From Parachlamydiales bacterium (GTDB lineage Bacteria; Chlamydiota; Chlamydiia; Chlamydiales; SM23-39): a stretch of DNA of 64,000 nucleotides. The notes beneath the pieces are model-generated. The model was not told where the DNA came from and ran no database searches. It saw nothing but the letters and a program-made list of their open reading frames with translations. The translations under genes and the position numbers were made by a program. Numbering within the stretch: position 1 is the first letter of the stretch; each line of letters opens with the position of its first letter. The stretch is from the NCBI GenBank assembly GCA_019694475.1, contig JAIBBX010000003.1:248497-312496 (forward strand). The letters are read 5' to 3'. This document shows positions 1 through 64,000 of this stretch, piece after piece.

Positions 1-9131: not shown

Positions 9132-10623
9132 TCAAGTGTAAATTGTCATTCACCGCAAATTCAAGGTGTGCGTTTGATTTTGCAGCAAATTTCGTGTAAA
9201 AATCTTTGTCGCTCTGATCGAGGAATTTGTTCAATTCAGGGTGGACAATGAGTTTTAATGCAAATTGATTGTGGCAAAGGATCAATTTCTTCAGCGATCT
9301 TTCGATCTCAACAGCTACGCTCTCGTGGGTTTTCACAAGTCCGCTTGCTGAACAGTAAGGACAGCCTGTGTAGATCGTTTGAGATAAAGACTCGCGGCTT
9401 CTTTGGCGGGTCATCTCAACGAGGCCAAATTCGCTCATTCCCAAAATGGTGCATTTGGCAGAGTCTTCTTTCATGCACTCTTTCAGCCTTTCAAGAACGC
9501 GTCTTTGGTTTTTGCGCGAGCGCATGTCGATGAAGTCGCATATAATTAGACCGCCAATATTGCGGATGCGCAGCTGGCGGGCAATCTCTTCTGCCGCTTC
9601 CAAGTTGATCCGAACAAGCGTCTCTTCCACATCGGAGCCTGTGGCATTGACAGAGCTTCTGCCCGAGTTGACGTCGATGGTGTGCATTGCTTCTGTTCGA
9701 TCAAAAAAGAGGTAGCCGCCGGAGCCGAGCCAAATTTTCCTCTTCACAGCGCGGTCGATTTCTCTTTCTACGTTAAATCGTTCGAACATGGGCACTTTAT
9801 CTCGGTAGAATTCGATCTTAAGCGGGTGTTCGCTCATGTATTTTTGGTAGAGATGCTTGCAGCGCAAATAGGTTGCATGATCATCAATCAGCAGTCGGTC
9901 GATTTTTTTGTCGACGCAAAGTGTGACGACCCGTTTGATCAAATCCGATTCTTCGAAAAGGAGGGTTGGACGGCTCGCTTTATGGAATTTTTCGACGATC
10001 ATTTGCCAGGTATTGAGCAGTTCGTGCGCTTCGTCGATGAGCTGTTCTGTGGTTGCGGTGCCGCTGGCGGTTCGGCAGATGAGCCCCATGTCTTGCGGCA
10101 TCTCGAAGGAGCGGATGATTTTTTTGAGCCGATCGCGCATTCCTTTGTCTTCGATTTTGCGAGAAACTCCCCGATGCGGGTTGTTTGGAAGCATGACGAG
10201 GTATCTTCCGGCAATCGAGATGTTGGAGGTAAGCCTTGCGCCTTTGGTCCCGATGGCTTCTTTGACCACTTGGACAAGAACGGGCTGATCGATTTTAAGA
10301 AGTTGAGAAATGTCTTTGGCTTTTGGCGTCGATTCCATTTTTGTGATGTCGTAATCGAGGTCAAAATCCATGTCGAACATCTCTTCGAATTTCTTGGTGT
10401 TTTCCAAGATATCGCTGATGTGGATGAAGCCATTTTCTCCTTCGTGGATGTCGATGAAGGCAGATTGAATGTTGTGCAAAATATTGGTGACCCGGCCGCG
10501 ATAGATGTTTCCGGTAATCTGGCGAGTTTTTTTACGATCGAAGATCAGATCGTGAAGCCCGCCGTGTTTCAAATACGCATAGCGGGTCTCTTTCGATTCG
10601 ACGTTGAGCAAAATTTCATGCAT
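9082..10623 (-). CDS. rng: Ribonuclease G/E family (CafA)
   Basis: S1 domain GNIYRGRVTNILHNIQSAFIDI and a catalytic region with IDVNSG...; 513 aa. Confidence 0.9.
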   Translation of the reverse strand: MHEILLNVESKETRYAYLKHGGLHDLIFDRKKTRQITGNIYRGRVTNILHNIQSAFIDIHEGENGFIHISDILENTKKFEEMFDMDFDLDYDITKMESTPKAKDISQLLKIDQPVLVQVVKEAIGTKGARLTSNISIAGRYLVMLPNNPHRGVSRKIEDKGMRDRLKKIIRSFEMPQDMGLICRTASGTATTEQLIDEAHELLNTWQMIVEKFHKASRPTLLFEESDLIKRVVTLCVDKKIDRLLIDDHATYLRCKHLYQKYMSEHPLKIEFYRDKVPMFERFNVEREIDRAVKRKIWLGSGGYLFFDRTEAMHTIDVNSGRSSVNATGSDVEETLVRINLEAAEEIARQLRIRNIGGLIICDFIDMRSRKNQRRVLERLKECMKEDSAKCTILGMSEFGLVEMTRQRSRESLSQTIYTGCPYCSASGLVKTHESVAVEIERSLKKLILCHNQFALKLIVHPELNKFLDQSDKDFYTKFAAKSNAHLEFAVNDNLHLNEFLFYSTTNGQKIET

Positions 10624-10644
10624 GTTGGGGGACCTTTTTTCGTC

Positions 10645-11571
10645 CTATGATAATTCATTTATTAATTTTTTTACGAATGCCTCTTTTGCGAGCTCTATGG
10701 CCCCAATCACGGCATTGGTAAATCCTTTGGGAGTCGAATAGCCATGGCACTTGATCACGATTCCTCGGATTCCGGCCAAAATCGCACCCGGATATTCAGC
10801 ATAATGGAGTGATTGGAATTTTTTCACCTGGCTTGAATCAACTTGGATTTTATCCAGGATCAAACTTGCAATTCCTTCTGCTGTTTTCAAAAATACATTT
10901 CCTGTAAATCCATCGGTGACTAAAACGTCCACATCGCCATCGAAAACGGTTTTTCCTTCAATATTGCCGGCAAAATGGATTTTTTCTCTTTTTTGCAATT
11001 CGTTGTAGGCGATTCTGAGCTCCGATGTTCCTTTCAGCGGTTCAGAGCCGATATTCAAGAGGCCGATTCTTGGATTTAGAATGCCGCGGGTTTTTTGGAA
11101 AGCAGCGCCGATCGATGCGAATTGGACCAAATGGGTTGCTTTTGCTTCCACATTGGCTCCCACATCCAAAACAGCGACGGGATTTTTCTTCGTCGGCATC
11201 AAGGTCAAAAGGCACGGCCTTAAAATCCCAGGCAGCGCGCCTAAAATCATCTTTGCCGAAGAGACGAGAGCGCCTGTATTTCCTGCTGAAACAAACGCAT
11301 CGATTTTTCCTTCCTTAAGAAGGCGCATCCCGGTTGGGATGGATGCATTTTTCTTTCTTCTGAGAGCCAGCAGGGGGTGCTCATCCATTTCGATCACTTC
11401 GTGAACAGGAATGAATTCGAAAGGATGGGCTTCTTTAGCAAATTCTGGGGAACCGATGGCAAAAAGGGTTACCTGTGAGGGAATGGAAATTCCCTTTAGG
11501 GCATTGAGCAAGACTTGGGGAGCGTTGTCGTTCCCCATTAAATCGACGCCTATCTTAAGCGGTTGCTGCAA
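10645..11571 (-). CDS. plsX: Phosphate acyltransferase PlsX
   Basis: KIGVDLMGNDNAPQ...GNTGA...DGFTGNV motifs. The track start (11673) would overlap all of rpmF out of frame. An in-frame TTG at 11571 (or ATG at 11538) fits the conserved N-terminus. Confidence 0.85.
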   Translation of the reverse strand: MQQPLKIGVDLMGNDNAPQVLLNALKGISIPSQVTLFAIGSPEFAKEAHPFEFIPVHEVIEMDEHPLLALRRKKNASIPTGMRLLKEGKIDAFVSAGNTGALVSSAKMILGALPGILRPCLLTLMPTKKNPVAVLDVGANVEAKATHLVQFASIGAAFQKTRGILNPRIGLLNIGSEPLKGTSELRIAYNELQKREKIHFAGNIEGKTVFDGDVDVLVTDGFTGNVFLKTAEGIASLILDKIQVDSSQVKKFQSLHYAEYPGAILAGIRGIVIKCHGYSTPKGFTNAVIGAIELAKEAFVKKLINELS

Positions 11572-11731
11572 AGGCTTGGCCTTTATACTGGCCGCAAGAT
11601 GGACAGATCCTGTGGGGGAGTCTTGCCTTGCCGCAGTTGGGGCAGTTCGAAAAGTTTTTCGGTTTCTTTGCATGATGCGATCGGCGTGAATTTTTCTTCG
11701 CGTTCGATGTGCGGTTACGTGGTACAGCCAT
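11555..11731 (-). CDS. rpmF: 50S ribosomal protein L32
   Basis: Absent from the track (58 aa). Translation is MAVPRNRTSNAKKNSRRSHHAKKPKNFSNCPNCGKARLPHRICPSCGQYKGQAFAATA. A GGAG SD lies upstream. Classic yceD-rpmF-plsX order. Confidence 0.9.
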   Translation of the reverse strand: MAVPRNRTSNAKKNSRRSHHAKKPKNFSNCPNCGKARLPHRICPSCGQYKGQAFAATA

Positions 11732-11742
11732 TTTTTCTTCTC

Positions 11743-12192
11743 CTAATCTAAATCTTTAAAAGGAAAATGAGTCTTTTCTTTTTTAGACTTAAGGAAGGGG
11801 GCCATTAGGTCTCTTCCTGCGCATTTTCCACCGTTGCATTCAACGGTTCTCGGCAGCTCGATGAGCAAGGCTTCTCTTAGCGCTTCGCTAAAGTCGAAGA
11901 TTGCGCCTTTGATCTCCTCGATCGGCACGGTATGGGTTAAATTGTCTACTTTCAAAGGGACTTTGATCATCTCGTTGCAAACAGAGCAAGGCATTAACAC
12001 TGAGGTAGAAGCTTTTGTCAGATGAACAATTAAAAATTCATCGGTCAAATAGGTTTCGCCTTTGGCAATGACTTCGCTATGAAATTTGAGTTCAGGTTCA
12101 TCCGGCCCCAGGAATTCTGGAGCTTCATGCAAATCAATTTTTTGAACCTGACCGCCTTTCAGACGATCAATCAGTATTTTAAAAGCCGACAT
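11743..12192 (-). CDS. yceD: DUF177/YceD-family protein
   Basis: CSVCNEM...ECNGGKC cysteine pairs, and it lies immediately upstream of rpmF. Confidence 0.75.
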   Translation of the reverse strand: MSAFKILIDRLKGGQVQKIDLHEAPEFLGPDEPELKFHSEVIAKGETYLTDEFLIVHLTKASTSVLMPCSVCNEMIKVPLKVDNLTHTVPIEEIKGAIFDFSEALREALLIELPRTVECNGGKCAGRDLMAPFLKSKKEKTHFPFKDLD

Positions 12193-12312
12193 ACGTAAGA
12201 TCAGAGTTTACGCGATAGAAAGGATAAAAATCTACAAAAGATAGGAAGAAAAGCTGGATGGAATATTGATCCTACTCGATTTGTGATCGCTTTTGCCTAA
12301 TAGTTAGTGGTT

Positions 12313-12343
12313 TGCATTTTTAGGTTGATTTCCTAAAAATGCA
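12313..12343 (+). promoter_or_regulatory. Perfect 12-bp inverted repeat 15 nt upstream of the ATPase start
   Basis: tgcatttttagg-ttgattt-cctaaaaatgca. Candidate operator or 5' hairpin. Confidence 0.3.
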
Positions 12344-12358
12344 GTGTAAAATTAGGAT

Positions 12359-13513
12359 ATGTTTGAAAGAATGCTTGTTCCTCCTGATTCTCAACAGAGT
12401 TACTTCCTTTTCGGTCCTCGTGGGACTGGAAAGACTAATTGGGTTAAGTCATTCTATAAGAATGCCTTATATCTTGATTTGCTCGAGTCGGGGCTCTATA
12501 CAAATTTATTGGCAAGGCCTAGCTTATTAGAGGAATTGATTCCGCCTCATTTCTCTGATTGGATTGTCATTGATGAGATTCAAAGAGTGCCGGAGCTTCT
12601 GAATGAAATTCATCGACTGATCGAAAGCAAACATCTTAGGTTCATTCTGACGGGTTCAAGCGCTCGGGGACTCAGGAAGCAAGGAGCCAACCTGTTGGGA
12701 GGAAGGGCCAGAATGGAGCGCATGCATCCTCTCACCGCGATTGAACTTGGCGATACCTTTGATTTGAAAAAAGCCCTTCAAAGCGGGCTTATGCCCGTCA
12801 TATGGAATCGCAATGAAGACGCGCGTCTTTATTTAGAAGGGTATTTAGGAGTTTATCTACAACAAGAAGTGGCTCAGGAGGGAATTGTCCGTCAATTGGG
12901 AGATTTTGCTCGGTTTTTAAAGATCGCAAGCCTATCCCAAGGGCAGCCCATCAATCTCTCCAACATCTCGCGTGAAGTTGGACTTCCTCGCGACCGAGTG
13001 GCAGGTTATTTCCAAATTGTAGAAGATTTACTCATTGCAATACACATTCCTCCCTTTACTCGCAGATCTCAACGCAGGCTTATTATGCATCCTAAATTCT
13101 ATTTTTTCGATGCAGGTTTATTCCGAGCAATTAGACCTCTAGGCCCTCTCGATAGCGATGCTGAAATTGATGGAGCAGGGCTCGAAACACTTCTTCTTCA
13201 AAATATACGAGCCATCAACGACAACCTGCACCTTCATTACGATATTCATTTTTGGAGAACTGCTTCTGGCTTAGAAGTAGATTTTATTCTTTATGGTCCG
13301 AACGGACTGCATGCGATCGAAGTTAAACGATCGCGCACAATTGGAAAACATGATCTTACAGCACTCGAAGCATTCAAAAAAGAATACCCGGAAGCGATTT
13401 GTTGGATGGTTTTTGGCGGTGATCGGAATCAATATTTCGATTCAATTACAGCCGTTCCTTTTCAAGATTTCCTCTTTTCTCTACGAGAAATTCTTCCCGC
13501 TAAAAAAGGATAA
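12359..13513 (+). CDS. AAA+ ATPase, DUF4143-type
   Basis: Walker A GPRGTGKTN, Walker B VIDEIQ. The C-terminal region resembles the DUF4143 nuclease-like module. Confidence 0.8.
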   Translation: MFERMLVPPDSQQSYFLFGPRGTGKTNWVKSFYKNALYLDLLESGLYTNLLARPSLLEELIPPHFSDWIVIDEIQRVPELLNEIHRLIESKHLRFILTGSSARGLRKQGANLLGGRARMERMHPLTAIELGDTFDLKKALQSGLMPVIWNRNEDARLYLEGYLGVYLQQEVAQEGIVRQLGDFARFLKIASLSQGQPINLSNISREVGLPRDRVAGYFQIVEDLLIAIHIPPFTRRSQRRLIMHPKFYFFDAGLFRAIRPLGPLDSDAEIDGAGLETLLLQNIRAINDNLHLHYDIHFWRTASGLEVDFILYGPNGLHAIEVKRSRTIGKHDLTALEAFKKEYPEAICWMVFGGDRNQYFDSITAVPFQDFLFSLREILPAKKG

Positions 13514-13768
13514 GAGACTGTCAAAGAATAAAGTAAAGCATTTGATGGTTTTTTAAATTCGCATCACGCCAAAAATTATTAGTATTGCTGCTTCTAGAAG
13601 TTATATATGCCTGCAATTCTGCCCCCTAAATATGACAATGTATCAAATAGTTTAAGATAGTACGGTTCAAATGTAGCAAACCAATGTTTATTAGGGAGGT
13701 CCATTTTGAATGAAATCGGTAAAGAGATTTCGTAACCATAATTCCCACGATAAAAAACGTTTTCAGAA

Positions 13769-14860
13769 CTATCTTGATATTTGCAAGATAGCTTCAGCTG
13801 CTTCCCTAGACGCAGAGCTACGTCCTAAGATGTTTTGTACTGTTTGGCACGCGTTTAGGCAGCGGGCTCGCGCGCCTGGATCGTTGAGAAGCTTCTCAGC
13901 CCAAAAAAAGAGTTTGGCTTCTGTAAAATTAGGGCCGAATAATTCTGGAAATACCGCATCGCCTGCCACGATGTTGGGAAGGGCGTAGAAGGGTAGGTCG
14001 ATATGAAAAATTTTTTGAGCGAGAAATAGATCGAGCTGTCTGATCGCAAAACAGACCACTGTCGGTGTTCCATGAAGGGCCAGCTCGAGTGTAACCGTCC
14101 CCGAAGTGGCTAAAGCAAGCCGGCAGGAGCGCATCAGTTCGTAGCTATCTTCGGGAGGGACGATGATGGCATCGCCAGCATCGATAGGATATTGAGTTTT
14201 TGAGATGGCGATTTGGAGGCTTGGGTCGAGGGCTTTGAGCCTTCTCGCGATTTTGAGCTGCAGAGGGAGATTGCGCTCAATCTCAGTTTTTCGGCTGCCC
14301 GGGAAAATAGCCAGGATTTTTCCGGAAAACTTGCCGGTTGGCTTGAATTGGGAAATGGGAAGCGCGAGGGGATGGCCCACATACTGCACATTCAATGATG
14401 TATTGGCAAAGCAGGCCTTTTCAAAGGGGAAAAGAGTGAGGAGCAGATCGAGGTTTTGCGCCATGAGCGGGATCCGCTTTTTGCCCCATGCCCAAACGGT
14501 CGGACAGATGAAATGGATCAATTTGCCTTGGTAACCTTTTTTGCGAAGAGAGCGCTCGAGTCTGAGGTGAAGTCCTGGGTAGTCAATGAAGACAGCGGCT
14601 TTGGGCTGCAGTTTTAGGATCTTGTTCCGGATAGAGAAAAACATCCAGATCAATTTAGGCAGCGCTGGGAGAATGTCGATAAACCCCATCACTTTGAGCG
14701 ATTCCATGCGGAAAAAGCTCTGGATGGGAAGTTTTCTCATTTCGGGGCCTGCGACAGCACCGATTTTGAGATCGGGACGCATTTTGAGAAGTTCTGCGAT
14801 CAGCTTTGCGCCATTGATGTCGCCGCTCATCTCTCCTGTTGCTACAAACAAATCGATCAT
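13769..14860 (-). CDS. lpxB: Lipid-A-disaccharide synthase
   Basis: N-terminal ATGEMSGD. Length and layout are typical of LpxB (GT19). Confidence 0.85.
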   Translation of the reverse strand: MIDLFVATGEMSGDINGAKLIAELLKMRPDLKIGAVAGPEMRKLPIQSFFRMESLKVMGFIDILPALPKLIWMFFSIRNKILKLQPKAAVFIDYPGLHLRLERSLRKKGYQGKLIHFICPTVWAWGKKRIPLMAQNLDLLLTLFPFEKACFANTSLNVQYVGHPLALPISQFKPTGKFSGKILAIFPGSRKTEIERNLPLQLKIARRLKALDPSLQIAISKTQYPIDAGDAIIVPPEDSYELMRSCRLALATSGTVTLELALHGTPTVVCFAIRQLDLFLAQKIFHIDLPFYALPNIVAGDAVFPELFGPNFTEAKLFFWAEKLLNDPGARARCLNACQTVQNILGRSSASREAAEAILQISR

Positions 14861-14903
14861 GCTAAATTTTCCCGCTCATTTATTTTAGCAAATTGGAGAA
14901 ATT

Positions 14904-15251
14904 ATGGCTTTACCTGTGAGTTTTGATCGTACTTCTGCTTCTGCGGCCCAGTCTACGCTTCCTCCCGCAAACGATGCTGTTGAGAAGGTAAAAAGGGTAA
15001 AAGCAAACACATGCATGTATCGTAATGCTGAAACTAATTTAAGATGTAGAAGGTATGCCTTTTCATTTGATCCATGCAAATGTTCAAAGATATTTTGCAG
15101 AGAACACAAATTCCCTTTTCAACATAAATGCACATTCAATCACCGTAAAGCCTATCAGGAGCAATTAAGGAGAAAACTTATGGGAGAGCCCGATGAACTG
15201 AAGGTAAATCGAGAGCATAAGGATCTCCCTCCCGAAAATGGGGCCTGCTAA
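14904..15251 (+). CDS. Small protein with an AN1-type zinc finger
   Basis: C-K-C-SKIF-C-RE-H-KFPFQ-H-K-C exactly fits the AN1 second half, C-x(1-2)-C-x4-C-x2-H-x5-H-x-C. GGAGA SD 5 nt upstream. Confidence 0.7.
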   Translation: MALPVSFDRTSASAAQSTLPPANDAVEKVKRVKANTCMYRNAETNLRCRRYAFSFDPCKCSKIFCREHKFPFQHKCTFNHRKAYQEQLRRKLMGEPDELKVNREHKDLPPENGAC

Positions 15252-16003
15252 GTTTTTAGGTGAGACAGAATCCAAGAAACGCCCTGCTTGAAGATTTCAG
15301 GCGGGGTGCCATGCCCCATTTGCCCAACCGATGGATAAATCTGTAAATCCACCTGCGCAGTTCTCGTTTTCTTCCTGGCGACGAGTTCCATAGCAAAATC
15401 AAAACACTCTTTTGTGCCAACCCGAGTATCTTCATTTCCAATGAAAAGTTTGATGTGGCGGTCTCCCAATGCATCGGCAAGATGGAATAGATCGAGGCTA
15501 TTTGCGATCGGGTTATGCTGAATTTCCCGGAATTCTCGGATGTAACGGAGTTGTGTTAAAGGCGCAAAGCAGGCTAAATTGCGAAAACGAGAGTCGCGCG
15601 CAGCCAGGTGCGCAGCAATCATCGCTCCTCTAGAAAGTCCGGCCGTTGACATTTTGCTTGAATCGGCAAATTGTTCCTTGATCGCAAAGTCGACTGCCTC
15701 TTGCACTTGATCTAAAAATTCGGCGATCCGGTTTTGTCCGTTTTGCATATCGTCTGCCCAAATTTTCATCGCATCTTTAGCGGGCAAATCATTTTCATGG
15801 CCTGGCAGGGTCATGGAAAAAATCCGGACCATTTCTCCTTGAAGAAATTGGACGGGCTGGTTGAATGGATCAAGACATAAGCTGTCTGGGCCTGATATCG
15901 CAAAGTAAAAGAGGGCGGGGAGAGGGCCATGATCGAGAGCGGGCCCTGTATGGTAGAGGGTGATATCGGGAGCAACGCTAAGCGCATTACACCGGTTTTT
16001 CAT
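15248..16003 (-). CDS. Alpha/beta hydrolase (carboxylesterase/dienelactone hydrolase-like)
   Basis: Nucleophile elbow GLSRGA and a C-terminal His (GQMGHG). The start is probably MKNRC at 16003. The track start at 16075 overlaps pcnB. Confidence 0.7.
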   Translation of the reverse strand: MKNRCNALSVAPDITLYHTGPALDHGPLPALFYFAISGPDSLCLDPFNQPVQFLQGEMVRIFSMTLPGHENDLPAKDAMKIWADDMQNGQNRIAEFLDQVQEAVDFAIKEQFADSSKMSTAGLSRGAMIAAHLAARDSRFRNLACFAPLTQLRYIREFREIQHNPIANSLDLFHLADALGDRHIKLFIGNEDTRVGTKECFDFAMELVARKKTRTAQVDLQIYPSVGQMGHGTPPEIFKQGVSWILSHLKT

Positions 16004-17234
16004 CGCTCTTTCTTCTCCGGCGTCTTCTTCTTCTCCGTCTTGGATGAGGAGCTTCGATTGGCTCGTGAGAGGCAAAAGAGGCTTCGGTCCAAACAGTGTA
16101 GTGCGAAAGAAGTTCTGGATTGATTCCTGCTCGCAGCTTCAGAAGATGCAGCGCGTATGGGAAAAAGGCATCGCGAGGCGGTTTTGGACGGCGCAATTTG
16201 CCATCCAGCGGGATCAATCGGAATTGCGAAGTCATAATGAATCCCATGATCCCTCGCATTCTGCGCGGTATGCTGAAGAATGGATGGAAAATTTGATCGA
16301 TTGTCCGATGAGCCATCTCGGCAATTTGACCTAAGTGGAGAGGCCTGTCCTCTCTTTTGTTTCTCTCGGTGACATTTTCTTGAAAAAGCGGGAAAATAAG
16401 CGCGGCGAGCAAAAGCGATCGATCGAAAGAGGTGTTTTTGCGCACTTCATCATCAATCGAACCAAGAAGCTGCAAAGCTTGGTTGTTGGGTTTATCAAGA
16501 AACGCTGCGAGCGGCTGCGAAAGCGCTTTTAAGAGGCCATATTCATTGAGCAGGTGGAAAAAGGCCTTTGATGAACCTGATTCCAGCATGCGCAGGAGCT
16601 CTTCAAAAATGCGCGCTTGCGAACTTTTTAAAATCTCACCCTTGCAATTGAGCAGCGCTTCAAATGTGGGATGATGGATCTCAAAATTGAAACGGGCGCA
16701 AAATTTGATCAGCCGGATCATCCGGACTGGGTCTTGGATGAAACGGACATCGGGTTTGCCGATTGTGCGGAGGATCTTTTTCTCAATATCTGGATAGCCA
16801 TCGACATAGTCGATCACTTTTTGGCTTTCAGGATCATAAAAAAGTCCGTTGATCGTAAAATCTCTGCGCAAAACGTCTTGCTCTTCCGAACCCCACTCAT
16901 TGTCGCGGACAATAAGCCCCGCTTCTTCAGTGGCGCCGGAACGAAATGTTGAAACTTCGATCACCTTTTGGCCAAACCGGATGTGGGCTAGTCGAAATCG
17001 TCTGCCAATGAGGATGGCGTTGCGGAAAAGAGCTTTAATCTCTTCTGGCCTTGCCGATGTCGATACGTCGAAATCTTTAGGGCGGGTTCCGAGTAAAAGG
17101 TCGCGCACTCCGCCGCCGACCAAATAGGCGGTATGGCCTGCTTGACGCAGCTTTTGGATCACGTAAAAGGCGTGGCTGTCAATTTTGTCGGGAGCGATCT
17201 TGTGCTCATCGACGTGGTAAATTTTTGGTTGCAA
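15987..17234 (-). CDS. pcnB: Poly(A) polymerase / tRNA nucleotidyltransferase family
   Basis: AYLVGGGVRDLLLG..KDFDV motif. TTG start. The C-terminus has 10 consecutive Arg residues (16011-16040). Confidence 0.85.
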   Translation of the reverse strand: MQPKIYHVDEHKIAPDKIDSHAFYVIQKLRQAGHTAYLVGGGVRDLLLGTRPKDFDVSTSARPEEIKALFRNAILIGRRFRLAHIRFGQKVIEVSTFRSGATEEAGLIVRDNEWGSEEQDVLRRDFTINGLFYDPESQKVIDYVDGYPDIEKKILRTIGKPDVRFIQDPVRMIRLIKFCARFNFEIHHPTFEALLNCKGEILKSSQARIFEELLRMLESGSSKAFFHLLNEYGLLKALSQPLAAFLDKPNNQALQLLGSIDDEVRKNTSFDRSLLLAALIFPLFQENVTERNKREDRPLHLGQIAEMAHRTIDQIFHPFFSIPRRMRGIMGFIMTSQFRLIPLDGKLRRPKPPRDAFFPYALHLLKLRAGINPELLSHYTVWTEASFASHEPIEAPHPRRRRRRRRRRKSDEKPV

Positions 17235-17290
17235 GTCTAATTTCTCTAAAATATTGCCAGCCTAAAGTATAAAGCTTAAATCGTCAAGGC

Positions 17291-17321
17291 ACAAGGCAAA
17301 AGCTCCTGTTCAAAAAAAAGT
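17291..17321. repeat. Direct repeat copy 1 (acaaggcaaaagctcctgttcaaaaaaaagt)
   Basis: Matches 19938..19969 with 1 substitution and 1 extra A. It lies 57 nt upstream of the pcnB start. Confidence 0.85.
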
Positions 17322-17355
17322 TACATTCTCGGTATGGCCGCGTATGGTATAGATC

Positions 17356-18207
17356 TCAGGAATTTTTAGCGAATTTTTCAAGAGTTTCCTTTGCTGTCGC
17401 TTGTAGCTTTTGCCATTCGGCATTATCGAGTATGCCTTTATATTCTGCTGTTTTAAATGGGGTGGCCCGAATCTGCGTATAGAATTTTCTTAAGGCATCG
17501 ACTTGCTGTTTCGTAAGCCCAATTTTCTCTACGAACCCATCCATGAAATCGTCAAGGTCGCTGTACATGAATAAACCATCGTACATATCTCTTGGTGTGG
17601 AGAAGAACGTTTCGCTTTGATCTACCCAGCTTCTCTTCTGATTCTCTGTATCAGAATATTTAAAAATCCAGTAAAGAATAGAATCGAGCCAGTCTTCTTG
17701 ATTTTCTGATTCATATTTCATCTTTGCAAAAGCGTCTAATACTTTTTGCGCCATTCTTTGAATTTTTTGCCACTCGGGATCAGACAACATTTTTTTTCCA
17801 TCAAGCATAGGAGGATTTGTGGGGGCGTAGACCTCAGGATTGTCTCCATAACTATCAAGAGCTCGAATCAATTTGGATATCTTGCGTTTCTGTTTCCAAG
17901 AAAGGCCTAGCTCATTAGCTTTTTTAATAAATTCAACAACTGCTGAATCATCAAACAAACTGCACATGATTTCGCCAAAGTCACAAGGCTTATGGATTTC
18001 AAATTTGACCCAGGCTCTTTCTTGATAATCCGCACTTGCAATTTCTTTAACGCATGAGATAATATTGTTTATCCAGAGATTTCTTTTCATAATGTTTTCT
18101 TGATTAAGGTCTTGTCCATTGAACTTAAATTCTTCTAAAGGGATGTATACTTCTTCCGATTTTCGGTTATATTTCATGTGTTTCTCATCAAATTTACTTC
18201 CATTCAT
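17356..18207 (-). CDS. Immunity-like protein with two tandem homologous domains (function unknown)
   Basis: 283-aa ORF overlapping the upstream stop. Domains aa ~40-166 and ~170-283 both end in (D/N)xEWQK(I/L)Q..A...L..FAK. The first 32 aa copy the upstream protein's tail. An alternative start is M40 at 18090. Confidence 0.6.
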   Translation of the reverse strand: MNGSKFDEKHMKYNRKSEEVYIPLEEFKFNGQDLNQENIMKRNLWINNIISCVKEIASADYQERAWVKFEIHKPCDFGEIMCSLFDDSAVVEFIKKANELGLSWKQKRKISKLIRALDSYGDNPEVYAPTNPPMLDGKKMLSDPEWQKIQRMAQKVLDAFAKMKYESENQEDWLDSILYWIFKYSDTENQKRSWVDQSETFFSTPRDMYDGLFMYSDLDDFMDGFVEKIGLTKQQVDALRKFYTQIRATPFKTAEYKGILDNAEWQKLQATAKETLEKFAKNS

Positions 18208-19882
18208 CTAAATAGACAAAATCCTCTATGGGAATGTGTATTTCTTGGTGTTTATTTGTATATTTTTCGCCTTTTGAGTCGAATTTGTTCCCATATTTAT
18301 CTAAATGATTACCGTTTTGAGTATATTCTATATAGGGGTTGTGTTGCCATACGTTTGGACTCTTTGGGTCTCCGGGCATAACACGCACGTTTGTGTGTCT
18401 ATTTTGGGGATGAAAATAGACCATTCCCCCATTTTTTTGAGAAAACTCAGCAATAAAGCTATCTGGCAATCCCTTAGGTCTTGGGAAAGTTTTATAACCC
18501 ATTTCATGAAGCGTTTTTCGAATTGTGGCTTCCGATAAATTTTGCCCTCTTAATGTTTTGATGTAGGCTTCGTTTTCCCTCATTTTCTTGAGTTCTGCGG
18601 AGTGCTTTTCTCCCCATTCCACAGCTTTTTCAATCACCTTGGTTTTCTGCCCGGGCGTGGAAAGGGTCTCGAGAGTTAACACAGCGTTTGCTTTACGGAT
18701 TTCCTGATAGGCTTTGGATGCACCGGCAAAGGCGATAACTTCAACCCCATTTTTTGCAATCAGATACCCGAGATATTCTCCCTTTTCTTTCAACGACAAA
18801 GAATCTGAGTCGTAAATGAGAGCTTTGAGTTTTGGAGAAACTGCTTCAACGATTTCAGGAAGGGAATGGGTTGAGACAAACTGGATGAAATTATTACATG
18901 CGTTGTACATTTCTTCGGATAACTTGATGCCTAATGGATCTGCAAACATCCAAAGAGTGGATCCCAATCCTTTGGCGGAGCTTAACAAGCCGGGGAAGAA
19001 TTCAGTTCCAAACTCTTTAAAGCCTTCCTTTGAGCCTGAATAGAACCCTGTTGCAAAGTCTATCCGAGAAGATTCAAGCGGCTTTGAATGAATTCCTGAA
19101 GAAAGAAAGTCTTGGATCGATTGTTCGAAATTCCCGGTTTCAAAATATACGACGGCTCGCTCTAGGAACGCCTCTTTGTTGTTTGGATTTTGAGAAAGCG
19201 ACTGATTCAACGCGGCAATGGCTTCATCATATAAACCTACTTGTGAATAGGCCATTCCTTCGATCAAATAATAGTCGAGGTTTTTCAAGGCGCTATCTTG
19301 AGTGCCAATCACTCTAGCAATGTCGTTGACCGATTCGAAGTACTTTCCTTGATCGTAATAGATCAACCCTCTTTGGTAAAACGCACCCGTGTCATTGTGG
19401 TTTTCTATGCAAAAAGTGTAAATTTCGTTACAGGCATTTGCAATATTATCAAATCCAGAGGACAAGATCCTGAGAGCAATTGGCTGTTCGGCTTGGGTTT
19501 TGATTAGGCATGCTTTTTTTCGATTGACTATCGGCTCATACCAAGCAATTTGTTCTAGTGCGTATTTTGACTCGTCTGCTTTCCATTTTGCGATGATTCG
19601 ATCCATTTCATCGATTTCTGCTGAAAGAGAAGAGTTAAATTCATTGTAGTTTTTTTCTGCGTATTCAATAAGATGCAAAAATTCATTTCGGTATTTTGAA
19701 TACGAGTAGCAGCAATATCCAAGTGAATAACGAGAAGGGAAAAAACATCCGTTTTCTCTTGCTTCGTCAATTGCTGTGCATGCAATTTGTGAAGGAATGC
19801 CGATACTAATTTCTTCCGTGCATGATCTGCAATAGGATACAAGCTGCAGAAATGGTAAGAAAAGAATCCAAAATTTAAACAT
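18194..19882 (-). CDS. Secreted TPR-repeat protein with a C-terminal toxin-like domain (unassigned family)
   Basis: Signal peptide MFKFWILFLPFLQLVSYC. TPR repeats run from ~GAFYQRGLIYYDQGKY to FETGNFEQSIQDF. The C-terminal ~130 aa read ...VRVMPGDPKSPNVWQHNPYIEYTQNGNHLDKYGN...HIPIEDF. Confidence 0.6.
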   Translation of the reverse strand: MFKFWILFLPFLQLVSYCRSCTEEISIGIPSQIACTAIDEARENGCFFPSRYSLGYCCYSYSKYRNEFLHLIEYAEKNYNEFNSSLSAEIDEMDRIIAKWKADESKYALEQIAWYEPIVNRKKACLIKTQAEQPIALRILSSGFDNIANACNEIYTFCIENHNDTGAFYQRGLIYYDQGKYFESVNDIARVIGTQDSALKNLDYYLIEGMAYSQVGLYDEAIAALNQSLSQNPNNKEAFLERAVVYFETGNFEQSIQDFLSSGIHSKPLESSRIDFATGFYSGSKEGFKEFGTEFFPGLLSSAKGLGSTLWMFADPLGIKLSEEMYNACNNFIQFVSTHSLPEIVEAVSPKLKALIYDSDSLSLKEKGEYLGYLIAKNGVEVIAFAGASKAYQEIRKANAVLTLETLSTPGQKTKVIEKAVEWGEKHSAELKKMRENEAYIKTLRGQNLSEATIRKTLHEMGYKTFPRPKGLPDSFIAEFSQKNGGMVYFHPQNRHTNVRVMPGDPKSPNVWQHNPYIEYTQNGNHLDKYGNKFDSKGEKYTNKHQEIHIPIEDFVYLDEWK

Positions 19883-19937
19883 GGGTGAATATATTTAAAA
19901 AATTTTTAGTTTGTTCGCAAGAGAATTTCTGACGTGT

Positions 19938-19969
19938 ACAAGGCAAAAGCTCCTATTCAAAAAAAAAGT
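19938..19969. repeat. Direct repeat copy 2
   Basis: acaaggcaaaagctcctattcaaaaaaaaagt, 56 nt upstream of the start of 18194..19882. Confidence 0.85.
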
Positions 19970-20004
19970 GACTGGTCTATGCTAAGAAAAAATTGAGGTT
20001 TGAT

Positions 20005-22713
20005 ATGAGATGGCTCCTTTATGCAATCGCTGTACCCTGTTTTTCTCTTCCGACGGGCGCCGTTTTTGTGCAGGGCCAAGGGGAACTTCGCTCTACGGAT
20101 CCGCTCCAGATGGAAGTCCAAGCAGCCGACCGTTCGATCATCCACTGGGAGGCGTTCGATGTTGCAGCTCCTGAGTCAGTTATCTTTTCTCTTCCCTCAG
20201 CAGATTGCGCGCTGCTCAATCGGGTGCTAGGAAATGCTAGGAGCGAAATTTTCGGTAAAATTTCCTCGAATGGGCAAATCATTCTCCTCAACCCGAATGG
20301 AATCTTCGTTGGTAAAGAAGCTTGCATCGACACCGCTGGCTGGATCGCAGCAACATTCGATCTTCAAGACAAAACATTTCTTCAGTCCAAGGAATGGCAA
20401 TTTGCAGGCTCTTCTCAGAAGCCAATAGAAATCGAAGGAACCATCCGTGCTCCAAAAATCTCACTTTTCGGGGACAATATCTCTCTTTCAGGATCGTTGA
20501 AAGGGGAATCGATCTTTGTCGGGGGAAGCCGTGAAGGAAAAGATGTTCTCATTCAGAATGCCTCTTTCGTGACGATTTCTCCAAGTGCAGAAATTGAGAC
20601 GATTCGGGATGGCCAGGCCATTTTCTTTTCGAAAGGCGATCTAGATTTCGGAGGACATGTCTATTCTCCAAATGGATTTGTTGAAGTTTCTGCGAAGCAA
20701 AATCTTGCATTCCATGGCCTTGTCGATACAGATAAAACAGGAACGCTCCTCCTCGATCCCAACCAGATCGATATCGTTTTAGGCGGCGCAGGGACCACTA
20801 TTCCGGCCCCGTTTGCTGCCTTTTATAATGGAAGCCCTGCTGTTAGCGCGACAGTGGCGAGCGCAGATCTGATCAACCAGCTGGGGCTCACGAATGTGAC
20901 CATCCAAACAAACAGCTCGATTCCTGGGGGCTCCGGAAATATCACTCTGCATCCAGGAGCTACGATTACTTGGGCTTCGGGAACCAATCTAACCCTGCAA
21001 GCCGATCAGTCAATTCTGATCTACGATTTGATCCACTCGACTGCACCCAACAGTCAAATTGCTCTGTTCGCAAACCAAGGGGATATTGTGATTACGAGCG
21101 ATTTCGGAGGATCGGGAGCTCAAGCACAAATCATCGTAGAAGAATTTCATCCCGTAGGTTTTCCATCCATTATTCTGCAAGCTCCAAACGGTTCGCTGAC
21201 AATGATCGCAGCAAACAATCTTGAAACCAAAGTCCGATCTAACGATCCCGCGAGTTCTGGAGATATACATATAGCAGCCCAATCGCTTAATTTCACAGCT
21301 GCTGCTGCACTTGCTGCAGATGCGAATGCGGGAATTCAAAACGGGAGAGGAGATATCTATGTAAATGTGACAGGGCCATTGAATTTTACTTCAGGCACAG
21401 GAAACGCCCCGAATCAGGCAAACGCGAATATTGTAACTGGTCTTTCAGGCATGGTCCCGACCGGCGGCAATCTTTACTTCTCTGTTGGTTCTTTGAACTT
21501 TAATTCATCTTCATCCATTACAGGCGTTCAAGGGGCTGCTTCTTTAACTGCATATGGAAGCAGCATGGGGGCAGGGTTTGGGAATGTTACGGGAACCGTT
21601 TTTGGAGATGCTTTATTTCAGAGCGGATATCCGATTGCAAACGGGAGCGGGATCTCCTCATTATTCAGCGGAAATATCGATGTGGCGATTCGAGGGAATC
21701 TAACCATGATTTCTAATTCAGGTCCATCGATCGCTTTTTGCGGTACGGGCATCCAGACTTTATTCACTCTGTCAGGAGCGACTGCTGATGTGAATGTTGC
21801 AATCGGGGGGAATTTAATCGCGATCTCGGGTGGAGGAATGGACTCGGGCGCGGGCTTTGGGGCAACCGGAAACTTATCAGTTGCTGTTGCCGGATCAGCG
21901 ATTTTCCAAGTCACGAACGGAACTGCCGGCGGTCAATCAGGAAATGTGATCTTTTCCCGTGCTGGTTCCGTAGATTTTGCAGCTCGCACGGTTTCATTTA
22001 TCGGCAACAACGGAACCCCTTTGCCAGTGGTTATTCAAGCTCAAAACAACATCACTTTTGCAACGATAGGGGATTTAACTCTCAACTTTGGGTCGTTAAT
22101 TGCCACTACTGGCAATATTACGCTTAGATCCGGCGGATCGATCCATCTGCAAACGGGCACATCTTTGCAGGCAAACCAGCAAATTTTGGCAATCGCTGAC
22201 CGCAATATCGAAATGCTGAATAGCTCTGCCAATTCAACAACGGACCGGATTATCTTCGTCGTGGACAATGCATTCCCTGTAAAACCACTCATAGGATCTG
22301 GCGCTTTCATTACCAACCCATCCACCTTAACGGCCCCGCTCGGCATCTCTATCTACACAGCGCAAAGGGCCAGAAACTCCATCCAAAGCACAACGTTTAA
22401 TGGCGCCACTTTTGTGCCAGGAACGCTCTTTGTCAATACAACTGAAGAGATTTGGTGCACTTACTATCCGAATGGGCTTACAACGTTTCCATTCACGATT
22501 TTCTACAAAGATTGCGAGAATCTTGTCGCCTACCAAGCGAATCTAATCGGATCGGAACTTTTCCGGGATCTGCATCCATACGATGAAGCTTGGGGCTGGT
22601 ACGAGCGGTTTACTCTCGCTGATGATGAGCGTACTGAACCTCATATGATCCGCCGCCGCAACCTCATGTTCGATCTGCCCAAGAGCTGGACAAAGATCGT
22701 CAATCATCCCTGA
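20005..22713 (+). CDS. TPS-domain (filamentous haemagglutinin N-terminal) beta-helical exoprotein, TpsA-like
   Basis: HWEAFDV...LLNRVLGNARSEIFGKISSNGQIILLNPNGIFVG is the haemagg_act/TPS signature with NPNGI. G/S/N/T-rich beta-helix repeats follow. ATG at 20005 with GAGG SD (the track TTG is at 19993). Confidence 0.85.
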   Translation: MRWLLYAIAVPCFSLPTGAVFVQGQGELRSTDPLQMEVQAADRSIIHWEAFDVAAPESVIFSLPSADCALLNRVLGNARSEIFGKISSNGQIILLNPNGIFVGKEACIDTAGWIAATFDLQDKTFLQSKEWQFAGSSQKPIEIEGTIRAPKISLFGDNISLSGSLKGESIFVGGSREGKDVLIQNASFVTISPSAEIETIRDGQAIFFSKGDLDFGGHVYSPNGFVEVSAKQNLAFHGLVDTDKTGTLLLDPNQIDIVLGGAGTTIPAPFAAFYNGSPAVSATVASADLINQLGLTNVTIQTNSSIPGGSGNITLHPGATITWASGTNLTLQADQSILIYDLIHSTAPNSQIALFANQGDIVITSDFGGSGAQAQIIVEEFHPVGFPSIILQAPNGSLTMIAANNLETKVRSNDPASSGDIHIAAQSLNFTAAAALAADANAGIQNGRGDIYVNVTGPLNFTSGTGNAPNQANANIVTGLSGMVPTGGNLYFSVGSLNFNSSSSITGVQGAASLTAYGSSMGAGFGNVTGTVFGDALFQSGYPIANGSGISSLFSGNIDVAIRGNLTMISNSGPSIAFCGTGIQTLFTLSGATADVNVAIGGNLIAISGGGMDSGAGFGATGNLSVAVAGSAIFQVTNGTAGGQSGNVIFSRAGSVDFAARTVSFIGNNGTPLPVVIQAQNNITFATIGDLTLNFGSLIATTGNITLRSGGSIHLQTGTSLQANQQILAIADRNIEMLNSSANSTTDRIIFVVDNAFPVKPLIGSGAFITNPSTLTAPLGISIYTAQRARNSIQSTTFNGATFVPGTLFVNTTEEIWCTYYPNGLTTFPFTIFYKDCENLVAYQANLIGSELFRDLHPYDEAWGWYERFTLADDERTEPHMIRRRNLMFDLPKSWTKIVNHP

Positions 22714-22744
22714 GCTGCTTATTCAGGTATTAAAGAAGAACCGA

Positions 22745-22797
22745 GGGTGGGGAAGGATCGCTTGTAGACGGAGATCCTTCACCCAAGAATATTTTTT
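22745..22797 (+). terminator. Hairpin plus T-run between convergent genes
   Basis: gggtggggaaggatc...gatccttcaccc followed by attttttaa. Confidence 0.45.
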
Positions 22798-23074
22798 AAG
22801 GTTCTTGACTTTCCTTTTTGGGAAATAACTGTCTTGCTACAAGCGAGCTGATTGGTTGACTGGGTCGAACATTTACATGAGGCGGAGTAGTAAATTCTAG
22901 ACGGTCTACAGCAACTTGTTGGAGCATTTGCAGAATTCCTGCTACATTGGGAATGGGCGCGGCTTGATCAATAGCTGCATTCGGGAATGGTAAGGGCGGA
23001 GGTAGGGCTAGATCCTCCATATCTTGGGCGAATGCGGGAGGTTCTTGGGGGCCGCCCATACGATGTACACTCAT
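22796..23074 (-). CDS. Hypothetical proline-rich protein
   Basis: 92-aa ORF with LALPPPLPFP. It shares an AT-rich divergent promoter region with 23337. No recognisable family. Confidence 0.4.
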   Translation of the reverse strand: MSVHRMGGPQEPPAFAQDMEDLALPPPLPFPNAAIDQAAPIPNVAGILQMLQQVAVDRLEFTTPPHVNVRPSQPISSLVARQLFPKKESQEP

Positions 23075-23336
23075 ATATCTCCAATAATTTGTTGTTGATT
23101 CGTGATATTATAGTTAATATTAACGCAAAAAGCTATATTCATAATTTATTTAATTAATGTTAAAGATTCGATTTATTTTGGTTTAATTATGGTTAAAAGC
23201 GTCCGGTAGCGTCCAATTTTTGAGTTGATTTGCGTGTAAAGGCTGACAGGAATAAATCTTTTTATATAATTAATAATTTTTTTATTTGTTTTATGTCTTA
23301 TTATTATATTATTTAGTCTGAACAGGAGATAAATAT

Positions 23337-23705
23337 ATGGCAGCAATAACCCCAAGAAATATTCACGAACAATTAGATTGTCTATGTGACGAGGCCCGTT
23401 GGCTACATGTTAAAGCTGAAAATCGAAATGTCGGTGTTGTAGAAGCAATGGATCAGATTGAGTCAATTGCAGAGAGAGCCACGAAACTCTTTGCGAGCAG
23501 AGAGCCCCTTGATCCACAGCAGAAATATAGTGTGGAATCTCAAGTTAAGCAAGTAAGAAAGGTGATTGTTGAGCGTGCCGGTAGAGAATATAATCAAGCT
23601 CTATCTTTTCAGAAGGATGTGAACTCTGATGCAGCTAAATCGGCAGTAGCAAAAGCATATAGTATATATGAGCGGGCGCGCACAAACTGTTCAAAAGAAC
23701 TTTAA
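23337..23705 (+). CDS. Hypothetical helical protein
   Basis: 122-aa ORF with AGGAG SD ~7 nt upstream and a very AT-rich upstream region. Confidence 0.55.
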   Translation: MAAITPRNIHEQLDCLCDEARWLHVKAENRNVGVVEAMDQIESIAERATKLFASREPLDPQQKYSVESQVKQVRKVIVERAGREYNQALSFQKDVNSDAAKSAVAKAYSIYERARTNCSKEL

Positions 23706-23768
23706 TTTTTCAGCGAGAGCAATTCTGAGTGTCTTCCCAATAAAATCCCCATGGTGTATGGGGAAGTT

Positions 23769-24398
23769 ATGGAACGGAAGAAAGCTCTTCTTGTAGGTAC
23801 GCTCGCGATCGCTTTGTCTATTTTTAGCATGGCCTCTCTTTATCAGACGGTTAGGCGAAGCGCTCCTGTTGCTATGAGAACGGCAGGATTTCCGAGCATG
23901 GGCAAAAGCTCCGCGCCTGTAGAAGTGGTTCTTATTGAAGATTTTCAGTGTAAAAACTGCAGAGCTTTCAGTAAAAAAATATTGCCCAAGCTGCAAAAGC
24001 AGTATGTAAAAGAGGGCAAGATCCGATTTACCTTGGTGCCGGTTTCCTTTCTGGCTGGCTCTCAATCGATTGCTAATGCTCTCATGGAAGTTTATCATCA
24101 AAATCCAAAGCTGTTCTTTTCCTATTTGAAAGAGATCTTGAACTACGAGGAAGAACTGAAGCTGGATGAGTTGCTCCGCCTTGCCCGCAGATTGAATGGA
24201 ATCAATCTGGATAAATTGGAAAAGTGCATTCAAAGGCAGTGCCATAATGACGAGCTGCAAAAGAATCTGTCTTGGGCGCAAGGGATTATGGGCAGCCAAT
24301 TCCGCACGCCGGCCCTTTATGTGAATGGCGCTGTGGGTTCGACCTATTCGTTTGAAGCGATTCAATATCAAATCGATCAGATCTTGGGGAACAAATGA
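23769..24398 (+). CDS. DsbA-like thiol:disulfide oxidoreductase (membrane-anchored)
   Basis: Thioredoxin-fold CxxC (FQCKNCRAF) and an N-terminal TM segment. The track start is 23751. Confidence 0.8.
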   Translation: MERKKALLVGTLAIALSIFSMASLYQTVRRSAPVAMRTAGFPSMGKSSAPVEVVLIEDFQCKNCRAFSKKILPKLQKQYVKEGKIRFTLVPVSFLAGSQSIANALMEVYHQNPKLFFSYLKEILNYEEELKLDELLRLARRLNGINLDKLEKCIQRQCHNDELQKNLSWAQGIMGSQFRTPALYVNGAVGSTYSFEAIQYQIDQILGNK

Positions 24399-24781
24399 AG
24401 TGGATTCAGAAAAATGCCCTCTATCTTGCTTGGGTGATCGCATTGGTTGGGATGCTAGGGAGCATTTTTTATGGGGAAGTACTCCGTTTTGAGCCTTGCA
24501 GGCTTTGCTGGTATCAGCGGATCGCCATGTTCCCGCTCGTTCTTTTTTTAGGCATCGCGTTCTATAAAGAAGAGCCCAAAATGGCCCGTTGCTGTCTGCC
24601 GCTCATCGCGATCGGCGCATTTTTTTCTTTCTATCAATCGGTCAGTCAAATCTTTCCAGCGATCCAAATTGCAAGTCTTTGCAGCGAATCGGCTCCTTGC
24701 ACGACTGCGGGAATGGCCCCTTTTTTAAGTTTTTTTGCATTCCTCAGCATGGGACTGCTTATTCACAAGAATAGATTTTAG
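24395..24781 (+). CDS. dsbB: Disulfide bond formation protein B (BdbC/DsbB family)
   Basis: CRLCWYQRIAMFP motif, 4 TM segments, and a 4-nt overlap with the DsbA-like gene. Confidence 0.8.
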   Translation: MKWIQKNALYLAWVIALVGMLGSIFYGEVLRFEPCRLCWYQRIAMFPLVLFLGIAFYKEEPKMARCCLPLIAIGAFFSFYQSVSQIFPAIQIASLCSESAPCTTAGMAPFLSFFAFLSMGLLIHKNRF

Positions 24782-24831
24782 AAAAATCAGAAAAAGCGTA
24801 CGCTGTTTTCTCAACCAATTTGAGGTTTTGT

Positions 24832-25443
24832 ATGGCAAAACTCTATTTTCGTCATGGGACAGTGGGAAGCGCGAAAACGTTGAACTTACTTGCGGTCGCT
24901 CATAACTACAGGCAGCAGGGAAAAAAAATTATTTTGATGAAACCCGATCTCGATACCCGGTTTGGCAAGGAGCGAATTAAATCGCGGGCAGGCCTTGAAA
25001 TGGATGCCGATGCGCTCATCTCCGATGAAACTTCATTGCGGGGGATCGATTATTCAGGGATTAGCTGTATTCTCGTCGATGAAGTGCAATTCATGTCTGC
25101 AAAAGTCATCGAGGAGCTAAGAAGAATTGCCCTTGACTACGATATTCCGGTGCTTTGCTACGGCCTCAGAACCGATTTCAAATCGCGTCTTTTCGAAGGA
25201 TCTCAGCGCCTGTTAGAGCTTGCCGATTCGATCGAAGAGGTGAAAGCGACATGCCACTATTGCAATCGCAAGTCGATCATGAACCTAAAACATGTCAATG
25301 GACTTGCTACAAATGAAGGCCCTTCCGTCGAATTGGGATGCGAAGAGAAATATTATCCCACCTGCTACAAGTGCTACCGCAGAGAATTGGATAAAGCCCG
25401 CATCGCAAGAATGCAAACAACGACCTGCGGCTGCAAGCATTGA
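24832..25443 (+). CDS. tdk: Thymidine kinase
   Basis: P-loop variant GTVGSAKT, VDEVQF, and a C-terminal Zn ribbon CHYCN...CYKCY. ATG at 24832 with GAGG SD. Confidence 0.85.
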   Translation: MAKLYFRHGTVGSAKTLNLLAVAHNYRQQGKKIILMKPDLDTRFGKERIKSRAGLEMDADALISDETSLRGIDYSGISCILVDEVQFMSAKVIEELRRIALDYDIPVLCYGLRTDFKSRLFEGSQRLLELADSIEEVKATCHYCNRKSIMNLKHVNGLATNEGPSVELGCEEKYYPTCYKCYRRELDKARIARMQTTTCGCKH

Positions 25444-25509
25444 GACTCTCTTAGTTACTTGACATGCAACTGAAGTCACTCTATTCTTATATTTTTATAA
25501 AGAGGGTTT

Positions 25510-25635
25510 ATGACGAAAGAAGTAGTAAAGCATCGCAAAGAAGAAAAGAAAAAAGCAGTATTGACGCCAAAAGAGAAAAAAGCAAAGAAGCAAGAAAAAA
25601 AGCTGAATAAAGCCGGGAAATCCTCGGGGGGATAA
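25510..25635 (+). CDS. Possible small lysine-rich protein (41 aa)
   Basis: AGAGGG SD 5 nt upstream. Translation is MTKEVVKHRKEEKKKAVLTPKEKKAKKQEKKLNKAGKSSGG. Below the ORF-track cutoff. Confidence 0.35.
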   Translation: MTKEVVKHRKEEKKKAVLTPKEKKAKKQEKKLNKAGKSSGG

Positions 25636-25642
25636 AAAGTCT

Positions 25643-25742
25643 CGCCAGTGTATTCATCGAGCAGGCCGTTCAGTAGAACGGCCCAGAATATGATGGGCGA
25701 TGTAGATCGCTTTAACCGAAGCGAGGCCTAGGTCGGGTTCTC
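25643..25742 (-). pseudogene. Degenerate duplicate of the 3' end of the DTW-domain gene
   Basis: ~80% identical to 26821..26920. It encodes LGLASVKAIYIAHHILGRSTE, followed by a 1-nt insertion and a premature stop. Confidence 0.8.
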
Positions 25743-25756
25743 CCTGACGCAAAAAC

Positions 25757-26737
25757 TCAATTTCCCTTGCCGGATTGATCTTTTCCGTAGAGCATAACGC
25801 TTAATTTTTCGAAGAAAGAGGTCGTCGTTTCTCCATTGATGAGCGTTTTTCCAATAGGGTCCCAATCAAAGACATAACCTTCTTTATAGTGGGTTTCTAA
25901 ACCATTTGAGTATGGGCCTACTCGAGGATCAATAAACACAACCGTAGAGGTGCGCATTTTTTCTTTCTGAGTTGTTACTCGATGTTCGCAAGCCGACACT
26001 CCGGGTAATAGTTTTTCCATCACGTACCCGAAGTTAACGATAAGATATCCATCTTCGATATAAAGGCTTCTCCACTCGCCATCGATTTTAGCTTCCAAGC
26101 CCGGGTCGGTTACATCAAGAATCGAAACAAGGCCCCAATCTTTGTGCGCGCCGACGCCAAAAGGTTTTGTCCCAAGTTTTGGGTCATAGCAATTGAACAA
26201 CAAGAAAAGTGAGCCTTTGTCGTGGGAAGCTCCGGCGGTAGCATCGAACCAAAGATTTTCTGGCAGCTCATGCCATTTCAGAATGCTCCTTATCACCTGG
26301 ATCCCTATTTCATTCATTTGGGAACCCAACTTTTGAAGTTCAGGAGAGTAATTGGGAGGACCTTCAGCTTCCCGCAGATTCACATAGCACTTATTCCAGT
26401 GGTCTCTTTCCAAGGTGAAACGCACTGTTTGAGCGACTTCGCTATGGAGATAGCCGTTAACGACATCTAGCACTCCGAATTGATTATAACGGGGGTTCGA
26501 AGTAAAGGTTTTGGCGAAAGTGCGGCCTGATTCTAGATCGAGTTCCTCTGGTGCTTTGATACGGAAAAAGCCCGCTTTCATAGCTTCTCGGAAATCATCA
26601 TCAGATTCGAAAGCAACCTCTCCATTGACCATTGATACAGTGACCATGTGATAAATGGGGGCACTTTCTTCAGAGGCAACTTTGAAAGGCGAGCAGATAG
26701 CCGCACAAAAAGCGAATAGTCCAATCATGTATTTCAT
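25757..26737 (-). CDS. 2OG-Fe(II) oxygenase superfamily protein with signal peptide
   Basis: HxD facial triad GAHKDWG, distal His ACEHRV, and Arg RTSTVVF. Signal peptide MKYMIGLFAFCAAICSPFKVAS. Confidence 0.75.
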   Translation of the reverse strand: MKYMIGLFAFCAAICSPFKVASEESAPIYHMVTVSMVNGEVAFESDDDFREAMKAGFFRIKAPEELDLESGRTFAKTFTSNPRYNQFGVLDVVNGYLHSEVAQTVRFTLERDHWNKCYVNLREAEGPPNYSPELQKLGSQMNEIGIQVIRSILKWHELPENLWFDATAGASHDKGSLFLLFNCYDPKLGTKPFGVGAHKDWGLVSILDVTDPGLEAKIDGEWRSLYIEDGYLIVNFGYVMEKLLPGVSACEHRVTTQKEKMRTSTVVFIDPRVGPYSNGLETHYKEGYVFDWDPIGKTLINGETTTSFFEKLSVMLYGKDQSGKGN

Positions 26738-26786
26738 ATTTATAAAGTCCTTTGAAAGGGGGGAACTTTATCAGTATTTTTATATT

Positions 26787-27218
26787 TTATGCAAAGGAGT
26801 TGTTCGTAAGGAAGAGATCGCGCCAGTGATAGCCATCGAGCAGGCCTTCTGTAGAACGGCCCAAAATATGATGGGCGATATAGAGCGCTTCAACAGAAGC
26901 GAGGCCTTGCTCGGGATTCGGCTCTCTGGGGTAGGCTGTTTTGAAGTGAGTTGGAAGGCTTCGTTCTTCAAGCTTGAAAGGAAGTTGATTTTCCATTACG
27001 GCCGCAAGGCGCCAAGTCCCGTCAATCAGAAGAAGTCCTCGATCTGAGTCCTCTTTTGTCAAAGGAGGCGCGCCCACTTTGAGCAGAATAAAGCCTGTAA
27101 CATCGGGTAATTGATGGATCGGATAGGTATAAAAAGCTAGATCGTCCCGCTTTTCCAAGCCTCTCAAAGAGCATTTTTTTAAATTTTCCCGCCTGTGGCG
27201 CAGTATGATTGTTTTCAT
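26787..27218 (-). CDS. DTW-domain protein (aminocarboxypropyltransferase TapT/Tsr3-like family)
   Basis: LLLIDGTWRLA (DTW motif), KKCSLRGL, and LASVEALYIAHHILG. Confidence 0.6.
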   Translation of the reverse strand: MKTIILRHRRENLKKCSLRGLEKRDDLAFYTYPIHQLPDVTGFILLKVGAPPLTKEDSDRGLLLIDGTWRLAAVMENQLPFKLEERSLPTHFKTAYPREPNPEQGLASVEALYIAHHILGRSTEGLLDGYHWRDLFLTNNSFA

Positions 27219-29125
27219 CCAAAAATTTTGTGATCTGTCACTTTGAATAGGGTTTTCGGTATCTCATAGAGAAAGCGGGAAGGATTCGTAGGATGGGCTT
27301 TGCCCATTTTCAGCCGGGCGCGGGCCATGCTGAGGGTTAGAAATTGCTGCGCGCGTGTAATGCCGACGTAGAAGAGGCGTCTTTCCTCTTCAAGCCCTGT
27401 CTGCATCATGCTTTTTTCATGCGGCAAAATGCCATCTTCAAGCCCCACGAGAAAACAGATTGGGAATTCGAGTCCTTTTGCACTGTGAAAAGTCATCAGG
27501 TGGACTTTGTCATCCGTCTTTTTTTGGCTTGTGTGCATTTGACGGTTCAAAGTTGTGTTCGCGATGAAATCTTGAAGCGATTCTTCTTTTGCTTCAGCCA
27601 GCGCATTGACGCATTCTTGTACGTTTTCCCACTTAAAGGCCCGCATCTTTTCCGATTTGACATCTTCTTCAATGGCTTTTTTGTAGTTGATTTTCTCAAT
27701 CAGCCAGCTCATCGCTTCACCAAAAGGAGGCTCTTTAAATCTCCTTTGGGCTTCTTCAATCAGATCGACAAATGCCTTCACTGCCTTTTTATCTTCTTTT
27801 TCGAGTAAATTCCAAAGCGGCACATTTTGCGATCTGTTGGCTTTGGTCAACTCATCCAGATATGCGTCTGAAATGCCTCTTCTCGGCACATTGATGATGC
27901 GGAGCAGCGCTTCTTGGTCGACCGGATTTGCAATCACACGCAAGTAGGCGAGGAGATCTTTGATTTCGGCCCGCTCTGAAAATTCCATTCCTCCAAACAC
28001 TTCATAGGGGATGCCTCGCATCCATTTTCCATCTCGGTTTTGCCAGGAAGCTTGCATGAGCGCCATTTCAAATTGTCTCGAAAGGGCATTCGAGCGATAC
28101 AAAATGGCCATGTCGCGCCAGCGGAAATTTTGTTCCTTAAACCGAAGCAGCCGGCTCACGACTGCATTGGCTTCTTCCACATCAGTCGGCGCATTAAATA
28201 CTTCAATCAGCTCGGGACTTTTTGATGCGCTCCAAAGACTTTTTCCATGTCGGTTTTGGTTGTTTTTTATCACCGCATTGGCTGCATCCAAAATCGCAGA
28301 AATAGAACGGTAGTTTTGCTCTAATTTGATGATGTGGTCGGCCTTGAAGTTCAAGATGTTTTTCACTTCTGCGCCGCGCCAGCCGTAAATGGATTGGTCG
28401 TCATCGCCCACTACGCATAGGTTGTTATACTTGCCCGCTAGCAATTCGGCTAATCTAAATTGAGCCGGATTTGTGTCTTGGTATTCATCGATCATCAAGT
28501 AGCGGAAGCGGTCCTGATATTTTTCCAAAATTTTTGGATGTTCTTCGAATAGCTGAATGGTCAATGTAATCAAGCTATCAAAACTGACCGCGTTATAGGC
28601 TCTCAGCGATGAATTGAGCCTCACATAGAGGTCTTTGGAAAAGGTGTCGTGCCAAGTTGTCTCTTCTGCGGAAAGGCCCTGATTTGCCGCCTCTGCTAGA
28701 GCTGCTCTCGTTGGAGCAAGAGAAGGAAGTTCCCCTTCATGGCCCAGCATGTCTCTCGCCAGCTGCTGGACGAGTCTTTGCATATCGCGCTCGTCATACA
28801 GGCTGAATTCCTTCGTATATCCAAGTTTTTCGATCTCTTTGCGCAGCACCTGCATGCAAAAGCTGTGGAAGGTGCAAAGGGTGACTTGCTTGCCAACCTC
28901 GCCGATCAGTCCTTCAACGCGGTGGCGCATTTCTGCTGCGGCTTTATTTGTGAAGGTGAGGCCTAAAATCCCACTTGGATCTACTCCGAGCCTAATTAAA
29001 TGGGCGATGCGGTGGATGATGACCCTGGTTTTCCCGCTGCCGGCGCCGGCCAAAACGAGGACGCGGCCATTCACCGTTTCAACGGCTTGCTGTTGCGGAG
29101 CATTTAATGAGGGTTGTGATTTCAT
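27215..29125 (-). CDS. UvrD/PcrA/Rep-family DNA helicase
   Basis: Motif I AGAGSGKT, DEYQDT, and the remaining SF1 motifs. Confidence 0.9.
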   Translation of the reverse strand: MKSQPSLNAPQQQAVETVNGRVLVLAGAGSGKTRVIIHRIAHLIRLGVDPSGILGLTFTNKAAAEMRHRVEGLIGEVGKQVTLCTFHSFCMQVLRKEIEKLGYTKEFSLYDERDMQRLVQQLARDMLGHEGELPSLAPTRAALAEAANQGLSAEETTWHDTFSKDLYVRLNSSLRAYNAVSFDSLITLTIQLFEEHPKILEKYQDRFRYLMIDEYQDTNPAQFRLAELLAGKYNNLCVVGDDDQSIYGWRGAEVKNILNFKADHIIKLEQNYRSISAILDAANAVIKNNQNRHGKSLWSASKSPELIEVFNAPTDVEEANAVVSRLLRFKEQNFRWRDMAILYRSNALSRQFEMALMQASWQNRDGKWMRGIPYEVFGGMEFSERAEIKDLLAYLRVIANPVDQEALLRIINVPRRGISDAYLDELTKANRSQNVPLWNLLEKEDKKAVKAFVDLIEEAQRRFKEPPFGEAMSWLIEKINYKKAIEEDVKSEKMRAFKWENVQECVNALAEAKEESLQDFIANTTLNRQMHTSQKKTDDKVHLMTFHSAKGLEFPICFLVGLEDGILPHEKSMMQTGLEEERRLFYVGITRAQQFLTLSMARARLKMGKAHPTNPSRFLYEIPKTLFKVTDHKIFG

Positions 29126-29546
29126 TTTGGATATCTGAAAATTTGGCTCCTTTGGCGCACTGTCTGGGGACGACGTGGATTTCCCAGGATGGCAAAGAAT
29201 TTTGGCGATAGGCTTCCCTGACCAATCGTTTAAACCGGTTGCGTTCGGGGGCTGAGCCGTATTTGCTGGAGGCGCTGATCCCTAAGCGCCCTTTTTTGGC
29301 TGGGCGCAAGTCGATGCAAAGAAAACGGCCTACGAGCCGTTTTCCTTCACGCATAACTTTATTGAATTCCCAGCGTTTGAGGAGGCGGGATTCTTTAGGG
29401 AAAGTTAAGCAGCCAATTTTTTTCTGCCAGCTCTGCGGCGGCGGTTGATGACTTTCCTTCCGGAGGTCGTTTTCATTCTGGCGCGGAAGCCGAATTTTTT
29501 TCTGCGGCGGGTTTTGCTTGGCTGGTATGTACGTTTCATAATTCAT
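29079..29546 (-). CDS. rnpA: RNase P protein component (start uncertain; the ORF overlaps all of rpmH out of frame)
   Basis: [18 protein letters not shown]...[14 protein letters not shown] (RNR motif). There is no ATG/GTG/TTG between the conserved core and the ATG at 29546. Confidence 0.8.
29405..29539 (-). CDS. rpmH: 50S ribosomal protein L34
   Basis: Absent from the track. Translation is [44 protein letters not shown]. Confidence 0.9.
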
Positions 29547-29624
29547 CCGATTCTATAAAATGATTTTTCTGCAAGGATATATCAATGAGATAGATATTTT
29601 CAATAAGAATAAAGAGAGAGAAAA

Positions 29625-29865
29625 GACGTCGGGCATGCTACGCGCCATAAGAAACGCAAAACGCTAAACGCAGAATGCAAAACTATGGGCTGACGCATCG
29701 GCCCCGCTGGGTCAGCGGGGGCCCCCGCGCGTCAGTGCTGAGGGGGAAGCCCCCTCGCACCCCCATTTGTGCGCGAAGCATTGGGTGCATGCAAAGGAGG
29801 GCTTCCCTCCTTATGCCCGGAACGCGGGGGCGCAGCGCCGAATGGCGCGTAGCATGCCCGGCGTC
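29625..29865. repeat. GC-rich palindromic repeat element, copy E1 (MITE/REP-like)
   Basis: 22-bp terminal inverted repeats, gacgtcgggcatgctacgcgcc / ggcgcgtagcatgcccggcgtc (21/22). The core cagtgctgagggggaagccccctcgcacccc is shared with 53757 and 54984. GC content is far above the flanks. Confidence 0.8.
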
Positions 29866-29946
29866 ATAATCTAACTTACTTTCTACCGCTTGAATAAAAA
29901 TGGCGATAGGTATATAAATATAGCCTTTGAACGTAAGGAACATTTC

Positions 29947-30084
29947 ATGAAAGTCGGAGCTTCTATTAAAGCCGATCCTTCCAAGGGCGACATCATCGTA
30001 CGCCGCCAAGGACGGATTTACGTAATCAACAAGAAAGACCCTAACCGCAAGCAGCGCCAAAAAGGGCCTGCCCGTAAGAAATAA
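29947..30084 (+). CDS. rpmJ: 50S ribosomal protein L36 (Cys-less variant)
   Basis: [45 protein letters not shown]. The track ORF starts upstream at 29890. Confidence 0.85.
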
Positions 30085-30092
30085 GAGGAAAC

Positions 30093-30398
30093 ATGGCCAA
30101 AAAATCGCAAGTCGCTAGACAGCAAAAACGGGAACGGATGGTAAAAAATAAGTGGGATAAAAGAAAAGCCCTCAAAGACACCATTCTCGATATGACCAAA
30201 CCCATCGATGAAAGGCTCGCAGCTGTCGACGCTTTGAATAAAATGCCAAAAAATTCCTCCAGAATCAGACTCCGCAACCGCTGCCAATTCACCGGCAGAT
30301 CCCGCGGATTCTTGCGCAAATTCAAACTTTCACGCCTTTGCTTCCGCGAAATGGCAAACCAGGGTCTCATCCCAGGCGTTGTGAAAGCTTCTTGGTAA
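30093..30398 (+). CDS. rpsN: 30S ribosomal protein S14 (long form)
   Basis: [14 protein letters not shown]...[41 protein letters not shown]. Confidence 0.9.
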
Positions 30399-30425
30399 AA
30401 AATTTTCCCGATTAAAAGGGTGTTG

Positions 30426-30466
30426 GCAATTTAAGTGTTTAACGACACTTAAATTGCTTTTTTTTT
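30426..30466 (+). terminator. Rho-independent terminator after rpsN
   Basis: 13-bp perfect stem gcaatttaagtgt/acacttaaattgc with a 6-nt loop, followed by T9. Confidence 0.8.
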
Positions 30467-30857
30467 ACAGCGTCTCTAATTTTAGAGTCTCTTTAAGTGG
30501 CTTCCAATCTGTCAGTTCTTCATGCCAAACATAGGTTGACAAGCCGATTTTTCCAGATTTCCAAGCTGAATTCAGTGCGTCGAAGCTCATCGGCCCTTGC
30601 TGTGCGTGGGAAGGATCTAGATAGTACCAAAGCTTGTCTGAGGGACCGTCGATCCGGAAAACGGGCTGCTGAGGAGCAGGCGCCGGCGCTTTTTTGGATG
30701 AGGTGAAAAAAATGGCAAAGATGCCGAAAATGCCAAATAAAAAACCGATAAAAAACCAAAGATAGGGGTTTTTGCCTCGTTTGAAGGCTAAGTAGGCCGA
30801 AATCGTTCCGATTACTGCCGCGCCGATAAGCATGACGGGATTGAAGGGTATATTCAT
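30465..30857 (-). CDS. Membrane protein with a C-terminal GYF_2 (DUF4339) domain
   Basis: Two TM segments, then WYYLDPSHAQQGPMSFDALNSAWKSGKIGLSTYVWHEELTDWKPL. Confidence 0.65.
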   Translation of the reverse strand: MNIPFNPVMLIGAAVIGTISAYLAFKRGKNPYLWFFIGFLFGIFGIFAIFFTSSKKAPAPAPQQPVFRIDGPSDKLWYYLDPSHAQQGPMSFDALNSAWKSGKIGLSTYVWHEELTDWKPLKETLKLETL

Positions 30858-30953
30858 TTTATGAGTCCTTTGAGCTTAGGATACCCGATTTGAGAAAAAG
30901 TTTCCAATGTTGACCGATTTTGTTATAATGGCAAACAATTAGGAGAGAGGGTT

Positions 30954-31376
30954 ATGTACGACCAATTAAAAAATATGGATGCTAGGGAGCTGGAACTTCC
31001 TGAAACCGTTTTCATCCGAGACATCGATACCCGCGTCTTTCAAGCAATTGCTTTACAATGTTTGGCTAAAATCGAGGGAATCGGACTTTTGGAGGGCAAT
31101 CTTTTCGACAGTCTGCTCGGCCGCGAAGTCGAAAGGGTCAAAGGCATCCATGTCGAACAAGACCAGAAAAACCACTCTGTTGAAGTGAAAGTTGAAATCA
31201 ACATTAAGTATGGATTCAACATACCCTCTAAAGCAGAAGAGGTACAAGAGAAACTGGTCGAAGAAATCAGTAAATTGACCGGCCTCCACGTATCTTCTGT
31301 ACATGTGATTTTCAAAGATTTAATTGCAGTTTCGGCTGAACAGCCGGTACAAGGCGAATTTGAAGGGGCGTTTTAA
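30954..31376 (+). CDS. Asp23/Gls24 (alkaline shock protein) family
   Basis: Typical Asp23 layout: ...VKGIHVEQ...VEVKVEINIKYGFNIPSKAEEVQEKLVEEISKLTGL. Confidence 0.7.
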   Translation: MYDQLKNMDARELELPETVFIRDIDTRVFQAIALQCLAKIEGIGLLEGNLFDSLLGREVERVKGIHVEQDQKNHSVEVKVEINIKYGFNIPSKAEEVQEKLVEEISKLTGLHVSSVHVIFKDLIAVSAEQPVQGEFEGAF

Positions 31377-31870
31377 TGTTTTTCAAGCAGGCGATCGCAT
31401 CAGCTCTCCACCTCTTTGTGGTCTTCGCCTTCTTTACAGCAGGACTCTTTTTTGTCCTATTGCCCTATCTGCCTCTGACTCGGATTGAAATCATCGATTT
31501 CCTCTCAAACCGCTATGAGCAGTGCACCCAGATCGGAATGGGGCTCTTCCTCGTCGCACTCGTTTTTTTAATCGGCTTTTATGCTCTAAATCGGGGGAAG
31601 TATCTTGTGATACGCATCGGACTTTCTGCTGATTTAAGAGTCGTCCAGCATGCCATCGAAGATTGCTTTGCTAAGCAGTTTAAAAAGAAAATTTCACTTA
31701 AGGAAGTGGCTTTGGGACCAAAGTCCTACCTCGATTTTAAAGTCCAACTTGCCCCCATCGACGAGGCCGCTCGCGAAGACCTCTTCATCGAAGTAGAAAA
31801 ACACCTCAGTCTGCTCCTGCACGAAAGATTCGGCTATTCCAAGCCTTTCCACCTCATCGTAAAAATTTAG
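31376..31870 (+). CDS. Membrane protein, possibly an AmaP-like Asp23 anchor
   Basis: Two N-terminal TM helices. The start overlaps the asp23 stop (TAATG). Confidence 0.45.
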   Translation: MFFKQAIASALHLFVVFAFFTAGLFFVLLPYLPLTRIEIIDFLSNRYEQCTQIGMGLFLVALVFLIGFYALNRGKYLVIRIGLSADLRVVQHAIEDCFAKQFKKKISLKEVALGPKSYLDFKVQLAPIDEAAREDLFIEVEKHLSLLLHERFGYSKPFHLIVKI

Positions 31871-31932
31871 TTTCCAAGTATTGCCTGCCTCATGTAAAGG
31901 GGTATTATAAGCGGTATTGCTGAAGGAGACTT

Positions 31933-32178
31933 ATGAATATCAAGCAAATTATTGGAATCATTTGCGGCGTCGTCATCCTCGGAATTGGTGCCTATCTCAT
32001 GAAATCAGGCTACAGTTCAATGGATGCGACCAAAGAAAAAATTAAGCATAAAATTACTGGAAATTATTCTAGCGGCATCAAAAATAACGTACGGGTTGGA
32101 GTTACTTTAATCGTTGTAGGCGTTGTTGTTGGAGCTGGACTTGTTTACTTTTTCAGATCGAGAAGAAAAGCTCATTAA
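31933..32178 (+). CDS. Small two-TM membrane protein
   Basis: 81 aa with GGAGA SD. TM segments at both ends. Confidence 0.5.
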   Translation: MNIKQIIGIICGVVILGIGAYLMKSGYSSMDATKEKIKHKITGNYSSGIKNNVRVGVTLIVVGVVVGAGLVYFFRSRRKAH

Positions 32179-32280
32179 TTTTTATTTAGCGGCGTAAATA
32201 TTTTGCGCCGCTATTCCGCTGTCTAATAAAATTGTTTTATTAGATTTATTGCCTGTTATTTGGTATAATTAACCTGTATT

Positions 32281-32286
32281 TATAAT
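32281..32286 (+). promoter_or_regulatory. -10 hexamer TATAAT, 8 nt upstream of the ATG at 32295 (possible leaderless mRNA)
   Basis: TATAAT at 32281-32286 and a second one at 32264-32269. No SD before the ATG. Confidence 0.3.
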
Positions 32287-32294
32287 ATAATAAA

Positions 32295-33053
32295 ATGGGG
32301 TTAATTATGTTTCCGGTTAATAAGGGTCAATATTTTGACCTTGATACTTTTCCTTTACATGCCGACGATAGGGCGCCGGCAGCAGACCTTAGTTTCAAAC
32401 AAAAATTATCTAAGCTTTTTTGCTGTTTCAGCCCATCTCAAACTCTCGAAGATCGTGAATCTGAAGCATCAACGCCAAGAGTTGATTTGAAGAAGAAAAA
32501 GATAAAAAATGAAAAACGAAGAGAGAGCGTCGAGTCGACCGATTCTGAGGGAAGCTCGCAAGGGTCTAGATCCAGTTCAAGGACTCCAACGCCTCCGCCT
32601 GAGCCGAGCACTCCCCTTGTTGTAGCAAGACCTGCTGTCTCATATGGTTCAACAGCAAATGCTAATCTTTTAAGCAGATTGCAGCAGGGACAAGACCAGC
32701 CTATGGCAAGAGCTATTCATGCGCAAAAGAGCGCCACGGTAGTAAAAGCTGCTGAAGTTCGAATGCAGCCGCGAGCCGAGACTATAGAAAGACTCGTTCA
32801 AGGCATTCAAGCTTTGAGCTCAAATACACCGGTAGTGACCGTCTCCCACCAAATTGGCGAGGAGTTTCAAGTTCATGTAGTCTATACTCGAAAAGATGGA
32901 CCGTTGCCTGGAGCCAAAGGTAAGAAAACGTATTTGATTCCTGTAGAAGAAATCAGATCTTTAGGATCTTCAAGTACAACAACCATTTTGGATTTGGGTG
33001 CGCATTTACGGGCTCACTTAAGAGAAAATTTCTCTCACATTACAATCAAATAA
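32295..33053 (+). CDS. Hypothetical Ser/Pro/Lys-rich, largely disordered protein (candidate secreted effector)
   Basis: 252-aa ORF with low-complexity KKKKIKNEKRRESVESTDSEGSSQGSRSSSRTPTPPPEPSTP and an AT-rich promoter island. No family recognised. Confidence 0.55.
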   Translation: MGLIMFPVNKGQYFDLDTFPLHADDRAPAADLSFKQKLSKLFCCFSPSQTLEDRESEASTPRVDLKKKKIKNEKRRESVESTDSEGSSQGSRSSSRTPTPPPEPSTPLVVARPAVSYGSTANANLLSRLQQGQDQPMARAIHAQKSATVVKAAEVRMQPRAETIERLVQGIQALSSNTPVVTVSHQIGEEFQVHVVYTRKDGPLPGAKGKKTYLIPVEEIRSLGSSSTTTILDLGAHLRAHLRENFSHITIK

Positions 33054-33104
33054 GATCATCTCCACGTCTTGTTTTTGGCGCCGTTCGATCAGCGGCGCCT
33101 TTCG

Positions 33105-34919
33105 TTAAAGTTGATCTGTTTTCGATCTCCACTCTAAGATCATCTCCACGTCTTGCTTAGTGATTCCTGGAACAGCTTGTATTTCTTCCGCTTTGGCTGC
33201 TTTCAGAGCTTTTACGCTTCCAAATTTCTGGAGCAGGCGCCGTTTTTTAATGGGGCCGATGCCAGGCAGAGTGTCGAGTTCGCTCGATATCGTCCTTTGG
33301 GATCGTCTTTTTCTGTGAAATTCAATCGCTTGCCGATGCGCTTCATCCCGTATTTTCTGCATCAGGAAGAGCATAGGAGAGCGGGGATCGATCAGATAAG
33401 GATCGGGCCGGTATGGGACATAGATCTTTTCTTGGGTAAGCCCCTTATCGTGGCGAGACTCTTCTTTAGTTAGCGCGATCACATCGACGGAGGCAATCCC
33501 GAGTTCTTGAAAAATCTCCAGTGCGATATTGAGCTGTCCCTTCCCGCCATCCACAATCAGAAGGTCGCAAAAATCGTTCTTTTCTTTCTCGCGGATGAAG
33601 TGGCGGTGCAGCACTTGCCGCATCGCTGTATAGTCGTCCGCTTTTTCCATCCCTTTGATCTTAAAGAGGCGGGTTCGCGATTTGTCCTTTTCTCCATTCA
33701 CAAAGCATGCAAGGCTGGCCACTGGATCGGTTCCTGAAATATTGGAGGTATCAAAACATTCGATGCGTCTCGGAAACCGGGTGAGCTGCAATGTTTCTTG
33801 CAGATCGAGAAGCATTTTTTCTTTGAGGGACCGGGCATCTTGTTCACGCACAAAGAGCGCTTTCGCATTCCGCTCGGCCATCTCGACGAGATCTTTTTTC
33901 TTCCCCTTTTGCGGCGTGTGGATTGAAACTTGCAAAATTTCCTCGACGTCGGCTTGTTGGGTCAGCATCAACGGAATGAAAATTTCGGCAGGCATTTTGG
34001 TATTATTTTTATAGTGCTGCAGGAGGAAAGACTCGATGATCTCGGCATCGCTGGAGGCGATGAGATGGAAGCTAAAATGCTCTGAACCGATCAGTTTGCC
34101 CTCGCGGAAAAAAAGGAGTGTGATTAGGACGGCGTCGGCTTCGCGGTAAAAGCCCACCACATCGCAATTTTTAGCCGCCGGATTGTCGACATGCACCACT
34201 TGCGTGACATGCTCCAGTTGATGGATCATCTCGAGGTAGGCGCCCGCTTTTTCAAACTCGAGTGCGTTTGCGGCTGCATCCATCCGCCGGTTCAGTTCGG
34301 CTAGCACCTCTTTGTCTTGCCCTTTTAGAAGGCGGGTGGCCGATTCAACATGGCTTGCATATTCTTCTTCGGTGCATTTATTCACGCAAGGAGCCAAGCA
34401 GCGTTTGATGTCGTAGAGAAGGCAAGGACGCTGGCGCGTGGCCAATTCTGCATCCGAGCACTGTCTAAGAGGAAAAAGACGCGAAATGAGATCAAAAGTT
34501 TGCCGCGCAGCTAAGGCATTTGTGTAGGGGCCGAAGTAGATGCCGTCATTTTTCGGTTTTCCCTTGTAGCGTACGATCCGGATCATTGGCCATTTGTGCC
34601 GAGTCACAACAAGGCTTACAAACGTTTTATCATCTTTGAGAAGAACGTTGTATTTTGGTTTATGAAGCTTGATGAGATTGTTTTCCAAGATGAGAGCATC
34701 TTTTTCAGTGAGAGCGATGATGGTGTCGATCACATCGATCTGCGCTGTGAGATAGGGGACCATTTCTCTCTGATCGCCTGATTCCGCAAAGTATTGCTTC
34801 AGACGGGAGCGGAGGTTTTTTGCTTTGCCCACATAGAGGACGGTTCCCTTGTCGTCTTTCATCAGATAGACGCCGGGCTGGTCGGGATAGAGGGCGAGAG
34901 TTTTAGGATCGAAGGGCAT
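33105..34919 (-). CDS. uvrC: Excinuclease ABC subunit C
   Basis: GIY-YIG N-terminus GVYLMKD..GTVLYVGKAKNL, UVR domain, and C-terminal HhH. Confidence 0.92.
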   Translation of the reverse strand: MPFDPKTLALYPDQPGVYLMKDDKGTVLYVGKAKNLRSRLKQYFAESGDQREMVPYLTAQIDVIDTIIALTEKDALILENNLIKLHKPKYNVLLKDDKTFVSLVVTRHKWPMIRIVRYKGKPKNDGIYFGPYTNALAARQTFDLISRLFPLRQCSDAELATRQRPCLLYDIKRCLAPCVNKCTEEEYASHVESATRLLKGQDKEVLAELNRRMDAAANALEFEKAGAYLEMIHQLEHVTQVVHVDNPAAKNCDVVGFYREADAVLITLLFFREGKLIGSEHFSFHLIASSDAEIIESFLLQHYKNNTKMPAEIFIPLMLTQQADVEEILQVSIHTPQKGKKKDLVEMAERNAKALFVREQDARSLKEKMLLDLQETLQLTRFPRRIECFDTSNISGTDPVASLACFVNGEKDKSRTRLFKIKGMEKADDYTAMRQVLHRHFIREKEKNDFCDLLIVDGGKGQLNIALEIFQELGIASVDVIALTKEESRHDKGLTQEKIYVPYRPDPYLIDPRSPMLFLMQKIRDEAHRQAIEFHRKRRSQRTISSELDTLPGIGPIKKRRLLQKFGSVKALKAAKAEEIQAVPGITKQDVEMILEWRSKTDQL

Positions 34920-37272
34920 GTGGATTGTATATGAATAGTGGAAGTTGGCTGTCTGGTTTTTTTTCGAGCTCTTTCAACATCTCTTCGGCTCTTTTAATCA
35001 CTTTTTGAGGCAGACCAGCAAGTTTTGCCACATGGATGCCATAACTTTTATCGGTGCCGCCTCGCACAATTTTTCTTAAAAAGACGATGCCGGATGCGAT
35101 TTCTTCAACAGCTGTTTGGAAATTCGCCGCATGAGGGAACTCCTCCTCCAGCTTGGTCAGCTCCCAGTAGTGGGTCGCAAAGAGTGTTTTGGCTGTTTTT
35201 CGATGGGTGGTGAGCAGATATTCTGCAACCGCCCAAGCAATTGAAATGCCGTCGTAGGTGCTGGTTCCTCGGCCAATCTCATCGAGAAGAACAAGAGAAC
35301 GAGAGGTTGCGTTATTGAGAATATTCGCAGTTTCAGACATTTCCACCATGAAGGTCGATTGGCCGCGCGCGAGATCGTCGCTTGCGCCGATTCGGGAAAA
35401 TACCTTGTCGATCAGGCCGATTTTGGCCGATTTGGCAGGGACAAAGGAGCCAACTTGAGCCAAGATTACAATGAGCGCTACTTGACGGATGTAGGTCGAT
35501 TTACCAGCCATGTTGGGTCCTGTGATCAGCATGAGCTGCTGCTCGGGATTCAAAACCGTATCATTCGGAATGAAAGAGGATCTGCCGATCGCACGTTCAA
35601 TGACCGGATGGCGTCCTTCGATGATTTCAAGCGTTTCTGATTCGTCGACAATCGGGCGGGTCCACTGATAAAAGGCGGCTACTTTGGCAAAAGAAAGGAG
35701 AACGTCATGCTTGGCAATCAATTTAGCTGCAGCATGCACCGCTTGCGCAAAAGAGGCGATTTCAGCTCTCATTTGCTCGAAGAGCTCTGTCTCAATCGCT
35801 TTGGACCGATCCTCAGCTGTGAGCACCTGATGCTCAAATTCCTTGAGTTCCTGCGTGATGAACCTTTCTGCATTGACAAGCGTTTGCCTTCGGACAAAAG
35901 TGGCGGGAATTTTATCGCCTTGAGCTCGGCTCACTTCAATGTAGTATCCGAACGCTTTAGTATAGCCCACTTTCAATGTTTTGATGCCCGTTTGCTCGCG
36001 CAAACCCACCTGATAATTGGCCATCCAGGTCATCGAGTCTTTGCAAAGAAGGCGGAGCTGGTCAAGCTCTTTGTTATAGCCGTCTTTGAAAATATCCCCT
36101 TCGCCGATGCGCAAGGGCGGAGAATCGTTCAAGCTTTCTAAAATTTTTTGGGCAAGGGGCCCTGCGTCAAAAAGGGAATCTAATTGGAGAAGTGTTTTAA
36201 TGGCTGGGAGATGAGAAAGAGAGACTCCAAGAGCATAGACGTCGCGCGGCGTAGCAAAACGGGCCGAGATCTTCATCATCAGCCGCTCAAGATCTCGCAC
36301 TTGCGATAAAATCTCGCGCGCTTTTTTAGCTACATCGGCCCGATGGATATAATTTTCAATTTCCTGCTGCCGCTCTGTGATTTGCTCGCAAGAAAGGAGC
36401 GGATATTGGAGCCACTGCCTGATTAGACGGCCTCCCATCGGCGTAGAGGTTTCATCGAGCAAATCGGTCAGGCTGGTGTCTATTTCAAGGTTGCGCATTG
36501 TTGAACGGTCGATCGCCATTGATGGGAGAGAGTCGAGTTGGATCGTTTGGATATGTTCGAGATTGAGATTGAGCTCTTCTTTCAGATAGAGCAAAAGGGA
36601 GCCTGCAGCAGTAATCGCAGCTGTTTTGCCTCTCAGGCCAAATCCATCGAGATTGTGCACATCGAAATGGGCTGTGAGCACGTCGGCGCTCAATTTGGGA
36701 TCGAGCGCTTTTTTCTCATTGGCAATGAAACCAAAATTGTAGGAGAGATCTTTTAAGAACTCAAATTTTTTTGAAACGAGCATTTCTGCAGGTCTTAAAC
36801 GGCAAAGCTCATCAATCGGCTCTTTTTCGTGTTCGCTTACCCTAAATTCGGTTGTCGTCAGATCGAGGGCGGCCAAACCATATGTCTCGCCGATTTGCAC
36901 GATCGATGTGAAAAAATTGTTTTTCTTGTCGTTGAGGAGTTGAGAATTGACGACTGTGCCTGGGGTGACGATCCGGACGATTTCCCGTTTGACAAGTCCC
37001 TTGGCAGCTTTTGGATCTTCTGTCTGTTCTGCGATTGCAATTTTGTATCCTTTTGCAATCAATTTATCGATGTAGCTTTCCGCAGTGTGGAAAGGGACGC
37101 CGCACATTGGAATGCCTTGGCGTGCAGTCAGCGTGAGGCCGATTTCTTTGGAAATGATTCCTGCGTCGTCGTAGAATGCTTCATAAAAATCGCCCAAACG
37201 GAAAAGAAGCAGCGCATCCTTGGCTTGCGCTTTGCAAGTTTGCCATTGGGACATCATCGGTGTAACAGTCAT
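34903..37272 (-). CDS. mutS: DNA mismatch repair protein MutS
   Basis: TPMMSQW N-terminus and Walker A GPNMAGKST. The track start at 37281 is 3 codons upstream. Confidence 0.92.
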   Translation of the reverse strand: MTVTPMMSQWQTCKAQAKDALLLFRLGDFYEAFYDDAGIISKEIGLTLTARQGIPMCGVPFHTAESYIDKLIAKGYKIAIAEQTEDPKAAKGLVKREIVRIVTPGTVVNSQLLNDKKNNFFTSIVQIGETYGLAALDLTTTEFRVSEHEKEPIDELCRLRPAEMLVSKKFEFLKDLSYNFGFIANEKKALDPKLSADVLTAHFDVHNLDGFGLRGKTAAITAAGSLLLYLKEELNLNLEHIQTIQLDSLPSMAIDRSTMRNLEIDTSLTDLLDETSTPMGGRLIRQWLQYPLLSCEQITERQQEIENYIHRADVAKKAREILSQVRDLERLMMKISARFATPRDVYALGVSLSHLPAIKTLLQLDSLFDAGPLAQKILESLNDSPPLRIGEGDIFKDGYNKELDQLRLLCKDSMTWMANYQVGLREQTGIKTLKVGYTKAFGYYIEVSRAQGDKIPATFVRRQTLVNAERFITQELKEFEHQVLTAEDRSKAIETELFEQMRAEIASFAQAVHAAAKLIAKHDVLLSFAKVAAFYQWTRPIVDESETLEIIEGRHPVIERAIGRSSFIPNDTVLNPEQQLMLITGPNMAGKSTYIRQVALIVILAQVGSFVPAKSAKIGLIDKVFSRIGASDDLARGQSTFMVEMSETANILNNATSRSLVLLDEIGRGTSTYDGISIAWAVAEYLLTTHRKTAKTLFATHYWELTKLEEEFPHAANFQTAVEEIASGIVFLRKIVRGGTDKSYGIHVAKLAGLPQKVIKRAEEMLKELEKKPDSQLPLFIYNPHALRS

Positions 37273-37321
37273 GGAAACCATGATGGCACTTTTCTATAAC
37301 AGATGTAAAGAGTGAAAAAAT

Positions 37322-37579
37322 ATGGGTTCAGCAGTAGATATTCAAATAGCACAGCCTCCTCAAATTGTCAGCCCAACGCCAGTTCGGCATAGAGTCTTTA
37401 AGTTCCCTCCCGATTCCGTGCTAAATCCTGCTACGGCCTTAAACGTGATCCAAGGACCTGATCGTTCTCAAACTCCTGCGCCTATAGAATCGAGGCCGCC
37501 GGTTTCAATGAAATACGGTTTTTCGTTGGAGCCCATCCAAGAAGAACAGGTAGAAAGCAAAGAGAAAAAAAATGACTAA
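37322..37579 (+). CDS. Hypothetical proline-rich small protein
   Basis: 85-aa ORF with no SD. It overlaps the next gene by 8 nt. Confidence 0.3.
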   Translation: MGSAVDIQIAQPPQIVSPTPVRHRVFKFPPDSVLNPATALNVIQGPDRSQTPAPIESRPPVSMKYGFSLEPIQEEQVESKEKKND

Positions 37580-38480
37580 GAAAAAAACGGCTTTGGCTCT
37601 CGTCCTTGCCTGTTTTTTTCTTCATGCTGAAGCGCCTTGGTTCACAGGTCCTTTGATCGCTCCGCCCGGAACAGCCATTCCCTATGGGAGATTCATGATC
37701 AAGCCTCAGATGCCATTTACCGTCTATCGCCCTCATTTTTTCAGCGCAAATCCCCAGCTTTCTTGTTTTTTCGGCCTCACGCCTTGGTGCGATATCAATA
37801 TTATTCCCCAATTTTTCTATCAAACGACCTCTCATGAGCATGATGTGCAGTTTGGAGATCTGACTGTTGGGCTGGACTTCCAGTTGCTGGATGCCGATGC
37901 GACCCCCTATTTCCCCGGCATCAAATTTGCCATCCGGGAAGTATTCCCAACAGGCAATTTCCAATTTTTACGCGCCAAAAAGTTGGGGACTGACCGTTCT
38001 GGGGAGGGAACGTTTGCGACGCAGGCGGCTCTTGTTTTCTATAAAGAATTTCATCTCTATCAGCTCTATTGGCTAGCCATGACTGCTAGCGCTCAATATA
38101 CAATCAACACACCCGTTCATGTTCAAGGATTCAATGCCTACGGGGGAGGTTTTGGGGCCAAGGGCACTGTTTTACCTGGGAATGCTTTTCAAGGGATCGT
38201 CAGTTTTGAGCTGTCGCTCAGCCAAAATTGGGCGCTCGCTATGGACAGCGTTTATACTCATAAAGATGAGTCCGAGTTTTTTGGCCGTCCTGGGATTGCT
38301 CTGATGCGAACGTTTGCGACCGTGGGCGGCCCCTCTTCCGATCAGCTCAGCTTCGCATTCGGCCTCGAATATAATTTCAGCGCCCATTTGGGCATCATTG
38401 GCGGATATTGGTTTTCTGCTTTAAGCAGAAACATCCCTGAATTTCAAAGCGGAGTTGTGAATGTACGCTATCTTTATTAG
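37572..38480 (+). CDS. Outer-membrane beta-barrel protein (MetA-pathway/transporter-like family)
   Basis: Signal peptide MTKKKTALALVLACFFLHA, alternating beta-strand pattern, and aromatic C-terminus VRYLY. Confidence 0.6.
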   Translation: MTKKKTALALVLACFFLHAEAPWFTGPLIAPPGTAIPYGRFMIKPQMPFTVYRPHFFSANPQLSCFFGLTPWCDINIIPQFFYQTTSHEHDVQFGDLTVGLDFQLLDADATPYFPGIKFAIREVFPTGNFQFLRAKKLGTDRSGEGTFATQAALVFYKEFHLYQLYWLAMTASAQYTINTPVHVQGFNAYGGGFGAKGTVLPGNAFQGIVSFELSLSQNWALAMDSVYTHKDESEFFGRPGIALMRTFATVGGPSSDQLSFAFGLEYNFSAHLGIIGGYWFSALSRNIPEFQSGVVNVRYLY

Positions 38481-39456
38481 CCTTTGTCTTTTGCTTTCCA
38501 TCGAAGCGAGAGAACTTGCGCCGATCATTCACGAAAATCTAATAGGCGATTCCATCATCGATACCAAACAGATCAAGATTCCAGGATTTCCAAAACTCTT
38601 CAATCCATCAATCGTTCCCTACAAAGATGGCTATCTCCTTTCCTTTCGGATTAGAGAACATCTTCCCCATCAAGAAAAAAAGATGCGCATAGACGCATCT
38701 TTCATCGGCCTTGCGCAATTGGATGAGCAATTCAAAGTTCTCGAAAAATCGGTTCAGATTTTAAATATCACCTCCTATGATTCTAAATTTTCTTTTCATG
38801 CAGAAGATGGACGGCTTTTCAAAGTCGGGAATCGCATTTTTCTTTTGTTCAATGACCTGCACCGTTTTGAAGAGAGGGATGGTTTTGCAATGTACTTAGC
38901 AGAATTGGTAGAGGAGGGGGGATTTATGGCGTTAAAGGATCCGGCGATTCCATTAAATTATTCTTCTTCGATCCCTGTCGAAAAAAATTGGACCCCTTTC
39001 ATTTCTGAAAGCAGGGTGTATTTGATTTACTCGGATCAGCCGCGAGTGATTTTAGAGCTTGATCTGAATACGGGGGATTGCCAGGAGATTTCACGCACAG
39101 AGTATGGAGATCTTTGGGATTTTGGCCAGGTTCGGGGAGGGTCGCCAGCGTGCTTGGTCGATGACCTCTTTGTTACTTTTTTCCACACGCGGTTTTTCGA
39201 TGGAGAAAATCGCATTTACATCATGGGAGCCTATGCGTTTGAAACGCAATTTCCTTTCTCCATTCGAGCGGTTACGCCTGCGCCGATTGGCATTCCTTCC
39301 TATTATCAAGAGGATAATTCAAGGAAAGTGGTATATCCATGCGGAATGATCGTTGAAGGAGATCGGATCCATGTGACATGGGGAAGAAGCGACAATGGAG
39401 CTTATCTGACTACCTTTGATAAGAATAAACTGATGAGAATTTTATGCCCAAAGTAA
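38461..39456 (+). CDS. Secreted beta-propeller-like protein (GH130/DUF377-like, tentative)
   Basis: Signal peptide. FNPSIVPYKDGYLLSFR, EKNWTPF, and GGSPA...YIMGAYAF...YPCGMIV..IHVTWGRSDN resemble 5-bladed propeller glycan enzymes. Confidence 0.4.
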   Translation: MYAIFISLCLLLSIEARELAPIIHENLIGDSIIDTKQIKIPGFPKLFNPSIVPYKDGYLLSFRIREHLPHQEKKMRIDASFIGLAQLDEQFKVLEKSVQILNITSYDSKFSFHAEDGRLFKVGNRIFLLFNDLHRFEERDGFAMYLAELVEEGGFMALKDPAIPLNYSSSIPVEKNWTPFISESRVYLIYSDQPRVILELDLNTGDCQEISRTEYGDLWDFGQVRGGSPACLVDDLFVTFFHTRFFDGENRIYIMGAYAFETQFPFSIRAVTPAPIGIPSYYQEDNSRKVVYPCGMIVEGDRIHVTWGRSDNGAYLTTFDKNKLMRILCPK

Positions 39457-40175
39457 CATTTGCGACTTCTTGCTGGGAAAGAGATTGGCGTACGATTTTG
39501 CTCGACCCTGAATATTTATCCAAGCGGCAGATCGGAAATCACCTATATCCTTTCTGTGAAAAAATTCTCATCATCAACAATGTAGAAGATCTTGGGCTGG
39601 TGGAAAGAATTGCTCAAGGCAAAGTGGACGAGGGCCTTTTGACTCGCTATGTGGTGGCGCGCGATGTACTTGAGTCCTTCGGATTAAAACGCTCTGATTT
39701 CAATGAATGGCAATATTACAATGCTTTAGCGCCGCTCATGGCCATTTATGAGGCGAGAGGCGATTATTTACTCTATTTGACGGGTGATGTTTCTTTGAAA
39801 AAGCCGGTCGATTGGATCGATAAGGCGATCCGGTTCATGGAAAAAAGGCCCGCTGTCAAAGTAGCCAATCTCACCTGGAATGATAATTATAGAGAAGCTA
39901 GGAAAGAGTCGTATCGGTCCACCTGGAATTTTTACGTGGCGAAAGAGGGCTTTTCAGATCAGATGTTTTTAGTGAACACAGATGAATTTAAAAGACCGAT
40001 TTATGGGGAAATCCGTGCCGATGGCGCCCATTATCCGCGCGGCGATGTGTTTGAAAAGCGCATCTTCAGCTACATGAAAAACCGGGGATGGGAGAGGATT
40101 ACCTATAAACGAGGGAGCTATGTTCATGAGGATGCGAACTTTTTCCGTCCTCAGAGTAGCGGCCCAAAATCGTGA
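39444..40175 (+). CDS. Hypothetical protein (possible GT-A-like fold)
   Basis: 243-aa ORF that overlaps the upstream gene by 13 nt and the convergent downstream gene by 77 nt. Confidence 0.45.
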   Translation: MPKVTFATSCWERDWRTILLDPEYLSKRQIGNHLYPFCEKILIINNVEDLGLVERIAQGKVDEGLLTRYVVARDVLESFGLKRSDFNEWQYYNALAPLMAIYEARGDYLLYLTGDVSLKKPVDWIDKAIRFMEKRPAVKVANLTWNDNYREARKESYRSTWNFYVAKEGFSDQMFLVNTDEFKRPIYGEIRADGAHYPRGDVFEKRIFSYMKNRGWERITYKRGSYVHEDANFFRPQSSGPKS

Positions 40176-43164
40176 TAAAGCCGTTTTGATCGATCATCGC
40201 GAGGTCATTTGTGATATACCAGCCATCGCGAATCGGATTTTCCCGTCCGTTCAAATATCCTTGCATCACATTCGGTCCCTTTACAATCAAAAGCCCTTCG
40301 GATCCTGTCGGTTTTTCCTCGAAAGAGGTTGGATCCACAATTTTAGCTAAAACGCCGGGGATGGTTTGCCCGACAGATCCCGGCACAGTGCCGATCTGAC
40401 AGATGCCCGCTTCCCGAACATCGATGGTGCTTGTGGCAATCACAGGAGAGCATTCTGTTGCTCCGTATCCTTCAATCGGGCGTATTCCAAACCGTTTTTC
40501 AAAAGCATCGCTAGTTTCGATTGCGAGCTTTTCCGATCCAGTGATCACGCATTTCAGAGAGCCAAACTGTTCGGGCAAAATCTTCTCGAGATATTTTTCG
40601 AGCATTTTGGGCGTACACATCATCAATTTGACATCGTATTTTTTCACCAGTTCTCCGATCGACTTGCAGTCGAAAGGATCTGGATGGATGATGAGTCCAA
40701 AACGCTGATTGAGTGATAGCCAAAGAAGCAAGTATCCATAGGCATGGGAGAAGGGGAGAGTTGTCAAAAGCGTTTTCTTTTTGCCTAAATAGGGGAACAC
40801 TTGAGAGAGCGATTCAATATTCGAGCTCACATTGAAGTGGGAGAGCACTACTCCTTTTGGTTCTCCTGTAGATCCGCTTGTGAAAAGAATGGTGAGCGGA
40901 TTTTGGCCGAAAATCTTTTCCATATCGCCAAATAGTCCGATCATTTTAGCCATGAAATTGCCCCAAGCACTTGTTCGAAAGAGATCTTCAACATAGAGGA
41001 CTTCGATTCCTGGAGGCTGGTATTTCCGGCTCGTGATTACAGTCTTTATCTGGGTCTCTTTGATTGTCAATTCAACGAATTCAGGATTGATATTGACCGT
41101 CGTGATTCCTTTCAGAGTCAGAGCAAAATTCAAAAGGGCCGATTGAATCCCTGTTTCAAGCAAAATGCCAACTTTCTCTTCCGCTTTTATTTTTTGTGCG
41201 AGAGCAACGATTTTGAATAAGGCCTGCCAGCCCGTTAGCTTTTCATGCTGATCAGCTAAAACGGTCTGTAAAGGGGATTTCCTTAGGTTGCTGATTAACT
41301 GGCGATAAATGGGGATTTGATCATCTTTCCTTGCCATCCAAGCGTCGTACTCCATTTCCTGGATGACTTTAAAAAGATCTGAAACAGATGTGTTTGCAGG
41401 GAGCGGTTTTCCAAATGTCATCGTCACGGAATAGGAGAACCGCTTAGGCCACTTGATGAAGAACTTGCCGCGCTCAAATGAAAAGATGCTGCCCCACACG
41501 TTTGCGATATGAATCGGTACAATGGGAAAGGACTTGCCTCGCGCGATGACTTCCAAGCCTCTTCTGAAGGGGAGCATTTTTCCTGTATGGGAGACTTGGC
41601 CCTCAGGGAAGATGCAAACGACTTCTCCTTGCTCTAACGCTTCGGTCGCCTTTCTCAGGCTTTCCAGAAGAACCCGCGGGCTAGATGTGCTCATCACCGG
41701 GATCGCGTTCATGAGTTTTGCGATCGGATGGATGAATCGCTTATGGTAATACGATTCATTCACGATAAAACGGACAGGGCGGTCGAGGGAGGCCATCACA
41801 AACAAGGCATCGATGACAGAGATGTGGTTTGCGACAAGTAGAATGGGCCCTTCTTTCGGTAAGTTTTCAAATTGTTCGATCCGGAGGCGATAAAACGTCC
41901 TTGTCAATATCATCACGCACAAACGGACAAGCGCTTTTGGGAACATCTTGATGTACCAAAGTGCGGCAAGCAGCACGATGACCGAAGAGGCGATCAGCAT
42001 CGTTTTTAGCCCAAGGCCGAAAAATGCCATCCCTGCTGCAAACAGAGATCCGCCGATCATCCCCGCTGTATCGAGGAAGCCGCTTAGGGCGATGATCGAG
42101 CCGCGCGATTCATTCGAAGCGCGCATTTGCAAAATCGCATGGATAGGGACGATCAAAAGACCGCATGAAAGCCCCATTAAAATCATCAAAATCAGAGTGC
42201 CTATCATCTCCGGCACAATCGTGCCTAAAAGAAGGGATGAAATCGTAAATCCAATCGCCCCAAGAGGGATGAAGCCATACTCGATTCGGTCTTTGGAGAA
42301 TTTTCCGCTTAAAAGAGCGCCAAAAGCGATTCCGATTCCAAAAGATGCGGGGAGTATGCCTTGTAAAAGTTCGCCTTTCTCAAGATCCATCACCAACGCT
42401 TTTGCATAGACAAGAACGTTTTGTCCTAAAAGGCTCAAGCAGGTCCAATAGACGATAGAGCCGCCAACCGCGAGAGCCAATATCCGATCCCCCCGGATCT
42501 CAGCCCAGGCATTTTTTAAGGAGCTTGTCAGTTTTTGCTTACCTCTCGAAGCGGGAACTTTAGCGACGAAAAAGGAGCTAAAAAATCCAATAATAGAAAA
42601 CCCTGTCAGCCATAATGGCCCTATCCAAGTGTATGCCGATCGAAGCCCTCCATGATCAGAAGCGAGTAAAATAGGACCAATTCCTGTGCCAGCGATGATC
42701 GCGATCATCGTCCACATTTCCATAAGGCCGTTACCCTTGGATAGTTCTTCTTTGGGAAGAAGCTCAGGTAAGATTCCATATTTGGCTGGTGCGAAAAGAG
42801 CGCTCTGAGCGCCCATGAGGCCAAGGAATACAAAGGGGATCGTTAAATGGGAGGGGGCAATATAGAGCGCCAAACAGCAGCAGGCCATCAGTATGACCTC
42901 GAGGCCCTTCATAAGAAGGATCACGGTTCTTTTGCTCATTTGGTCTGCAAGCGCTCCAGCGGGGATTGAAACGAGCATCATGGGCAGCAAAAAGATCACT
43001 AATGAAAGCGTAGCAAGGAGCTGCGAAGAGGCGGCGAAGGACCCATCATTCACTAAAGGCCTTGTGGCGATCGTGAATAGCATGACCTTCCATGCATTGT
43101 CGTTGAAAGCGCCAAAAAATTGGCTGACCAGCAAACCAAAAATTGAACGTTTTTTTGTTTCCAT
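40099..43164 (-). CDS. aas: Triple fusion: MFS lysophospholipid transporter (LplT-like), 1-acyl-glycerol-phosphate-type acyltransferase, and acyl-ACP synthetase (Aas-like)
   Basis: ~400-aa MFS N-terminus, acyltransferase block LVANHISVIDALF, and AMP-binding TSGSTGEPKGV / GYGATE / ITNDL / ILGR. The ORF ends ~15 aa after the GR (A8) motif. Confidence 0.8.
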   Translation of the reverse strand: METKKRSIFGLLVSQFFGAFNDNAWKVMLFTIATRPLVNDGSFAASSQLLATLSLVIFLLPMMLVSIPAGALADQMSKRTVILLMKGLEVILMACCCLALYIAPSHLTIPFVFLGLMGAQSALFAPAKYGILPELLPKEELSKGNGLMEMWTMIAIIAGTGIGPILLASDHGGLRSAYTWIGPLWLTGFSIIGFFSSFFVAKVPASRGKQKLTSSLKNAWAEIRGDRILALAVGGSIVYWTCLSLLGQNVLVYAKALVMDLEKGELLQGILPASFGIGIAFGALLSGKFSKDRIEYGFIPLGAIGFTISSLLLGTIVPEMIGTLILMILMGLSCGLLIVPIHAILQMRASNESRGSIIALSGFLDTAGMIGGSLFAAGMAFFGLGLKTMLIASSVIVLLAALWYIKMFPKALVRLCVMILTRTFYRLRIEQFENLPKEGPILLVANHISVIDALFVMASLDRPVRFIVNESYYHKRFIHPIAKLMNAIPVMSTSSPRVLLESLRKATEALEQGEVVCIFPEGQVSHTGKMLPFRRGLEVIARGKSFPIVPIHIANVWGSIFSFERGKFFIKWPKRFSYSVTMTFGKPLPANTSVSDLFKVIQEMEYDAWMARKDDQIPIYRQLISNLRKSPLQTVLADQHEKLTGWQALFKIVALAQKIKAEEKVGILLETGIQSALLNFALTLKGITTVNINPEFVELTIKETQIKTVITSRKYQPPGIEVLYVEDLFRTSAWGNFMAKMIGLFGDMEKIFGQNPLTILFTSGSTGEPKGVVLSHFNVSSNIESLSQVFPYLGKKKTLLTTLPFSHAYGYLLLWLSLNQRFGLIIHPDPFDCKSIGELVKKYDVKLMMCTPKMLEKYLEKILPEQFGSLKCVITGSEKLAIETSDAFEKRFGIRPIEGYGATECSPVIATSTIDVREAGICQIGTVPGSVGQTIPGVLAKIVDPTSFEEKPTGSEGLLIVKGPNVMQGYLNGRENPIRDGWYITNDLAMIDQNGFITILGRYSEDGKSSHPHEHSSLVYR

Positions 43165-43223
43165 GGTGCGAGAATTATCGCATTTTAGTCCATTAAATGT
43201 GAATCGATAGGAAAATATTTTTT

Positions 43224-43616
43224 TTACTTTTTGGTTCCTAGAGACAGGGTGGGAGGAACGTCCTTTTGCCCGGCGAAGATGAGGATGAATTCGGCGTCTG
43301 TCTTCCCCTGGTTTTCCCCATAGTGCCAGATATTGACCGATTCAGCCCAAGCATCCCCTTTTTTCAAGGTTACGCTTTTGACTTGGGTCGGATTGTCAAA
43401 ACTCCCCATCGGATCGTTGGTTGAAAACATCGTCAATTCGCCAGAGATCATATAGCCCGCCCCATTCATAGGATGAACGTGGACCGTGGTTTTGGCTCCA
43501 GGTTCTATCCGATAATGGAGAATTTTAAATTCGGTGACCCCGGAATTGAAGCCGGGAAGCGGCGTTCCGCTCCAGCTTTGAGTCGTTTTGAGGACCTCTT
43601 TGATATAGACCTTCAT
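43224..43616 (-). CDS. Cupin-domain protein
   Basis: Cupin_2 motif TTVHVHPMNGAGYMISGELTM. Confidence 0.65.
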   Translation of the reverse strand: MKVYIKEVLKTTQSWSGTPLPGFNSGVTEFKILHYRIEPGAKTTVHVHPMNGAGYMISGELTMFSTNDPMGSFDNPTQVKSVTLKKGDAWAESVNIWHYGENQGKTDAEFILIFAGQKDVPPTLSLGTKK

Positions 43617-43687
43617 ATAACATCACAATACAGATTTTGAAATATTGGACTACATGAAAAATCTCCAATCAGAGAGAATCAATTTCG

Positions 43688-45463
43688 ATGGGCACTTTTT
43701 CCAGAGAAAGTCTTGAACTTTTACGATCGCGGATTGACCTCGTTGAGGTCCTCTCTCCCTATCTGAAACTCCAAAGAGCGGGCGCGGCGCATAAAGCCCT
43801 CTGCCCATTCCATGATGAAAAAACCCCCTCTTTTGTAATCAATCGAGGCGATAACCACTACCACTGCTTCGGATGCGGCGCCCATGGCGATGCAATCCAG
43901 TTTTTAATGACCCATCTTAAGATGAGTTTTTCGGAAGCTGTGGAGAGTTTGGCCGATCGATTCCATGTGCAGTTGGAAGAGGTGAAGGGAGACAATCAAC
44001 CCAAAGGCCCTCCAAAAGCAGCTCTGAAAGATGCCCTCGAGCGGGCCTGCCAATTTTATCAGTTTTATCTGTTACATACTTTAGAAGGGCATGCTGCTTT
44101 AGATTATCTGTATAACCGCGGCATTACGCTTGATTTCATTCAGCAGTTTCAGCTTGGGCTTGCCCCAAAGCAGCCGCAGATTTTCTCAAAGGCAATGTGG
44201 GAACAAAAAATCTCAAATACGCTCCTGGAAGAGGTTGGGCTTCTGTCCAAAGGGCGTGAATTTTTCTCGGACCGGATCACGATCCCGATCCGCGATCCGC
44301 AAGGCTCTGTCATTGGCTTTTCGGCTAGGAAATATAAGACAGACACATTTGGCGGCAAATATGTAAATAGCCCAGAGACGACTCTCTTCAAAAAGTCCAA
44401 AGTGCTCTTTGGTCTTAGTTTTTCGCGCAAAACGATTGCAAAAACACGGAAAGCGCTGATCGTCGAAGGGCAAATCGATGCGCTCAGGCTCATCTATTCA
44501 GGTTTCGATTGGACTGTGGCGGGGCAGGGAACAGCTTTTGGAGAAGAGCAGGCCAAAGAACTCATTCATCTCGGGGTCAGACAAGTTTATCTAGGCCTAG
44601 ATGGCGATAACGCAGGGCAGGAAGCCGCTGTAAAGATCGGCAATCTCTTTCAAAAAGAGGGGATCGAGGTTTTTGTGCTCAAATTGCCCGAAAAATGCGA
44701 CCCCGATCTCCTTTTGCAAGAAAAGGGTCCGGAAGAGTGGCAAAGATTGATCGAAACGGCGCAAGATTATCTCACTTTTTGGGTGGAACATCTTTCCAAG
44801 ACGATCAATCCGCAATCGCCCGCCGGGAAAAACGAACTGGTGCAAACCATTGCGAAAAGGATCCGCGAATGGGATCACCCGCTCATGGTGCACGAGTCTT
44901 TGCGTAAACTTGCCCGCTTGACCCAGACTCCCGAATCCATTGTCGGTACCCCTGAACAAAACGCCCCACAAGTGCATATCAAGCGCTCCGCCAGCGTCTC
45001 ATTTACCGAGATCGATCCAGACAGGATACTGGAGGCCGATCTCCTCCGTTGGCTTTTCCTCATGGGAGAGAGCTGTCCCAATCTAATATCGATTGCTGAA
45101 GCGAACCTAAAACCAGAACATTTTAGGGTTTCAGCCGGCCGCAGCCTCTATGAAAAATATCTCGAAGCAACCAAGGAAAATAAGCCCCGCGACCTCCTCT
45201 CTTTGGCCATAGATTTAGAACAGGCTGAGCAGCAGCTTTTCATGGCCGATATCTTGCAAAAAAGGGTCAATCGGGAGCGAGCTGTTGCCTGTTTTGTCGA
45301 AACGGTGCAAAGGCTTTTGGAGCGGCACTGGATGCATCAAAGGGAAGAGATTAAACTCAAGATTTTCAGCGGCACCTGCAGCGAGGAAGAGGTGCTGGAG
45401 CTGGCCCGCAAATTCGATGAAATCAAAAAAATGCGTCCCCAGACGATTGTTCCAGATCAATAA
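43688..45463 (+). CDS. dnaG: DNA primase
   Basis: CHC2 zinc finger CPFHDEKTPSFVI...YHCFGCGAHGD and Toprim EGQIDALRL...DGDNAGQ. Confidence 0.92.
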   Translation: MGTFSRESLELLRSRIDLVEVLSPYLKLQRAGAAHKALCPFHDEKTPSFVINRGDNHYHCFGCGAHGDAIQFLMTHLKMSFSEAVESLADRFHVQLEEVKGDNQPKGPPKAALKDALERACQFYQFYLLHTLEGHAALDYLYNRGITLDFIQQFQLGLAPKQPQIFSKAMWEQKISNTLLEEVGLLSKGREFFSDRITIPIRDPQGSVIGFSARKYKTDTFGGKYVNSPETTLFKKSKVLFGLSFSRKTIAKTRKALIVEGQIDALRLIYSGFDWTVAGQGTAFGEEQAKELIHLGVRQVYLGLDGDNAGQEAAVKIGNLFQKEGIEVFVLKLPEKCDPDLLLQEKGPEEWQRLIETAQDYLTFWVEHLSKTINPQSPAGKNELVQTIAKRIREWDHPLMVHESLRKLARLTQTPESIVGTPEQNAPQVHIKRSASVSFTEIDPDRILEADLLRWLFLMGESCPNLISIAEANLKPEHFRVSAGRSLYEKYLEATKENKPRDLLSLAIDLEQAEQQLFMADILQKRVNRERAVACFVETVQRLLERHWMHQREEIKLKIFSGTCSEEEVLELARKFDEIKKMRPQTIVPDQ

Positions 45464-45475
45464 GAGAGAAAAGTC

Positions 45476-46227
45476 ATGAATCAATTCATCTGTTATATTC
45501 TGATATTTATCAATTCTTCTCTACTTGCTGCATACGGCCAATTTCATTTCAAAGGCATATATCCTCTATGGGAAACTGCGAGTACAGCTGCGGAAAGACT
45601 GGAGATCATGAATTATTTTCTCCCAGAAAATCCTACAGTTTTTGAAGCGGGGGTTTTCGATGGGCATGAGTCAATCCAATTTGCAGCCTTTTGGCCCAAG
45701 GAAGAATCATTTCTTTTGAGCCGAATCCAAGACAGTTCATGAAATATCAGCAAAATGCTGCCGGATTTCCAAATATGCAAGGGTACAATCTCGCTGTAAG
45801 TACGTATAATGGCGTTGCTGAATTCTATCTTTGTTGGGGATCGACCGGTGCAGAACCTGCATTTGAAGGCGCAAGTTCTTTATTGCCTGCTTCAGAAAGC
45901 AGAAAAATAGATTACCAAGGCCCAATCATTCAAATTCCTTGTGTGATTTTTGATGATTGGTGCGATCAAAATCATATCCATTCTGTCGATTTTATGTGGC
46001 TTGATTTAGAGGGTTTTGAGCTGCAATTTCTCAAAAGTTCGCCTCAGATTCTCAAGACGACCAAAGTGATATATACGGAGACCAATTTTTTTGGATTCCG
46101 AATAGGGACTACCCAATATGCCGACTTGAAATCGTTTTTAACGTCGGAAGGATTCGAATTGATCGCCCATTGGTACCATGAAGGATTGCAAGGAGATGCC
46201 ATTTTTGTCCGCCGAGAATTATTGTGA
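45476..46227 (+). pseudogene. FkbM-family methyltransferase interrupted by a frameshift
   Basis: ORFs 45476..45742 and 45691..46227 together give VFEAGVFDGHESIQFAAF / AQGRIISFEPNPRQF...FMWLDLEG. A T4 run at 45689-45692 would restore the frame if it were T5. Confidence 0.7.
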
Positions 46228-46335
46228 TGAGGATATATAGTGTGTAATTGTATATTATTTGGGAATTTATTTTAGGTTTGTATGTTATTTTATCTTTCAA
46301 GCGGCGCTCATAATACTCATCTTGAGTATGTGGTT

Positions 46336-46523
46336 CGGTCTAAGAGACTGTTAACGGATTTTGGTTTCGTCGAGTTTTCGGGATTATTTTGGCCAAATTT
46401 TGACTTTTTTTCGGGGGTCAATATACGGAAGTTGATATTAACCCCCGAAAAAAAGGTCGAAATTTGGCTCAAAAGAACCCGAAAATCGACTGAAACAAAA
46501 TCCGTTAACAGTCTCTAAGATCG
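46336..46523. mobile_element. 188-bp AT-rich imperfect palindrome (MITE-like hairpin element)
   Basis: The left arm cggtctaagagactgttaacggattttgg...tttttttcgggggtcaatat pairs with the right arm ...attaacccccgaaaaaaa...ccgttaacagtctctaagatcg at ~85% complementarity. Confidence 0.6.
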
Positions 46524-46913
46524 ATGGGAATTCCAATGAGCGGGAGATGGCCCGTTTGGCAAACGAACAGGGTTGCATACTCTTTTATCAATCACCCCGA
46601 GATCATGGCTCAATTTTCACTCCTTTCCGGGGAAGAAGCCTTTTGGATAGCGCGCAAGCATGCCGATCTCATCCGTTCTGATTGGAGAGAGATCAATGTC
46701 CAAGTAATGAGAGAGGTTTTGAGGGCAAAAATCTCGCAAAATCCGCATATCGCCGGATGGCTCGAAGCTACCGGCCTCTCTATTATTATTGAGCACACTC
46801 CTGTGAAAGGCAGAGATGCTTTTTGGGCAGATGATCATGATGGTTCTGGAAAAAATATGCTAGGGAAGCTTTGGATGGAAATTCGAGCTGAACTTTGCAA
46901 TTCGCAGAAATGA
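46524..46913 (+). CDS. NADAR (YbiA/DUF1768) domain protein, N-terminally short
   Basis: SDWREINVQVMREVLRAKISQNPHIAGWLEATG..IIEHTP..DAFWADDHDGSGKNMLGKLWMEIR aligns with the C-terminal two thirds of E. coli YbiA. Confidence 0.7.
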   Translation: MGIPMSGRWPVWQTNRVAYSFINHPEIMAQFSLLSGEEAFWIARKHADLIRSDWREINVQVMREVLRAKISQNPHIAGWLEATGLSIIIEHTPVKGRDAFWADDHDGSGKNMLGKLWMEIRAELCNSQK

Positions 46914-46914
46914 G

Positions 46915-47181
46915 TTAAAAATCCATTTTAGCAAACTGGGCTGTCGCGACTTCAACGGCAACGTTGTTGATCGCTTTTCGCATCTGAATTAGTCTCTCTT
47001 TTAAATTGGGAATAATATCCAGATATTTGAATGCAGTTCCTAAGTCTTCCAGTTTAATAATCTGGACCAGCATCTGGTTTTCATAGCTATTTGATTGATA
47101 TTTTGTCGCTCGCGATTCATGTCCATTCGAAACGCAAATAGTCTTTTCTTTAAAGCTTACAATTGCCGAAACCGTTGTCAT
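46915..47181 (-). CDS. Hypothetical protein
   Basis: 88-aa ORF with no recognisable motif. Confidence 0.35.
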   Translation of the reverse strand: MTTVSAIVSFKEKTICVSNGHESRATKYQSNSYENQMLVQIIKLEDLGTAFKYLDIIPNLKERLIQMRKAINNVAVEVATAQFAKMDF

Positions 47182-47253
47182 AAGAAACCCCTGCGTTAAA
47201 AGGCATCAATTATAAAGAATCTATTCATTTTTAACTATATATAATTCCTTTTT

Positions 47254-48120
47254 TTAGCCTTTCATTTCTCCATGACGTATTTTAAATTTGAGCTCTTCGA
47301 TCTCTTGTTGAGCTAGTTCGAACTCGAGTTTTCTTTTCGTTTCCACTTCAACGAATTGCTCTTTGAGCTTTTCCATGTCTTTGACGGTTTTTTGGATTTG
47401 TTTTTCAATTTCTTGAAGAGTCTCTTCAGAAAACTGCTTTGGGCCGGGAGGCTCTCTGTGAAATCCCATGGGCAATTGCTGCGGCGGCTGTGAGGCTTTC
47501 ATCCTCATTTCCATCATCCGGTTCATCTCATCGAGAAGTTTGGCGTTTTCACTCTGAAGGTTTTCCATCTGCTTCTCATAATTCTCATGGATCCGCTCCA
47601 TTTCTTTTTTCGCCTTCATTCTCAAATCCCGCTGATACTCTTCCAATTCGGATAGAATCTTTCGCCGCTCTTCGCGTAAGAGTTCATTTTCCCGGTCTTT
47701 TTCCTTTTTCAGTTCCTCGATTTTCTTTTCGTACTTTTCCTGAACCGCTTGAATGCGCCGCTCGGCTTCCCTTTCATTTTCTTCTTGAAGACGCATCACC
47801 TTTTTTTCAAAATTATCGATCAGCTTATGCAGTTTTTTGATGTTCGTTTCTTCAAGATTTTCAAGAGCTTCCGCTAACGTTTTCTCTTTGACTTCCAATT
47901 CTTTGAGTTTTTCTGCGATGAACCTTTCTTGTTTTTCAAAAAAACCGCGGTTCGACTCGATCATCTTGTCTTGGTATTGAGCCTCAAGGATTTTTAAGTC
48001 TCTTTCGATTTTTTTGGTATTGAGCTGTACGCGATACCACAAAAGAAGGAGGAGTAGGGTGAGGAGGACAAAGGCCCCGAGCGCATAGACCCAATTGCCC
48101 GCTTCATTTAGGATTTCCAT
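47254..48120 (-). CDS. Membrane-anchored E/K-rich coiled-coil protein
   Basis: N-terminal TM segment VYALGAFVLLTLLLLLLWY, then ~250 aa of heptad-like charged repeats. Confidence 0.6.
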   Translation of the reverse strand: MEILNEAGNWVYALGAFVLLTLLLLLLWYRVQLNTKKIERDLKILEAQYQDKMIESNRGFFEKQERFIAEKLKELEVKEKTLAEALENLEETNIKKLHKLIDNFEKKVMRLQEENEREAERRIQAVQEKYEKKIEELKKEKDRENELLREERRKILSELEEYQRDLRMKAKKEMERIHENYEKQMENLQSENAKLLDEMNRMMEMRMKASQPPQQLPMGFHREPPGPKQFSEETLQEIEKQIQKTVKDMEKLKEQFVEVETKRKLEFELAQQEIEELKFKIRHGEMKG

Positions 48121-48164
48121 TCCTTACCATTGCCCGAAACCCTTTTTAAAAATCAAGAATGGGA

Positions 48165-48524
48165 TTAAAAATTCAAAATCGACTTTAATTCGTTTTTGAA
48201 ATTTCTTTGGTCTGCTTCTGAAAGAAAACCTAATTTTTGAAAAATCAGTCTGTGATCTAATGTAAATATTTTGAATCTGATGATTGAAGGTGCAGGGAGC
48301 CCTGCAGTTTTAAGATCGGCAATTTGAATGTCGGACGGCCAAAGATATCTGTCTGGTTTTAAAGAAGTAATCATAGCTAAAATACTAGATCCAGTTTTTG
48401 CGTTGAAATACTTGGCTGTAGAGATCACAACCGCAGGTCTTACTTTCTCCGCATGAATGTCTGTAAAAGGGAAAGGTACTTTAACCACATCATAAAGCTC
48501 AAAGGTTCTTGTAGGCTTGTTCAT
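48165..48524 (-). CDS. mazF: MazF/PemK-family toxin (type II TA)
   Basis: LYDVVKVPFPFTD....KVRPAVVIS......ILAMITS...GLPAPSIIRFKIFTLD pattern. The track start is 48545. Confidence 0.75.
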   Translation of the reverse strand: MNKPTRTFELYDVVKVPFPFTDIHAEKVRPAVVISTAKYFNAKTGSSILAMITSLKPDRYLWPSDIQIADLKTAGLPAPSIIRFKIFTLDHRLIFQKLGFLSEADQRNFKNELKSILNF

Positions 48525-48792
48525 CTTCTTCCGATTCCCATTCATTCATTGTTTGATTTAAACTTTCGAAATACTCCACATCTAATGGATGATTCTTCCT
48601 GATCACGACTGTGTCATCAGGGAGCAATTCGTAGAGAATTTTGTCCCCTTTCTCTAAATGGAGAGCCTTACGAATCTCTTTTGGAATCGTTGCCTGATAT
48701 TTTGATGTGAGCCTAGATGCGTAACGCGATCTGACTTTGGGCGCGCTTTTTAGTTTCTGTTTTCTTTTCTTGATTCGAGACTTTGCGGACAT
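48499..48792 (-). CDS. mazE: AbrB/MazE/SpoVT-family antitoxin
   Basis: SpoVT-AbrB core SKYQATIPKEIRKALHLEKGDKILYELLPDDTVVIRK and an acidic C-terminus. It overlaps the toxin start. Confidence 0.75.
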   Translation of the reverse strand: MSAKSRIKKRKQKLKSAPKVRSRYASRLTSKYQATIPKEIRKALHLEKGDKILYELLPDDTVVIRKNHPLDVEYFESLNQTMNEWESEEDEQAYKNL

Positions 48793-48941
48793 ATGATTTG
48801 CCTCTTTGCTTCGAGTATTATTGTAATACAGTATTACCTATTTGAGAATATTTGTTTTAAGTTGCTGTAAATTATATAGTTGCAGCAATCCAAAAGGGGT
48901 TGGAAATTGCTGCTTGCCCCTATCTCCTTTTTTTTAATAGG

Positions 48942-49349
48942 ATGCAAGTTATGTACGAGCATCTGATTTTCTTCGACGGGGAGTGCCCTTTTTGCCATAG
49001 GGCGGTGCGCAGCATCATCGAAATCGATGTAAATAAACGGTTTATATTTGCGCCTCTCGGCGGAGAAACCGCCAGGGAAATCCTTACGGGGCCGCAAGCT
49101 CCCCTCAAAAAGGCAAATAGTCTTGTTTTGGTAGAAGATTATCAGTCGACCGAACGGAAGTTTTGGATCGAATCGAGGGCCGTGCTCCGGGTTTACTGGC
49201 TAGTTGGCGGCTGGGGATTGATCGGAATTTTTTCATTTTTCCCCGGATTCATCGGCGATCCCATCTATCGATGGTTTGCAGCTCACAGGCATCAGTTTAA
49301 ATTGAGAATTCCTGATGCCCCAGGACCGAAAGAACGATTTTTGCCTTGA
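48942..49349 (+). CDS. DCC-family thiol-disulfide oxidoreductase (DUF393)
   Basis: LIFFDGECPFCHRAVRSI. Candidate starts are 48942 and 48951; the track start is 48900. Confidence 0.75.
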   Translation: MQVMYEHLIFFDGECPFCHRAVRSIIEIDVNKRFIFAPLGGETAREILTGPQAPLKKANSLVLVEDYQSTERKFWIESRAVLRVYWLVGGWGLIGIFSFFPGFIGDPIYRWFAAHRHQFKLRIPDAPGPKERFLP

Positions 49350-49359
49350 GGAGAGAAAA

Positions 49360-50202
49360 ATGTATTTGGGTATCGGTTTAGTTGTTCTCTCGATGTTCTT
49401 TTTCTCCCTCCTTTATGCTTTTTTCAAGGCCTGCACTCCGTTTCTTTCCAATACTCAGATCATCTTTATTCAGAGTGTGTTCAGCTGGCTTTTGCTTTCG
49501 CCCATTTTGGTCCGCAAAGGGCCAAAGTATTTGAAAACGCATCACTTTTGGCGCATTTCTCTAAGAACCGTATTCGGCCTTTTGAGCATGGTTTGCATCA
49601 CCGTTGCATTAAAGACAGCGGCCCTTGCGGAAGTAGTCTTGCTCAACAATACAGCGCCCCTCTTTGTTCCGGTGCTCATTTGGGGGCTATACCGAGAAAA
49701 AATCTCCGCTTATCTGGGTTTGTCTCTTTTAATAGGTTTTGTGGGTGTTTTCATTCTGCTAGGCCCTAGCTTTGGAACGCTTCAGCCAGGAATGATCTAT
49801 GGCGTACTATCCGGGCTTTTATCGGCGTGCCTTCTCATTGTGACCAGGCAAATCGCAGGCGAACATTTTATGAGGATCCTATTCTATTATTATTTGCTTT
49901 GGTGGATTTTAACTGGCCCGTTTGCCGCCTCTACCTGGGAAGCTGTGCCAACAAATGCTTGGATGATGCTTTTTGGAGCGGCAATTGTTTCAATCGCTGC
50001 TCAATTCACATTTACCGCAGCTCTTCGGTATGCCTCTTCGCAGGAAGTGGCCCCTTTCATCTATACGAACGTGATCTTCTCGGCCCTTATTGGCTGGGTT
50101 GTATGGGATGAAGTGATCAGTCCTGTTTCTATGATCGGGATGGGACTTGTGATTCTTGGAGGCATTTCTACTTTAATTCTAGCCAGGAAGAAAAAAGCCT
50201 AA
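49360..50202 (+). CDS. EamA/DMT-family transporter
   Basis: 10 predicted TM segments with two EamA halves. GAGGAGA SD before the ATG at 49360. Confidence 0.75.
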   Translation: MYLGIGLVVLSMFFFSLLYAFFKACTPFLSNTQIIFIQSVFSWLLLSPILVRKGPKYLKTHHFWRISLRTVFGLLSMVCITVALKTAALAEVVLLNNTAPLFVPVLIWGLYREKISAYLGLSLLIGFVGVFILLGPSFGTLQPGMIYGVLSGLLSACLLIVTRQIAGEHFMRILFYYYLLWWILTGPFAASTWEAVPTNAWMMLFGAAIVSIAAQFTFTAALRYASSQEVAPFIYTNVIFSALIGWVVWDEVISPVSMIGMGLVILGGISTLILARKKKA

Positions 50203-51434
50203 TGGATGCTGTTGTTCTTTTTGATGCAATCAGTTCTGCAACGCCTTTGAAAACGGCTGCCTCTCAACTCGGGTTCAAAGTGATTGCCGTTTACACTAGG
50301 CCGCTTAGCATCTATGAAACCGAATTTCACCTAGATGAAAAGGCGCTTAAGCAAGACGCCGATCTAACCCTTTTCTCCGATAACCTTGAATGGATTTATC
50401 AAAAAATCAAAGAATCGCGTTTTACGCTGCGAGGATCGATCCCGGGCCTCGATTCGGGCGTGGAACTGGCCGATCAAATCGCTCTTGCATTCCAATTGCC
50501 CGGAAACCGGATCGATCTTTCTTCTGCTCGAAGAGATAAGGGGAAAATGAGGGCGGTGCAAAAGCAGGAAGGATTTTCCTGCCCTGATTTCGCCGTTTGC
50601 CAAACTGAAAAAGAGATCAAAAACTATGTCCGCACCCATCCATTCCCACTCGTTATTAAAACGCCCAGAGGGGCGGGAACGAGCCATGTCTATGTGTGCG
50701 ATGATTTAGAAAATCTGCTAGAAAAATTTCGGATCATTCAAAAAAGTGAAAATCTCTTCGGAGAAATACCGACCCACGCTGTCGTTGAAGATTTTATCGG
50801 GGGAAATGAATACATCGTCAACACTTTTTCCGACGGAGAAAAAGTGCATGTCACCGATCTTTGGATTTATGAAAAGCTTCAAACAGAAGCTTTTAAGAAC
50901 ATCACGACGAGTGCGATTTTGCTTCCCTTTAGTGGAAACAAAGAGATGCAGGAAATGGGTAAAAGGATTGCTGAAGGATTTGGAATCTCACGCGGGCCGG
51001 CGCATTTGGAAATGAAAAAAGACCCAATCCGAGGTCCTACTCTTATTGAATTGGCTGCAAGGCTTTGCGGGGCAAGATTGCCCTTTTATGTGAAGAAGTA
51101 CAGCAATTTCGATCCCTACCGCGCGACGATTGAAGTATTTACAAAAGGGAGCTATGAAGTGCCGGAGCCGATTGTGTTTTCTAAACAGATCGCTCTAGCC
51201 CTGTGCCCGATTTTTAAAGTGGGGATGATTCAAAAAATCATCGGAATTGAAGAAATTCAAAAGCTCTCTTCTTACGAAACGCATCAGCTGAATGTCAAAA
51301 TAGGGGATTTACTGCAGCCAACGACCTATCTAACCACAACTCCGCTTGTTGTTTTTCTTGCTCACAAAGACAGAGAGCAACTTCTCAAAGACCTCAAGAA
51401 AGTGCACCAAATCTTTCAAATCGATGTTAAATGA
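50202..51434 (+). CDS. ATP-grasp domain protein
   Basis: [27 protein letters not shown], and ELAARLCG blocks typical of the ATP-grasp fold. Confidence 0.65.
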
Positions 51435-52815
51435 GTTTGGCGCTCAAAGTTGCTACAAGTTCTGAAATGGCAACGCGCGTCTGCTCCATTGAGTCGCGAT
51501 CGCGCAAAGTCACTGTATCGTTTTCGATGGTGTCGAAGTCGATTGTGACGCAGTAGGGCGTACCAAGTTCATCTTGCCGGCGATACCGCTTTCCAATCGC
51601 GCCAGATTCATCGTACTCGCAAGTAAAATGAGCTTGGAGCATGTCGAATACTGCTTGCGCTTTAGGTCCTAGCGGATCCTTTTTCATCAGCGGGAAGACG
51701 CCCACTTTGACAGGCGCAACTCTTGGATGGAGATGGAGAACGGTGCGCATTTCGCCATTTTCAAGCTGCTGCTCATCATACGCGTCGCAAAGAAGCGCTA
51801 AGATCGTTCTCTCTACCCCAAATGTAGGTTCGATCACGTGGGGAACAAACTTTTCTCGTGTTTCGGGATCGGTGTATTCGATTTTCTGCCCCGAAAATTC
51901 TGCATGGCGGGATAGGTCGAAGTCAGTCCGATAGGCAAGACCGTAAAGTTCAGATGTTCCGAATGGGAAATCATAAACGATGTCTACAGTTCGCTTTGAA
52001 TAGTGGGAAAGCTGCTCTTTCGGGTGCTCTTTTTCATGGATCCGAGCCTTATTTAGGCCGATCAGCTTACACCAATCGTGCATGCTCTTGAGCCAATCTT
52101 CAAAAGTTTTTTCCCAAGTCTCGCCGCGGATGAAATATTCGATTTCCATTTGTTCGAATTCGATGACTCGGAAGACAAAGTTTCCTGGCGTAATTTCGTT
52201 GCGGAACGCTTTACCGATTTGGGCAACGCCGAACGGAATGCGTACGCGCATTGTATCAATGATGTTTTTGAAGTCGAGAAAGATCGCCTGGGCAGTTTCG
52301 GGTCTTAAATAAGCGACATCGCCTTCGCTGCCAGTTTTGCTCATGTGGGTCGAAAACATCAGGTTGAAATTACGGGCGTTTGTGAAATCTTGAGCTCCGC
52401 ATTTGGGGCATTTCACCTTTTTGGAATGGACGAGATGCGTCATCTCTTCCAAAGAGAGTCCGTCCGCACTTTGCTTGAGCTCTTCTTCAATCAGGTGGTC
52501 GCAGCGGAATCTGCTTTTACACGCCTTGCAGTCGATCATCGCATCGTTAAAACCTTCCAAGTGTCCGGAGGCTGCCCATGCTTTCGGGTGGAGAAGAATT
52601 GGTCCATCGAGGCCAACCATATCACGCCTTTTTTGAACGAAGGTTTGCCACCAGAGGTCTTTTATATTTTTTTTGAGCTGGGCGCCATATGGGCCGAACG
52701 AGTAGGTATTGGCAAATCCGCCGTAGATCTCCGATCCGGGGTAAATAAATCCTCTGCGTTTGCAAAGGGCTACGATGGGTTTTAGGGAATCTTGGATGTT
52801 TTTAACTTGGGTCAT
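51427..52815 (-). CDS. glyQS: Glycine--tRNA ligase, homodimeric (alpha2) class II type
   Basis: [33 protein letters not shown], and a C-terminal anticodon-binding domain; 462 aa. Confidence 0.9.
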
Positions 52816-52850
52816 AATTCTTCATTGTTTTAGGATTTCAAGCATAGCAG

Positions 52851-53513
52851 ATGGAAGACTTTAGCTTAAATCTTTTATGCAGGGGGAAAAACCACCTGCT
52901 GCCCCTCACTCTCGATTCCTTAAAGGCTCAAGGAGGCTCTTTTGAAATCATTCTTTTAGATGGAGAAGGGTCTGAGAAACTCCATGATTTTGAAAAACGG
53001 TATGAAGGACTCAAAATCCGGGTCGAGGTGGGAAAGGGAAAAAACCTGCCTCAATTGATGAATTTGGGGATTTCCCATTCGCATGGCAAGTATGTGCAAT
53101 TTCTTGAACCGGGTGAAACATATCTTTCTCAATGGGGACTTTCGTATTTGACCGACCTCATTGTAGGCGGGCCATCCATCATCACAGCCCGAGGCGTGGA
53201 GGACGAGACCCAGTCCCACTGGTTTTTGAAAAGCAAGTTGATAGAACTTGGCGGGTTCAATGAAAAAGTTCATCATAGGCCGCTATTCGATCTTTTGTGC
53301 CGGCTGCAAAGGCAAGGAGTGGAACCTTTGCATTGCACGCGGGTTTTGATCGATGGAGGAAAAGAGCCTCACGGGCCTTTGCTAGAGACCTGTAATATTC
53401 TTTATCGCCATTTTGGTTTGTCACGGACCCTGAAATGGCTTTTCTTGCATGGCCATTCAAAGAACTTGCATCGCGCGGCCCATTTCTTCAAAAACGCCTT
53501 TTGGCGAGAATAG
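52851..53513 (+). CDS. Glycosyltransferase family 2-like protein
   Basis: FEIILLDGEGSE and NLGISHSHGKYVQFLEPGE (GT-A DxD-region pattern). Confidence 0.55.
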   Translation: MEDFSLNLLCRGKNHLLPLTLDSLKAQGGSFEIILLDGEGSEKLHDFEKRYEGLKIRVEVGKGKNLPQLMNLGISHSHGKYVQFLEPGETYLSQWGLSYLTDLIVGGPSIITARGVEDETQSHWFLKSKLIELGGFNEKVHHRPLFDLLCRLQRQGVEPLHCTRVLIDGGKEPHGPLLETCNILYRHFGLSRTLKWLFLHGHSKNLHRAAHFFKNAFWRE

Positions 53514-53541
53514 ACAAATAGATAAAAGATAGAAGAATAAT

Positions 53542-54056
53542 GACAGTCGGGCATGCTACGCGCCCTTCGGCGCTGCGCCCCCGCTGCCCAGGCCAGGCTT
53601 CATCTCACTTTGAAAAAGCGTGTGCTCGACTCTGGGGTGTGCAAAGCACTACCCCGTCGCCCGAAACGGGCTTTCGCCTGCGCTACGTTTTTTCTTCGTG
53701 ATACGAAGCCAATGTCTGGCGCATCGGCCCCGCCGTTAGCGTGGGCCCCCGCGCGCCAGTGCTGAGGGGAGGCCCCTCGCACCCCAGCGCTGCCGCGCAT
53801 TCGCGAAGCTGGGTGGATGCAAAGGAGGGCCTCCCTCCTTGTGCCTGGAACACGGGGGGACCCCGCCAACGGCGGGGCCGTGGTCCAGCCCTTGGCTTCA
53901 GGTCACAAAGAAAAAGCGTAGCGCAGGCAAGAGCCCGCTTCGGGCGTTGGAGCTGTGCTTTGTACTGCCCCTTGCCGAGCACGCGCTTTTTCAAAGTGAA
54001 ATGAAGCCTGCTGGGCGCGGGGGCGCAGCGCGTACGCGCGTAGCACGCCCGACGTC
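53542..54056. repeat. GC-rich nested-palindromic repeat element, copy E2 (~515 bp)
   Basis: Same termini as E1 (gtcgggcatgctacgcgcc / gcgcgtagcacgcccgacgtc). Inner 33-bp arms 53596-53628 and 53976-54008 are 31/33 complementary. An E1-like core lies at 53757-53785. Confidence 0.8.
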
Positions 54057-54077
54057 ATATCTATTTTATTCCTACCT

Positions 54078-54857
54078 TTAAGGATTCGGATAATAGTTGA
54101 TGCCGTAGACCTGCTCGGTTCCGGCGATAAGATAGTAGGCGTGGGTTAGGTTGTTGATGGAGTTGTAGGTGATGTAAAGGAGCGAGCCGTTGGAAGTGAA
54201 GGATGTGACACCCGTGGTGCTGCAGAGAGAATTGGGCGTTAGGCTCACGCATTGGATGTAGGGAATAATACCGTTTGTTATGGGGGGAGTATTCGTCCCT
54301 GTCAATGAAGTTTGCATTGTGAAGTAGGACTGGGCTTTATATCTAAAATATGTTGCATTGCTCTTGATAATGGAAAATACATTCACGATGTCGGTCGCCC
54401 TTTGAGATAGATTGACTGTGTAGATGGGCAAAATACCCGTTGTCACTACTGTTAAATAGGCGCTCCCTGTCGCAAGCGTATTGTATGCTGAGAAAATCAC
54501 TTCCACTATTTGTTCAACTGGAACGACGTAAAACGTCAGGTTATTATTGCTTCCTCTGATCTGCTGCGAACCAACGATTAGAATGGTTGAGTTGGTTGTT
54601 GCCCAAACATTGCTGCTGACAACGTATCGGATGAGCTGCGGCTGGCCATTTACACCTAACGATCGCGTTTGGATGGCAATCTCTGAGTTGCCGTATTGCC
54701 CAGTTGTGAATGGTGCAGCAGAGAGAGAGGCGATCATATTGACAATGTCTTTGCCTCGGTTGGAAGGATCAATGTAGTAGATGGAGGTGCCGCTCGGAAT
54801 GTTGAGAGACTGTCCATACAAGTTTGCAAGAAATAGGAAAACCAACCAAAAGCGCAT
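54078..54857 (-). CDS. Secreted S/T/N-rich protein with an internal two-domain duplication (unknown family)
   Basis: Signal peptide MRFWLVFLFLANLYGQS (ATG at 54857; the track start is 54935). SIYYIDPSNRGKDIVNMIASL is repeated as PIYTVNLSQRATDIVNVFSII. Confidence 0.6.
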   Translation of the reverse strand: MRFWLVFLFLANLYGQSLNIPSGTSIYYIDPSNRGKDIVNMIASLSAAPFTTGQYGNSEIAIQTRSLGVNGQPQLIRYVVSSNVWATTNSTILIVGSQQIRGSNNNLTFYVVPVEQIVEVIFSAYNTLATGSAYLTVVTTGILPIYTVNLSQRATDIVNVFSIIKSNATYFRYKAQSYFTMQTSLTGTNTPPITNGIIPYIQCVSLTPNSLCSTTGVTSFTSNGSLLYITYNSINNLTHAYYLIAGTEQVYGINYYPNP

Positions 54858-54936
54858 AAAACACCCAAAAAGGAAACACTCTAGCAAAATTTTGAATTGG
54901 GGACAAGATTTGAATAGGTGTATTGACATCAACAAT

Positions 54937-55253
54937 AAGGGCTCACACGTCAGTCCCGCTGGTCAGCGAGTCCCACTGCGTGTCAGTGCTAAGGGGAGGC
55001 CCCTCGCACCCCAAAACGCTTCGCGTTCACAAGCTTTCTTGTGTTCCGACAACTTTCATTTTTCTTCGAAAAAAGAGAAGTCGTTGTGAGGGCCCCACGC
55101 CTAACGGCGAGTAAAGGGGGGAGTCCGAGAGGGGGCAAGCCAGCCCCCCTTCGCTAGTGGGGTGGATAGGAAGGTGGGCTTCCCTTCCTTATGTTCTGGC
55201 ACACGAGGGTGCAAGCCCTTAGTTTTGCATTTTGCATTCTGCATTTTGCGTTT
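54937..55253. repeat. GC-rich palindromic repeat element, copy E3, with a heptanucleotide array
   Basis: Ends aagggctcacacg / cgagggtgcaagccctt. Core at 54984-55012. A (TTTTGCA)-like x4 array at 55223-55253 is the reverse complement of the E1 array at 29652-29686. Confidence 0.75.
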
Positions 55254-55256
55254 ATA

Positions 55257-55772
55257 TTAGTATCTGGGTTGGTGGTTAACCCAACGTCTGATCCAGGCGT
55301 CGATCGAAACGCGGCCCGGTCCAAAAATAAAGACGAGCAAAGTCGTAATCAGGAACGGGTAGGGGTTTTCGCCAGCGAGCGATTTTGGATCGAGAATAAA
55401 CGAGAAATTTGCAAGATTTTCGGCGTGCGCAGTAGTGAGGGCGGTGATCAGAATGATTGTGAGAGGGATGGAGATGAGTCTGGATGCAAAGCCAATGAAA
55501 AGCAAGATGCCTCCGATCGCTTCTAAATGAGCGACCAAATAGGCATGGATTTCAGGGTGGGGTAACCCTAACTTTGTAAAAAAAGCGATGGTGTCAGGAA
55601 AATTTTTAATCTTTTCAACGCCGCTTAATACAAACTGGTGGCCCCAGGTCATGCGCATGTAAAGGAGGAACAGGCTCTGTAGGTTAGAACCAATTTTAAT
55701 CAATAAGCCGTAAGCCTTATCCATCCAATACAGGAACCGGTTCTCAAGCATATCTATCCCCTTTTTCCGCAT
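55257..55772 (-). CDS. DoxX-family membrane protein
   Basis: 4 TM segments and HAYLVAHLEAIGGILLFIGFASRL, typical of DoxX. Confidence 0.7.
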   Translation of the reverse strand: MRKKGIDMLENRFLYWMDKAYGLLIKIGSNLQSLFLLYMRMTWGHQFVLSGVEKIKNFPDTIAFFTKLGLPHPEIHAYLVAHLEAIGGILLFIGFASRLISIPLTIILITALTTAHAENLANFSFILDPKSLAGENPYPFLITTLLVFIFGPGRVSIDAWIRRWVNHQPRY

Positions 55773-55793
55773 TATGCTATACTTTTCGGTACC

Positions 55794-56825
55794 ATGAAAG
55801 AAATTTGTTCATTTTCATTGAAAGATCTCAAAGTTTGGATGGAAGAAAACGGCGAAAAAGCGTTCCGCGCCCCCCAAATTTTTGACTGGATTTATGCTAA
55901 GGATGCCCAGAATTTTGACGCCATGACCAACATGAGCAAAGAGTTCAGGGCCAAATTGGCAAACGAGTTCTCGTTCCCTGTTTTAAAACTCTTGAAAACC
56001 CAAGAATCTGAAGATCTGGAAACGATCAAATATCTTTGGGAGCTGCCAGATCAAAAGAGAGTCGAATCGGTTCTGATTATGTCTGGAGACCGCCGCACAG
56101 TTTGTATTTCATGCCAAGTTGGATGCCCAGCCAGATGCGCCTTTTGCGCGTCGGGAAAAGAGGGGCTGATGCGCAACTTAAGTCCTGCCGAAATTGTTGA
56201 GCAGGTTCTCCACATCAACCGCTCGCTGAAAGGAAAAGGGGAGCGAGTTTCCCATCTCGTTTTCATGGGAATGGGCGAACCGATGGAAAACTATGATGCC
56301 GTTGTGAAAGCAATTCAGATCTTCAATGCGGAAGAAGGCCTTGGAATTTCTCAAAGACGTATTACCGTTTCTACGGTCGGAGTGGTAGAAGGAATCCACA
56401 AGCTTGCCAAAGAAGAGCTCAAAGTAAATTTGGTTCTTTCTCTGCACGCCCCAAATCAGCATATCCGGAAAAAAATCATTCCGTACGCACGAAAATATCC
56501 GTTTGAAGAAGTGATCATGGCTATGGAAGCCTACTCAAGAGAAACCAAACGGGACATTACTTATGAATATACACTGATGGAAGGAATTAACGACCGTCCC
56601 CAGCATGCTGAAGAATTGGCGCAGCTTTTGTCAGGTAAACAGTGCACGGTCAACTTGATTCCATACAATCCGGTAGATGGGCTTCGATTGCAAAGGCCCA
56701 AAAGAGAAGCCATTGAAGAGTTTCGCGAAATTCTCGAACAAGCTGGCATCAACACCACTTGGCGCTACACGAAAGGAAAAGATATTGCCGCAGCTTGCGG
56801 TCAACTAGCGTTGCAAAAAAGTTAG
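55794..56825 (+). CDS. rlmN: 23S rRNA/tRNA m2A methyltransferase RlmN (radical SAM)
   Basis: CISCQVGCPARCAFCASG, GMGEP, and a C-terminal Cys (AAACGQL). Confidence 0.9.
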   Translation: MKEICSFSLKDLKVWMEENGEKAFRAPQIFDWIYAKDAQNFDAMTNMSKEFRAKLANEFSFPVLKLLKTQESEDLETIKYLWELPDQKRVESVLIMSGDRRTVCISCQVGCPARCAFCASGKEGLMRNLSPAEIVEQVLHINRSLKGKGERVSHLVFMGMGEPMENYDAVVKAIQIFNAEEGLGISQRRITVSTVGVVEGIHKLAKEELKVNLVLSLHAPNQHIRKKIIPYARKYPFEEVIMAMEAYSRETKRDITYEYTLMEGINDRPQHAEELAQLLSGKQCTVNLIPYNPVDGLRLQRPKREAIEEFREILEQAGINTTWRYTKGKDIAAACGQLALQKS

Positions 56826-56848
56826 ACATTCTTTTATCTTATCAGCAA

Positions 56849-57430
56849 ATGAATCCGTCGCATTACTTGACGCTGCTCAGAATCGTCTTGAGCCCCATCT
56901 TCCCAATCCTCTACCTGGAAAGGGAATGGCTCGGGATACCGCTTGTTTGGCTTCCCTATATCCTTTTGTTTCTTCTGATTATCTGCGAATGCTCCGACGT
57001 CTTGGACGGGATGCTCGCACGAAAGCGGAACGAGGTGACTGAGCTCGGAAAAGTGCTCGACCCGATGGCCGACAGCATTACTCACATTTCCTTGTTTCTA
57101 ACCTTTACCCAAGGAATCGTCTCTTTGCCTCTTCTCCTTGTGTTTGTCTTCCTTTACCGCGATCTTTTCATTAGCACTTTGAGAACTCTGTGCGCATTGA
57201 GAGGCGTGGCTTTGGCAGCAAGGTTTAGCGGGAAAATGAAAGCCGTTTTACAGGCGGCAGTCGCCTTTTTGATTATTCTTTTAATGATCCCTTATTCGAC
57301 GGGACTCATCTCGCTTGCTCTTTTCCAGCATATCTGCCTATTTTCTGTTTCTGTAGCAGCTCTATATACGCTGGCTTCAATTGGCGACTACGTTTATGCG
57401 AATTGGGTTTACATCAAGCGCGCTTTTTAA
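56849..57430 (+). CDS. pgsA: CDP-diacylglycerol--glycerol-3-phosphate 3-phosphatidyltransferase
   Basis: CDP-alcohol phosphatidyltransferase motif DVLDGMLARKRNEVTELGKVLDPMADS. ATG at 56849; the track start is 56759. Confidence 0.85.
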   Translation: MNPSHYLTLLRIVLSPIFPILYLEREWLGIPLVWLPYILLFLLIICECSDVLDGMLARKRNEVTELGKVLDPMADSITHISLFLTFTQGIVSLPLLLVFVFLYRDLFISTLRTLCALRGVALAARFSGKMKAVLQAAVAFLIILLMIPYSTGLISLALFQHICLFSVSVAALYTLASIGDYVYANWVYIKRAF

Positions 57431-58867
57431 AAGCGTTCGATAGAGTTTGATATATTCTAAAGTAGGATTTTTCCAGCTGAAATCAGTCTGCATGCCTCTA
57501 CGGATGAGTGTTTGAAAAGTAACAGGATCGGAATTAAATAGCTCAAAGGCCCTTTTCAGGGTTTGATTCATCGAAGCCTTGGTTGCATCGCGAAAGACAA
57601 ACCCATTCCGTTTTACTGCAGGAGTTGAAGAATCTTCGGCATCAAAAACGGTATCTTTTAGGCCGCCAGTAGACCGGACAATCGGAACAGTGCCGTAGCG
57701 CATAGCGATCATCTGGGTTAGCCCGCATGGTTCGTAGTGCGAAGGAACAAGCAAAAGATCGAGAGCCGCATAAAGCTCATGGGCAAGCTGCTCGTTGTAT
57801 TCGAATTGGAATAAGACTCGGGCGTTTCCTTCGTATTTTTTCTTCAATTGGTTGAAATGCTCCTGCATCTTCGGATGAGGAGATGAGCCGAGAAGAGCGT
57901 AACTGCCTCCCAACTTAAGGGTAGTTTCAATTGCCTCTTCAAGAAGTTCAGGTCCTTTTTGAACGACGAGCCTTGTGATCGCGCCTATCCAGGGCCGCTT
58001 CGTGCCATCGAGCTTGATTTTCGCGCGCGCCGCCTGTTTGCCCTTGGCTACCGATTCCGTGCTGTAATGCATAGAAAGAGCAGGATCTTTTTCCGGATCC
58101 CAAATTTTTTGATCGATTCCATTGAGAATGCCAAAAATTTTCGGCTTTAACTTTCGTAAAGTGCCGTCGAGCCCGCCTCCATATTGCGGGGTGAGGATTT
58201 CCTGAGCATAGGTTGGGGACACGGGGATAAGAGCATCTGAAAATACGAGCCCCCCTTTAAGCAGGTTGATCGTTTTTGGGTGCTTTGGGTTGTCGTCTTG
58301 CAGGAGGTGCGGGGCTAGATAAAAATCGCCCTTAAGCCCAATCCGGTCGAGGTCGGAAACTGCACATTTGCCTTGATATTCAATATTGTGGATCGATAGA
58401 ACAATCGATTTGACCCTCAGTTGAGTAAAAAGATGTCTTACCATGGGGGCGCAAAGAGCTACATGCCAATCATGGAGATGCAGGACGTCGATCGGTTTGT
58501 TTTGCAAAGCTAGATATTCAAGAGCGGCTCTGGAAAAATAGGTGAATCGAGCGATATCATCCTCGCAGCCATAGATTTTCCCTCTATGAAAATAGCCTGC
58601 AGGGTGGCGAGATTCTAAAAGGCGCAGTTGACACTCCTCATAGCGGCAGGACCAAACGGCGTTTTGGCTATCAAGACACTTGAAGTTAGGAACTTCAATA
58701 CTTAAATTTTGCACTTTGGAAAGGTCGATCAAATCATATTTTGGAAGGATGACTTCGACATCGAGCCCTTTTTTTGATACTTCTCTCGTGAGGCCGAGAA
58801 GAACTTCTCCAAGTCCTCCAGCCTTTGCGATAGGGGCAAATTCAGCTGCCAAATGAACGATTCTCAT
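57377..58867 (-). CDS. glgA: Glycogen synthase
   Basis: MRIVHLAAEFAPIAKAGGLGEV (KxGGL motif). GT5 length. Confidence 0.9.
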   Translation of the reverse strand: MRIVHLAAEFAPIAKAGGLGEVLLGLTREVSKKGLDVEVILPKYDLIDLSKVQNLSIEVPNFKCLDSQNAVWSCRYEECQLRLLESRHPAGYFHRGKIYGCEDDIARFTYFSRAALEYLALQNKPIDVLHLHDWHVALCAPMVRHLFTQLRVKSIVLSIHNIEYQGKCAVSDLDRIGLKGDFYLAPHLLQDDNPKHPKTINLLKGGLVFSDALIPVSPTYAQEILTPQYGGGLDGTLRKLKPKIFGILNGIDQKIWDPEKDPALSMHYSTESVAKGKQAARAKIKLDGTKRPWIGAITRLVVQKGPELLEEAIETTLKLGGSYALLGSSPHPKMQEHFNQLKKKYEGNARVLFQFEYNEQLAHELYAALDLLLVPSHYEPCGLTQMIAMRYGTVPIVRSTGGLKDTVFDAEDSSTPAVKRNGFVFRDATKASMNQTLKRAFELFNSDPVTFQTLIRRGMQTDFSWKNPTLEYIKLYRTLLKSALDVNPIRINVVAN

Positions 58868-58950
58868 GAGTCTTCATATAGCGATTGAGAGGATTTCTTG
58901 CCAAATATATCCCAACTTGGCTATGATGGCTGCTTTAAATTTTTCAATGG

Positions 58951-59022
58951 TGGGGCGTCGCCAAGCGGTAAGGCAGCGGTTTTTGGTACCGCCATGCGGA
59001 GGTTCGAATCCTTCCGCCCCAA
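58951..59022 (+). tRNA. tRNA-Gln (anticodon UUG)
   Basis: Hand-folded cloverleaf. Acceptor tggggcg/cgcccca, 3-bp D stem, anticodon stem gcggt/accgc with loop ttTTGgt, and T arm ggagg-ttcgaat-ccttc. CCA is not encoded. Confidence 0.85.
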
Positions 59023-59034
59023 GTAGAAAAAAGA

Positions 59035-59964
59035 ATGGCCCAGTCACCTCTTATTTTTGCAGGAACTTCTCACCCGGAGCTTGCGCGCGAAGTGGCAAAA
59101 CACTTGAAGCTCGAGCTGGGTAAGGCGGCTTTTGAAGCGTTTCCTGATGGTGAAATTGGCGTTCAGGTTCTCGAGAACGTGAGGGGAAGGGATGTGTTTA
59201 TCATCCAATCGCCTGCAAGGCACCCCAATCGATACTTGATGGAACTGCTCATTTTGGTTGACGCGCTGAAGCGCGCTTCAGCAAAGAGCATAGTGGCAGT
59301 TTTGCCCTACTATGCTTATGCAAGGCAAGACCGAAAAGAGAAAGGGCGTGTGCCCATCACAGCGAGATTGATTGCAAATCTGCTTGAAAGAGCAGGCGTC
59401 ACCCGTCTCCTGACGATGGATTTGCATACAGAGCAGATCCAGGGATTTTTCGATATCCCTGTAGATCATCTGTATGCAAGGCCTCTTTTTGTAGAGGCGT
59501 TGAAAAAACGGAAATTGAAAGATGCCGTTATTGTTTCTCCTGATATCGGGAGCAACAAGATGGCGAGAAAGTTTGCTGAAGATTTAAAGTTAGAGATCGC
59601 GATTGTCGATAAACGCCGGATCAATGGGCGCGACGTAGAAGTGAATGCTCTGATCGGCAACGTGAAAGACAAGGTGGCTATCCTGGTTGATGATATTAGT
59701 TCAACCGGTGGAACCTTGAAAATGGCTGCAAAAGTATGCCTCAAGGAAGGGGCAAAAGCCGTTTACGCAGTTGTAGCCCATGGACTTTTATTGGGCGGGC
59801 ATAAGTTGAAGGGAATTGACGAGCTTTATGTGACCAATTCGGTTCCCCAAGATGATAAGCCTAAGGGGATGCATGTCGTGTCGATAGCTCCGCTCCTTGC
59901 AGAAGCGATAGAATGTGTGATTTCGGCAAAGTCGATCTCATCGATGTTTAAGAGGAAAGTATGA
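59035..59964 (+). CDS. prs: Ribose-phosphate pyrophosphokinase
   Basis: PYYAYARQDRK and the PRPP-binding loop VAILVDDISSTGGTL. Confidence 0.9.
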   Translation: MAQSPLIFAGTSHPELAREVAKHLKLELGKAAFEAFPDGEIGVQVLENVRGRDVFIIQSPARHPNRYLMELLILVDALKRASAKSIVAVLPYYAYARQDRKEKGRVPITARLIANLLERAGVTRLLTMDLHTEQIQGFFDIPVDHLYARPLFVEALKKRKLKDAVIVSPDIGSNKMARKFAEDLKLEIAIVDKRRINGRDVEVNALIGNVKDKVAILVDDISSTGGTLKMAAKVCLKEGAKAVYAVVAHGLLLGGHKLKGIDELYVTNSVPQDDKPKGMHVVSIAPLLAEAIECVISAKSISSMFKRKV

Positions 59965-60527
59965 AATTAGAATTAGCGAAAAGAACATCCGGTAAGAAAG
60001 GGGAGAACAACAGACTCCGCCGGGAAGGGAATATTCCAGCCATTCTCTATAATTCGAAAGGCGAAGGACACCCTGTCACTGTGAAAGGTGAAGAACTCAA
60101 AGCGATTTTGCGTGGAATGAAGTCAGGTTTGCTCTCCACGACTGTGTTTGAGTTGCATATTGATGGCAAACGGGTCAAAGCGCTTGTCAAAGAAGTGCAA
60201 TATCATGTAGCTAGCTATGACATCGAGCACATCGATTTCTTGCAGCTTACTGATAATGAAGAAGTGACAGTGAATGTGCCAATCCAAATGACTGGCGTTG
60301 CTGATTGCGCAGGAGTGAAACTGGGCGGGTTCTTGAGACAAGTGATCCGTTCGATGAAAGTTTCTTGCTTGCCAAAACACATTCCGCAAGAGTTTTCTAT
60401 CGATGTGCGCGAAATGGGCATTGCTCAATCAAAAACCCTCGCAGACATTGCGCTTCCTTCTCATATCAAGCCGCTCTCTCGAATGAACGAAGTTGCGGTT
60501 GTAGTTGGTAAGAAAGCAGGAACGTAA
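59961..60527 (+). CDS. ctc: 50S ribosomal protein L25 / general stress protein Ctc
   Basis: RREGNIPAILY...VQYHVASYDIEHIDF. Two-domain Ctc length. Confidence 0.85.
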   Translation: MKLELAKRTSGKKGENNRLRREGNIPAILYNSKGEGHPVTVKGEELKAILRGMKSGLLSTTVFELHIDGKRVKALVKEVQYHVASYDIEHIDFLQLTDNEEVTVNVPIQMTGVADCAGVKLGGFLRQVIRSMKVSCLPKHIPQEFSIDVREMGIAQSKTLADIALPSHIKPLSRMNEVAVVVGKKAGT

Positions 60528-61148
60528 TTGGTTGTGGCACAGTTTCTCATAGTAGGACTCGGCAATCCCGGAAAAACCTACGAAAGGACGCGCCACAATA
60601 TTGGCTTTGAAGCTGTAGATATACTGGCCCGAAAACATGGGCTGGAATTCAAAAAACAGCTGAAGTTTAAAGGCTCTCTCGCCGAGGGCAAAATCGGCGA
60701 AGATGAAGTTAGAATATTAAAGCCGCTGACTTTTATGAATCTCAGCGGCGAGTCAGTAGCGCTCGTAATGCGCTACTTTCAAATTGATCTGTCTCGGCTG
60801 CTCATCCTTGTCGATGATGTAGCGCTTCCTTTGGGACAGCTGCGAATCCGAATCAATAGCGGTTCAGGCGGACATAATGGCTTGAAGAGCGTTGAAGAAT
60901 GTTTGCAGACGAATCGTTATCCTCGGCTCCGCATTGGAGTGGGGGATAGAGATCACGGAGACCTGTCAGACCATGTGTTGGGCCGGTTTTCGAAGGAGGA
61001 AGAAACGCTCCTTCCAAGCGTTTTGGAAAGAGTGGTCCAAGCTGTTGAAATTTGGCTGGACGAAGGTTTAACCAGTGCGATGAATTACGCGAATAAAGAT
61101 AAGAATTCATCGTCTCCGAGCATTGGAGAAGAAAATGAAGAAGCATGA
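60528..61148 (+). CDS. pth: Peptidyl-tRNA hydrolase
   Basis: LIVGLGNPGKTYERTRHNIGF and GGHNGLKS. The start is TTG at 60528 or GTG at 60534. Confidence 0.9.
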   Translation: MVVAQFLIVGLGNPGKTYERTRHNIGFEAVDILARKHGLEFKKQLKFKGSLAEGKIGEDEVRILKPLTFMNLSGESVALVMRYFQIDLSRLLILVDDVALPLGQLRIRINSGSGGHNGLKSVEECLQTNRYPRLRIGVGDRDHGDLSDHVLGRFSKEEETLLPSVLERVVQAVEIWLDEGLTSAMNYANKDKNSSSPSIGEENEEA

Positions 61149-61482
61149 GCGAAAAGGGCTCTATGAAGGGATGTACATCCTAAGCGCGACGCTGAGCGAT
61201 GATTCCCGAAAAAAAGCCTTTGATAAAATTACCGATGGGATCACCCAAAAAGGGGGAGAGATCCATAAAGTCCACGAGCAAGGGCGTAAAAGACTCGCCT
61301 ATGAAATCGATGGAAAACGAGAAGGCTATTATTACGTTCTCTATTTCACAGCGCCAACTCAAATCATTGGCGATCTTTGGAAAGAGTACCACCTGCATGA
61401 GGATCTGATCCGGTTTGTTACAATGCGAACAGAGAAAGTTCTCGATACACTCGAATTCAAACCCCTCAAGATGCAAGGTTAA
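61135..61482 (+). CDS. rpsF: 30S ribosomal protein S6
   Basis: YEGMYIL...GRKRLAYEI.....GYYYVLYF. GGAG SD before the ATG at 61135. Confidence 0.9.
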   Translation: MKKHERKGLYEGMYILSATLSDDSRKKAFDKITDGITQKGGEIHKVHEQGRKRLAYEIDGKREGYYYVLYFTAPTQIIGDLWKEYHLHEDLIRFVTMRTEKVLDTLEFKPLKMQG

Positions 61483-61485
61483 TCC

Positions 61486-61776
61486 ATGAGAAGACAGCAA
61501 TATCAATCTCAAGAATATTCATCACCAGCGGCAGGAGCTCCTGGCGAAGCATCTTCTCCTTTTGCGAAGAAGAAAAAAGTGTGCCCATTTGTTGCGGCGA
61601 AAGTGGATAAAATCGACTTCAAAGACATTGAAACTTTAAAGCAATTCATCACCGAGCGCGGTAAGATTTTGCCAAGAAGAATCACCGGAGTGTCTTATTT
61701 TTATCAAAAACTTTTGAAAAAAGCGGTTAAGCAGGCCCGCCATATGGCGCTGCTCCCATTCGTGGCGGAGGAATAA
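61486..61776 (+). CDS. rpsR: 30S ribosomal protein S18
   Basis: [50 protein letters not shown]. Confidence 0.9.
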
Positions 61777-61777
61777 G

Positions 61778-62305
61778 ATGAAACAACAATTATTGCTCCT
61801 CCAAGATGTAGAATCGCTTGGCAAAAAAGGGGAGATTGTCTCCGCTAAGCCGGGTTATGTAAGAAACTTCCTTCTTCCAAAAGGCCTCGCAGTGATTGCA
61901 AGCCCAAACACTCTCCGCAAGCAAGAGCGCTTAAGAGCAGAACGGGCAAAACAAGCTGTAGTCGACCGCAGAGAATCGGAAGAGCTCGCGATCCAAATCG
62001 AAGGAACTTCTTTGGAAATCCGCGTGAAAGTGGACCCAGAAGGCCACATGTATGGTTCTGTATCTGCTGCAGATATCGCACATCTTTTCCAAGAGAAAGG
62101 ACTGCCTGTCGATAAGAAATCTGTTCTTGTGACAAAGCCAATCAAAGAAACTGGCGCGCACAAGATCTCTCTCAGACTCAAAGAAGGCGTTACCGCTTCT
62201 TGCCAATTGGCGATCATCCCAGAAGGTGTCGCTCATGTAGGTATCGAAGCAGTGACTGCACCGCTCCCATCTGAAGAGACAAAAGAAGAAGAGAAATCTG
62301 AGTAA
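61778..62305 (+). CDS. rplI: 50S ribosomal protein L9
   Basis: LLLQDVESLGKKGEIVSAKPGYVRNFLLPKGLAV. Confidence 0.9.
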   Translation: MKQQLLLLQDVESLGKKGEIVSAKPGYVRNFLLPKGLAVIASPNTLRKQERLRAERAKQAVVDRRESEELAIQIEGTSLEIRVKVDPEGHMYGSVSAADIAHLFQEKGLPVDKKSVLVTKPIKETGAHKISLRLKEGVTASCQLAIIPEGVAHVGIEAVTAPLPSEETKEEEKSE

Positions 62306-62323
62306 AAATACTCACGGTTTTAT

Positions 62324-62366
62324 AACACCGAGGACGCTTCAACGAGAGTCCTCGGTGTTTTTTATT
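62324..62366 (+). terminator. Rho-independent terminator after rplI
   Basis: 12-bp stem aacaccgaggac/gtcctcggtgtt followed by ttttatt. Confidence 0.8.
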
Positions 62367-62391
62367 CCCATCAGTGGTAAGATTAACGGTT

Positions 62392-63381
62392 ATGAAACGA
62401 AAAATCGTTGTCACTGGCGCTTCTGGCATGATCGGATCTTGTCTGGTTCGCCATTTAAACGATCTTGGGTTTACCGATTTACTCCTAGTCGATGATCTCA
62501 AGTGCGGCGAGAAATGGAAAAACCTCGTTGGCAAACAATTTAATGACATCATTTCAAAACACGCACTTTTCGATTGGCTGAAGGGCAAAGAGTCCGAAGT
62601 CGATGCGATTTTTCATTTAGGTGCTTGTTCCGACACTGTTGAGAAAAATGCCGATTATCTCATCCAAAACAACTTCCACTATACCATCCAATTAGCCGAA
62701 TGGGCTCTGAACCATGGCAAGCGATTCATTTATGCATCGTCTGCTGCAACTTATGGCGATGGATCTCTCGGATTCAATGATGATGAGTCGTCTTTAGAAA
62801 CATTAAGACCGCTCAACATGTACGGCTACTCAAAACATCTCGTCGATCTCTGGATGAAACGGCAAAATGTTTTGAAGCAAGTTGTGGGATTGAAGTATTT
62901 CAATGTTTTCGGACCGAATGAATATCATAAAGGCCGCATGGCTTCGATGGTTTTAAAAATGATGGAAAAATCGCACGATGGAAGTGCAGTTCATCTTTTT
63001 AAATCGACAGATGCGAAATATTCAGACGGCGGACAAATGCGCGATTTCATTTATGTGAAAGACGCCGTAAAAATGACTGCCGCATTTCTAGATCCTAAAT
63101 TCAGAAATGTGGGCGGAATCTACAATGTGGGATTGGGAACTCCAACCACTTGGAATTTCTTGGCTGATGCATTTTTTAAAGCGATTCAGAAAAAAACGAA
63201 CATCGCTTACATCGATATGCCAGCCGATTTAGCGAAACAATATCAGCAATTTACTTGCGCTTCTATGGACAAATTCCATAAGATCTTCTCTCAGGATAGC
63301 AAGTACATACAAATGACGCCGATCCAAGATGCGGTGCGTGAATATGTACAAGACTACCTTGTGAGAAGTGATCGATGGTAA
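62392..63381 (+). CDS. hldD: ADP-L-glycero-D-manno-heptose 6-epimerase
   Basis: VTGASGMIGS, IFHLGACSDT, YASSAATYG, NMYGYSK, and KYFNVFGPNEYHKGRMAS closely parallel E. coli HldD/RfaD. Confidence 0.88.
   Translation: MKRKIVVTGASGMIGSCLVRHLNDLGFTDLLLVDDLKCGEKWKNLVGKQFNDIISKHALFDWLKGKESEVDAIFHLGACSDTVEKNADYLIQNNFHYTIQLAEWALNHGKRFIYASSAATYGDGSLGFNDDESSLETLRPLNMYGYSKHLVDLWMKRQNVLKQVVGLKYFNVFGPNEYHKGRMASMVLKMMEKSHDGSAVHLFKSTDAKYSDGGQMRDFIYVKDAVKMTAAFLDPKFRNVGGIYNVGLGTPTTWNFLADAFFKAIQKKTNIAYIDMPADLAKQYQQFTCASMDKFHKIFSQDSKYIQMTPIQDAVREYVQDYLVRSDRW

Positions 63382-64000: not shown

Follow-up and report, generated by a model that had tools for sequence, protein, structure and literature searches.

Orphan cdiA-CT/cdiI and Rhs-CT/rhsI modules are located after the main immunity gene, begin at or before the pre-toxin boundary motif (VENN), and encode a whole, usually different toxin domain, generally without start signals (Poole et al. 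2011, PMC3150448). The locus described here lies in a 64,000-nucleotide stretch of DNA from a Parachlamydiales bacterium, the whole of which is referred to as the window. An earlier note on this DNA had pointed to a diverged head-to-tail duplication of the C-terminal tail of a toxin-like protein at a gene junction, and had interpreted it by the orphan-tip logic of CDI and Rhs loci. The duplication is borne out by protein, DNA-register and HMM matches, while the window does not have the classical orphan-tip layout. In our reading, to which we assign a probability of roughly 0.6, what is seen is the scar left when the last 31 codons (93 nt) of the toxin-like gene were duplicated in tandem and in register.

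The upstream gene (18194..19882, minus strand, from the list of open reading frames, with its TAA stop at 18196..18194) encodes a 562-aa protein with a hydrophobic, signal-like N-terminus judged by eye, TPR repeats at about aa 160-260 (Pfam) and a conserved C-terminal domain (18212..18544, minus strand; profile search and HMM match in the window) that ends ...EIHIPIEDFVY. Full-length orthologues are encoded at two related loci, L001 (66% identical) and L005 (47-48% identical). A profile search at E<=1e-3 collected 842 cluster representatives with the C-terminal domain, ranging from 96 to 1301 aa and nearly all with one matched stretch. In 146 of the 150 representatives checked, 0-12 aa separate the end of the domain from the C-terminus, and none of the 150 has a second tail. 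Judged by these matches, the domain is a large, unannotated family whose named sources are mostly Chlamydiota MAGs; a word-indexed homologue search with it gave one match only, and the exhaustive profile search was required. Neither Pfam nor NCBIfam has a model covering the domain, and Ntox50 (motif HxVP; PMC3482391) was rejected as its identity, there being no supporting Pfam hit. The AF2 model of the domain has a pLDDT of 91, and Foldseek found no match to it in the PDB or BFVD at E<0.08; numerous weak matches to E2 enzymes were set aside as noise. A metagenome scan with the full toxin-like protein gave no match, an exact-product look-up gave no record for either window protein, and a promoter/terminator scan gave fewer sites than in shuffled sequence. 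It is the architecture of the protein that suggests a toxic activity for its C-terminal domain.

The end of this gene is present twice. Unit 1 (18304..18212, minus strand), defined from the sequence and by in-register comparison, consists of 93 nt or 31 codons, LDKYGNKFDSKGEKYTNKHQEIHIPIEDFVY; it is the tail in actual use by the toxin-like protein and contains H549, a histidine that is invariant or near-invariant in two family alignments. Unit 2 (18211..18121, minus strand), recognized from the sequence, BLASTP and the HMM, consists of 91 nt, TTAGATGAAT--GGAAGT...AAGTTC, and abuts unit 1 without a spacer and in the same orientation. The offset between the units is 93 nt before and 91 nt after a 2-nt gap, which falls between 18202 and 18201, after TTAGATGAAT, ten bases into unit 2. 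Both the position of the gap and the left end of the unit are fixed by these first 10 nt, which match unit 1 at 9/10 (TTAGATAAAT versus TTAGATGAAT); the repeat of the earlier note is thus present, with a 5' edge that had been drawn 10 nt too short. Because the repeat extends these 10 nt further 5', the last residues of the toxin-like protein, LDEWK, are already the start of unit 2. Owing to the 2-nt gap, the toxin frame is shifted onto a TAA stop five codons into unit 2, so that the protein ends ...HIPIEDFVY-LDEWK, which is the usual C-terminal length for the family. Unit 2 encodes (LDE)/..GSKFDEKHMKYNRKSEEVYIPLEEFKF, with a Tyr in place of the conserved family His.

As the earlier note claimed, ORF 17356..18207 opens with a second version of the tail of ORF 18194..19882. 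BLASTP aligned toxin residues 531-557 (GNKFDSKGEKYTNKHQEIHIPIEDFVY) to residues 3-29 of the downstream protein (GSKFDEKHMKYNRKSEEVYIPLEEFKF) with 13/27 identical and 20/27 positive positions (E=7e-6). The local BLOSUM62 score of the tail against the downstream protein is 80, whereas 5000 shuffles gave 24.9 +/- 5.2 with a maximum of 59; with 0/5000 reaching the observed score, the similarity exceeds the shuffled background against which the note had proposed to judge it. In a tblastn search of the entire window with the C-terminal domain, unit 2 was the sole second place (E=1.7e-4), and unit 2 aligns to the tail of the family HMM, at profile positions 78-105 of 105 (14.4 bits). At the DNA level, the register first proposed gives 52/93 identical positions, the top of all offsets across both genes (runner-up 44, mean 26.1, SD 4.7; z=5.5), and the refined units with the 2-nt gap give 56/91. 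The identity is therefore 56% or 61.5%, and the 65-70% estimated by eye was an overestimate. TRF returned no repeat from the region, a second DNA repeat search gave nothing but a spurious 73-nt pair, and when the two units were aligned locally as DNA under stringent conditions, 83/1000 shuffles reached the score, which is not significant. The repeat thus lies below the detection reach of standard DNA repeat finders, and becomes significant only when compared in register or as protein. These misses, in an A+T-rich region of low complexity, are what would be expected of a chance similarity between lysine/glutamate-rich stretches or of an assembly artefact. Such an origin is scarcely credible beside the shuffles, the BLASTP match and a DNA register that stands 5.5 SD above other offsets; unit 2 is also matched independently by the family HMM, the extra length at the junction equals one unit, and copies 61% identical share no long k-mers able to mislead an assembler.

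That extra length is seen when the junction is compared with those of relatives. Between the end of the C-terminal-domain match and the beginning of the immunity match, both by HMM, lie 119 nt in the window versus 20-27 nt in L001, L005 and L007, so the extra DNA equals one unit. After unit 2 comes a 30-nt post-tail spacer (18091..18120, minus strand) for which junction comparison showed homology with the 26-nt spacer of L001; the net +4 nt of this spacer brings the remainder of unit 2 into one reading frame with the downstream gene. The spacer leads to an ATGA (18087..18090, minus strand) recognized by homologue alignment and junction comparison, whose ATG gives M40, the start conserved in the family of the downstream protein, and whose embedded TGA is a relic of the ancestral toxin stop (ACATTATGA in the window versus AAATTATGA in L001). 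The likeness of NGQDLN, behind unit 2, to NGNHLD, ahead of unit 1, was considered as a third partial repeat and rejected, since the stretch behind unit 2 aligns to the post-tail spacer of L001.

Within unit 2, a TAG (18210..18208, minus strand) is followed at once by an ATG (18207..18205), which arose via a change of GATAAAT to GATGAAT. The 283-aa ORF is annotated from this ATG (M1); it is open from there only and overlaps the toxin ORF by 14 nt; a GAGGA 14 nt upstream would give Shine-Dalgarno-like pairing of -5.8 kcal/mol. A second in-frame ATG (M11; 18177..18175, minus strand) lies 17 nt past the last base of the toxin stop codon. Since the frame of unit 2 runs on into the downstream gene without meeting a stop, it could be imagined that both frames yield a single protein, the toxin running on through unit 2 by a programmed +1 frameshift or as the result of an assembly error, and one relative, P0154, is such a fusion. 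We regard this as very improbable. Neither GAT GAA TGG AAG TAA nor GATGAATGGAAGTAA contains a slippery or shifty motif, the product would be a two-tailed toxin-immunity fusion unlike 146 of 150 family members, and P0154, itself a frameshift fusion, resembles a gene in decay whose tail is read in another frame. At the ATGA junction the ancestral TGA also persists, and relatives have separate genes.

The conserved part of the downstream gene (17356..18090, minus strand; Pfam, NCBIfam, homologue alignment and AF2) encodes 244 aa from M40, made up of two tandem all-alpha DUF7945/SCO4402-like domains (18090 to 17710 and 17709 to 17359, minus strand; Pfam and NCBIfam at aa 45-161, and AF2), the two halves being 28% identical to each other (E=2e-8). 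Its role as an immunity protein protecting against the toxin-like product is likewise suggested by the architecture. Foldseek found no match to the downstream protein in the PDB at E<0.08, and the immunity-family profile matched none of the PDB sequences. All eight homologues examined (245-255 aa) begin at a Met aligned with M40 (18090), so no genome but this one has the 39-residue extension, and the 283-aa form does not represent a family conserved at full length. Such a full-length family was among the outcomes that the earlier note had named as speaking against its view, and the result is therefore in favour of the note. In the AF2 model, residues 1-40 have a pLDDT of 40-58 versus 80-93 for most of the two domains, and they do not dock on the domains. 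These alignments place the conserved start of the protein at M40, and 39 residues of the deposited 283-aa protein (K1X28_06655, MAG Parachlamydiales) are very probably foreign to the family. The true start is nevertheless ambiguous, as had been noted; the two candidates proposed, 18207 (M1) and 18090 (M40), were correct, and M11 at 18177 is a third. The distance from toxin stop to start is -8 to +20 nt in seven other pairs, and in the window it is -14 for M1, +16 for M11 and +103 for M40. An SD-like site is found only before M1, and M40 has none.

A six-frame HMM scan for the domain covered 26 related loci, among which only the window has a second tail. A domain gene is paired with an immunity-like gene in the window and in L001, L005, L007, L008, L012, L013, L016, L022 and L024-L027, and the immunity-like gene of the window, the only one at the locus, follows unit 2 and is orthologous to the partner genes in L001 and L005. 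These two orthologous loci bear the same tip as the window, and the alternative tips that alignment of homologous loci might have brought out, as the earlier note had suggested, are absent from them. Unit 2, unit 1 and L001 have in common a lineage-specific 7-residue insertion (KFD...KY), and the best match of unit 2 among 233 family proteins is the tail of the L001 orthologue. By both measures unit 2 is the same lineage-specific tail version as unit 1 and the L001 orthologue. Nucleotide identity is 61.5% between units 2 and 1, 61.5% between unit 2 and L001, and 71% between unit 1 and L001, while in protein unit 2 matches L001 at 17/31 residues versus 15/31 for unit 1. Third-position identity between the copies (15/30) is close to the whole-gene value for the window against L001 (0.47-0.50). 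The divergence between the two copies is about that between the two species.

This degree of divergence bears on a different history, in which a diverged allele of this orthologous locus contributed either unit 2 with the spacer and immunity-like gene or else the toxin body and unit 1, by an unequal or homology-facilitated illegitimate join, and the tails had already diverged when they became neighbours. As the copies are about as diverged as the two species and the family has orphan fragments and arrays, recombination with a diverged allele is a possible, though rather doubtful, alternative. Unit 2 is equidistant from unit 1 and L001 and slightly nearer L001 in protein, its substitutions are conservative and in the pattern of a working toxin tail, and the family behaves elsewhere like a polymorphic toxin system: L026 has an orphan domain fragment after its immunity gene, L022 and L023 have immunity arrays, L004, L006 and L010 are immunity-only loci, toxins have decayed or been lost with immunity genes kept in L007, L011, L004, L006 and L010, and P0154 is a fusion. 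An exact in-frame 93-nt unit with a 9/10 left end is, however, what would be expected of a local duplication, and an illegitimate join would need luck to produce it. No immunity gene stands between the tails and there is no alternative tip, and the pair occupies a conserved chromosomal neighbourhood (pcnB, S9 peptidase, LpxB) common to L005. The toxin and immunity genes are also alike in third-position divergence from L001 (0.47 versus 0.50), and hence give no sign of separate histories.

The pattern of change within unit 2 can be read in two ways. From the three-way node it has accumulated 23/81 nt changes and one indel, and the changes specific to it are spread flatly over codon positions (6/5/8), an amount and a distribution that fit relaxed constraint. 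The 23 nucleotide differences have led to only 10 residue changes, 17/27 residues being identical versus a random-placement mean of 12/27 (P=0.002-0.01), and the residues retained are the conserved ones of the toxin family. Few changes and the retention of conserved residues hint that unit 2 was under protein-level selection for much of its history, here or in another allele. Synonymous changes make up 7/19 of those specific to unit 2 versus about 17% expected (P=0.03); these statistics rest on 27-31 codons of one genome, and the codon-position and synonymous counts are too weak to settle selection. It is conceivable that the immunity-like protein is made with unit 2 included, and that unit 2 is retained as a helpful copy of the toxin tail, acting by mimicry of or competition with that tail or by tuning of binding. 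If so, it would be a built-in tail mimic, selected for about as long as the lineage has been split from its nearest known relative, and would help the immunity protein to engage or regulate its toxin. The open frame from an ATG that overlaps the toxin stop, the SD-like site before it, the protein conservation in excess of the random-substitution prediction and the synonymous excess all agree with such a role. We nonetheless think it improbable, since the extension occurs in one genome only and in none of the eight homologues, and is modelled with low confidence and without docking; the flat codon-position spread, the loss of the near-invariant His and a probability of 0.27-0.42 that the frame would stay open even under neutrality also argue against it, as does the 27-codon basis of the supporting statistics.

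The anatomy is accounted for by a plain tandem duplication of 93 nt in register and a subsequent 2-nt deletion. The duplication may have arisen by slippage or unequal crossing-over at a short (T)AT/TTAGAT junction. The 2-nt deletion in unit 2 would then have cut the second copy off the toxin and left its remainder joined to the front of the immunity-like gene. Such a frameshift may have been tolerated, or even of advantage, in that it rid the toxin of a superfluous second tail. Behind unit 2 stand the post-tail spacer and then the ATGA at which toxin stop and immunity-like start meet, both of them ancestral. Translation of the immunity-like gene now probably begins at ATG 18207 or 18177, beside the new toxin stop, and with a start at either, stop and start would stay as closely coupled as is usual in the family. 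On this view unit 2 would be no second toxin tip but an N-terminal leader, dispensable and probably unstructured. Against the duplication it may be said that the copies are old, and that a neutral relic of such age might look worse.

The duplicated tail is an ordinary evolutionary scar, and it matters mainly for the true start of the immunity-like gene. For annotation, the conserved start is M40, though initiation in this genome may have moved upstream to stay coupled with the toxin stop. For evolution, the junction offers a snapshot, datable in principle, of the remodelling of a toxin/immunity junction, in which duplication was followed by frameshift rescue of the toxin end and by capture of the leftover by the neighbouring gene. 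We judge a by-product of the analysis to be more valuable, namely a large toxin-like tip family of hundreds of sequence clusters that is regularly paired with DUF7945-like genes and has a confident predicted fold matching nothing solved. Neither the tip nor the DUF7945-like family has a described function; a literature search on DUF7945, SCO4402 and 8OWU found nothing, and no published function for the DUF7945 or SCO4402 family.

Among known families, the downstream protein comes closest to DUF7945 (PF25656) and SCO4402 (NF047838), with residues 45-161 aligning over nearly the whole model. Its scores fall under the curated cut-offs (21.9 versus 27 bits in Pfam, 42.1 versus 50 bits in NCBIfam), and on these values it is a remote relative of DUF7945/SCO4402, not a curated member. 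The window form is a tandem of two domains, while single-domain DUF7945 versions follow family toxin genes in L008, L012, L013, L016, L022 and L024-L027. As in polymorphic toxin systems (Zhang et al. 2012, PMC3482391), the toxin-like domain of this family stands at the extreme C-terminus behind varied N-terminal parts, a small gene follows directly, and immunity-only loci and arrays occur among relatives. The N-terminal part of the window protein shows just TPR matches and the by-eye hydrophobic, signal-like N-terminus in place of the RHS, LXG or PT-TG of polymorphic toxins; unlike those toxins, the protein is conserved over its whole length among orthologues at a syntenic position. The tip of a Bacillus PT-TG protein (PDB 8owu chain B) has the tail motif LD.xGN.V...SP[ED]AHIP in common with the window family, and the two may be remotely related, the link being weak (E=0.0011, 18.7 bits). 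In Bacillus, PT-TG precedes the related tip, whose partner gene is unrelated to DUF7945.

The likeness to orphan CDI and Rhs modules lies in a partial copy of a toxin C-terminus, severed from the main toxin ORF and set beside an immunity gene. Unlike those modules, the window fragment abuts the main tail, the immunity gene coming only after it, and of the roughly 105 residues of the domain it spans no more than the final 31; it does not differ in type from the tail that it follows, and has gained an ATG (18207) with GAGGA 14 nt upstream. A relative, L026, does have a true orphan fragment downstream of its immunity gene, as in CDI/Rhs modules. The window is better described as a case of a small 3'-end tandem duplication resolved by a frameshift, with a direct repeat, loss of frame and a new stop, and as in such duplications an upstream in-frame ATG is taken as the start by ORF and annotation logic. 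Unlike the usual small 3'-end duplications, its copies are unusually diverged (61.5% nucleotide identity), and yet unit 2 is open and protein-like.

The toxin-like gene (ORF 18194..19882, minus strand, 562 aa) and the downstream immunity-like gene (ORF 17356..18207, minus strand, 283 aa) overlap by 14 nt. Residues 531–557 of the toxin-like protein (GNKFDSKGEKYTNKHQEIHIPIEDFVY) align with residues 3–29 of the downstream protein (GSKFDEKHMKYNRKSEEVYIPLEEFKF), with 13 of 27 positions identical and 20 of 27 positive (BLASTP E=7e-6), and the BLOSUM62 local score of 80 was reached by none of 5000 shuffles (24.9 +/- 5.2). The head of the downstream gene was also the sole extra match of the toxin C-terminal domain in the 64-kb window by tblastn. 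At the DNA level, the register proposed in the earlier note gives 52/93 identities, the highest of all offsets (runner-up 44; mean 26.1, SD 4.7), and a 2-nt gap brings the value to 56/91 (61.5%). The claim that the toxin tail is repeated at the head of the downstream protein therefore holds, also against a shuffled background; the proposed DNA identity of about 65–70% was too high. TRF and seed-based repeat finding did not detect the repeat because the units are too diverged, and a stringent local DNA alignment of the two was not significant. Chance similarity, assembly artefact and programmed frameshifting were all rejected as explanations.

Unit 1, the first copy of the tail (18304..18212, minus strand; 93 nt, TTAGATAAATATGGG...GTCTAT), encodes LDKY...FVY and is followed by unit 2 (18211..18121, minus strand; 91 nt, TTAGATGAAT--GGAAGT...AAGTTC). 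Unit 2 opens with 10 nt that are identical to unit 1 at nine positions, after which two bases are absent relative to unit 1, and together these point to 31 codons having been duplicated in frame, with 2 nt lost afterwards. Read in the toxin frame, unit 2 gives LDEWK and then TAA (18196..18194), while its +1 frame gives TAG-ATG (18210..18205) and then NGSKFD..., the ATG having arisen by a change from GATAAAT to GATGAAT. The 30 nt located 3' of unit 2 align with the 26-nt post-tail spacer of the orthologous locus L001, and this net gain of 4 nt brings unit 2 into frame with the downstream gene. Past the spacer the window reads ACATTATGA, compared with AAATTATGA in L001, and the ATGA found here is the ancestral overlapping stop/start. 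In the window 119 nt separate the tail end from the immunity domain, against 20–27 nt in L001, L005 (a second orthologous locus) and the related locus L007, an excess equal to one repeat unit. The best explanation of the feature, preferred over its rivals, is that it is the relic of an in-register tandem duplication: 31 codons of the toxin tail would have been duplicated in register and in frame, the frameshift caused by the 2-nt deletion would have given the toxin a normal end again, and the immunity-like ORF would have captured the leftover unit 2 as its leader. A weak seven-residue periodicity was also seen in the tail at 18233–18316 (minus strand; GNHLDKY / GNKFDSK / GEKYTNK), where it coincides with a 7-residue insertion that unit 1, unit 2 and L001 all carry and the family consensus lacks; the periodicity may reflect an earlier micro-duplication, and this stretch is a low-confidence loop in the AF2 model.

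The downstream ORF has in-frame ATGs at 18207 (M1), 18177 (M11) and 18090 (M40). All eight homologues (245–255 aa) start at a methionine aligned to M40, with the motif MI[KA]KN.WI.NIL, and the 39 extra N-terminal residues occur only in the identical NCBI record (P0002); the 283-aa product is listed there as K1X28_06655 (MAG Parachlamydiales). Judged by these alignments, the extension is not part of the conserved downstream protein, which disposes of the possibility that the 283-aa form is a conserved full-length family. Neither protein of the pair (17356–19882) was found in the gene-position index by exact-sequence look-up. Toxin stop and immunity start are -8 to +20 nt apart in seven other pairs, compared with -14 nt for M1, +16 nt for M11 and +103 nt for M40 in the window. 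No SD-like sequence precedes M40 (-0.5 kcal/mol), and M1 is preceded by GAGGA (-5.8 kcal/mol), but at a distance of 14 nt. Initiation has probably shifted to M1 or M11, which would keep it coupled to the new toxin stop. The conserved protein itself (17356–18090, minus strand) is built from a DUF7945/SCO4402-like domain duplicated in tandem, its two halves being homologous and all-alpha (28% identical, E=2e-8; AF2 model made). Residues 45–161 match the DUF7945 and SCO4402 families with scores below both curated cut-offs, no published function was found for either family, and single-domain DUF7945-like proteins are encoded directly after other members of the toxin family.

Unit 2 is 61.5% identical at the nucleotide level to both unit 1 and the L001 tail, while unit 1 and L001 are 71% identical; the protein identities are 15/31, 17/31 and 18/31, respectively. 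Third-position identity between the units (15/30) equals that of the whole gene between the window and L001 (0.47–0.50), the value against L005 (0.37–0.38) being treated as near saturation, so the copies either separated at about the time the two organisms did, or unit 2 derives from an allele just as distant. In the latter case unequal recombination with a diverged allele would have made the two tails neighbours, a rival that we consider less likely but still serious. Of 233 family proteins, L001 has the tail that best matches unit 2, and unit 2 carries the lineage-specific 7-residue insertion; it therefore arose inside this orthologous group. Branch-specific changes number 19 in unit 2 (codon positions 6/5/8; 7 synonymous, 12 not) and 11 each in unit 1 and L001; the amount and spread in unit 2 fit relaxed constraint, as far as 27 codons in one genome can be read. 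When 23 random substitutions were simulated in 81 nt, the frame stayed open in 27–42% of trials and a mean of 12/27 residues remained identical versus 17/27 observed (P=0.002–0.01; BLOSUM P=5e-5 to 3e-3); over these same 27 codons of one genome, the amino-acid outcome is thus more conservative than chance. Such conservation would suit a unit 2 selected as a "tail mimic" on the immunity protein, a reading to which we give even less credence. Residues 1–40 of the downstream protein are undocked in the AF2 model (pLDDT 40–58), and six-frame HMM scans of 26 related loci detected a second tail in the window alone.

The earlier note had invoked the orphan-tip logic of CDI/Rhs loci, but the feature misses three of the four defining features examined for that classical layout (PMC3150448). 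A true orphan domain fragment does lie 3' of the immunity gene at L026:843-1010. The window, L001, L005, L007, L008, L012, L013, L016, L022 and L024–L027 each have a tip paired with a DUF7945-like gene; immunity-like genes stand without a toxin or form arrays in L004, L006, L010, L022 and L023, including two- to four-gene arrays (L022:2471-3594, L023:150-1591), and decayed toxins are seen at L007:501-808 (frameshifted) and L011:959-1018 (a remnant only, adjoining an intact immunity gene). The relatives thus span the whole range of ways in which toxin loci decay and rearrange, and on this architecture we read the window pair as a toxin/immunity-like module. Unlike mobile cassettes, both genes of the pair are conserved over their full length, the toxin being 66% identical to L001 and 47–48% to L005, and the immunity-like gene 58% and 44%, respectively. 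Genes for pcnB (poly-A polymerase), S9 peptidase and LpxB follow it both in the window (13769–17234, minus strand) and in L005:8802-12050, a common order indicating a stable chromosomal locus. The window pcnB ORF terminates in a run of ten arginines. The divergent neighbour (19993–22713, plus strand; 906 aa) has a TPS (two-partner secretion) domain at residues 44–184 and no other Pfam hit.

While the repeat is real, it is ordinary in kind, and the unannotated toxin-like family is the more interesting lead. The toxin-like protein carries TPR repeats at about residues 160–260, and its C-terminal domain (18212–18544, minus strand; relatives P0011–P0233) is covered by no Pfam or NCBIfam model. An exhaustive profile search (E<=1e-3) returned 842 cluster representatives, nearly all with a single matched stretch at the extreme end of proteins of 96–1301 aa. 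Local HMM analysis of 150 proteins found no second tail in any, and placed the domain end 0–12 residues from the C-terminus in 146; the exceptions are P0099 and P0140 (longer C-terminal extensions), P0154 (toxin and downstream gene joined by a frameshift fusion) and P0038 (a spurious secondary partial match). The tail consensus is nGKaLDK.GN.V...SPEAHIPLeEFiY, whose histidine shows no variation among 27 aligned sequences and is conserved to at least 90% in an alignment of 61. Named sources are Rhabdochlamydiaceae, Neptunichlamydia, Parachlamydiales, Simkaniaceae and "Verrucomicrobia" MAGs, mostly Chlamydiota MAGs, and all their proteins are labelled "hypothetical". Toxin residues 437–562 are modelled confidently by AF2 as two helices and then a beta-sheet (pLDDT 91, pTM 0.84), for which Foldseek found no fold match in PDB (best E 0.36) or BFVD (best E 0.08). 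The sole solved relative by sequence profile is 8owu chain B ("Transposase", 95 aa), a weak match (E=0.0011) whose end, LDLNGNIVDAKSPDAHIPY, mirrors the family tail consensus. In sequence, this chain is the C-terminal tip of proteins encoded on plasmids of the Bacillus cereus group; they have a pre-toxin TG domain as well as choline-binding repeats, and a small ORF follows each of their genes, the textbook layout of polymorphic toxins (PMC3482391).

What the first reader, a model, noticed from the sequence alone, without database searches (positions are those of the whole stretch)
19993..22713. Orphan TPS-domain (TpsA/FHA-like) exoprotein with no TpsB partner in the window, divergent from the toxin cassette
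- The N-terminus carries an unambiguous two-partner-secretion TPS domain (LLNRVLGNARSEIFGKISSNGQIILLNPNGIFVG), followed by ~650 aa of beta-helix-type repeats.
- It ends in a distinct ~110-aa C-terminal region: ...WCTYYPNGLTTFPFTIFYKDCENLVAYQANLIGSELFRDLHPYDEAWGWYERF....
- TpsA proteins normally need an adjacent Omp85-type TpsB. None of the ORFs in this 64 kb looks like one: there is no POTRA plus ~550-aa barrel.
- TPS exoproteins include CdiA contact-dependent toxins. This one sits back-to-back with a toxin/immunity-like cassette, which raises the possibility of a CDI-related or otherwise novel delivery arrangement in an intracellular bacterium.
Basis: partly seen in the sequence, partly recalled or inferred. 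Interest (0 to 1): 0.55.

Follow-up and report, generated by a model that had tools for sequence, protein, structure and literature searches.

The report
Unlinked chlamydial two-partner-secretion surface protein
This gene encodes a long, rod-shaped surface protein of the two-partner-secretion type in an environmental chlamydia; it has no transporter gene beside it and is not a toxin-delivery protein, but belongs to a large chlamydial family marked by a conserved, so far uncatalogued tail domain.

Summary
Window 20005..22713 (+) encodes a 902-aa protein identical to a Parachlamydiales MAG protein. It has a signal peptide, a clear TPS domain and a β-helix that matches solved TpsA structures. No TpsB is encoded anywhere in the 64 kb.

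The CDI or novel-delivery reading does not hold. The last ~157 aa are the most conserved part of the protein, not a variable toxin tip. There is no pretoxin motif and no conserved immunity gene.

This tail defines a large family: 699 cluster representatives, and 134 of the 136 long members sampled also carry a TPS domain. Every named member is from Chlamydiota. The tail matches nothing in Pfam, NCBIfam or the PDB. It contains a co-varying cysteine pair, which suggests a disulfide.

Relatives with this tail sit directly beside canonical TpsB genes in 7 loci, including two short-type members. So this is most likely an ordinary type Vb substrate served by a transporter encoded elsewhere, as known for other unlinked TpsA genes. 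Whether this MAG has a TpsB could not be tested.

The neighbouring toxin/immunity cassette is real, but it is an independent, strain-specific insertion. Relatives of that toxin are not linked to TpsA genes elsewhere.

The parts
19883..20004 (.). AT-rich 122-bp intergenic region between the divergent toxin gene and the TpsA gene. It holds a GAGG ribosome-binding site about 8 nt before ATG 20005.
   Evidence: Sequence read directly. The sigma-70 consensus scan found no strong promoter here, but chlamydial promoters may not fit that consensus.
20005..22713 (+). TpsA-type gene: 902 aa plus stop codon. The product is identical to MBX7066894.1 (Parachlamydiales MAG).
20005..20064 (+). Probable Sec signal peptide (MRWLLYAIAVPCFSLP...), of ordinary short length.
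   Evidence: Judged by eye from the sequence: a basic residue followed by a 13-residue hydrophobic stretch, with 'P.FSLP.G' conserved in the close orthologues. No signal-peptide predictor was available. AF2 pLDDT is below 50 for residues 1-13.
20122..20544 (+). TPS secretion domain (aa 40-180 of the 902-aa protein), with the LNRV and NPNG motifs. NPNG starts at aa 96, nt 20290.
   Evidence: Pfam PF05860 at 81.7 bits and TIGR01901 at 63.4 bits. PDB sequence hits to EtpA, HMW1 and HxuA secretion domains. Eighteen invariant residues are shared with the TpsB-linked relatives P0009 and P0016.
20575..22239 (+). Right-handed β-helix shaft (aa 191-745). It is the least conserved part and varies in length across the family.
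   Evidence: AF2 model at pLDDT mostly above 85. Foldseek matches EtpA at 1.8e-18 and HxuA at 8e-10. Region identities.
22240..22710 (+). Conserved C-terminal domain (CTD, aa 746-902). It comprises the last β-helix rungs and cap (VVDNxFP...IYTAxQ...WCTYYP...PFTIFYKDC), a helix (aa ~838-852), and a conserved basic tail (EPxxxRRR...PKSWT).
   Evidence: It is the most conserved region in all 8 pairwise comparisons. A profile search finds 699 cluster representatives, nearly always at the extreme C-terminus. Of 136 long members, 134 also have a TPS domain. There are no Pfam, NCBIfam or PDB matches. The AF2 model from 36 sequences is.
22456..22515 (+). Span from the Cys818 codon (22456-22458) to the Cys837 codon (22513-22515): a putative disulfide pair within the CTD.
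   Evidence: Of 135 family members, both Cys are present in 117, both absent in 16, and only one present in 2. Codons were verified. The disulfide itself is inferred.
22752..22797 (+). Terminator-like element: an 8-bp inverted repeat GAAGGATC / GATCCTTC with a 13-nt loop, followed by a T-run. It suggests the gene is monocistronic.
   Evidence: Read from the sequence. The consensus scan missed it because the loop exceeds 8 nt.

Best explanation
The gene encodes a type Vb (two-partner secretion) passenger protein of a Parachlamydiales bacterium.

Proposed mechanism:
- The protein crosses the inner membrane through Sec.
- Its N-terminal TPS domain docks on the POTRA domains of an Omp85-type TpsB transporter. 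That transporter is encoded elsewhere in the genome and is probably shared with other TpsA paralogues.
- The roughly 700-residue chain is threaded out and folds into a rigid β-helix on the cell surface. It most likely acts as an adhesin or host-contact protein.
- The conserved 157-aa C-terminal domain caps the β-helix, is stabilised by a Cys818-Cys837 disulfide, and ends in a conserved basic tail. By analogy with HMW1A and HxuA, this module most likely controls the end of secretion and keeps the protein tethered to the cell or transporter rather than released.

It is not a CdiA-type toxin.

Shown here: the TPS domain, the β-helix, conservation of the CTD, cysteine co-variation, TpsB linkage in relatives, and absence of a TpsB in the window.

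Inferred: a TpsB acting in trans in this genome, the disulfide, the tethering role, and the adhesin function.
For: - TPS domain well above curated cutoffs.
- The AF2 β-helix matches solved TpsA structures: EtpA 1.8e-18, then HxuA, HMW1 and HpmA.
- The CTD co-occurs with a TPS domain in 134 of 136 long proteins.
- CTD-bearing TpsA genes lie directly beside canonical TpsB genes (ShlB + POTRA_2) in L003, L007, L008, L009, L010, L011/L012 and L014/L015. These include the short-type full-length relatives P0009 and P0016.
- All 18 invariant TPS-domain residues are shared between the unlinked and the TpsB-linked members.
- The gene is intact and syntenic in a 73%-identical orthologue.
- The Cys pair co-varies 117/16/2.
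- The literature shows that some TpsBs secrete more than one TpsA, that non-operon arrangements exist, and that a disulfide-containing C-terminal anchor is known in HMW1A and HxuA (PMC5422565; PMC4873976).
- A second TPS-domain protein, MBX7066512.1, has an accession only 382 away and so probably comes from the same MAG.
Against: - No TpsB could be shown in this MAG. Only 64 kb of it is visible.
- None of the 120 best TpsB hits is named Parachlamydiales or lies on a contig of 341,382 or 571,952 bp.
- The four closest relatives give no TpsB within their flanks (L001, L002, L016), or are uninformative (L004, where the contig ends 27 bp after the gene).
- For the tethering idea: the Cys pair is 65-84 residues from the C-terminus, 19 residues apart, and lies inside the predicted β-helix cap. 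In HxuA the cysteines are 6 apart near the very end. There is no sequence or fold similarity to the HxuA tail.
- The tail is modelled with low confidence.
- There are no expression or localisation data.
Confidence: 0.6

Rival explanations
1. The CTD is the functional distal tip of the rod, for example a host-receptor-binding or enzymatic module, rather than a secretion-stop or anchor module. The protein would still be a TpsB-dependent TpsA.
For: - AF2 places the first ~90 residues of the CTD, including both cysteines, as a continuation and cap of the extracellular β-helix.
- Strong conservation across a family whose shafts vary from 900 to 3800 aa is also what a conserved binding module would show.
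Against: - There is no fold or sequence match to any known binding or catalytic domain.
- A host-binding tip would be expected to diversify between lineages with different hosts, whereas this is the most conserved region.
- The conserved basic tail (RRR...PKSWT) at the very end looks more like an interaction motif than part of a folded domain.
Confidence: 0.25
2. The short-type clade has become independent of a dedicated TpsB. Either it is exported or anchored by another route that uses the CTD (for example a general Omp85 such as BamA or TamA), or it is a non-exported relic.
For: - No TpsB lies within the flanks in any informative context of the >=48%-identity clade: window, L001, L002 and L016.
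- No Parachlamydiales-named TpsB appears among the top hits.
Against: - TPS-domain invariants are fully retained.
- The more distant short-type members P0009 and P0016 are TpsB-linked.
- The ORF is intact and under evident constraint across 48-73% identical orthologues.
- The CTD has no β-barrel character and no conserved aromatic C-terminal residue.
- No TpsB-independent TpsA export is described in the TPS review read here (PMC5422565).
Confidence: 0.08
3. It is a CdiA-like contact-dependent inhibition protein whose C-terminal region is a toxin, with immunity encoded nearby.
For: It is a TpsA with a distinct C-terminal region and sits beside a toxin/immunity cassette.
Against: - The C-terminus is the most conserved region rather than polymorphic, and it is shared by hundreds of proteins.
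- There is no VENN, ELYN or LYN motif.
- No Pfam FHA-repeat or toxin domains are detected.
- There is no conserved downstream gene: window 22714-23731 is absent from the orthologous locus.
- There is no adjacent cdiB.
- At 902 aa it is far smaller than the 180-650 kDa given for CdiA proteins in the TPS review (PMC5422565).
Confidence: 0.02
4. The TpsA works together with the neighbouring Sec-exported TPR-scaffold polymorphic toxin, for example as a surface docking or delivery platform, as proposed for FhaB and adenylate cyclase toxin in Bordetella.
For: - Toxin cassettes of the same scaffold family flank the orthologous TpsA gene in two genomes, on opposite sides.
- A protein sharing part of the toxin's C-terminal region lies about 8 kb from the Simkaniaceae tpsBA pair.
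Against: - None of the 9 metagenomic loci encoding the toxin scaffold (several with 7-10 kb flanks) has a TPS domain, CTD or TpsB nearby.
- Ten other CTD-TpsA loci have no such toxin.
- The two cassettes are independent insertions into a syntenic backbone.
Confidence: 0.04

Closest known systems
HxuA / HMW1A / EtpA subgroup of TpsA proteins (Haemophilus influenzae, ETEC)
   Same: - Best sequence and structure matches for the TPS domain and β-helix.
- Similar size to HxuA (902 against 884 aa).
- Similar C-terminal plan: the β-helix ends, a helix follows, then a tail with a cysteine pair. [quoted passage not shown]
   Different: - Identity is only about 15%, and outside the TPS domain there is no detectable sequence similarity.
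- The C-terminal module is about 157 aa, with cysteines 19 apart and 65-84 residues from the end. HxuA has Cys855 and Cys861 in an 884-aa protein.
- There is no sequence or fold match to their tails.
- Those genes lie in operons with their TpsB.
Unlinked TpsA genes served by a shared or promiscuous TpsB (Bordetella FhaS with FhaC; Neisseria meningitidis TpsA/TpsB systems)
   Same: A TpsA gene with an intact TPS domain and no adjacent transporter. The TPS review states that some TpsBs secrete more than one TpsA and that non-operon arrangements exist (PMC5422565). In L010 a short-type relative sits beside a tpsA-tpsB operon, consistent with sharing.
   Different: In those systems the shared transporter has been identified and tested. 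Here it has not been found, and the organism is an uncultured chlamydia.
Chlamydial TPS operons (Simkaniaceae tpsB-tpsA in CP073763.1; the huxA/huxB-like operon noted in Rhabdochlamydia helvetica)
   Same: Same phylum. The Simkaniaceae TpsA (P0032) carries the same CTD. R. helvetica is reported to have a TPS operon (PMC6490308).
   Different: Those are classical linked pairs with longer passengers (1507 aa in P0032). The window's gene is a shorter, unlinked paralogue type.
CdiA / BcpA contact-dependent inhibition proteins
   Same: TPS domain and β-helical passenger, and a genomic neighbourhood containing toxin/immunity genes.
   Different: There is no polymorphic C-terminal toxin, no pretoxin motif, no downstream immunity gene and no adjacent CdiB, and the protein is much smaller.
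Chlamydial polymorphic membrane proteins (Pmp, type Va autotransporters)
   Same: β-helical surface proteins of chlamydiae with a presumed adhesin role. This comparison is analogy only and rests on my own knowledge.
   Different: Pmps carry their own C-terminal β-barrel (PF03797) and GGA[ILV]/FxxN repeats. This protein has no barrel, no GGA[ILV] motif and only 4 FxxN motifs.

Membership tests
TpsA (type Vb / two-partner secretion passenger) | N-terminal TPS secretion domain with the conserved NPNG motif | tested here: met
   PF05860 at 81.7 bits (cutoff 33.5) and TIGR01901 at 63.4 bits (cutoff 29.1). NPNG is at aa 96.
TpsA (type Vb / two-partner secretion passenger) | Sec-type signal peptide | tested here: inconclusive
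   The sequence MRWLLYAIAVPCFSLP has the expected n- and h-regions and is conserved in orthologues. No signal-peptide predictor was available.
TpsA (type Vb / two-partner secretion passenger) | Right-handed β-helical passenger resembling solved TpsAs | tested here: met
   AF2 mean pLDDT 79 with a continuous β-helix. Foldseek: EtpA 1.8e-18, HxuA 8e-10, HMW1 4e-9, HpmA 1e-3.
TpsA (type Vb / two-partner secretion passenger) | Cognate TpsB (Omp85 barrel plus 2 POTRA domains) encoded adjacent | tested here: not met
   The 64-kb window has no ShlB, POTRA or Omp85 ORF. Adjacency is typical of the family but not obligatory (PMC5422565).
TpsA (type Vb / two-partner secretion passenger) | A TpsB present somewhere in the same genome | not testable with these tools
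   - The MAG is not in the contig index and is not among the GTDB representatives found.
- No TpsB hit named Parachlamydiales appears among the 120 listed.
- In relatives with the same CTD, a TpsB is adjacent in 7 loci.
TpsA (type Vb / two-partner secretion passenger) | Export that depends on the TpsB | not testable with these tools
   This needs an experiment.
CdiA / contact-dependent inhibition | Polymorphic C-terminal toxin set off by a pretoxin motif (VENN or equivalent) | tested here: not met
   The C-terminus is the most conserved region in 8 of 8 comparisons, and no VENN, ELYN or LYN motif is present.
CdiA / contact-dependent inhibition | Cognate immunity gene immediately downstream | tested here: not met
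   Downstream 22714-23731 is strain-specific and absent from the 73% orthologue's locus. Its small ORFs have no Pfam match at E <= 0.1.
CdiA / contact-dependent inhibition | Adjacent cdiB | tested here: not met
HMW1A/HxuA-type C-terminal anchor | Cysteine pair near the C-terminus forming a disulfide loop | tested here: inconclusive
   Cys818 and Cys837 co-vary (117 both, 16 neither, 2 one only). However, they lie 65-84 residues from the end, are 19 apart, and sit inside the predicted β-helix cap.
HMW1A/HxuA-type C-terminal anchor | Sequence or fold similarity to the HxuA tail | tested here: not met
   The CTD profile against all PDB sequences, which include the 884-aa HxuA chain seen, gives nothing at E <= 10 apart from chance hits. 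Foldseek best E-value is 3. The HxuA tail is not resolved in crystals, so the fold comparison says little.
HMW1A/HxuA-type C-terminal anchor | Surface retention lost when the cysteines or tail are removed | not testable with these tools
   This needs an experiment.
Classical autotransporter / chlamydial Pmp (type Va) | C-terminal 12-stranded β-barrel (PF03797) ending in an aromatic residue | tested here: not met
   No PF03797 hit. The CTD is modelled as a β-helix cap plus a helix. The family's last residues are mostly E, L, D or P.
Classical autotransporter / chlamydial Pmp (type Va) | Repeated GGA[ILV] and FxxN motifs | tested here: not met
   GGA[ILV] occurs 0 times and FxxN 4 times.

The most novel reading that the evidence does not exclude
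The short, TpsB-unlinked clade to which this gene belongs no longer uses a dedicated TpsB. Instead, its conserved, uncatalogued C-terminal domain would mediate outer-membrane passage or anchoring by another route, for example a general Omp85 such as BamA or TamA, or covalent disulfide linkage into the chlamydial outer-membrane complex. That would be a type V variant specific to Chlamydiota.
Probability: 0.06. Interest if true: 0.7.

Novelty: new variant of a known kind. Interest (0 to 1): 0.33.

Why it matters
Environmental chlamydiae must attach to and enter amoebae or other hosts, yet their surface adhesins are poorly known.

This analysis shows that Chlamydiota carry a large family of two-partner-secretion β-helix proteins. 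Its members share two conserved ends: the TPS domain and a roughly 155-aa C-terminal domain that no domain database names and no solved structure resembles.

If that domain proves to be a secretion-stop or tethering module, it would extend the HMW1A/HxuA anchoring principle to a new, much larger module. It would also give a handle for finding surface proteins in uncultured chlamydiae.

For the finding as submitted, the practical message is mostly negative. The orphan status is a common gene arrangement rather than a new delivery system, and the adjacent toxin cassette is unrelated.

Tried and rejected
- The adjacent 562-aa ORF (18194..19882, minus strand) is the right size for a TpsB, but it is a TPR protein with a toxin-like tip.
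- Exact look-up of the window's protein or P0001 in the contig index found nothing on record, so the rest of the MAG could not be read. P0015 was also not on record.
- Accession look-up of ten unnamed NCBI-sourced TpsB hits, to see whether any belongs to the MBX7066xxx MAG, returned no accessions and so gave no information.
- The word-indexed homology search with the CTD alignment returned only 4 short proteins. The exhaustive profile search was what revealed the family.
The 9-sequence alignment used a single peptide pattern and confirmed only 5 loci, so taxonomic breadth is under-sampled.
- The full-length AF2 run with 9 sequences left the last ~100 aa unmodelled. The deeper CTD run improved the core but not the tail.
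- Foldseek, PDB-sequence, Pfam and NCBIfam searches of the CTD were all negative.
- A search for a decayed copy of the L001-type cassette in the window's downstream gap found none.
- The test of general toxin-TpsA linkage was negative.
- Literature searches for chlamydial TpsA proteins found only a one-line mention of a TPS operon in Rhabdochlamydia helvetica.
- Autotransporter and Pmp readings were considered and rejected (see the membership rows). A type III effector reading was considered unlikely given the signal-peptide-like N-terminus and the TPS domain, but it was not tested.
Full report
**1. Observation**

The window contains an ORF at 19993..22713 on the + strand. The annotated start is probably ATG 20005: a GAGG lies about 8 nt upstream, and the resulting 902-aa protein is identical to MBX7066894.1, named [quoted passage not shown], from a 341-kb MAG contig.

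Pfam TPS (PF05860) scores 81.7 bits against a cutoff of 33.5. TIGR01901 scores 63.4 against 29.1.

An AF2 model built on nine family members (mean pLDDT 79) is one continuous β-helix from about residue 20 to about 800. Foldseek matches solved TpsA proteins: EtpA 1.8e-18, HxuA 8e-10, HMW1 4e-9, plus HpmA and FHA.

**2. No TpsB in the window**

I scanned against Pfam all ORFs of more than 300 aa and several of 200-300 aa. None has a ShlB, POTRA or Omp85 domain. They are housekeeping genes (LpxB, PcnB, RNase G, PlsX, UvrD, UvrC, MutS, DnaG and others) plus a eukaryote-type UCH.

The adjacent 562-aa ORF, which is TpsB-sized, is a TPR protein. A TpsB HMM that I built from 98 chlamydia-centred TpsB sequences found nothing among all window ORFs of >=80 aa, while it scored 580-760 bits on true TpsBs in other loci.

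**3. The C-terminal region is a conserved domain, not a variable tip**

Full-length homologues exist at 73% identity (P0002), 48-52% (P0003-P0006) and about 30% (P0007, P0009, P0016). In their alignment, the last ~157 residues (aa 746-902) are the most conserved region in every pairwise comparison:

| Homologue | CTD identity | TPS-domain identity | Shaft identity |
|---|---|---|---|
| P0002 | 83% | 71% | 72% |
| P0004 | 70% | 49% | 50% |
| P0009 | 43% | 37% | 24% |

An exhaustive profile search of 1.84 billion cluster representatives with this region found 699 proteins at E <= 1e-3 and 119 at E <= 1e-30. The match is almost always at the extreme C-terminus of proteins of 900-3800 aa.

Among the sequences I hold, 134 of the 136 proteins of >=800 aa that carry the domain also have an N-terminal TPS domain. 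It is therefore the dedicated C-terminal domain (CTD) of one TpsA subfamily.

Every member that carries an organism name is from Chlamydiota: Parachlamydiales, Simkaniaceae, Chlamydiales, and "Chlamydiota/Chlamydiae bacterium".

The CTD matches no known model or structure:
- Pfam: no match for the window's CTD at E <= 10 or for any of the 36 diverse members at E <= 0.01.
- NCBIfam: no match for any of the 36 diverse members.
- PDB by sequence or profile: nothing significant.
- PDB by fold: best Foldseek E-value is 3.0.

**4. Anatomy of the CTD**

With 36 sequences, AF2 models residues 715-835 at pLDDT above 90 as the final β-helix rungs and cap. This stretch includes the motifs VVDNxFP, IYTAxQ, WCTYYP and PFTIFYKDC. 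A helix follows at about 838-852 (pLDDT about 78). The tail is low-confidence, yet it contains the strongly conserved EPxxxRRR...PKSWT motif.

Cys818 and Cys837 co-vary across 135 members: both present in 117, both absent in 16, and one only in 2. I read this as a disulfide, which implies folding outside the cytoplasm. That step is inference.

The family has no conserved aromatic last residue and no barrel-like prediction, so the CTD is not an autotransporter-type translocator.

**5. Is it really an orphan?**

Chlamydial TpsBs clearly exist. In a Simkaniaceae genome (CP073763.1), a 543-aa ShlB/POTRA_2 protein lies directly upstream of a 1507-aa TpsA that carries the same CTD. A search with that TpsB returns hundreds of relatives, many of them named as chlamydial.

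Scanning all fetched loci with my TpsB, TPS and CTD HMMs gave this tally:

- **TpsB-linked (7 loci):** L003, L007, L008, L009, L010, L011/L012 and L014/L015.
  - In L010 the short-type relative P0009 (947 aa) is convergent on a tpsA(1227 aa)-tpsB operon.
  - In L011/L012 the short-type relative P0016 (891 aa) has a TpsB immediately downstream.
- **Unlinked (7 loci):** the window (20 kb upstream and 41 kb downstream examined), L001, L002, L005, L006, L013 and L016.
- **Uninformative (1 locus):** L004, where the contig ends 27 bp after the gene.

The >=48%-identity clade that contains the window's gene is unlinked in all four informative contexts. In L004, L010 and L016 the short gene sits beside a longer CTD-bearing TpsA paralogue.

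All 18 invariant TPS-domain residues are shared between unlinked and linked members. The 73% orthologue is intact in a syntenic position, LpxB-S9-PcnB-[TpsA]-DsbA-DsbB-TK-UvrD, at 71-82% nucleotide identity.

The TPS review states that some TpsBs secrete more than one TpsA and that arrangements other than operons exist (PMC5422565). The simplest reading is a TpsB encoded elsewhere, probably shared.

I could not verify this for the MAG itself:
- Its contigs are not in the accessible indexes.
- The only hint is that a second TPS-domain protein, MBX7066512.1 (649 aa, no CTD), has an accession 382 away from this one and so probably belongs to the same MAG.

**6. CDI reading**

This reading is rejected for five reasons:
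- The C-terminus is conserved rather than polymorphic.
- There is no VENN, ELYN or LYN motif.
- There is no FHA-repeat or toxin Pfam domain.
- There is no adjacent cdiB.
- The 1 kb downstream (22714-23731) is strain-specific, absent from the orthologous locus, and has no recognisable gene.

**7. The neighbouring cassette**

The 562-aa protein shares a TPR and scaffold region with an Ntox50-bearing protein that flanks the orthologous TpsA in L001: aa 139-434, 32% identity, E = 3e-44. Their tips and downstream genes differ. The window has a SCO4402/DUF7945-like gene and L001 has MafI2. This is the pattern of a polymorphic toxin family. Ntox50 is a predicted BECR-fold RNase known in chlamydiae (PMC3482391).

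In two metagenomic loci (L017, L024), the same tip is followed by homologues of the 283-aa ORF, which confirms a toxin/immunity pair.

However, the cassettes in the window and in L001 are independent insertions on opposite sides of the TpsA gene. None of the 9 metagenomic toxin-scaffold loci has a TPS domain, CTD or TpsB nearby. Ten other CTD-TpsA loci lack the toxin. I conclude that the adjacency is a local variable island, not a functional coupling.

**8. Mechanism proposed**

1. The protein is exported through Sec.
2. Its TPS domain is recognised by a TpsB encoded in trans.
3. The β-helix folds vectorially at the surface.
4. The CTD caps the helix and is stabilised by a disulfide.
5. The terminal helix and basic tail interact with the transporter or periplasm, so that the protein stays tethered.

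Step 5 rests on analogy with HxuA. In HxuA an amphipathic helix packs on the helix end, residues 824-853 are proposed to sit in the HxuB barrel, and a Cys855-Cys861 loop anchors the protein in the periplasm (PMC4873976). The analogy is functional only. The cysteine geometry differs and no homology is detectable.

My confidence in each step:
- TpsA identity: about 0.9.
- TpsB in trans: about 0.65.
- Tethering role of the CTD: about 0.35. The main alternative is that the CTD is a distal functional tip.

**9. Novelty and score**

The gene itself is a new member of a known kind, and its orphan arrangement has precedents. What is new is the recognition of a Chlamydiota-wide TpsA subfamily defined by an uncatalogued, structurally unmatched C-terminal domain with a co-varying cysteine pair. 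I therefore rate it "new variant of a known kind".

A specialist would find the domain mildly interesting and the orphan/CDI idea unsurprising once checked. Interest is 0.33.

Noticed in passing
window 17356..19882 (minus strand): This is a genuine polymorphic toxin/immunity cassette. It encodes a 562-aa signal-peptide and TPR-scaffold protein whose ~125-aa tip has no Pfam match, followed by a 283-aa SCO4402/DUF7945-like ORF. The first ~29 residues of that ORF repeat the last ~27 residues of the toxin. Homologues in L017 and L024 align only from residue ~40, so the real immunity start is probably M40 (nt 18090), and the 5' part looks like a relic of tip replacement.
   Followed up: partly
L001 6127..8670 (minus strand): In the 73%-identical orthologous locus, a different cassette lies downstream of the TpsA gene instead of upstream. 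It has the same TPR scaffold but an Ntox50 tip and a MafI2 immunity gene. The two are independent insertions into a backbone that is otherwise syntenic at 71-82% nucleotide identity.
   Followed up: yes
L024 2017..13486: This metagenomic contig has a full-length toxin of the same scaffold, then several tip-only ORFs each followed by homologues of the immunity ORF, and a second full-length toxin on the other strand. It looks like an array of orphan toxin-tip and immunity modules.
   Followed up: no
window 25440..26822: This is a 1.38-kb insertion relative to L001 that carries a 2OG-Fe(II) oxygenase gene (25757..26737, minus strand). A ~97-bp stretch at 25645..25739 repeats, at 75% identity, the sequence that resumes at 26823, which suggests a duplication created by the insertion.
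   Followed up: no
window 22714..23731: The gap between the TpsA gene and dsbA is unique to this genome. It holds a near-consensus sigma-70-like promoter (23243..23270, 11 of 12 matches) in front of a 122-aa ORF (23337..23705, +) with no Pfam match at E <= 0.1.
   Followed up: no
L004 6194..12694; L010 2282..10588; L016 5330..12862: The short (~900-950 aa) CTD-TpsA type repeatedly sits next to a longer CTD-bearing TpsA paralogue of 1181, 1227 or 1552 aa, in divergent, convergent or tandem orientation. Only L010 also has a TpsB there.
   Followed up: partly
L009 2689..11356: Upstream of a TpsB in a Simkaniaceae MAG there are separate ORF fragments with TPS-domain and CTD matches (2689-3287, 5531-6451, 10667-11356) around a 1209-aa TpsA. 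These may be frameshifted or decaying paralogues, or assembly errors.
   Followed up: no
proteins P0325 (3692 aa) and P0363 (3829 aa): Two giant family members give four separate partial matches to the CTD profile, so parts of the module may be repeated internally in very long TpsAs.
   Followed up: no
protein P0015 (MBX7066512.1), 572-kb contig, probably of the same MAG: This is a second TPS-domain protein of 649 aa without the CTD. Its accession is 382 away from that of the window's protein. Its neighbourhood, which might hold the MAG's TpsB, could not be retrieved.
   Followed up: partly
window 830..5219: This stretch has a eukaryote-type ubiquitin C-terminal hydrolase (UCH, 830..2014) followed by a 1034-aa ORF with no Pfam match (2115..5219). 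UCH-type proteins are noted as likely host-directed deubiquitinases in amoeba symbionts (PMC3482391).
   Followed up: no
window 23751..24781: dsbA-like (Thioredoxin_4) and dsbB genes lie just downstream of the TpsA gene and are syntenic in L001. This is suggestive given the putative disulfide in the CTD, but it may be coincidence.
   Followed up: no

Follow-up and report, generated by a model that had tools for sequence, protein, structure and literature searches.

Probable nesting of rpmH within an extended rnpA frame in a chlamydial genome, in a Thermus-like arrangement

[quoted passage not shown] In the classical bacterial operon, rnpA starts at or after the rpmH stop codon, often with GUG or UUG. 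In the window (the whole stretch of DNA that was analyzed, 64 kb), the frame that carries the RNase P protein core runs out of register through the entire rpmH gene up to an ATG located just ahead of it. We consider, with a probability of roughly three in four, that RnpA starts at this codon, ATG 29546, and carries a disordered 46-residue N-terminal extension, an arrangement that, judged from the sequence, would be Thermus-like and independent of Thermus.

The rpmH gene and the long rnpA frame

The elements of the locus, numbered from the first letter of the window, are the following.

29546..29079, minus strand: long rnpA open reading frame (155 aa), in which 46 N-terminal residues of extension precede the RNase P protein core (open reading frame list and Pfam)
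29544..29546, minus strand: ATG proposed as the start codon of rnpA, located 5' of the rpmH ATG at an A-to-A distance of 7 nt
29409..29546, minus strand: N-terminal extension of RnpA (aa 1 to 46), corresponding to the +1 register of rpmH
29539..29405, minus strand: rpmH, encoding the 44 aa of ribosomal protein L34 and closed by TAA (29407..29405), wholly within rnpA in another frame
29405..29408, minus strand: junction TTAA, in which the rnpA-frame codon TTA (29408..29406) overlaps the rpmH TAA stop
29352..29354, minus strand: internal ATG (Met65), the start of the 91-aa RnpA of NCBI, inside predicted helix alpha1

The first-pass annotation had placed rpmH within the 155-aa frame that carries the RNase P protein core, and this was confirmed by the coordinates and by Pfam. 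The rpmH product matched Ribosomal_L34 over its full length (1 to 44 of 44, 67.6 bits), and the RNase P protein domain occupied residues 49 to 148 of the 155-aa frame (Ribonuclease_P, PF00825; 78.4 bits versus a cut-off of 22.3), the segment containing the RNR motif being invariant or nearly so in the alignment of homologues. The reported distance between the two start codons was also correct: the two ATGs, arranged as ATGAATTATG, are separated by 4 nt, which corresponds to an A-to-A offset of 7, and the register of rnpA relative to rpmH is +1.

No in-frame ATG, GTG or TTG was found between ATG 29546 and the Met65 ATG (29354..29352), a stretch in which the Leu codons are CTT, CTC and TTA and Val is absent. 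The claim that the frame lacks such codons between the upstream ATG and the core thus stands, the next one being Met65, within the core. A canonical start overlapping or abutting the rpmH stop is likewise absent from the window. Relatives with the classical arrangement read ATGA, GTGA or TTGA at this point, with the rnpA start placed over the rpmH stop; the window reads TTAA, and the junction start has been lost. In the rnpA frame of the window, a complete RnpA core can be obtained from no other canonical start.

Arrangements in relatives and selection on the overlapping frame

A protein search rendered 111 homologues, most of them called as proteins of 145 to 170 aa with a similar extension, beginning M-(N/K)-x-(Y/H)-E-T. 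At the DNA level, the best 80 of 280 genome hits were compared, one per species-representative genome. The titles of these 80 genomes are mostly Chlamydiae/Chlamydiota or "uncultured bacterium," with a few Verrucomicrobia, Aerophobetes and Planctomycetota, and the selection leaves out cultured Parachlamydia, Simkania and Waddlia. For each locus (L numbers below), rpmH, the RnpA core and all in-frame starts and stops were located; L080, in which rpmH was not found, and L046, with N's or a frameshift, were unusable. A neighbor-joining tree built on L34 plus the RnpA core (about 150 residues) placed the window inside a clade of 37 loci, the loci being phylogenetically related. Four arrangements were distinguished.

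(A) Full nest: rnpA frame open across all of rpmH, ATG 7 or 10 nt upstream in GGATGA, junction usually TTAA or CTAA; window, L001, L002, L005, L010, L012, L015, L016, L019-L022, L025-L029 and L035, and, with the same layout and a TTGA junction, L003, L007 and L008
(B) Classical: frame closed inside rpmH, junction ATGA or GTGA, no GGATGA; L009, L013/14, L017, L018, L041 and L048
(C) Partial nest: rnpA open reading frame from an ATG at rpmH +44; 16 loci, among them MAGs of Rhabdochlamydiaceae and Candidatus Sacchlamyda
(D) Separate genes with a spacer: L033, L037, L075-L079, and the Chlamydiaceae-like L081 with a 28-nt spacer

The +44 ATG of the partial nest is formed where codon 15 ends in A and the next residue of L34, number 16, is encoded by a Cys or Trp codon. 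Loci L039 and L050 have GTG or TTG at -7, and L063 has an ATG at -25. In L083 and L084, in-frame spacers of 116 to 120 nt separate rpmH from the core; as added proof of nesting these spacers, which contain TTG codons close to the core, are indecisive.

In the rnpA register, a stop can be made only where an rpmH codon has T as its third letter and the next two letters are AA, AG or GA. The remaining register of rpmH is always stopped, because the ATGA at the start of rpmH reads TGA there. When rpmH was resampled synonymously according to local codon usage, the frame of the window stayed open in 13.8% of the trials (mean over the loci, 14.7%), and an open frame was observed in 40 of the best 80 of the 280 genome hits. 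By itself, the open frame of the window is only mildly unlikely by chance (P of about 0.14).

Within the clade, the frame is kept open in 29 of the 37 loci. In these 29 loci, no T was present at risk positions (0 of 214), compared with 134 of 690 (19%) at the other T-permitting positions (Fisher P of 1e-17), a difference that is partly circular, since the open-frame class is defined by being open. In the 5 closed clade loci, the corresponding values were 7 of 41 and 17 of 110 (Fisher P of 0.81). The non-circular support is the contrast with these closed sister lineages, together with the association of the open frame with start availability. Besides, the open frame persists despite synonymous turnover, the median codon identity at conserved degenerate positions being 0.44. 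Between the window and L001, whose L34 proteins are 100% identical, rpmH differs at 19 nt, with many residues of the extension changed and no stop made.

The distribution of start codons followed the same lines. An in-frame ATG no more than 16 nt ahead of rpmH, at -7 or -10, was found in 26 of 36 clade loci versus 0 of 43 loci outside the clade; where such an ATG is present, it is offset by 7 or 10 without exception (one locus also has 13), so that the frame is preserved. All the clade loci without a canonical start near the core were nested (18 of 18), whereas those with such a start were divided into 8 nested-capable and 10 not nested-capable loci (Fisher P of 3e-4), and no clade locus lacked both kinds of start. 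In seven relatives (L002, L010, L016, L020, L021, L026 and L027), the next canonical start lies 62 to 133 codons past FPK, and the upstream ATG is therefore the only canonical start able to give RnpA there. For their part, the closed loci L009, L013/14, L017 and L018 have an ATGA or GTGA junction and lack GGATGA.

The first-pass annotation had suggested comparing the junctions across relatives; when this was done, the open frame and the upstream ATG vanished exactly in the lineages with an ATGA or GTGA junction start. As for the conservation of the alternative-frame extension, also raised there, the frame is open in close relatives and not closed by stops, which had been named as evidence against nesting, whereas the sequence of the extension (aa 1 to 46) is poorly conserved beyond the constraint imposed by L34 coding. 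The extension appears to be a translated spacer with little sequence constraint beyond staying open. Across the relatives, the open-frame pattern goes far beyond chance, and indicates that the frame is maintained by selection. The proposal of an independent chlamydial occurrence of Thermus-like nesting is supported by the stop avoidance, by the clade-specific ATG and by their joint loss at ATGA or GTGA junctions.

The N terminus of RnpA and other explanations of the locus

In an AlphaFold2 model built with 62 homologues, the alpha-beta fold of RnpA was predicted for aa 50 to 153 with a pLDDT of about 90, and aa 1 to 48 (pLDDT of about 50) were modelled as disordered. Sequence matches to solved RnpA structures (1nz0, 3q1q, 1a6f and 1d6t; E values down to about 1e-8) align from their own residue 4 or 5 with residue 48 to 50 here, residue 5 of the T. 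maritima structure being aligned with residue 48 of the 155-aa frame. The solved structures begin some 4 residues ahead of the FPK motif. According to this alignment, a canonical RnpA would begin just before LTFPK. In the 16 codons from FPK to Val64, the window and L005 show 8 synonymous versus 4 non-synonymous codon differences, with FPKxSRLLKRxxFxKV preserved; this stretch ahead of Met65 thus evolves as coding sequence.

These observations bear on the protein recorded by NCBI for the same genome (MAG of an uncultured Parachlamydiales bacterium), MBX7066903.1, a 91-aa RnpA that uses Met65, the first canonical start 3' of rpmH. If this were the real RnpA, everything upstream would be untranslated; however, Met65 falls inside helix alpha1 (residues 58 to 67 of the AlphaFold2 model), and a start there would delete the conserved FPKxxRLLKRxEF segment, which aligns with the N terminus of the solved structures and shows coding-type conservation. 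Moreover, most relatives have no start codon at the Met65 position. Such an origin of RnpA is extremely improbable, and the 91-aa model is very likely a truncation without part of the core, as judged from the position of Met65 in helix alpha1, the coding-type evolution upstream and the alignment to solved structures. It is also quite improbable that the nesting is a chance by-product, in which a K/R-rich gene happens to leave the frame open and an ATG lies ahead of it by accident, with neither selection nor function. The probability of an open frame in the window and the long open reading frames across rpmH that are common in databases, other phyla included, would agree with chance, but the clade-wide statistics strongly disfavor it, and RnpA would be left without any canonical start codon.

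Two A-runs inside rpmH are needed for the remaining alternatives.

29495..29501, minus strand: first A7 run, AGA AAA AAA TTC in rpmH, an in-phase A_AAA_AAA heptamer
29417..29423, minus strand: second A7 run, AGA AAA AAA TTG, whose last A begins ATT (Ile44, 29417..29415)

In the most serious rival reading, RnpA would instead start at a non-canonical codon near the rpmH stop, such as this ATT, or by reinitiation near UUAA, the upstream ATG and the long open frame being unused. Non-canonical or reinitiation starts of rnpA do exist in the phylum, since L047 (ATAA), L052 (CTGA) and L059 combine the absence of a canonical start with a closed overlapping frame; the junction of L020 reads CTGA, the ATT is present in the window (5 codons before FPK), L001 and L010, and weak or non-AUG starts are a known trait of rnpA genes (PMC9945441). 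Against this, the window and most nested relatives have TTA or CTA as the junction codon, which differs from AUG at two positions, and none of the near-cognate codons keeps a fixed place. The ATT in KKIGC, which the first-pass annotation had named as the start that would speak against its proposal, is found at that position in just 3 of the 37 clade loci, always in combination with a TTR codon for Leu in L34, and was rejected as a conserved non-canonical start. The stop avoidance along the whole of rpmH, the clade-specific ATG and the joint loss of both at ATGA or GTGA junctions would also be left unexplained, and we regard an origin of this kind as unlikely. An L34-RnpA fusion produced by programmed -1 ribosomal frameshifting or by transcriptional slippage at the A_AAA_AAA runs is very improbable. 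Both A7 runs are perfect in-phase slippery heptamers, a -1 shift at either of them enters the rnpA frame, and the 13-mer GCAGAAAAAAATT is present twice. These sites are real but unconserved among nested relatives, and frameshifting at them was rejected: runs of at least 7 A occur in a minority of clade loci and at no fixed place, both window positions carry A7 only in the window and L001, and most nested loci (e.g., L002, L005, L016 and L019-L029) have no A7 run at all. A K/R-rich L34 with AAA codons yields A-runs naturally, whereas the conserved upstream ATG and the open frame 5' of the first run would find no explanation in frameshifting.

Initiation of both genes and origin of the overlap

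Ahead of the coding regions, two elements were recognized.

29543..29548, minus strand: GGATGA, in which the rnpA ATG is fused with the Shine-Dalgarno (SD)-like GGA of rpmH, a motif that the nested clade conserves (start regions of the 80 loci)
29574..29603, minus strand: promoter-like TTGAAA-18 nt-TATCCT, ending about 28 nt 5' of the rnpA ATG

The rpmH AUG has the SD-like GGA(UG) 5 to 9 nt upstream. No SD-like motif was found 5' of rnpA ATG 29546, the sole GGA being the one fused to that codon, and the window contains no single upstream SD serving both start codons in the manner of Thermus. The ribosome-binding site common to both starts, which the first-pass annotation had given for Thermus, is thus not seen here. 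By a crude count, 5 of 32 genes in the 64-kb window have an SD, which suggests that SD-less or SD-independent initiation is normal in this genome. The position of the promoter-like site points to an AU-rich, unstructured leader, some 20 nt long, preceding the rnpA ATG. On inspection by eye, several relatives have a -10-like hexamer (TATAAT, TAGACT or TAAACT) about as far from the start. A leaderless rnpA mRNA is unlikely, considering the promoter-like -35/-10 pair and these hexamers. Folding of the start region was predicted to be weak (minimum free energy of -0.8 to -8 kcal/mol per 72 nt), and a conserved RNA structure gating the choice between the two AUGs was rejected, no common fold being apparent on inspection by eye.

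With RnpA starting at ATG 29546, ribosomes would read rpmH from end to end in the +1 register before entering the core, yielding the 155-aa product, and L34 would be made on this mRNA from ATG 29539. The two AUGs, 7 nt apart in the AU-rich unstructured leader, would compete for initiating ribosomes. The majority of initiations would presumably lead to L34 and a small fraction to RnpA, given that GGA(UG) is well spaced for the rpmH AUG and that the rnpA AUG has no SD of its own. We infer that start-codon competition would result in a low RnpA:L34 ratio, which fits the low need of cells for RnpA. According to E. coli proteomics, L34 is about 130-fold above RnpA (PMC9945441).

The locus resembles that of Thermus in the gene pair involved, in the location of rpmH fully inside rnpA on the same strand, in a start offset of 1 modulo 3, and in an rnpA ATG placed a few nucleotides upstream of the rpmH ATG, the extension being an alternative reading of rpmH. 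The rnpA-rpmH genes of Thermus thermophilus were reportedly described by Feltens et al. in PNAS in 2003. In Thermus, rpmH is nested in rnpA with starts that read AUGGAUG (offset of 4, 1 nt between codons), and a single SD reportedly serves the two of them (PMC9841429); the gene pair of T. thermophilus and Thermus spp. is also described in PMC11230408. The Thermus layout described in the first-pass annotation therefore holds for the out-of-frame nesting in the same register but not for the spacing, the starts being 1 nt apart in Thermus and 4 nt apart (offset of 7) here. Unlike those of Thermus, the chlamydial starts have an offset of 7 or 10, and no SD precedes both AUGs, the rnpA AUG forming part of the SD-like GGAUGA of rpmH. 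The phylum is also different, and the chlamydial genome is of moderate G+C content (47%), so an open frame needs active stop avoidance. Finally, intermediates and reversions are visible among the chlamydial relatives, and Thermus is so far the sole case in which the arrangement has been proven, whereas the present one is deduced from sequence.

The locus shares with the classical rpmH-rnpA operon its gene order, co-orientation and, presumably, co-transcription. The classical 4-nt ATGA or GTGA overlap is found in L009, L013, L017, L018, L041 and L048, whereas the window has TTAA and no canonical start there. Two close start codons that split ribosomes between two products within one region are also known from the dual start of the phage lambda S gene, which gives holin and antiholin. 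Similarly, ambiguous start sites of the AUGUG or GUGUG type occur in E. coli pqiA, tamA and narQ (PMC9841429). In the E. coli and lambda cases, however, the second frame is short or the same, whereas here both products are essential conserved proteins and the overlap comprises a whole gene. The chlamydial partial nest, with its +44 ATG, uses the same register over rpmH and has no start near the core, like the window, but its start lies inside rpmH, its overlap covers only about 90 nt, and it is tied to an amino acid change in L34.

The ancestral state in the phylum was likely a 4-nt stop/start overlap (ATGA, GTGA or TTGA). With such an NTGA overlap, rnpA would already have been in the sole register of rpmH able to be stop-free. 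An ATG could then have arisen at the SD, with a point change in GGAT-N and a 7-nt duplication of ATGAAAC being equally possible; several loci read ATGAAAC-ATGAAAC, which is compatible with a 7-nt tandem duplication. Once the upstream ATG was present, the junction start could decay, from TTGA to TTAA in the window, and a reversion would consist of a regained ATGA or GTGA at the junction. We lean toward several independent and reversible nestings of rpmH in rnpA within Chlamydiota, full in the clade of the window and partial in others. Loci L039, L050 and L063 look like further origins of the full nest. As part of this reading, the start of the partial nest was, on balance, created by a His16-to-Cys/Trp change in L34.

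[quoted passage not shown] No report of rnpA/rpmH nesting in Chlamydiae was found in the full-text literature searched, the coverage of which is incomplete, and an earlier mention is possible. A profile search with the extension alone among 1.84 billion representative proteins yielded 1083 matches (E up to 0.001). The RnpA core was present in 78 of the top 144, and the matches include high-G+C non-chlamydial proteins with short NCBI counterparts (Steroidobacteraceae, 126 versus 175 aa). Such database calls of long open reading frames were rejected as evidence of nesting elsewhere, because shorter annotated forms exist. Since long rnpA frames are called in other phyla beside short forms, an open frame alone proves nothing, and each lineage with a long call would need the same selection tests. 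As the present genome is not rich in G+C, keeping a second frame open comes at a cost. As regards annotation, PGAP cuts RnpA to 91 aa, and callers of the Prodigal type retain the long rnpA and leave rpmH out altogether; current overlap rules cannot annotate both genes correctly.

The chlamydial locus would be a second, phylogenetically independent case, clade-wide and with intermediates and reversions, making the route to complete overlap and the competition between starts testable, with relevance to RNase P, translation initiation, overlapping genes and annotation. If nesting did occur several times, Thermus would be one instance of a recurrent, selected low RnpA:L34 synthesis ratio achieved through start competition, and the classical, dual-start, nested and reverted loci of the Chlamydiota would constitute a natural experiment on the complete overlap of essential genes.

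Possible further full nestings of rpmH within rnpA, and their start codons

Among the numbered rpmH/rnpA loci of chlamydial relatives, three that lie outside the main clade (the 37 loci around the window) also showed an open rnpA frame crossing the entire rpmH, and no start close to the RnpA core, the RNase P protein domain, was present in any of them. Upstream starts were found as follows (positions relative to the rpmH ATG):
L039: GTG at -7
L050: TTG at -7
L063: ATG at -25
These loci represent possible additional, independent full nestings.

In L004, L011, L022 and L084, the upstream ATG and the rpmH ATG form a perfect 7-nt tandem repeat (ATGAAAC/ATGAAAC), which hints that the rnpA start could have originated by duplication of the rpmH start.

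Gene neighborhood and annotation

The following features flank the overlapping genes in the window:
27215..29125, (-) strand: UvrD/PcrA-like helicase ORF, downstream of rnpA
29620-29870: GC-rich element of ~240 nt in the divergent rpmH/rpmJ intergenic region
29625-29648 and 29842-29865: 24-nt inverted repeat at the ends of this element, with arms 96% complementary

The 3' end of rnpA overlaps the helicase ORF, counted from its first ATG, by 47 nt (29079-29125). The gene order S14-L36 (divergent), rpmH/rnpA, helicase was observed again in L082 to L084; for L085, the sequence compared ends before the helicase domains. The annotations of rpmH and rnpA conflict between gene callers and PGAP. Where the long rnpA was called (L083, L084 and L085), rpmH was wholly left out, and in the window genome PGAP retained rpmH and shortened rnpA to 91 aa (MBX7066903.1).

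The RNA fold of the GC-rich element reached -144.6 kcal/mol (z = -7.95 versus shuffles). No credible match to the element was found in Rfam, and no further copy of the 24-nt repeat arm was found within the window. Possible identities of the element are a MITE-like insertion and a structured RNA.

Other possible rnpA starts among the relatives

In L047, L052 and L059, no ATG, GTG or TTG able to yield the RnpA core was present and the overlap frame was closed, and their junctions (the rpmH stop region, where rnpA starts in relatives with the classical arrangement) read ATAA, CTGA and CTAA, respectively. This suggests that rnpA of these species has non-canonical or reinitiation starts.

A different chlamydial lineage has an rnpA ORF whose ATG lies within rpmH, at +44 (L042, L044, L045, L049, L053, L055 to L058, L064, L066, L070, L073 and L074, and also L051). 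Every stop in the rnpA register of these loci fell at +20 to +29, 5' of the ATG, and most of the remaining loci outside the main clade had such stops farther 3'. The +44 ATG is composed of the last base (A) of L34 codon 15 and the codon for Cys16 (TGY) or Trp16; loci lacking these residues have His, Ile, Phe or others at position 16. Given this composition, the creation of the rnpA start and the amino acid change in L34 appear to be coupled in this lineage.

What the first reader, a model, noticed from the sequence alone, without database searches (positions are those of the whole stretch)
29625..29865. GC-rich palindromic repeat element family (copy E1) in the rnpA/rpmJ divergent intergenic region
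- This is a 241-bp island of very high GC in a moderate-GC genome, bounded by 22-bp terminal inverted repeats (21/22 match).
- It contains a central hairpin gaggggg-aa-gccccctc.
- The conserved core CAGTGCT(G/A)AGGGGA(A)GCCCCTCGCACCCC is found again at 53757 and 54984.
- A second hairpin sequesters a perfect SD (AAGGAGGG-ctt-CCCTCCTT, 29794-29812) and is followed immediately by ATG. The equivalent modules at 53822-53840 (then GTG) and ~55169-55190 (then ATG) are conserved.
- The element produces several spurious ORFs in the track.
- It looks like a non-autonomous MITE/REP/PATE-like element or a structured RNA family. I do not recognise it.
Basis: seen in the sequence. Interest (0 to 1): 0.6.

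Follow-up and report, generated by a model that had tools for sequence, protein, structure and literature searches.

The report
Decayed foldback palindromic repeat element
The GC-rich island between rpmH and rpmJ is a real but worn-down copy of a previously undescribed family of long hairpin-forming, non-coding "jumping DNA" repeats found only in a small group of uncultured environmental chlamydiae; it is most likely genomic parasite debris, not a regulatory RNA.

Summary
E1 (29625-29865) has 65.6% GC against 45.8% for the window, 24-nt terminal inverted repeats (23/24), and shares modules with E2 (53544-54059) and E3 (54940-55253).

The 'perfect SD hairpin + ATG' is not a translation signal. 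It is the reverse-complement partner arm of the 'conserved core'. Each copy is an inverted pair of one ~80-nt module inside a long palindrome.

The window comes from a Parachlamydiales MAG (locus tags K1X28_). The same family occurs in at least three other related MAGs:
- REEB52 has at least 5 copies, 91-97% alike.
- GCA_964424735.1 has a 607-bp copy.
- GCA_975249365.1 has a copy with 216-nt arms, 95% complementary.

Orthologous sites are filled in one genome and empty in another. Between genomes the arms change together (24 both-arm changes against 5 one-arm). The window's copies are degenerate or internally deleted.

There is no Rfam hit, no strand bias in G·U-compatible mismatches, no consistent orientation to genes, no conserved ORF, and no transposase nearby.

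Verdict: a new family of MITE-like foldback repeats, fossil in this genome, with the mobilising enzyme unknown. This is a new member of a known kind, of moderate interest.

The parts
29605..29624 (.). Purine-rich tail abutting the left end of E1 (AAGAATAAAGAGAGAGAAAA). The right flank, 29866-29887, is its pyrimidine-rich, degenerate mirror.
   Evidence: purine-run scan. The same polypurine-left / polypyrimidine-right tails (20-100 nt) flank every REEB52 copy.
29625..29648 (.). E1 left terminal inverted repeat, GACGTCGGGCATGCTACGCGCCAT.
   Evidence: I11 (24 nt, 96%). The same terminus is found in E2, REEB52, L113 and L001.
29652..29691 (+). Module B: about 5 degenerate heptad repeats (AAAYGCA). 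It is found again, inverted, at the right end of E3 (55214-55253).
   Evidence: I4/I16 (40 nt, 85%); sequence.
29696..29776 (+). Local hairpin C is at 29700-29723 and local hairpin D (GAGGGGG-AAG-CCCCCTC) at 29740-29756.
   Evidence: nhmmer E=1.2e-12. DNA fold z=-4.3.
29771..29833 (-). It is truncated and joined directly to the G segment.
   Evidence: nhmmer hit on the - strand, E=2e-7.
29842..29865 (.). E1 right terminal inverted repeat. Together with 29815-29841 (segment G) it is 97% identical to the inverted left end of E2.
   Evidence: I3, I11.
53544..54059 (.). E2: a near-complete but degenerate copy. Left arm 53546-53760, right arm 53841-54053. CD type 1 at 53722-53790 (+) and CD type 2 at 53801-53881 (-). 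It lies between the convergent GT2 gene and the 285-aa hypothetical gene.
   Evidence: I1, I14; RNA fold z=-24; arm profile E=1e-59 to 1e-62.
54940..55253 (.). E3: a partial copy without outer arms. CD type 1 at 54948-55026 (+), degenerate CD type 2 at 55157-55210 (-), module B' at 55214-55253. It lies between the hypothetical gene and DoxX.
   Evidence: (fold z only -2.4).
54078..54857 (-). Lineage-specific 259/285-aa secreted hypothetical gene bracketed by E2 and E3. The whole E2-gene-E3 block is absent from relatives.
   Evidence: no Pfam. L016 has DoxX abutting GT2. L001 has only a 100-bp mini-palindrome there. The L111 gene at this site is unrelated.

Best explanation
E1 is a worn, internally deleted, mosaic copy of a lineage-restricted family of long palindromic ('foldback'), non-coding, MITE-like mobile DNA elements.

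Architecture (shown). A full member is 500-970 bp and has these parts, from the outside in:
- a purine-rich tail;
- the terminus (A)TA-GACGTCGGGCATGCTACGCGC;
- segment G (GCGCTGCGCCCCCGC);
- a ~117-nt self-palindromic segment H;
- an ~80-nt CD module carrying two small GC hairpins;
- a variable loop;
- the reverse complement of all of this, ending in a pyrimidine-rich tail.

They come in two sequence types that usually occur as a heterotypic pair.

Behaviour (shown):
- The family proliferated within genomes.
- Copies sit in intergenic DNA next to ordinary genes.
- Copies are present or absent at orthologous sites.
- Arms stay complementary across lineages.
- Once inserted, copies decay by point mutation and internal deletion.

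Mechanism (inferred). Copies are mobilised in trans by an unidentified transposase that recognises the conserved termini and/or the hairpins. Hairpin-forming ability is needed for, or regenerated by, propagation.

In this genome (inferred). The family is fossil. E1 sits passively between the divergent rpmH and rpmJ promoters. Its main effects are spurious ORFs. For E2-type copies between convergent genes, an incidental bidirectional-terminator-like hairpin with an A-rich left flank and a T-rich right flank is also possible.
For: Repeat family in the window:
- Three copies share the core, the TIRs and the modules.
- CD-profile nhmmer hits both orientations in every copy.
- A fourth copy in the same MAG, on another contig, is implied by MBX7066307.1.

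Other genomes:
- REEB52 has at least 5 copies, found with the end pattern.
- L001 carries a 607-bp copy.
- L113 carries a copy with 216-nt arms, 95% complementary, DNA fold z=-39.
- L115 carries a copy upstream of rpmH.

Mobility and turnover:
- REEB52 arms are 91-97% identical between loci, while orthologous PcrA between genomes is only 83-85% identical.
- The L9|epimerase spacer is filled in L001 but is 68 bp in the window and 73 bp in L111.
- DoxX|GT2 has no spacer in L016 and a hairpin of unrelated sequence in a 65-bp spacer in L112, against 1.74 kb in the window.
- L114 and L115 (PcrA 97% identical) differ by a deletion that leaves a 57-bp remnant.

Concerted arms:
- L113 against the REEB52 consensus gives 173 identical columns, 24 identical changes in both arms and 5 one-arm changes.
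- Local hairpins C and D show double-sided compensatory changes in 6 of 19 pairs.

Fossil state in the window:
- E2 against REEB52 shows 9 both-arm and 51 one-arm changes.
- E1 and E3 lack whole segments.

Non-coding and non-autonomous:
- There is no Pfam domain in the internal ORFs and no transposase in the ORFs tested from the window or among genes flanking REEB52 copies.

Not RNA:
- There is no Rfam hit, and G·U-type against A·C-type arm mismatches number 33 and 36.
Against: - No cognate transposase or autonomous copy with the same termini was found. Only about 64 kb of the host genome and about 50 kb of REEB52 could be inspected.
- Target-site duplications could not be demonstrated. The bases next to GACGTC (TA or AT) are themselves part of the palindrome, and no sufficiently close empty site was available.
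- The rpmH-upstream site is occupied in the window, REEB52, L115 and (as a remnant) L114. This could mean old vertical inheritance and retention, and possibly function, rather than repeated insertion.
- Compensatory changes in local hairpins hint at a structural constraint beyond TIR recognition. They could also arise from quasi-palindrome template-switch mutation.
- Copy numbers seen are low (a handful per genome).
Confidence: 0.72

Rival explanations
1. The elements encode a structured RNA: a long hairpin sRNA or RNase III substrate, or a cis-regulatory leader whose second hairpin masks a Shine-Dalgarno sequence and start codon.
For: - Folds are very stable (E1 z=-8, E2 z=-24).
- Compensatory changes occur in local hairpins C and D.
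- AAGGAGG followed by ATG or GTG is present in E1 and E2.
- High GC in a moderate-GC genome is typical of structured RNAs.
Against: - There is no Rfam family, even at E<=10, apart from generic miRNA-hairpin noise.
- The SD hairpin is the reverse complement of the core arm. It becomes GAAGGGGG in REEB52 and AGGAAGGTGGG, with a poor stem, in E3.
- The peptides after the start codon are not conserved.
- All three cores are on the + strand regardless of neighbours. E1 lies between divergent genes, E2 between convergent genes, and E3 is antisense to its neighbours.
- There is no G·U against A·C strand asymmetry.
- Length varies from 57 to 970 bp at the same or different loci.
- Window copies are decaying.
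Confidence: 0.07
2. The elements are REPIN/REP-like units moved as single-stranded DNA by a RAYT or IS200/IS605-type HUH tyrosine transposase, which recognises the small GC hairpins (C, D) and a CGTC tag.
For: - CGTC is present in the terminal GACGTC.
- Inverted doublets of hairpin-bearing modules (CD...D'C') resemble REP doublets.
- Local hairpins are maintained by compensatory change.
- CGTC-tagged REPs with no known transposase are described in PMC3733652.
Against: - REPs are 20-40 bp with an unpaired tag and 8-9 bp stems (PMC3733652). Here the CGTC lies inside a 24-nt paired TIR and the elements are 240-970 bp.
- IS200/IS605-type elements lack TIRs.
- No Y1 transposase was found in the ORFs tested from the window or among those next to REEB52 copies.
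- Only a handful of copies were seen, not hundreds.
Confidence: 0.1
3. The elements are host-retained structural DNA or transcription elements, such as bidirectional intrinsic terminators or insulators built from GC hairpins with A-rich and T-rich flanks. They spread by recombination or duplication rather than transposition and are kept because they are useful.
For: - The purine/A-rich left tail and pyrimidine/T-rich right tail give a hairpin plus U-tract on both strands.
- E2, the L020 copy and the L113 copy lie between convergent genes.
- The DoxX|GT2 spacer holds terminator-like palindromes in L001 and L112.
- The rpmH-upstream site is occupied in four genomes.
Against: - E1 and the L021 copy lie between divergent genes, where termination is irrelevant.
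- Sizes and contents at one site differ enormously, from 57 bp to about 630 bp.
- L016 does without any spacer.
- Window copies accumulate one-arm mutations and deletions.
- Near-identical copies at unrelated loci in REEB52 need a dispersal mechanism.
Confidence: 0.1

Closest known systems
Bacterial MITEs, e.g. Neisseria Correia elements (CREE/NEMIS)
   Same: Both are non-coding, have terminal inverted repeats and are dispersed in intergenic DNA. Both fold into a long hairpin and show presence/absence polymorphism. Both have termini starting ...TATAG, a possible TA at the junction, and no cognate transposase known. (Correia properties are from my own knowledge.)
   Different: - Correia elements are 100-155 bp with 26-bp TIRs and a unique interior.
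- Here the whole 500-970 bp element is a nested palindrome with 200+ nt arms, GC-rich, and with low-complexity purine/pyrimidine tails.
- There is no sequence similarity beyond TATAG.
- No TSD was shown.
REPINs / REP-BIME elements with RAYT transposases; CGTC-tagged REPs (PMC3733652)
   Same: Both are inverted doublets of small GC-rich hairpins, mosaic and modular in composition, and extragenic. Both have a CGTC motif at the ends.
   Different: - The REP unit is 20-40 bp, with the tag unpaired.
- REPs occur in hundreds of copies, with a RAYT gene flanked by REPs.
- None of these features was met or found here.
Eukaryotic Foldback (FB) transposons
   Same: In both, very long inverted arms make up most of the element, the arms are built from sub-repeats, the loop is variable and can carry extra DNA (the L020 copy has a 107-aa ORF), and internal deletions are frequent. 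(From my own knowledge.)
   Different: FB elements are eukaryotic, and their arms are made of tandem repeats. There is no evidence of relatedness, and the mechanism here is unknown.
Rickettsia palindromic elements (RPE) and other repeats of obligate intracellular bacteria
   Same: Both are lineage-restricted palindromic repeats in an intracellular bacterial clade, and both decay in situ.
   Different: RPEs are 100-150 bp and often insert in-frame into genes. All copies seen here are intergenic.

Membership tests
MITE (miniature inverted-repeat transposable element) | Terminal inverted repeats | tested here: met
   - E1 has 24 nt with 23/24 complementary (I11).
- The same terminus is present in E2, REEB52, L113 and L001.
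MITE (miniature inverted-repeat transposable element) | Small and non-coding, with no transposase inside | tested here: met
   - Copies are 241-632 bp with only non-conserved spurious ORFs.
- There is no Pfam hit.
- One 970-bp REEB52 copy carries an unrelated 107-aa ORF in its loop.
MITE (miniature inverted-repeat transposable element) | Multiple dispersed copies per genome, with insertion polymorphism between relatives | tested here: met
   - There are 3 copies in the window and 1 elsewhere in the MAG.
- REEB52 has at least 5 copies.
- Filled and empty sites are seen at L9|epimerase and DoxX|GT2.
MITE (miniature inverted-repeat transposable element) | Target-site duplication flanking each copy | tested here: inconclusive
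   The flanks are mostly ..ATA|GACGTC...GACGTC|TAT... TA is palindromic and the flanks continue the inverted symmetry. No close empty site was available to define the junctions.
MITE (miniature inverted-repeat transposable element) | Cognate autonomous IS with the same TIRs | not testable with these tools
   - The whole host genome is not retrievable.
- No transposase was found in the ORFs tested from the window or in the REEB52 flanks.
- There are no plasmid, phage or viral matches.
REP / REPIN (RAYT-associated) | A 20-40 bp imperfect palindrome with an unpaired GTAG or CGTC tag | tested here: not met
   The elements are 240-970 bp, and the CGTC lies inside the paired GACGTC of the TIR. The definition is taken from PMC3733652.
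REP / REPIN (RAYT-associated) | RAYT (Y1 HUH transposase) gene in the genome, flanked by the repeats | not testable with these tools
   None was found among the ORFs examined in the window or in the REEB52 flanks.
PATE / IS200-IS605 derivatives | No TIRs, with distinct subterminal LE/RE hairpins | tested here: not met
   Long perfect-type TIRs are present, and the whole element is a palindrome.
Known structured RNA family (Rfam) | Covariance-model match at or near the gathering score | tested here: not met
   The gathering-threshold scan returns only tRNA-Gln. The E-value scans return only far-sub-threshold miRNA-hairpin hits.
Structured RNA (general) | Strand-specific structure conservation (G·U tolerated on one strand) and consistent orientation to genes | tested here: not met
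   - G·U-type and A·C-type mismatches number 33 and 36 across five copies.
- Copies occur in divergent, convergent and tandem gene contexts.
Bidirectional intrinsic terminator | GC-rich hairpin flanked by an A-tract upstream and a T-tract downstream, between convergent genes | tested here: inconclusive
   - Purine and pyrimidine tails are present.
- E2, L020 and L113 lie between convergent genes, but E1 and L021 lie between divergent genes.
- The terminator scan does not call such long stems.

The most novel reading that the evidence does not exclude
The family could be a new type of bacterial foldback transposon. Its propagation would depend on nested single-strand hairpins: H, C and D, the last occurring as a conserved heterotypic type-1/type-2 pair that gives the palindrome a polarity. 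Its two arms would be regenerated from one another at each cycle, which would explain the 24:5 excess of both-arm changes. It would also be able to carry or bracket accessory genes, such as the 107-aa ORF in the loop of the L020 copy and the E2-gene-E3 block in the window. On this reading it would be a gene-shuffling vehicle in environmental chlamydiae, using an as-yet-unknown enzyme.
Probability: 0.1. Interest if true: 0.65.

Novelty: new member of a known kind. Interest (0 to 1): 0.35.

Why it matters
Practical value:
- These elements generate false gene calls. At least two are already in GenBank as hypothetical proteins.
- They probably break short-read assemblies of chlamydial MAGs. The L115 contig ends inside one.

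Biological value:
- My searches of the held paper library found no published description of a dispersed palindromic repeat family in Chlamydiota.
- The copies provide markers of genome turnover in this clade: filled and empty sites, and rapid deletion decay.
- They offer a tractable case of how very long near-perfect palindromes persist and evolve in concert in a bacterial genome.

If a dedicated mobilising enzyme or cargo function were found, the interest would rise. As it stands, the finding is an ordinary kind of selfish DNA in an unusual host lineage.

Tried and rejected
- Core-pattern scan of 185,579 species genomes: 0 hits. The core is too lineage-specific for this to say more.
- Core scan of metagenomes: 12 hits. 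Eleven belong to one unrelated soil non-coding family that shares only the 26-nt pattern, with no nhmmer similarity to the CD profile at E<=10 and no Rfam hit. One is an actinobacterial hairpin. I rejected all 12 as chance matches, since about 2 independent hits are expected for a pattern of this information content (my estimate).
- End-pattern genome scan: 94 loci, of which about 87 are chance matches in high-GC genomes. Only REEB52 and CAYRJU01 are real.
- Plasmid, phage and IMG/VR searches found nothing.
- SD-sequestration or leader-peptide idea: rejected (see the RNA rival).
- Homology of the bracketed 285-aa gene to the gene at the same site in L111: none.
- Transposase hunt with Pfam in 20 window ORFs and 10 REEB52 flanking ORFs: none found.
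- Retrieving the second copy in the host MAG (P0122): the DNA is not on record.
- Exact insertion boundaries from L002, L114 and the window alignment: the spacers are too diverged.
- Literature searches for a described chlamydial repeat family: nothing relevant found.

Full report
**The observation.** The region 29625-29865 lies between rpmH and rpmJ. rpmH (29405-29539, minus strand) sits within the long rnpA-frame ORF, and rpmJ-rpsN (from 29948) is on the plus strand.
- E1 has 65.6% GC against 45.8% for the window. Only 0.25% of 241-nt windows reach that value, and all of them lie in this element or its relative E2.
- It is bounded by 24-nt inverted repeats, 23/24 complementary (I11).
- The core pattern TGCTRAGGGG(3-6)CCCCTCGCACC occurs three times, at 29736, 53760 and 54987, all on the plus strand, with none in 100 shuffles.
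- The terminal 15-mer GGGCATGCTACGCGC occurs four times, at both ends of E1 and both ends of E2.
- The AAGGAGGGCYTCCCTCCTT hairpin is exact in E1 and E2 and degenerate in E3.

**Anatomy.** E2 (53544-54059) is a 516-bp copy with the same termini and 137-nt inner inverted arms (I1). E3 (54940-55253) has no outer arms.
- A profile built from the ~80-nt 'core' region (CD module: small hairpin C, then hairpin D) hits every copy twice, once on each strand. The hits are 29696-29776 (+) and 29833-29771 (-); 53722-53790 (+) and 53881-53801 (-); 54948-55026 (+) and 55210-55157 (-).
- The 'SD-sequestering hairpin followed by ATG' is therefore the reverse-complement partner of the 'conserved core', diverged into a second sequence type. 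It is not a separate functional module.
- E1 is a mosaic. Its left arm is TIR + a heptad-repeat module B + CD. Its right arm is a truncated CD' joined directly to segment G + TIR (I3/I4, 34, 49).
- E1 and E2 fold into very stable long hairpins (z=-8 and z=-24). E3 barely does (z=-2.4).

**Source and relatives.** GlyRS and RnpA searches place the window in an uncultured Parachlamydiales lineage.
- The RnpA search returns a 100% identical hit, annotated as 'MAG: Parachlamydiales bacterium', on a 341-kb contig.
- A spurious ORF inside E2, on that same 341-kb contig, is GenBank MBX7066933.1 (locus tag K1X28_06860).
- The genome's DNA itself is not in the searchable collections.
- A near-identical 47-aa spurious ORF (MBX7066307.1) on another contig of the same MAG implies a fourth copy.

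**The family elsewhere.** A scan of one genome per species with the end pattern CGGGCRTGCT(9-17)TGCGCCCCMGC gave 94 loci. Nearly all are chance matches in high-GC genomes. Seven are real: six are in 'Verrucomicrobia bacterium REEB52' (about 50% GC, PcrA 85% identical to the window's), and one is in GCA_964424735.1.
- REEB52 holds at least five copies (L020, L021/L052, L030, L045, L072) plus a solo degenerate arm.
- Its arms are 91-97% identical between loci and 89-96% self-complementary.
- GCA_964424735.1 has a 607-bp copy between an epimerase gene and rplI.
- Searching the protein database with translated arm ORFs found a further genome, GCA_975249365.1. Its 590-bp copy has 216-nt arms that are 95% complementary, with a DNA fold of -351 kcal/mol and z=-39.
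- An exhaustive search of 1.84 billion representative proteins found only two further arm-derived ORFs, so the family is rare and narrow.

**Mobility and turnover.**
- The L9|epimerase spacer holds the element in GCA_964424735.1. It is 68 bp in the window and 73 bp in L111.
- The DoxX|GT2 spacer holds E2 + a 285-aa hypothetical gene + E3 (1.74 kb) in the window. In L001 it holds a 100-bp mini-palindrome with related ends (ATGTCGGGG...). In L112 it holds an unrelated terminator-like hairpin, and in L016 it holds nothing.
- The site upstream of rpmH is occupied in the window (E1, 241 bp), in REEB52 (about 630 bp plus tails), in L115 (at least 122 bp, with the contig ending inside it) and in L114 (a 57-bp remnant). 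L114 and L115 are 97% identical in PcrA. L002 lacks a recognisable copy.
- Copies in REEB52 are much more alike than the host genes of the different genomes. This requires within-genome proliferation.

**Evolution of the palindrome.**
- Comparing the L113 copy with the REEB52 consensus gives 173 identical arm columns. In 24 columns both arms carry the same change, and in only 5 does one arm alone differ.
- The arms therefore evolve in concert. Either selection on propagating copies or the copying mechanism itself keeps them complementary.
- By contrast, the window's E2 has 9 both-arm and 51 one-arm differences. It is an old, unconstrained copy.
- Local hairpins C and D keep pairing through double-sided changes, for example CCCGCTG/CAGCGGG, CCCATC/GATGGG and CCCACT/AGTGGG. 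Six of 19 pairs show this.
- This could reflect use of single-strand hairpins. It could also reflect quasi-palindrome template-switch mutation (from my own knowledge).
- The arm segment H (~117 nt) is itself a palindrome, so the elements are palindromes within palindromes.

**Tests of the RNA reading.**
- Rfam gives nothing except sub-threshold miRNA-precursor matches that merely reflect a long hairpin.
- Arm mismatches compatible with G·U on the plus strand (33) equal those compatible on the minus strand (36).
- The elements sit between divergent (E1, L021), convergent (E2, L020, L113) and tandem (E3, L030, L072, L001) genes.
- The peptides following the ATG/GTG differ in sequence and frame.
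- The rpmH promoter-like site (29603-29574) lies outside E1. By eye, a TTGAAT-17-TATAAA site for rpmJ also lies outside it (29889-29917).

**Flanks.**
- In every REEB52 copy the terminus ATA-GACGTC is preceded by a 20-100-nt polypurine tract, including a (GAGAA)n run. The other end is followed by the mirror polypyrimidine tract. These are the longest such tracts in those loci.
- E1 and E2 have shorter purine-rich flanks. The L113 copy has AT-rich flanks instead.
- The origin of the tails is unexplained.
- They make each strand read 'A/G-rich tract, GC hairpin, T/C-rich tract'. That is terminator-like in both directions.

**What is missing.** No transposase was found among 20 window ORFs or 10 genes flanking REEB52 copies. 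No target-site duplication could be established. The literature searches found no description of such a family in Chlamydiota. The CGTC-tagged REPs of PMC3733652 are 20-40-bp units with an unpaired tag and do not fit.

**Conclusion.**
- E1 is a fossil, internally deleted member of a new, lineage-restricted family of long foldback, non-coding, MITE-like repeats.
- The SD-sequestration and structured-RNA half is not supported.
- The kind of element is known and the family is new.
- The unusual points are the very long nested palindromes with concerted arms, the low-complexity tails, and a loop that can hold a gene. They make it moderately interesting.

Noticed in passing
window 46335-46524 (and ORF 46524-46913): A separate AT-rich 190-bp palindrome (90-nt arms, 76% complementary, 10-nt loop) directly abuts a 5'-truncated NADAR-domain ORF (Pfam profile positions 66-162 of 163). 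It may be a second, unrelated palindromic insertion that disrupted the gene (I2, 30, 52).
   Followed up: partly
L003-L013 (soil metagenome contigs), e.g. L006:740-1130: Eleven soil contigs share a conserved ~300-nt non-coding block ending in TGCTAAGGGGCTCTGCCCCTCGCACCCCGAAGTCAAAAGC, upstream of small phage-like genes or an SNF2-type helicase. There is no Rfam hit. It is unrelated to the chlamydial family beyond the searched pattern. It could be an undescribed RNA.
   Followed up: partly
L020:1410-1733 and L020:958-1060 (REEB52): One 970-bp copy carries a 107-aa ORF with its own SD-like sequence in the loop of the palindrome (no Pfam match). Its left tail is a (GAGAA)n microsatellite of about 100 nt.
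   Followed up: partly
window 53906-54046 (-): GenBank annotates a 47-aa ORF lying entirely inside E2 as a hypothetical protein (MBX7066933.1, K1X28_06860). A sister ORF (MBX7066307.1) marks another copy in the same MAG. Both are spurious gene calls.
   Followed up: yes
L114:2181-2237 versus L115:1-122: Two Logan assemblies with 97% identical PcrA differ upstream of rpmH. One keeps a CD-bearing element, and its contig ends inside that element. The other keeps only a 57-bp GC-rich remnant. This fits fast deletion of palindromes and assembly breakage at these repeats.
   Followed up: yes
L001:9225-9330 and L112:8945-9000: The convergent DoxX|GT2 spacer carries a different palindrome in different genomes. 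L001 has a 100-bp mini-palindrome with ATGTCGGGG ends and A-rich/T-rich flanks. L112 has an A-tract/hairpin/T-tract bidirectional-terminator-like hairpin.
   Followed up: partly
window 17291-17319 and 19938-19966: A 29-nt direct repeat, 97% identical (ACAAGGCAAAAGCTCCTRTTCAAAAAAAA), occurs in two different intergenic spacers (D18).
   Followed up: no
window 25669-25737 and 26847-26915: A 69-nt direct repeat, 88% identical, lies near or within the genes upstream of pcrA. It may be a partial gene duplication (D2).
   Followed up: no
window 48165-48545 (-): A MazF/PemK-type toxin gene lies in a block of accessory genes near the FkbM methyltransferase and the truncated NADAR gene. This suggests a variable region.
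   Followed up: no

What the first reader, a model, noticed from the sequence alone, without database searches (positions are those of the whole stretch)
53542..54056. Copy E2: a ~515-bp nested long-hairpin version of the GC-rich element
- E2 has the same termini as E1. Between them an additional pair of long complementary arms encloses an E1-like core (about 53720-53880).
- For example, ggcttcatctcactttgaaaaagcgtgtgctcg at 53596-53628 pairs with 53976-54008 at 31/33, with further pairing inward.
- The layout suggests either element-into-element insertion or a modular family with optional arms.
- Folded as RNA or as single-stranded DNA it would be a ~250-bp imperfect hairpin.
- Five overlapping track ORFs (53553-54081) are almost certainly GC artefacts.
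Basis: seen in the sequence. Interest (0 to 1): 0.55.

Follow-up and report, generated by a model that had tools for sequence, protein, structure and literature searches.

The report
GC-rich foldback repeat of environmental chlamydiae
The 515-bp stretch is a real but worn copy of a rare, apparently undescribed family of non-coding, GC-rich, hairpin-forming repeats scattered between genes of amoeba-type chlamydiae; it is most likely a passive mobile element and not a gene.

Summary
Window 53542-54056 is a 515-bp, 66% GC, end-to-end imperfect palindrome (DNA fold z = -20) in a 45.8% GC Parachlamydiales MAG. Its 21-nt inverted termini match those of E1 (29625-29865).

The nested-insertion reading is not supported. 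The "extra arms" are not an insertion peculiar to this site. The same architecture recurs at 75-88% identity in at least four other assemblies (L086, L087, L088, L093), and a fifth (L089) is cut by a contig end. That architecture is terminus, mini-hairpin, 120-nt Y-shaped sub-palindrome "H", hairpin hC, tip hairpin, variable centre, then the mirror image.

- E2 is a decayed full-length member: its arms pair at 81%, against 92-94% elsewhere.
- E1 is the short form, without H.
- A third copy, E3 (54937-55253), is a remnant without termini.
- The internal ORFs are GC artefacts. One is annotated in GenBank as K1X28_06860.

Compensatory changes support the local hairpins within each arm. No transposase, clear target duplication or Rfam family was found.

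Best reading: a non-autonomous MITE/foldback-like repeat sitting in AT-rich spacers, often between convergent genes. A terminator-like role for H is only inferred. This is a new member of a known kind, of moderate interest.

The parts
53542..54056 (.). E2: full-length, decayed copy of the foldback repeat (515 bp, 66% GC)
   Evidence: Self reverse-complement alignment at 76%. Folds with z = -20 as DNA and -22.7 as RNA. Both arms hit the half-unit profile at E = 1e-71 and 1e-77.
53514..53541 (+). Left outer A/G-rich, AT-rich tract. It starts right after the stop codon of the glycosyltransferase-like gene. Probably the outermost part of the element.
   Evidence: 16 of 18 element ends in all loci carry such a tract. 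ATAGAAGAATA is shared with the left flank of L094.
54057..54077 (+). Right outer T/C-rich tract, the mirror of the left tract. It ends at the stop codon of orf285 (54078-54935, minus strand).
53542..53563 (+). Left terminal inverted repeat, GACAGTCGGGCATGCTACGCGC
   Evidence: Conserved as GACGTCGGGCATGYTACGCG in all family members.
54036..54056 (-). Right terminal inverted repeat, GACGTCGGGCGTGCTACGCGC on the minus strand
53560..53573 (+). h1: mini-hairpin GCGCC-CTTC-GGCGC next to the terminus. Its length varies between copies.
   Evidence: Alignment of outer parts. In L094 a ~100-nt insertion lies just inward of h1.
53594..53714 (+). H, left arm: 120-nt sub-palindrome that folds locally into a Y shape (A5/T5 stem plus two small hairpins)
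   Evidence: Local fold z = -7.1. Covariance-model hit of 124.8 bits. Covariation.
53890..54010 (-). H, right arm (same module, inverted)
   Evidence: Covariance-model hit of 118.6 bits. Fold z = -5.4.
53716..53759 (+). hC, left arm: stem CTGGCGC...GCGCCAG enclosing hairpin GGCCCCGC...GCGTGGGCC
   Evidence: five different Watson-Crick versions of the outer stem across copies.
53845..53888 (-). hC, right arm (degenerate)
53764..53778 (+). Tip hairpin alpha, GAGGGG-AGG-CCCCTC
   Evidence: The same alpha type is on one arm of E1 and of L088.
53822..53840 (+). Tip hairpin beta, AAGGAGGG-CCT-CCCTCCTT
   Evidence: The same beta type is on the other arm of E1 and of L088.
53779..53821 (.). Centre of the palindrome (axis near 53800). 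In other copies this is the site of variable inserts of about 55-230 bp.
   Evidence: Centres of L086, L088 and L093. E3 has a 140-bp insert at the same place.
29625..29865 (.). E1: short form (241 bp). Same termini and alpha/beta core, no H. One arm carries an AT-rich heptamer-repeat 'A' module (29649-29691).
54937..55253 (.). E3: decayed copy without termini. Core split by a ~140-bp insert (55013-55150), followed by an inverted 'A' module (55214-55253).

Best explanation
E2 is an old, partly decayed, full-length copy of a family of non-coding, GC-rich, foldback-type repeats bounded by terminal inverted repeats (MITE-like). So far the family is seen only in environmental chlamydiae, that is, Parachlamydiales-type MAGs and metagenome contigs.

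**Shown**
- The unit has two inverted arms of about 260 nt around a variable centre.
- Each arm has a fixed order of modules:
  1. an outer A/G-rich tract;
  2. a 21-nt terminus, GACGTCGGGCATGYTACGCG;
  3. mini-hairpin h1;
  4. the 120-nt Y-shaped sub-palindrome H;
  5. hairpin hC;
  6. a tip hairpin (alpha or beta type).
- Copies sit at non-orthologous intergenic sites in different genomes.
- Shorter (E1, L082), one-armed (L083, L090, probably L094) and remnant (E3) derivatives exist.
- No copy seen carries a gene.

**Inferred**
- The unit is, or was, moved in trans by an enzyme that recognises the conserved termini.
- It lands in AT-rich spacers, often between convergent genes, where it does little harm.
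- Long palindromes are unstable, so arms are lost or decay with time. E2, with 81% arm pairing, is such a fossil.

**More weakly inferred**
- The local hairpins within each arm are kept by selection. They would form in nascent RNA or in single-stranded DNA.
- In nearly all arms H has the layout A5, GC-rich stem-loops, then T5CTTT. This is the layout of a bidirectional intrinsic terminator.
- A resident copy may therefore terminate or insulate transcription entering from either flank.
For: **Family and architecture**
- Half-unit profile hits come in inverted pairs in L086, L088, L093, L087 and the window.
- The alignment of 12 arms shows 75-96% identity and one module order.
- Termini are conserved.

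**Host**
- The aaRS next to E2 is 80% identical to that of a Parachlamydiales MAG.
- The spurious ORF inside E2 equals MBX7066933.1, from 'Parachlamydiales bacterium'.
- A second copy in the same MAG gives MBX7066307.1.
- L090 carries an sctJ..L-R-S-T cluster that I recognise from memory as the chlamydial arrangement.

**Different insertion sites**
-. The spacer is between convergent genes for E2, L088, L093 and L090.

**Absence from relatives' syntenic locus**
- L002 and L008 have aaRS-GT2-RlmN. L003 has aaRS-DoxX-RlmN. The window has aaRS-GT2-E2-orf285-E3-DoxX-RlmN.

**Non-coding**
-.

**Local hairpins**
- H has 41 pairs, with 96.9% of cells paired. Six pairs show compensatory changes, against 0-1 in slid controls.
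- The hC stem exists in five Watson-Crick versions.
- In L086 the two arms differ at two pairs of columns, and each difference is compensated within its own arm.

**Decay of E2**
- Arm pairing is 81% in E2, against 92-94% in L086, L088 and L093.
Against: - No transposase, integrase or RAYT-like gene was found among window ORFs of at least 200 aa. Smaller ORFs were not screened. None of the precomputed Pfam annotations of genes beside the other copies is a transposase or integrase family.
- No autonomous element with these termini was found.
- A target-site duplication is not demonstrable. A 2-bp AT/TA match occurs in only 3 of 7 copies, and it cannot be told apart from an extension of the inverted repeat.
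- No filled-versus-empty orthologous site was recovered, so mobility is inferred from distribution only.
- Copy number per genome is unknown. The family is rare in public data: 6 real hits in 1.84 billion protein representatives, and 2 hits in JGI metagenomes for the terminus pattern.
- On the terminator idea, the L090 copy has the A and T runs swapped. The stem is much longer and more branched than in classical terminators.
Confidence: 0.6

Rival explanations
1. REPIN-like element moved as single-stranded DNA by an HUH/Y1 (RAYT- or IS200/IS605-type) transposase. The enzyme would recognise the local hairpins, so the arm is the basic unit and the palindrome is a head-to-head dimer.
For: - Local intra-arm hairpins are conserved, with compensatory changes.
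- Single arms exist next to dimers (L083, L090, L094).
- No clear target duplication.
- The termini contain CGTC, the tag of one REP superfamily (PMC3733652).
Against: - The arms are about 260 nt, against 20-40 nt for REPs.
- The hairpin next to the CGTC does not fit the published CGTC-REP layout (8-9 bp stem starting with AT, CCA tail).
- The flanks are symmetric on both sides. Insertion of IS200/IS605 type is asymmetric (from memory).
- No Y1 transposase gene was seen in the window or the loci.
Confidence: 0.15
2. A structured non-coding RNA, or a host-recruited regulatory hairpin cassette (terminator, insulator or mRNA 3' stabiliser). It would be maintained by selection for its fold, with its spread being secondary.
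For: - 75-88% nucleotide identity across genomes of 44-54% GC.
- Covariation in the local helices.
- The A5/T5 arrangement of H is invariant in 10 of the 11 aligned arms; L087_R has GAGAAA and a TTTTTG run.
- Frequent position between convergent genes.
Against: - No Rfam family fits. The only hits are a generic long-hairpin microRNA model at 49 bits against a threshold of 200, and an antisense-RNA model (RF02876) at 20.5 bits against 40.
- The two strands fold about equally well, and G-T versus A-C mismatches between the arms show no consistent strand bias.
- Compensatory-looking changes in hairpins can arise by replication template switching without selection (PMC8794818).
- E1 and L083 lie between divergent genes.
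- L090 has the A/T runs swapped.
Confidence: 0.15
3. Nested insertion: an E1-like element that received a second palindromic element on both sides of its core.
For: - E1 lacks the arms.
- Each arm is itself a palindrome bounded by GGCTTC...GAAGCC.
Against: - H is at the same position and in the same orientation in every arm of every full-length copy from five other sources.
- It never occurs alone.
- Two independent symmetric insertions would have to recur in each genome.
Confidence: 0.04
4. Protein-coding gene(s), as annotated (K1X28_06860), or an assembly artefact.
For: PGAP calls a 47-aa ORF inside the right arm.
Against: - No codon-position bias, frame-breaking indels, open frames on both strands, and no Pfam hit.
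- Junctions are reproduced in independent read sets.
Confidence: 0.02

Closest known systems
Bacterial MITEs with palindromic bodies (Correia/CREE elements of Neisseria, and similar)
   Same: Non-coding, bounded by terminal inverted repeats of ~20-26 nt, intergenic, multi-copy, AT/TA at the junctions. Able to fold as one hairpin. Come in long and short forms.
   Different: - 3-5 times longer.
- GC-rich in a lower-GC host.
- Hierarchical: each arm holds four locally folding hairpins.
- No partner transposase and no demonstrable target duplication.
- No sequence similarity to any record searched.
REP / REPIN / BIME elements and their RAYT transposases (PMC3733652)
   Same: GC-rich hairpins in spacers, mostly as head-to-head dimers that fold into larger structures. 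Single units also occur. Often between convergent genes. CGTC at the end.
   Different: - The unit is ~260 nt, not 20-40 nt.
- It does not match the published GTAG or CGTC layouts.
- Low apparent copy number.
- No RAYT gene seen.
ERIC/IRU sequences of enterobacteria
   Same: Imperfect palindromes in transcribed spacers. Size classes are generated by blocks inserted or deleted at fixed internal sites (from memory).
   Different: Different taxon and sequence. ERIC is ~127 bp and lacks long conserved termini of this kind.
Rickettsia palindromic elements (RPE)
   Same: Palindromic repeats that have spread in an obligate intracellular bacterium. One copy here (L090) abuts and supplies the end of an ORF.
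   Different: RPEs are 100-150 bp and typically lie in frame inside genes. Here all copies are intergenic and full of stop codons at the outer tracts.
Foldback transposons of eukaryotes; T-shaped inverted terminal repeats of parvoviruses (analogy of shape only)
   Same: Almost the whole element consists of two long inverted arms around a variable middle. Small internal palindromes branch off the main stem.
   Different: No evidence of shared ancestry or mechanism. This is a resemblance of geometry, recalled from memory.

Membership tests
MITE (miniature inverted-repeat transposable element) | Short (under about 1 kb) and without coding capacity | tested here: met
   Copies are 180-759 bp. The ORFs show no coding signal.
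MITE (miniature inverted-repeat transposable element) | Terminal inverted repeats | tested here: met
   A 21-22 nt terminus on both ends of E1, E2, L082, L086, L088 and L093. In L087 only the right end is canonical; the left end is diverged.
MITE (miniature inverted-repeat transposable element) | Several copies at unrelated sites in a genome | tested here: met
   Three copies in this 64-kb window and a further copy on another contig of the same MAG. Two copies in GCA_964485615.1.
MITE (miniature inverted-repeat transposable element) | Target-site duplication of fixed length | tested here: inconclusive
   AT/AT or TA/TA in 3 of 7 copies. These dinucleotides are self-complementary, and the flanks are low-complexity A/G tracts.
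MITE (miniature inverted-repeat transposable element) | A related autonomous element (transposase between the same termini) | not testable with these tools
   None in the window or the loci.
MITE (miniature inverted-repeat transposable element) | Presence/absence polymorphism at orthologous sites | tested here: inconclusive
   Relatives lack E2 and E3 at the aaRS-RlmN locus, but the whole spacer differs, so there is no clean empty site.
REP / REPIN | 20-40 nt hairpin unit with an unpaired GTAG or CGTC tag and the published stem/loop layout | tested here: not met
   The unit is ~260 nt. The CGTC at the terminus is not followed by the 8-9 bp AT-started stem.
REP / REPIN | Associated RAYT (Y1 transposase) gene flanked by the repeats | tested here: inconclusive
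   None among the ORFs scanned in the window (at least 200 aa) or in the loci.
Known RNA families (Rfam 15) | Match at or above a family's gathering score | tested here: not met
   Only tRNA-Gln in the window. In the region, only MIR839 at 49 bits against a threshold of 200, and RF02876 at 20.5 bits against 40.
Intrinsic (factor-independent) terminator | GC-rich hairpin directly followed by a T run on the transcribed strand | tested here: inconclusive
   H has GAAAAAG...stem...CTTTTTCTTTG in 10 of the 11 aligned arms. The stem is 100 nt and branched. The simple scan does not call it. L090 has the runs swapped.
Protein-coding gene | Conserved reading frame with excess third-position change | tested here: not met
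   18/15/17 variable columns at codon positions 1/2/3, with 1-2 nt indels.

The most novel reading that the evidence does not exclude
The family is not just junk DNA. It would be a self-spreading cassette of structured hairpins whose local folds are under selection. Either each arm works as a portable two-way transcription terminator or insulator for convergent genes in chlamydiae, or the hairpins are the single-strand substrate of an as yet unknown hairpin-recognising (HUH-type) transposase. In the second case it would be a 'giant REPIN' class, ten times larger than any described.
Probability: 0.2. Interest if true: 0.6.

Novelty: new member of a known kind. Interest (0 to 1): 0.38.

Why it matters
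- **Annotation and assembly.** The element produces spurious 'hypothetical proteins', for example K1X28_06860. The short Logan contigs examined end inside E1 and E2.
- **Genome dynamics.** Classical chlamydiae almost lack repeats (PMC2878342). A conserved, hierarchically folded repeat shared by several environmental chlamydial lineages points to a route of DNA exchange or spread among these intracellular bacteria. It also marks variable spacers where lineage-specific genes (here orf285) sit.
- **Possible tool.** If the local hairpins turn out to be functional (terminator or transposase substrate), the family would be a compact natural model. It could also serve as a genetic tool for a phylum that is hard to manipulate.

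Tried and rejected
1. An exact-pattern scan with the alpha-hairpin core found nothing in GTDB genomes or JGI metagenomes. The pattern was too specific to the window's copies.
2. A protein search with the 103-aa ORF 53683-53994(-) found nothing. Profiles of two other frames did work.
3. Look-ups of P0004 and P0005 to fetch the source MAG's other copy failed, because those genes are not on record.
4. Rfam at a permissive threshold gave only MIR839 long-hairpin matches (49 and 44 bits against 200) and RF02876 at 20.5 bits against 40. These were rejected as shape matches.
5. Plasmid and phage BLAST, and three scans of viral contigs, gave nothing. There is therefore no sign of a viral or plasmid source.
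6. I tested for strand-specific G-U wobble as a sign of an RNA gene. There was no consistent bias between arms. Inside H my tally shows a weak excess (16 G-U against 6 A-C cells), but it is not independent of phylogeny, so I did not rely on it.
7. A covariance model of H was used to look for free-standing H modules. None was found.
8. Target duplication: 2-bp and 3-bp schemes, and a palindromic-target scheme, were examined by eye. None is consistent.
9. The CGTC-REP idea from PMC3733652 was rejected because the layout does not fit.
10. The literature held no description of such repeats in chlamydiae.

Full report
**1. Host and setting**

The window is coding-dense bacterial DNA of 45.8% GC. 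It carries housekeeping genes such as UvrD, RnpA, L36/S14, MutS, UvrC, DnaG, GlgA and RlmN.

- The class-II aminoacyl-tRNA synthetase next to the finding is 80% and 78% identical to those of a Parachlamydiales MAG (L002) and an unclassified 'uncultured bacterium' MAG (L003).
- A 47-aa ORF inside the finding is identical to GenBank MBX7066933.1, 'hypothetical protein K1X28_06860 [Parachlamydiales bacterium]'.
- The source is therefore an environmental chlamydial MAG.
- Short Logan contigs from three sequencing runs match the window at 100% and end inside E1 or E2.

**2.

- E2 (53542-54056) is 66% GC.
- It aligns to its own reverse complement over its whole length at 76%.
- It folds far better than shuffled controls: z = -20 as DNA and -22.7 as RNA.
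- Its 21-nt termini occur only at the ends of E1 and E2, with 0.00 expected by chance.
- The core matches E1 at 87-90%.
- I also found a third copy that the finding does not mention. E3 (about 54937-55253) has no termini, has a ~140-bp insert in its centre, and carries an inverted copy of E1's AT-rich 'A' module.

**3. Finding relatives**

- Exact-pattern scans with the core failed.
- A pattern of terminus plus adjacent segment found two JGI contigs, L082 and L083.
- The element is GC-rich, so gene callers often predict ORFs in it. Profiles of two of its translated frames therefore retrieved further copies. Their DNA was fetched.
- A half-unit nhmmer profile then mapped all copies.
- Full-length palindromic copies are L086 (570 bp), L087 (562 bp), L088 (586 bp) and L093 (759 bp). 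L089 is cut by a contig end.
- One-armed copies are L083, L090-92 and probably L094. L082 is a ~180-bp short form.
- An exhaustive profile search of 1.84 billion protein representatives gave only eight hits, six of them real. The family is therefore rare in public data.
- Nothing was found in plasmids, phages or viral contigs.
- The accessible literature does not describe such repeats in chlamydiae.

**4. Anatomy**

All arms share one module order:

| Order | Module | Description |
|---|---|---|
| 1 | outer tract | A/G-rich, AT-rich |
| 2 | terminus | GACGTCGGGCATGYTACGCG |
| 3 | h1 | a GC mini-hairpin of variable length |
| 4 | linker | GCGCCCCCGCGCCCAGCAG |
| 5 | H | ~120 nt |
| 6 | hC | CTGGCAC..GGCCCCGC-loop-GCGGGGCC..GTGCCAG |
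| 7 | tip hairpin | alpha or beta type |
| 8 | centre | variable |

- The centre is almost nil in E2, about 55-60 bp in L086 and L088, and 230 bp in L093. The L093 centre includes three 39-bp tandem repeats.
- H always has the same orientation relative to the terminus and never occurs alone.
- The long form is therefore the canonical unit. E1 is a derivative that lost H. The nested-insertion idea is rejected.
- E1, E2 and L088 share an asymmetric tip: alpha (GAGGGG-AGG-CCCCTC) on one arm and beta (AAGGAGGG-AGG-CCCTCCTT) on the other.
- E2's left arm is closer to one arm of L088 (0.83), and its right arm to the other (0.84), than the two E2 arms are to each other (0.76). The two arms were therefore already different in a common ancestor of these copies.
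- Elsewhere the arms cluster by genome, at 0.89-0.96.
- E2's arms pair at 81%, against 92-94% in L086, L088 and L093. Several H pairs are broken in E2. E2 is an old, decaying copy.

**5. Local folds**

- H folds on its own into a Y shape in every copy, with z from -4 to -9.
- On 11 arms, 41 pairs are 96.9% paired. Six pairs carry compensatory double changes, against 0-1 when the partners are slid by one to three columns.
- The outer stem of hC exists as GGCAC/GTGCC, GGCGC/GCGCC, GACAC/GTGTC, GGCAT/ATGCC and GACGC/GCGTC.
- In L086 the two arms differ at two pairs of columns (A-T against G-C). Each difference is compensated within its own arm and therefore mismatched across arms. This favours the local hairpins, not only the long rod, as the maintained structure.
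- Two caveats apply. The sequences are related, and replication template switching in quasi-palindromes can produce such paired changes without selection (PMC8794818).
- Neither strand is favoured by wobble pairs across arms. I therefore cannot say whether the fold matters in RNA or in single-stranded DNA.

**6. Not coding**

- All six frames are largely open because of the GC content.
- Variable columns are spread 18/15/17 over codon positions.
- Indels are mostly 1-2 nt.
- There is no Pfam hit.

**7. Context and ends**

- Copies lie in different spacers in different genomes. The spacer is between convergent genes for E2, L088, L093 and L090, between divergent genes for E1 and L083, and between tandem genes for E3 and L086.
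- 16 of 18 ends are preceded by 15-30 nt of A/G-rich, AT-rich sequence. ATAGAAGAATA is shared by E2 and L094, and AATAGAGAAGA by L082 and L086. These tracts are therefore probably part of the unit.
- In E2 the tracts reach exactly from the stop codon of the upstream gene to the stop codon of orf285.
- A 2-bp AT/TA duplication fits only 3 of 7 copies and is ambiguous.
- At the aaRS-RlmN locus, relatives have aaRS-GT2-RlmN or aaRS-DoxX-RlmN. The window has aaRS-GT2-E2-orf285-E3-DoxX-RlmN. E2 and E3 thus bracket a lineage-specific gene, but no clean empty site is available.
- No transposase-like gene is present among the window's larger ORFs or next to other copies.

**8. Interpretation**

The best-supported reading, at about 0.6, is a non-autonomous, foldback or MITE-like repeat family of environmental chlamydiae. 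E2 is a fossil full-length copy.

- How it moves is inferred, not shown.
- H has the A5, stem, T5CTTT layout of a two-way terminator in 10 of the 11 aligned arms. That suggests resident copies could end transcription from both sides. The L090 copy with swapped runs and the unusual size of the stem argue for caution.
- Rivals are a REPIN-like single-strand mechanism and a selected structured RNA or regulatory cassette, each at about 0.15.
- It is a new member of a known kind. It is useful for annotation and for understanding genome dynamics in chlamydiae, but not categorically new.

Noticed in passing
window 53918-54058 (minus strand): GenBank annotates a 47-aa 'hypothetical protein' (K1X28_06860, MBX7066933.1) wholly inside the right arm of E2. 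A second such ORF (K1X28_03660) marks another copy on a 572-kb contig of the same MAG. Both are spurious calls caused by the GC-rich repeat.
   Followed up: yes
window 53514-55793: Between the GT2-like gene and RlmN the window holds E2, orf285 (a predicted hydrophobic N-terminus, no Pfam family), E3 and a DoxX gene. Relatives have GT2-RlmN or DoxX-RlmN directly adjacent. The two repeats bracket the lineage-specific orf285.
   Followed up: partly
window 29649-29691 and 55214-55253: The 'A' module is an AT-rich run of four or five heptamers (AAAAYGC). It replaces the H arm in E1 and occurs inverted beside E3. Its origin and role are unknown.
   Followed up: no
window 55013-55150: The ~140-bp insert in the centre of E3 is itself made of several small hairpins (for example CACAAG-CTTT-CTTGTG, and GGGGGG...CCCCCC). 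It has no match elsewhere in the window.
   Followed up: no
L093 7856-8086: The centre of this 759-bp copy holds three tandem 39-bp units, each with the hairpin CCGACGATGCGTCGG. It looks like a second kind of small palindromic repeat lodged in the loop.
   Followed up: no
L090 9659-9993 (also L091, L092): A 110-aa ORF ends with a Lys/Arg-rich tail (EKKRRKIRKK) encoded by the element's outer purine tract. Its stop codon TAG straddles the element boundary. The repeat may have replaced the gene's original 3' end.
   Followed up: no
L094 163-261: A ~100-nt block of further hairpins is inserted just inward of h1, within the GC-rich linker (between GCGCTGCCCC and AGCCCCGCGGCCCAG). This is a second site, besides the centre, where the family accepts extra modules.
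   Followed up: no
L001, L084, L085 (Logan contigs): Short-read contigs of the same organism from three runs all stop inside E1 or E2. Palindromic repeats of this kind break de Bruijn assemblies and will be under-represented in MAGs.
   Followed up: partly
window 830-2014 and 19993-22713: A protein with a eukaryote-type ubiquitin C-terminal hydrolase domain (UCH, E = 5e-8), and a 906-aa protein with a two-partner-secretion (TPS) domain. Both are candidates for host-interaction factors.
   Followed up: no
window 53688-53917: Rfam's plant microRNA model MIR839 matches both strands at E = 1e-7 to 1e-8, but at 44-49 bits against a threshold of 200. This shows how long-hairpin models pick up any long palindrome.
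   Followed up: yes
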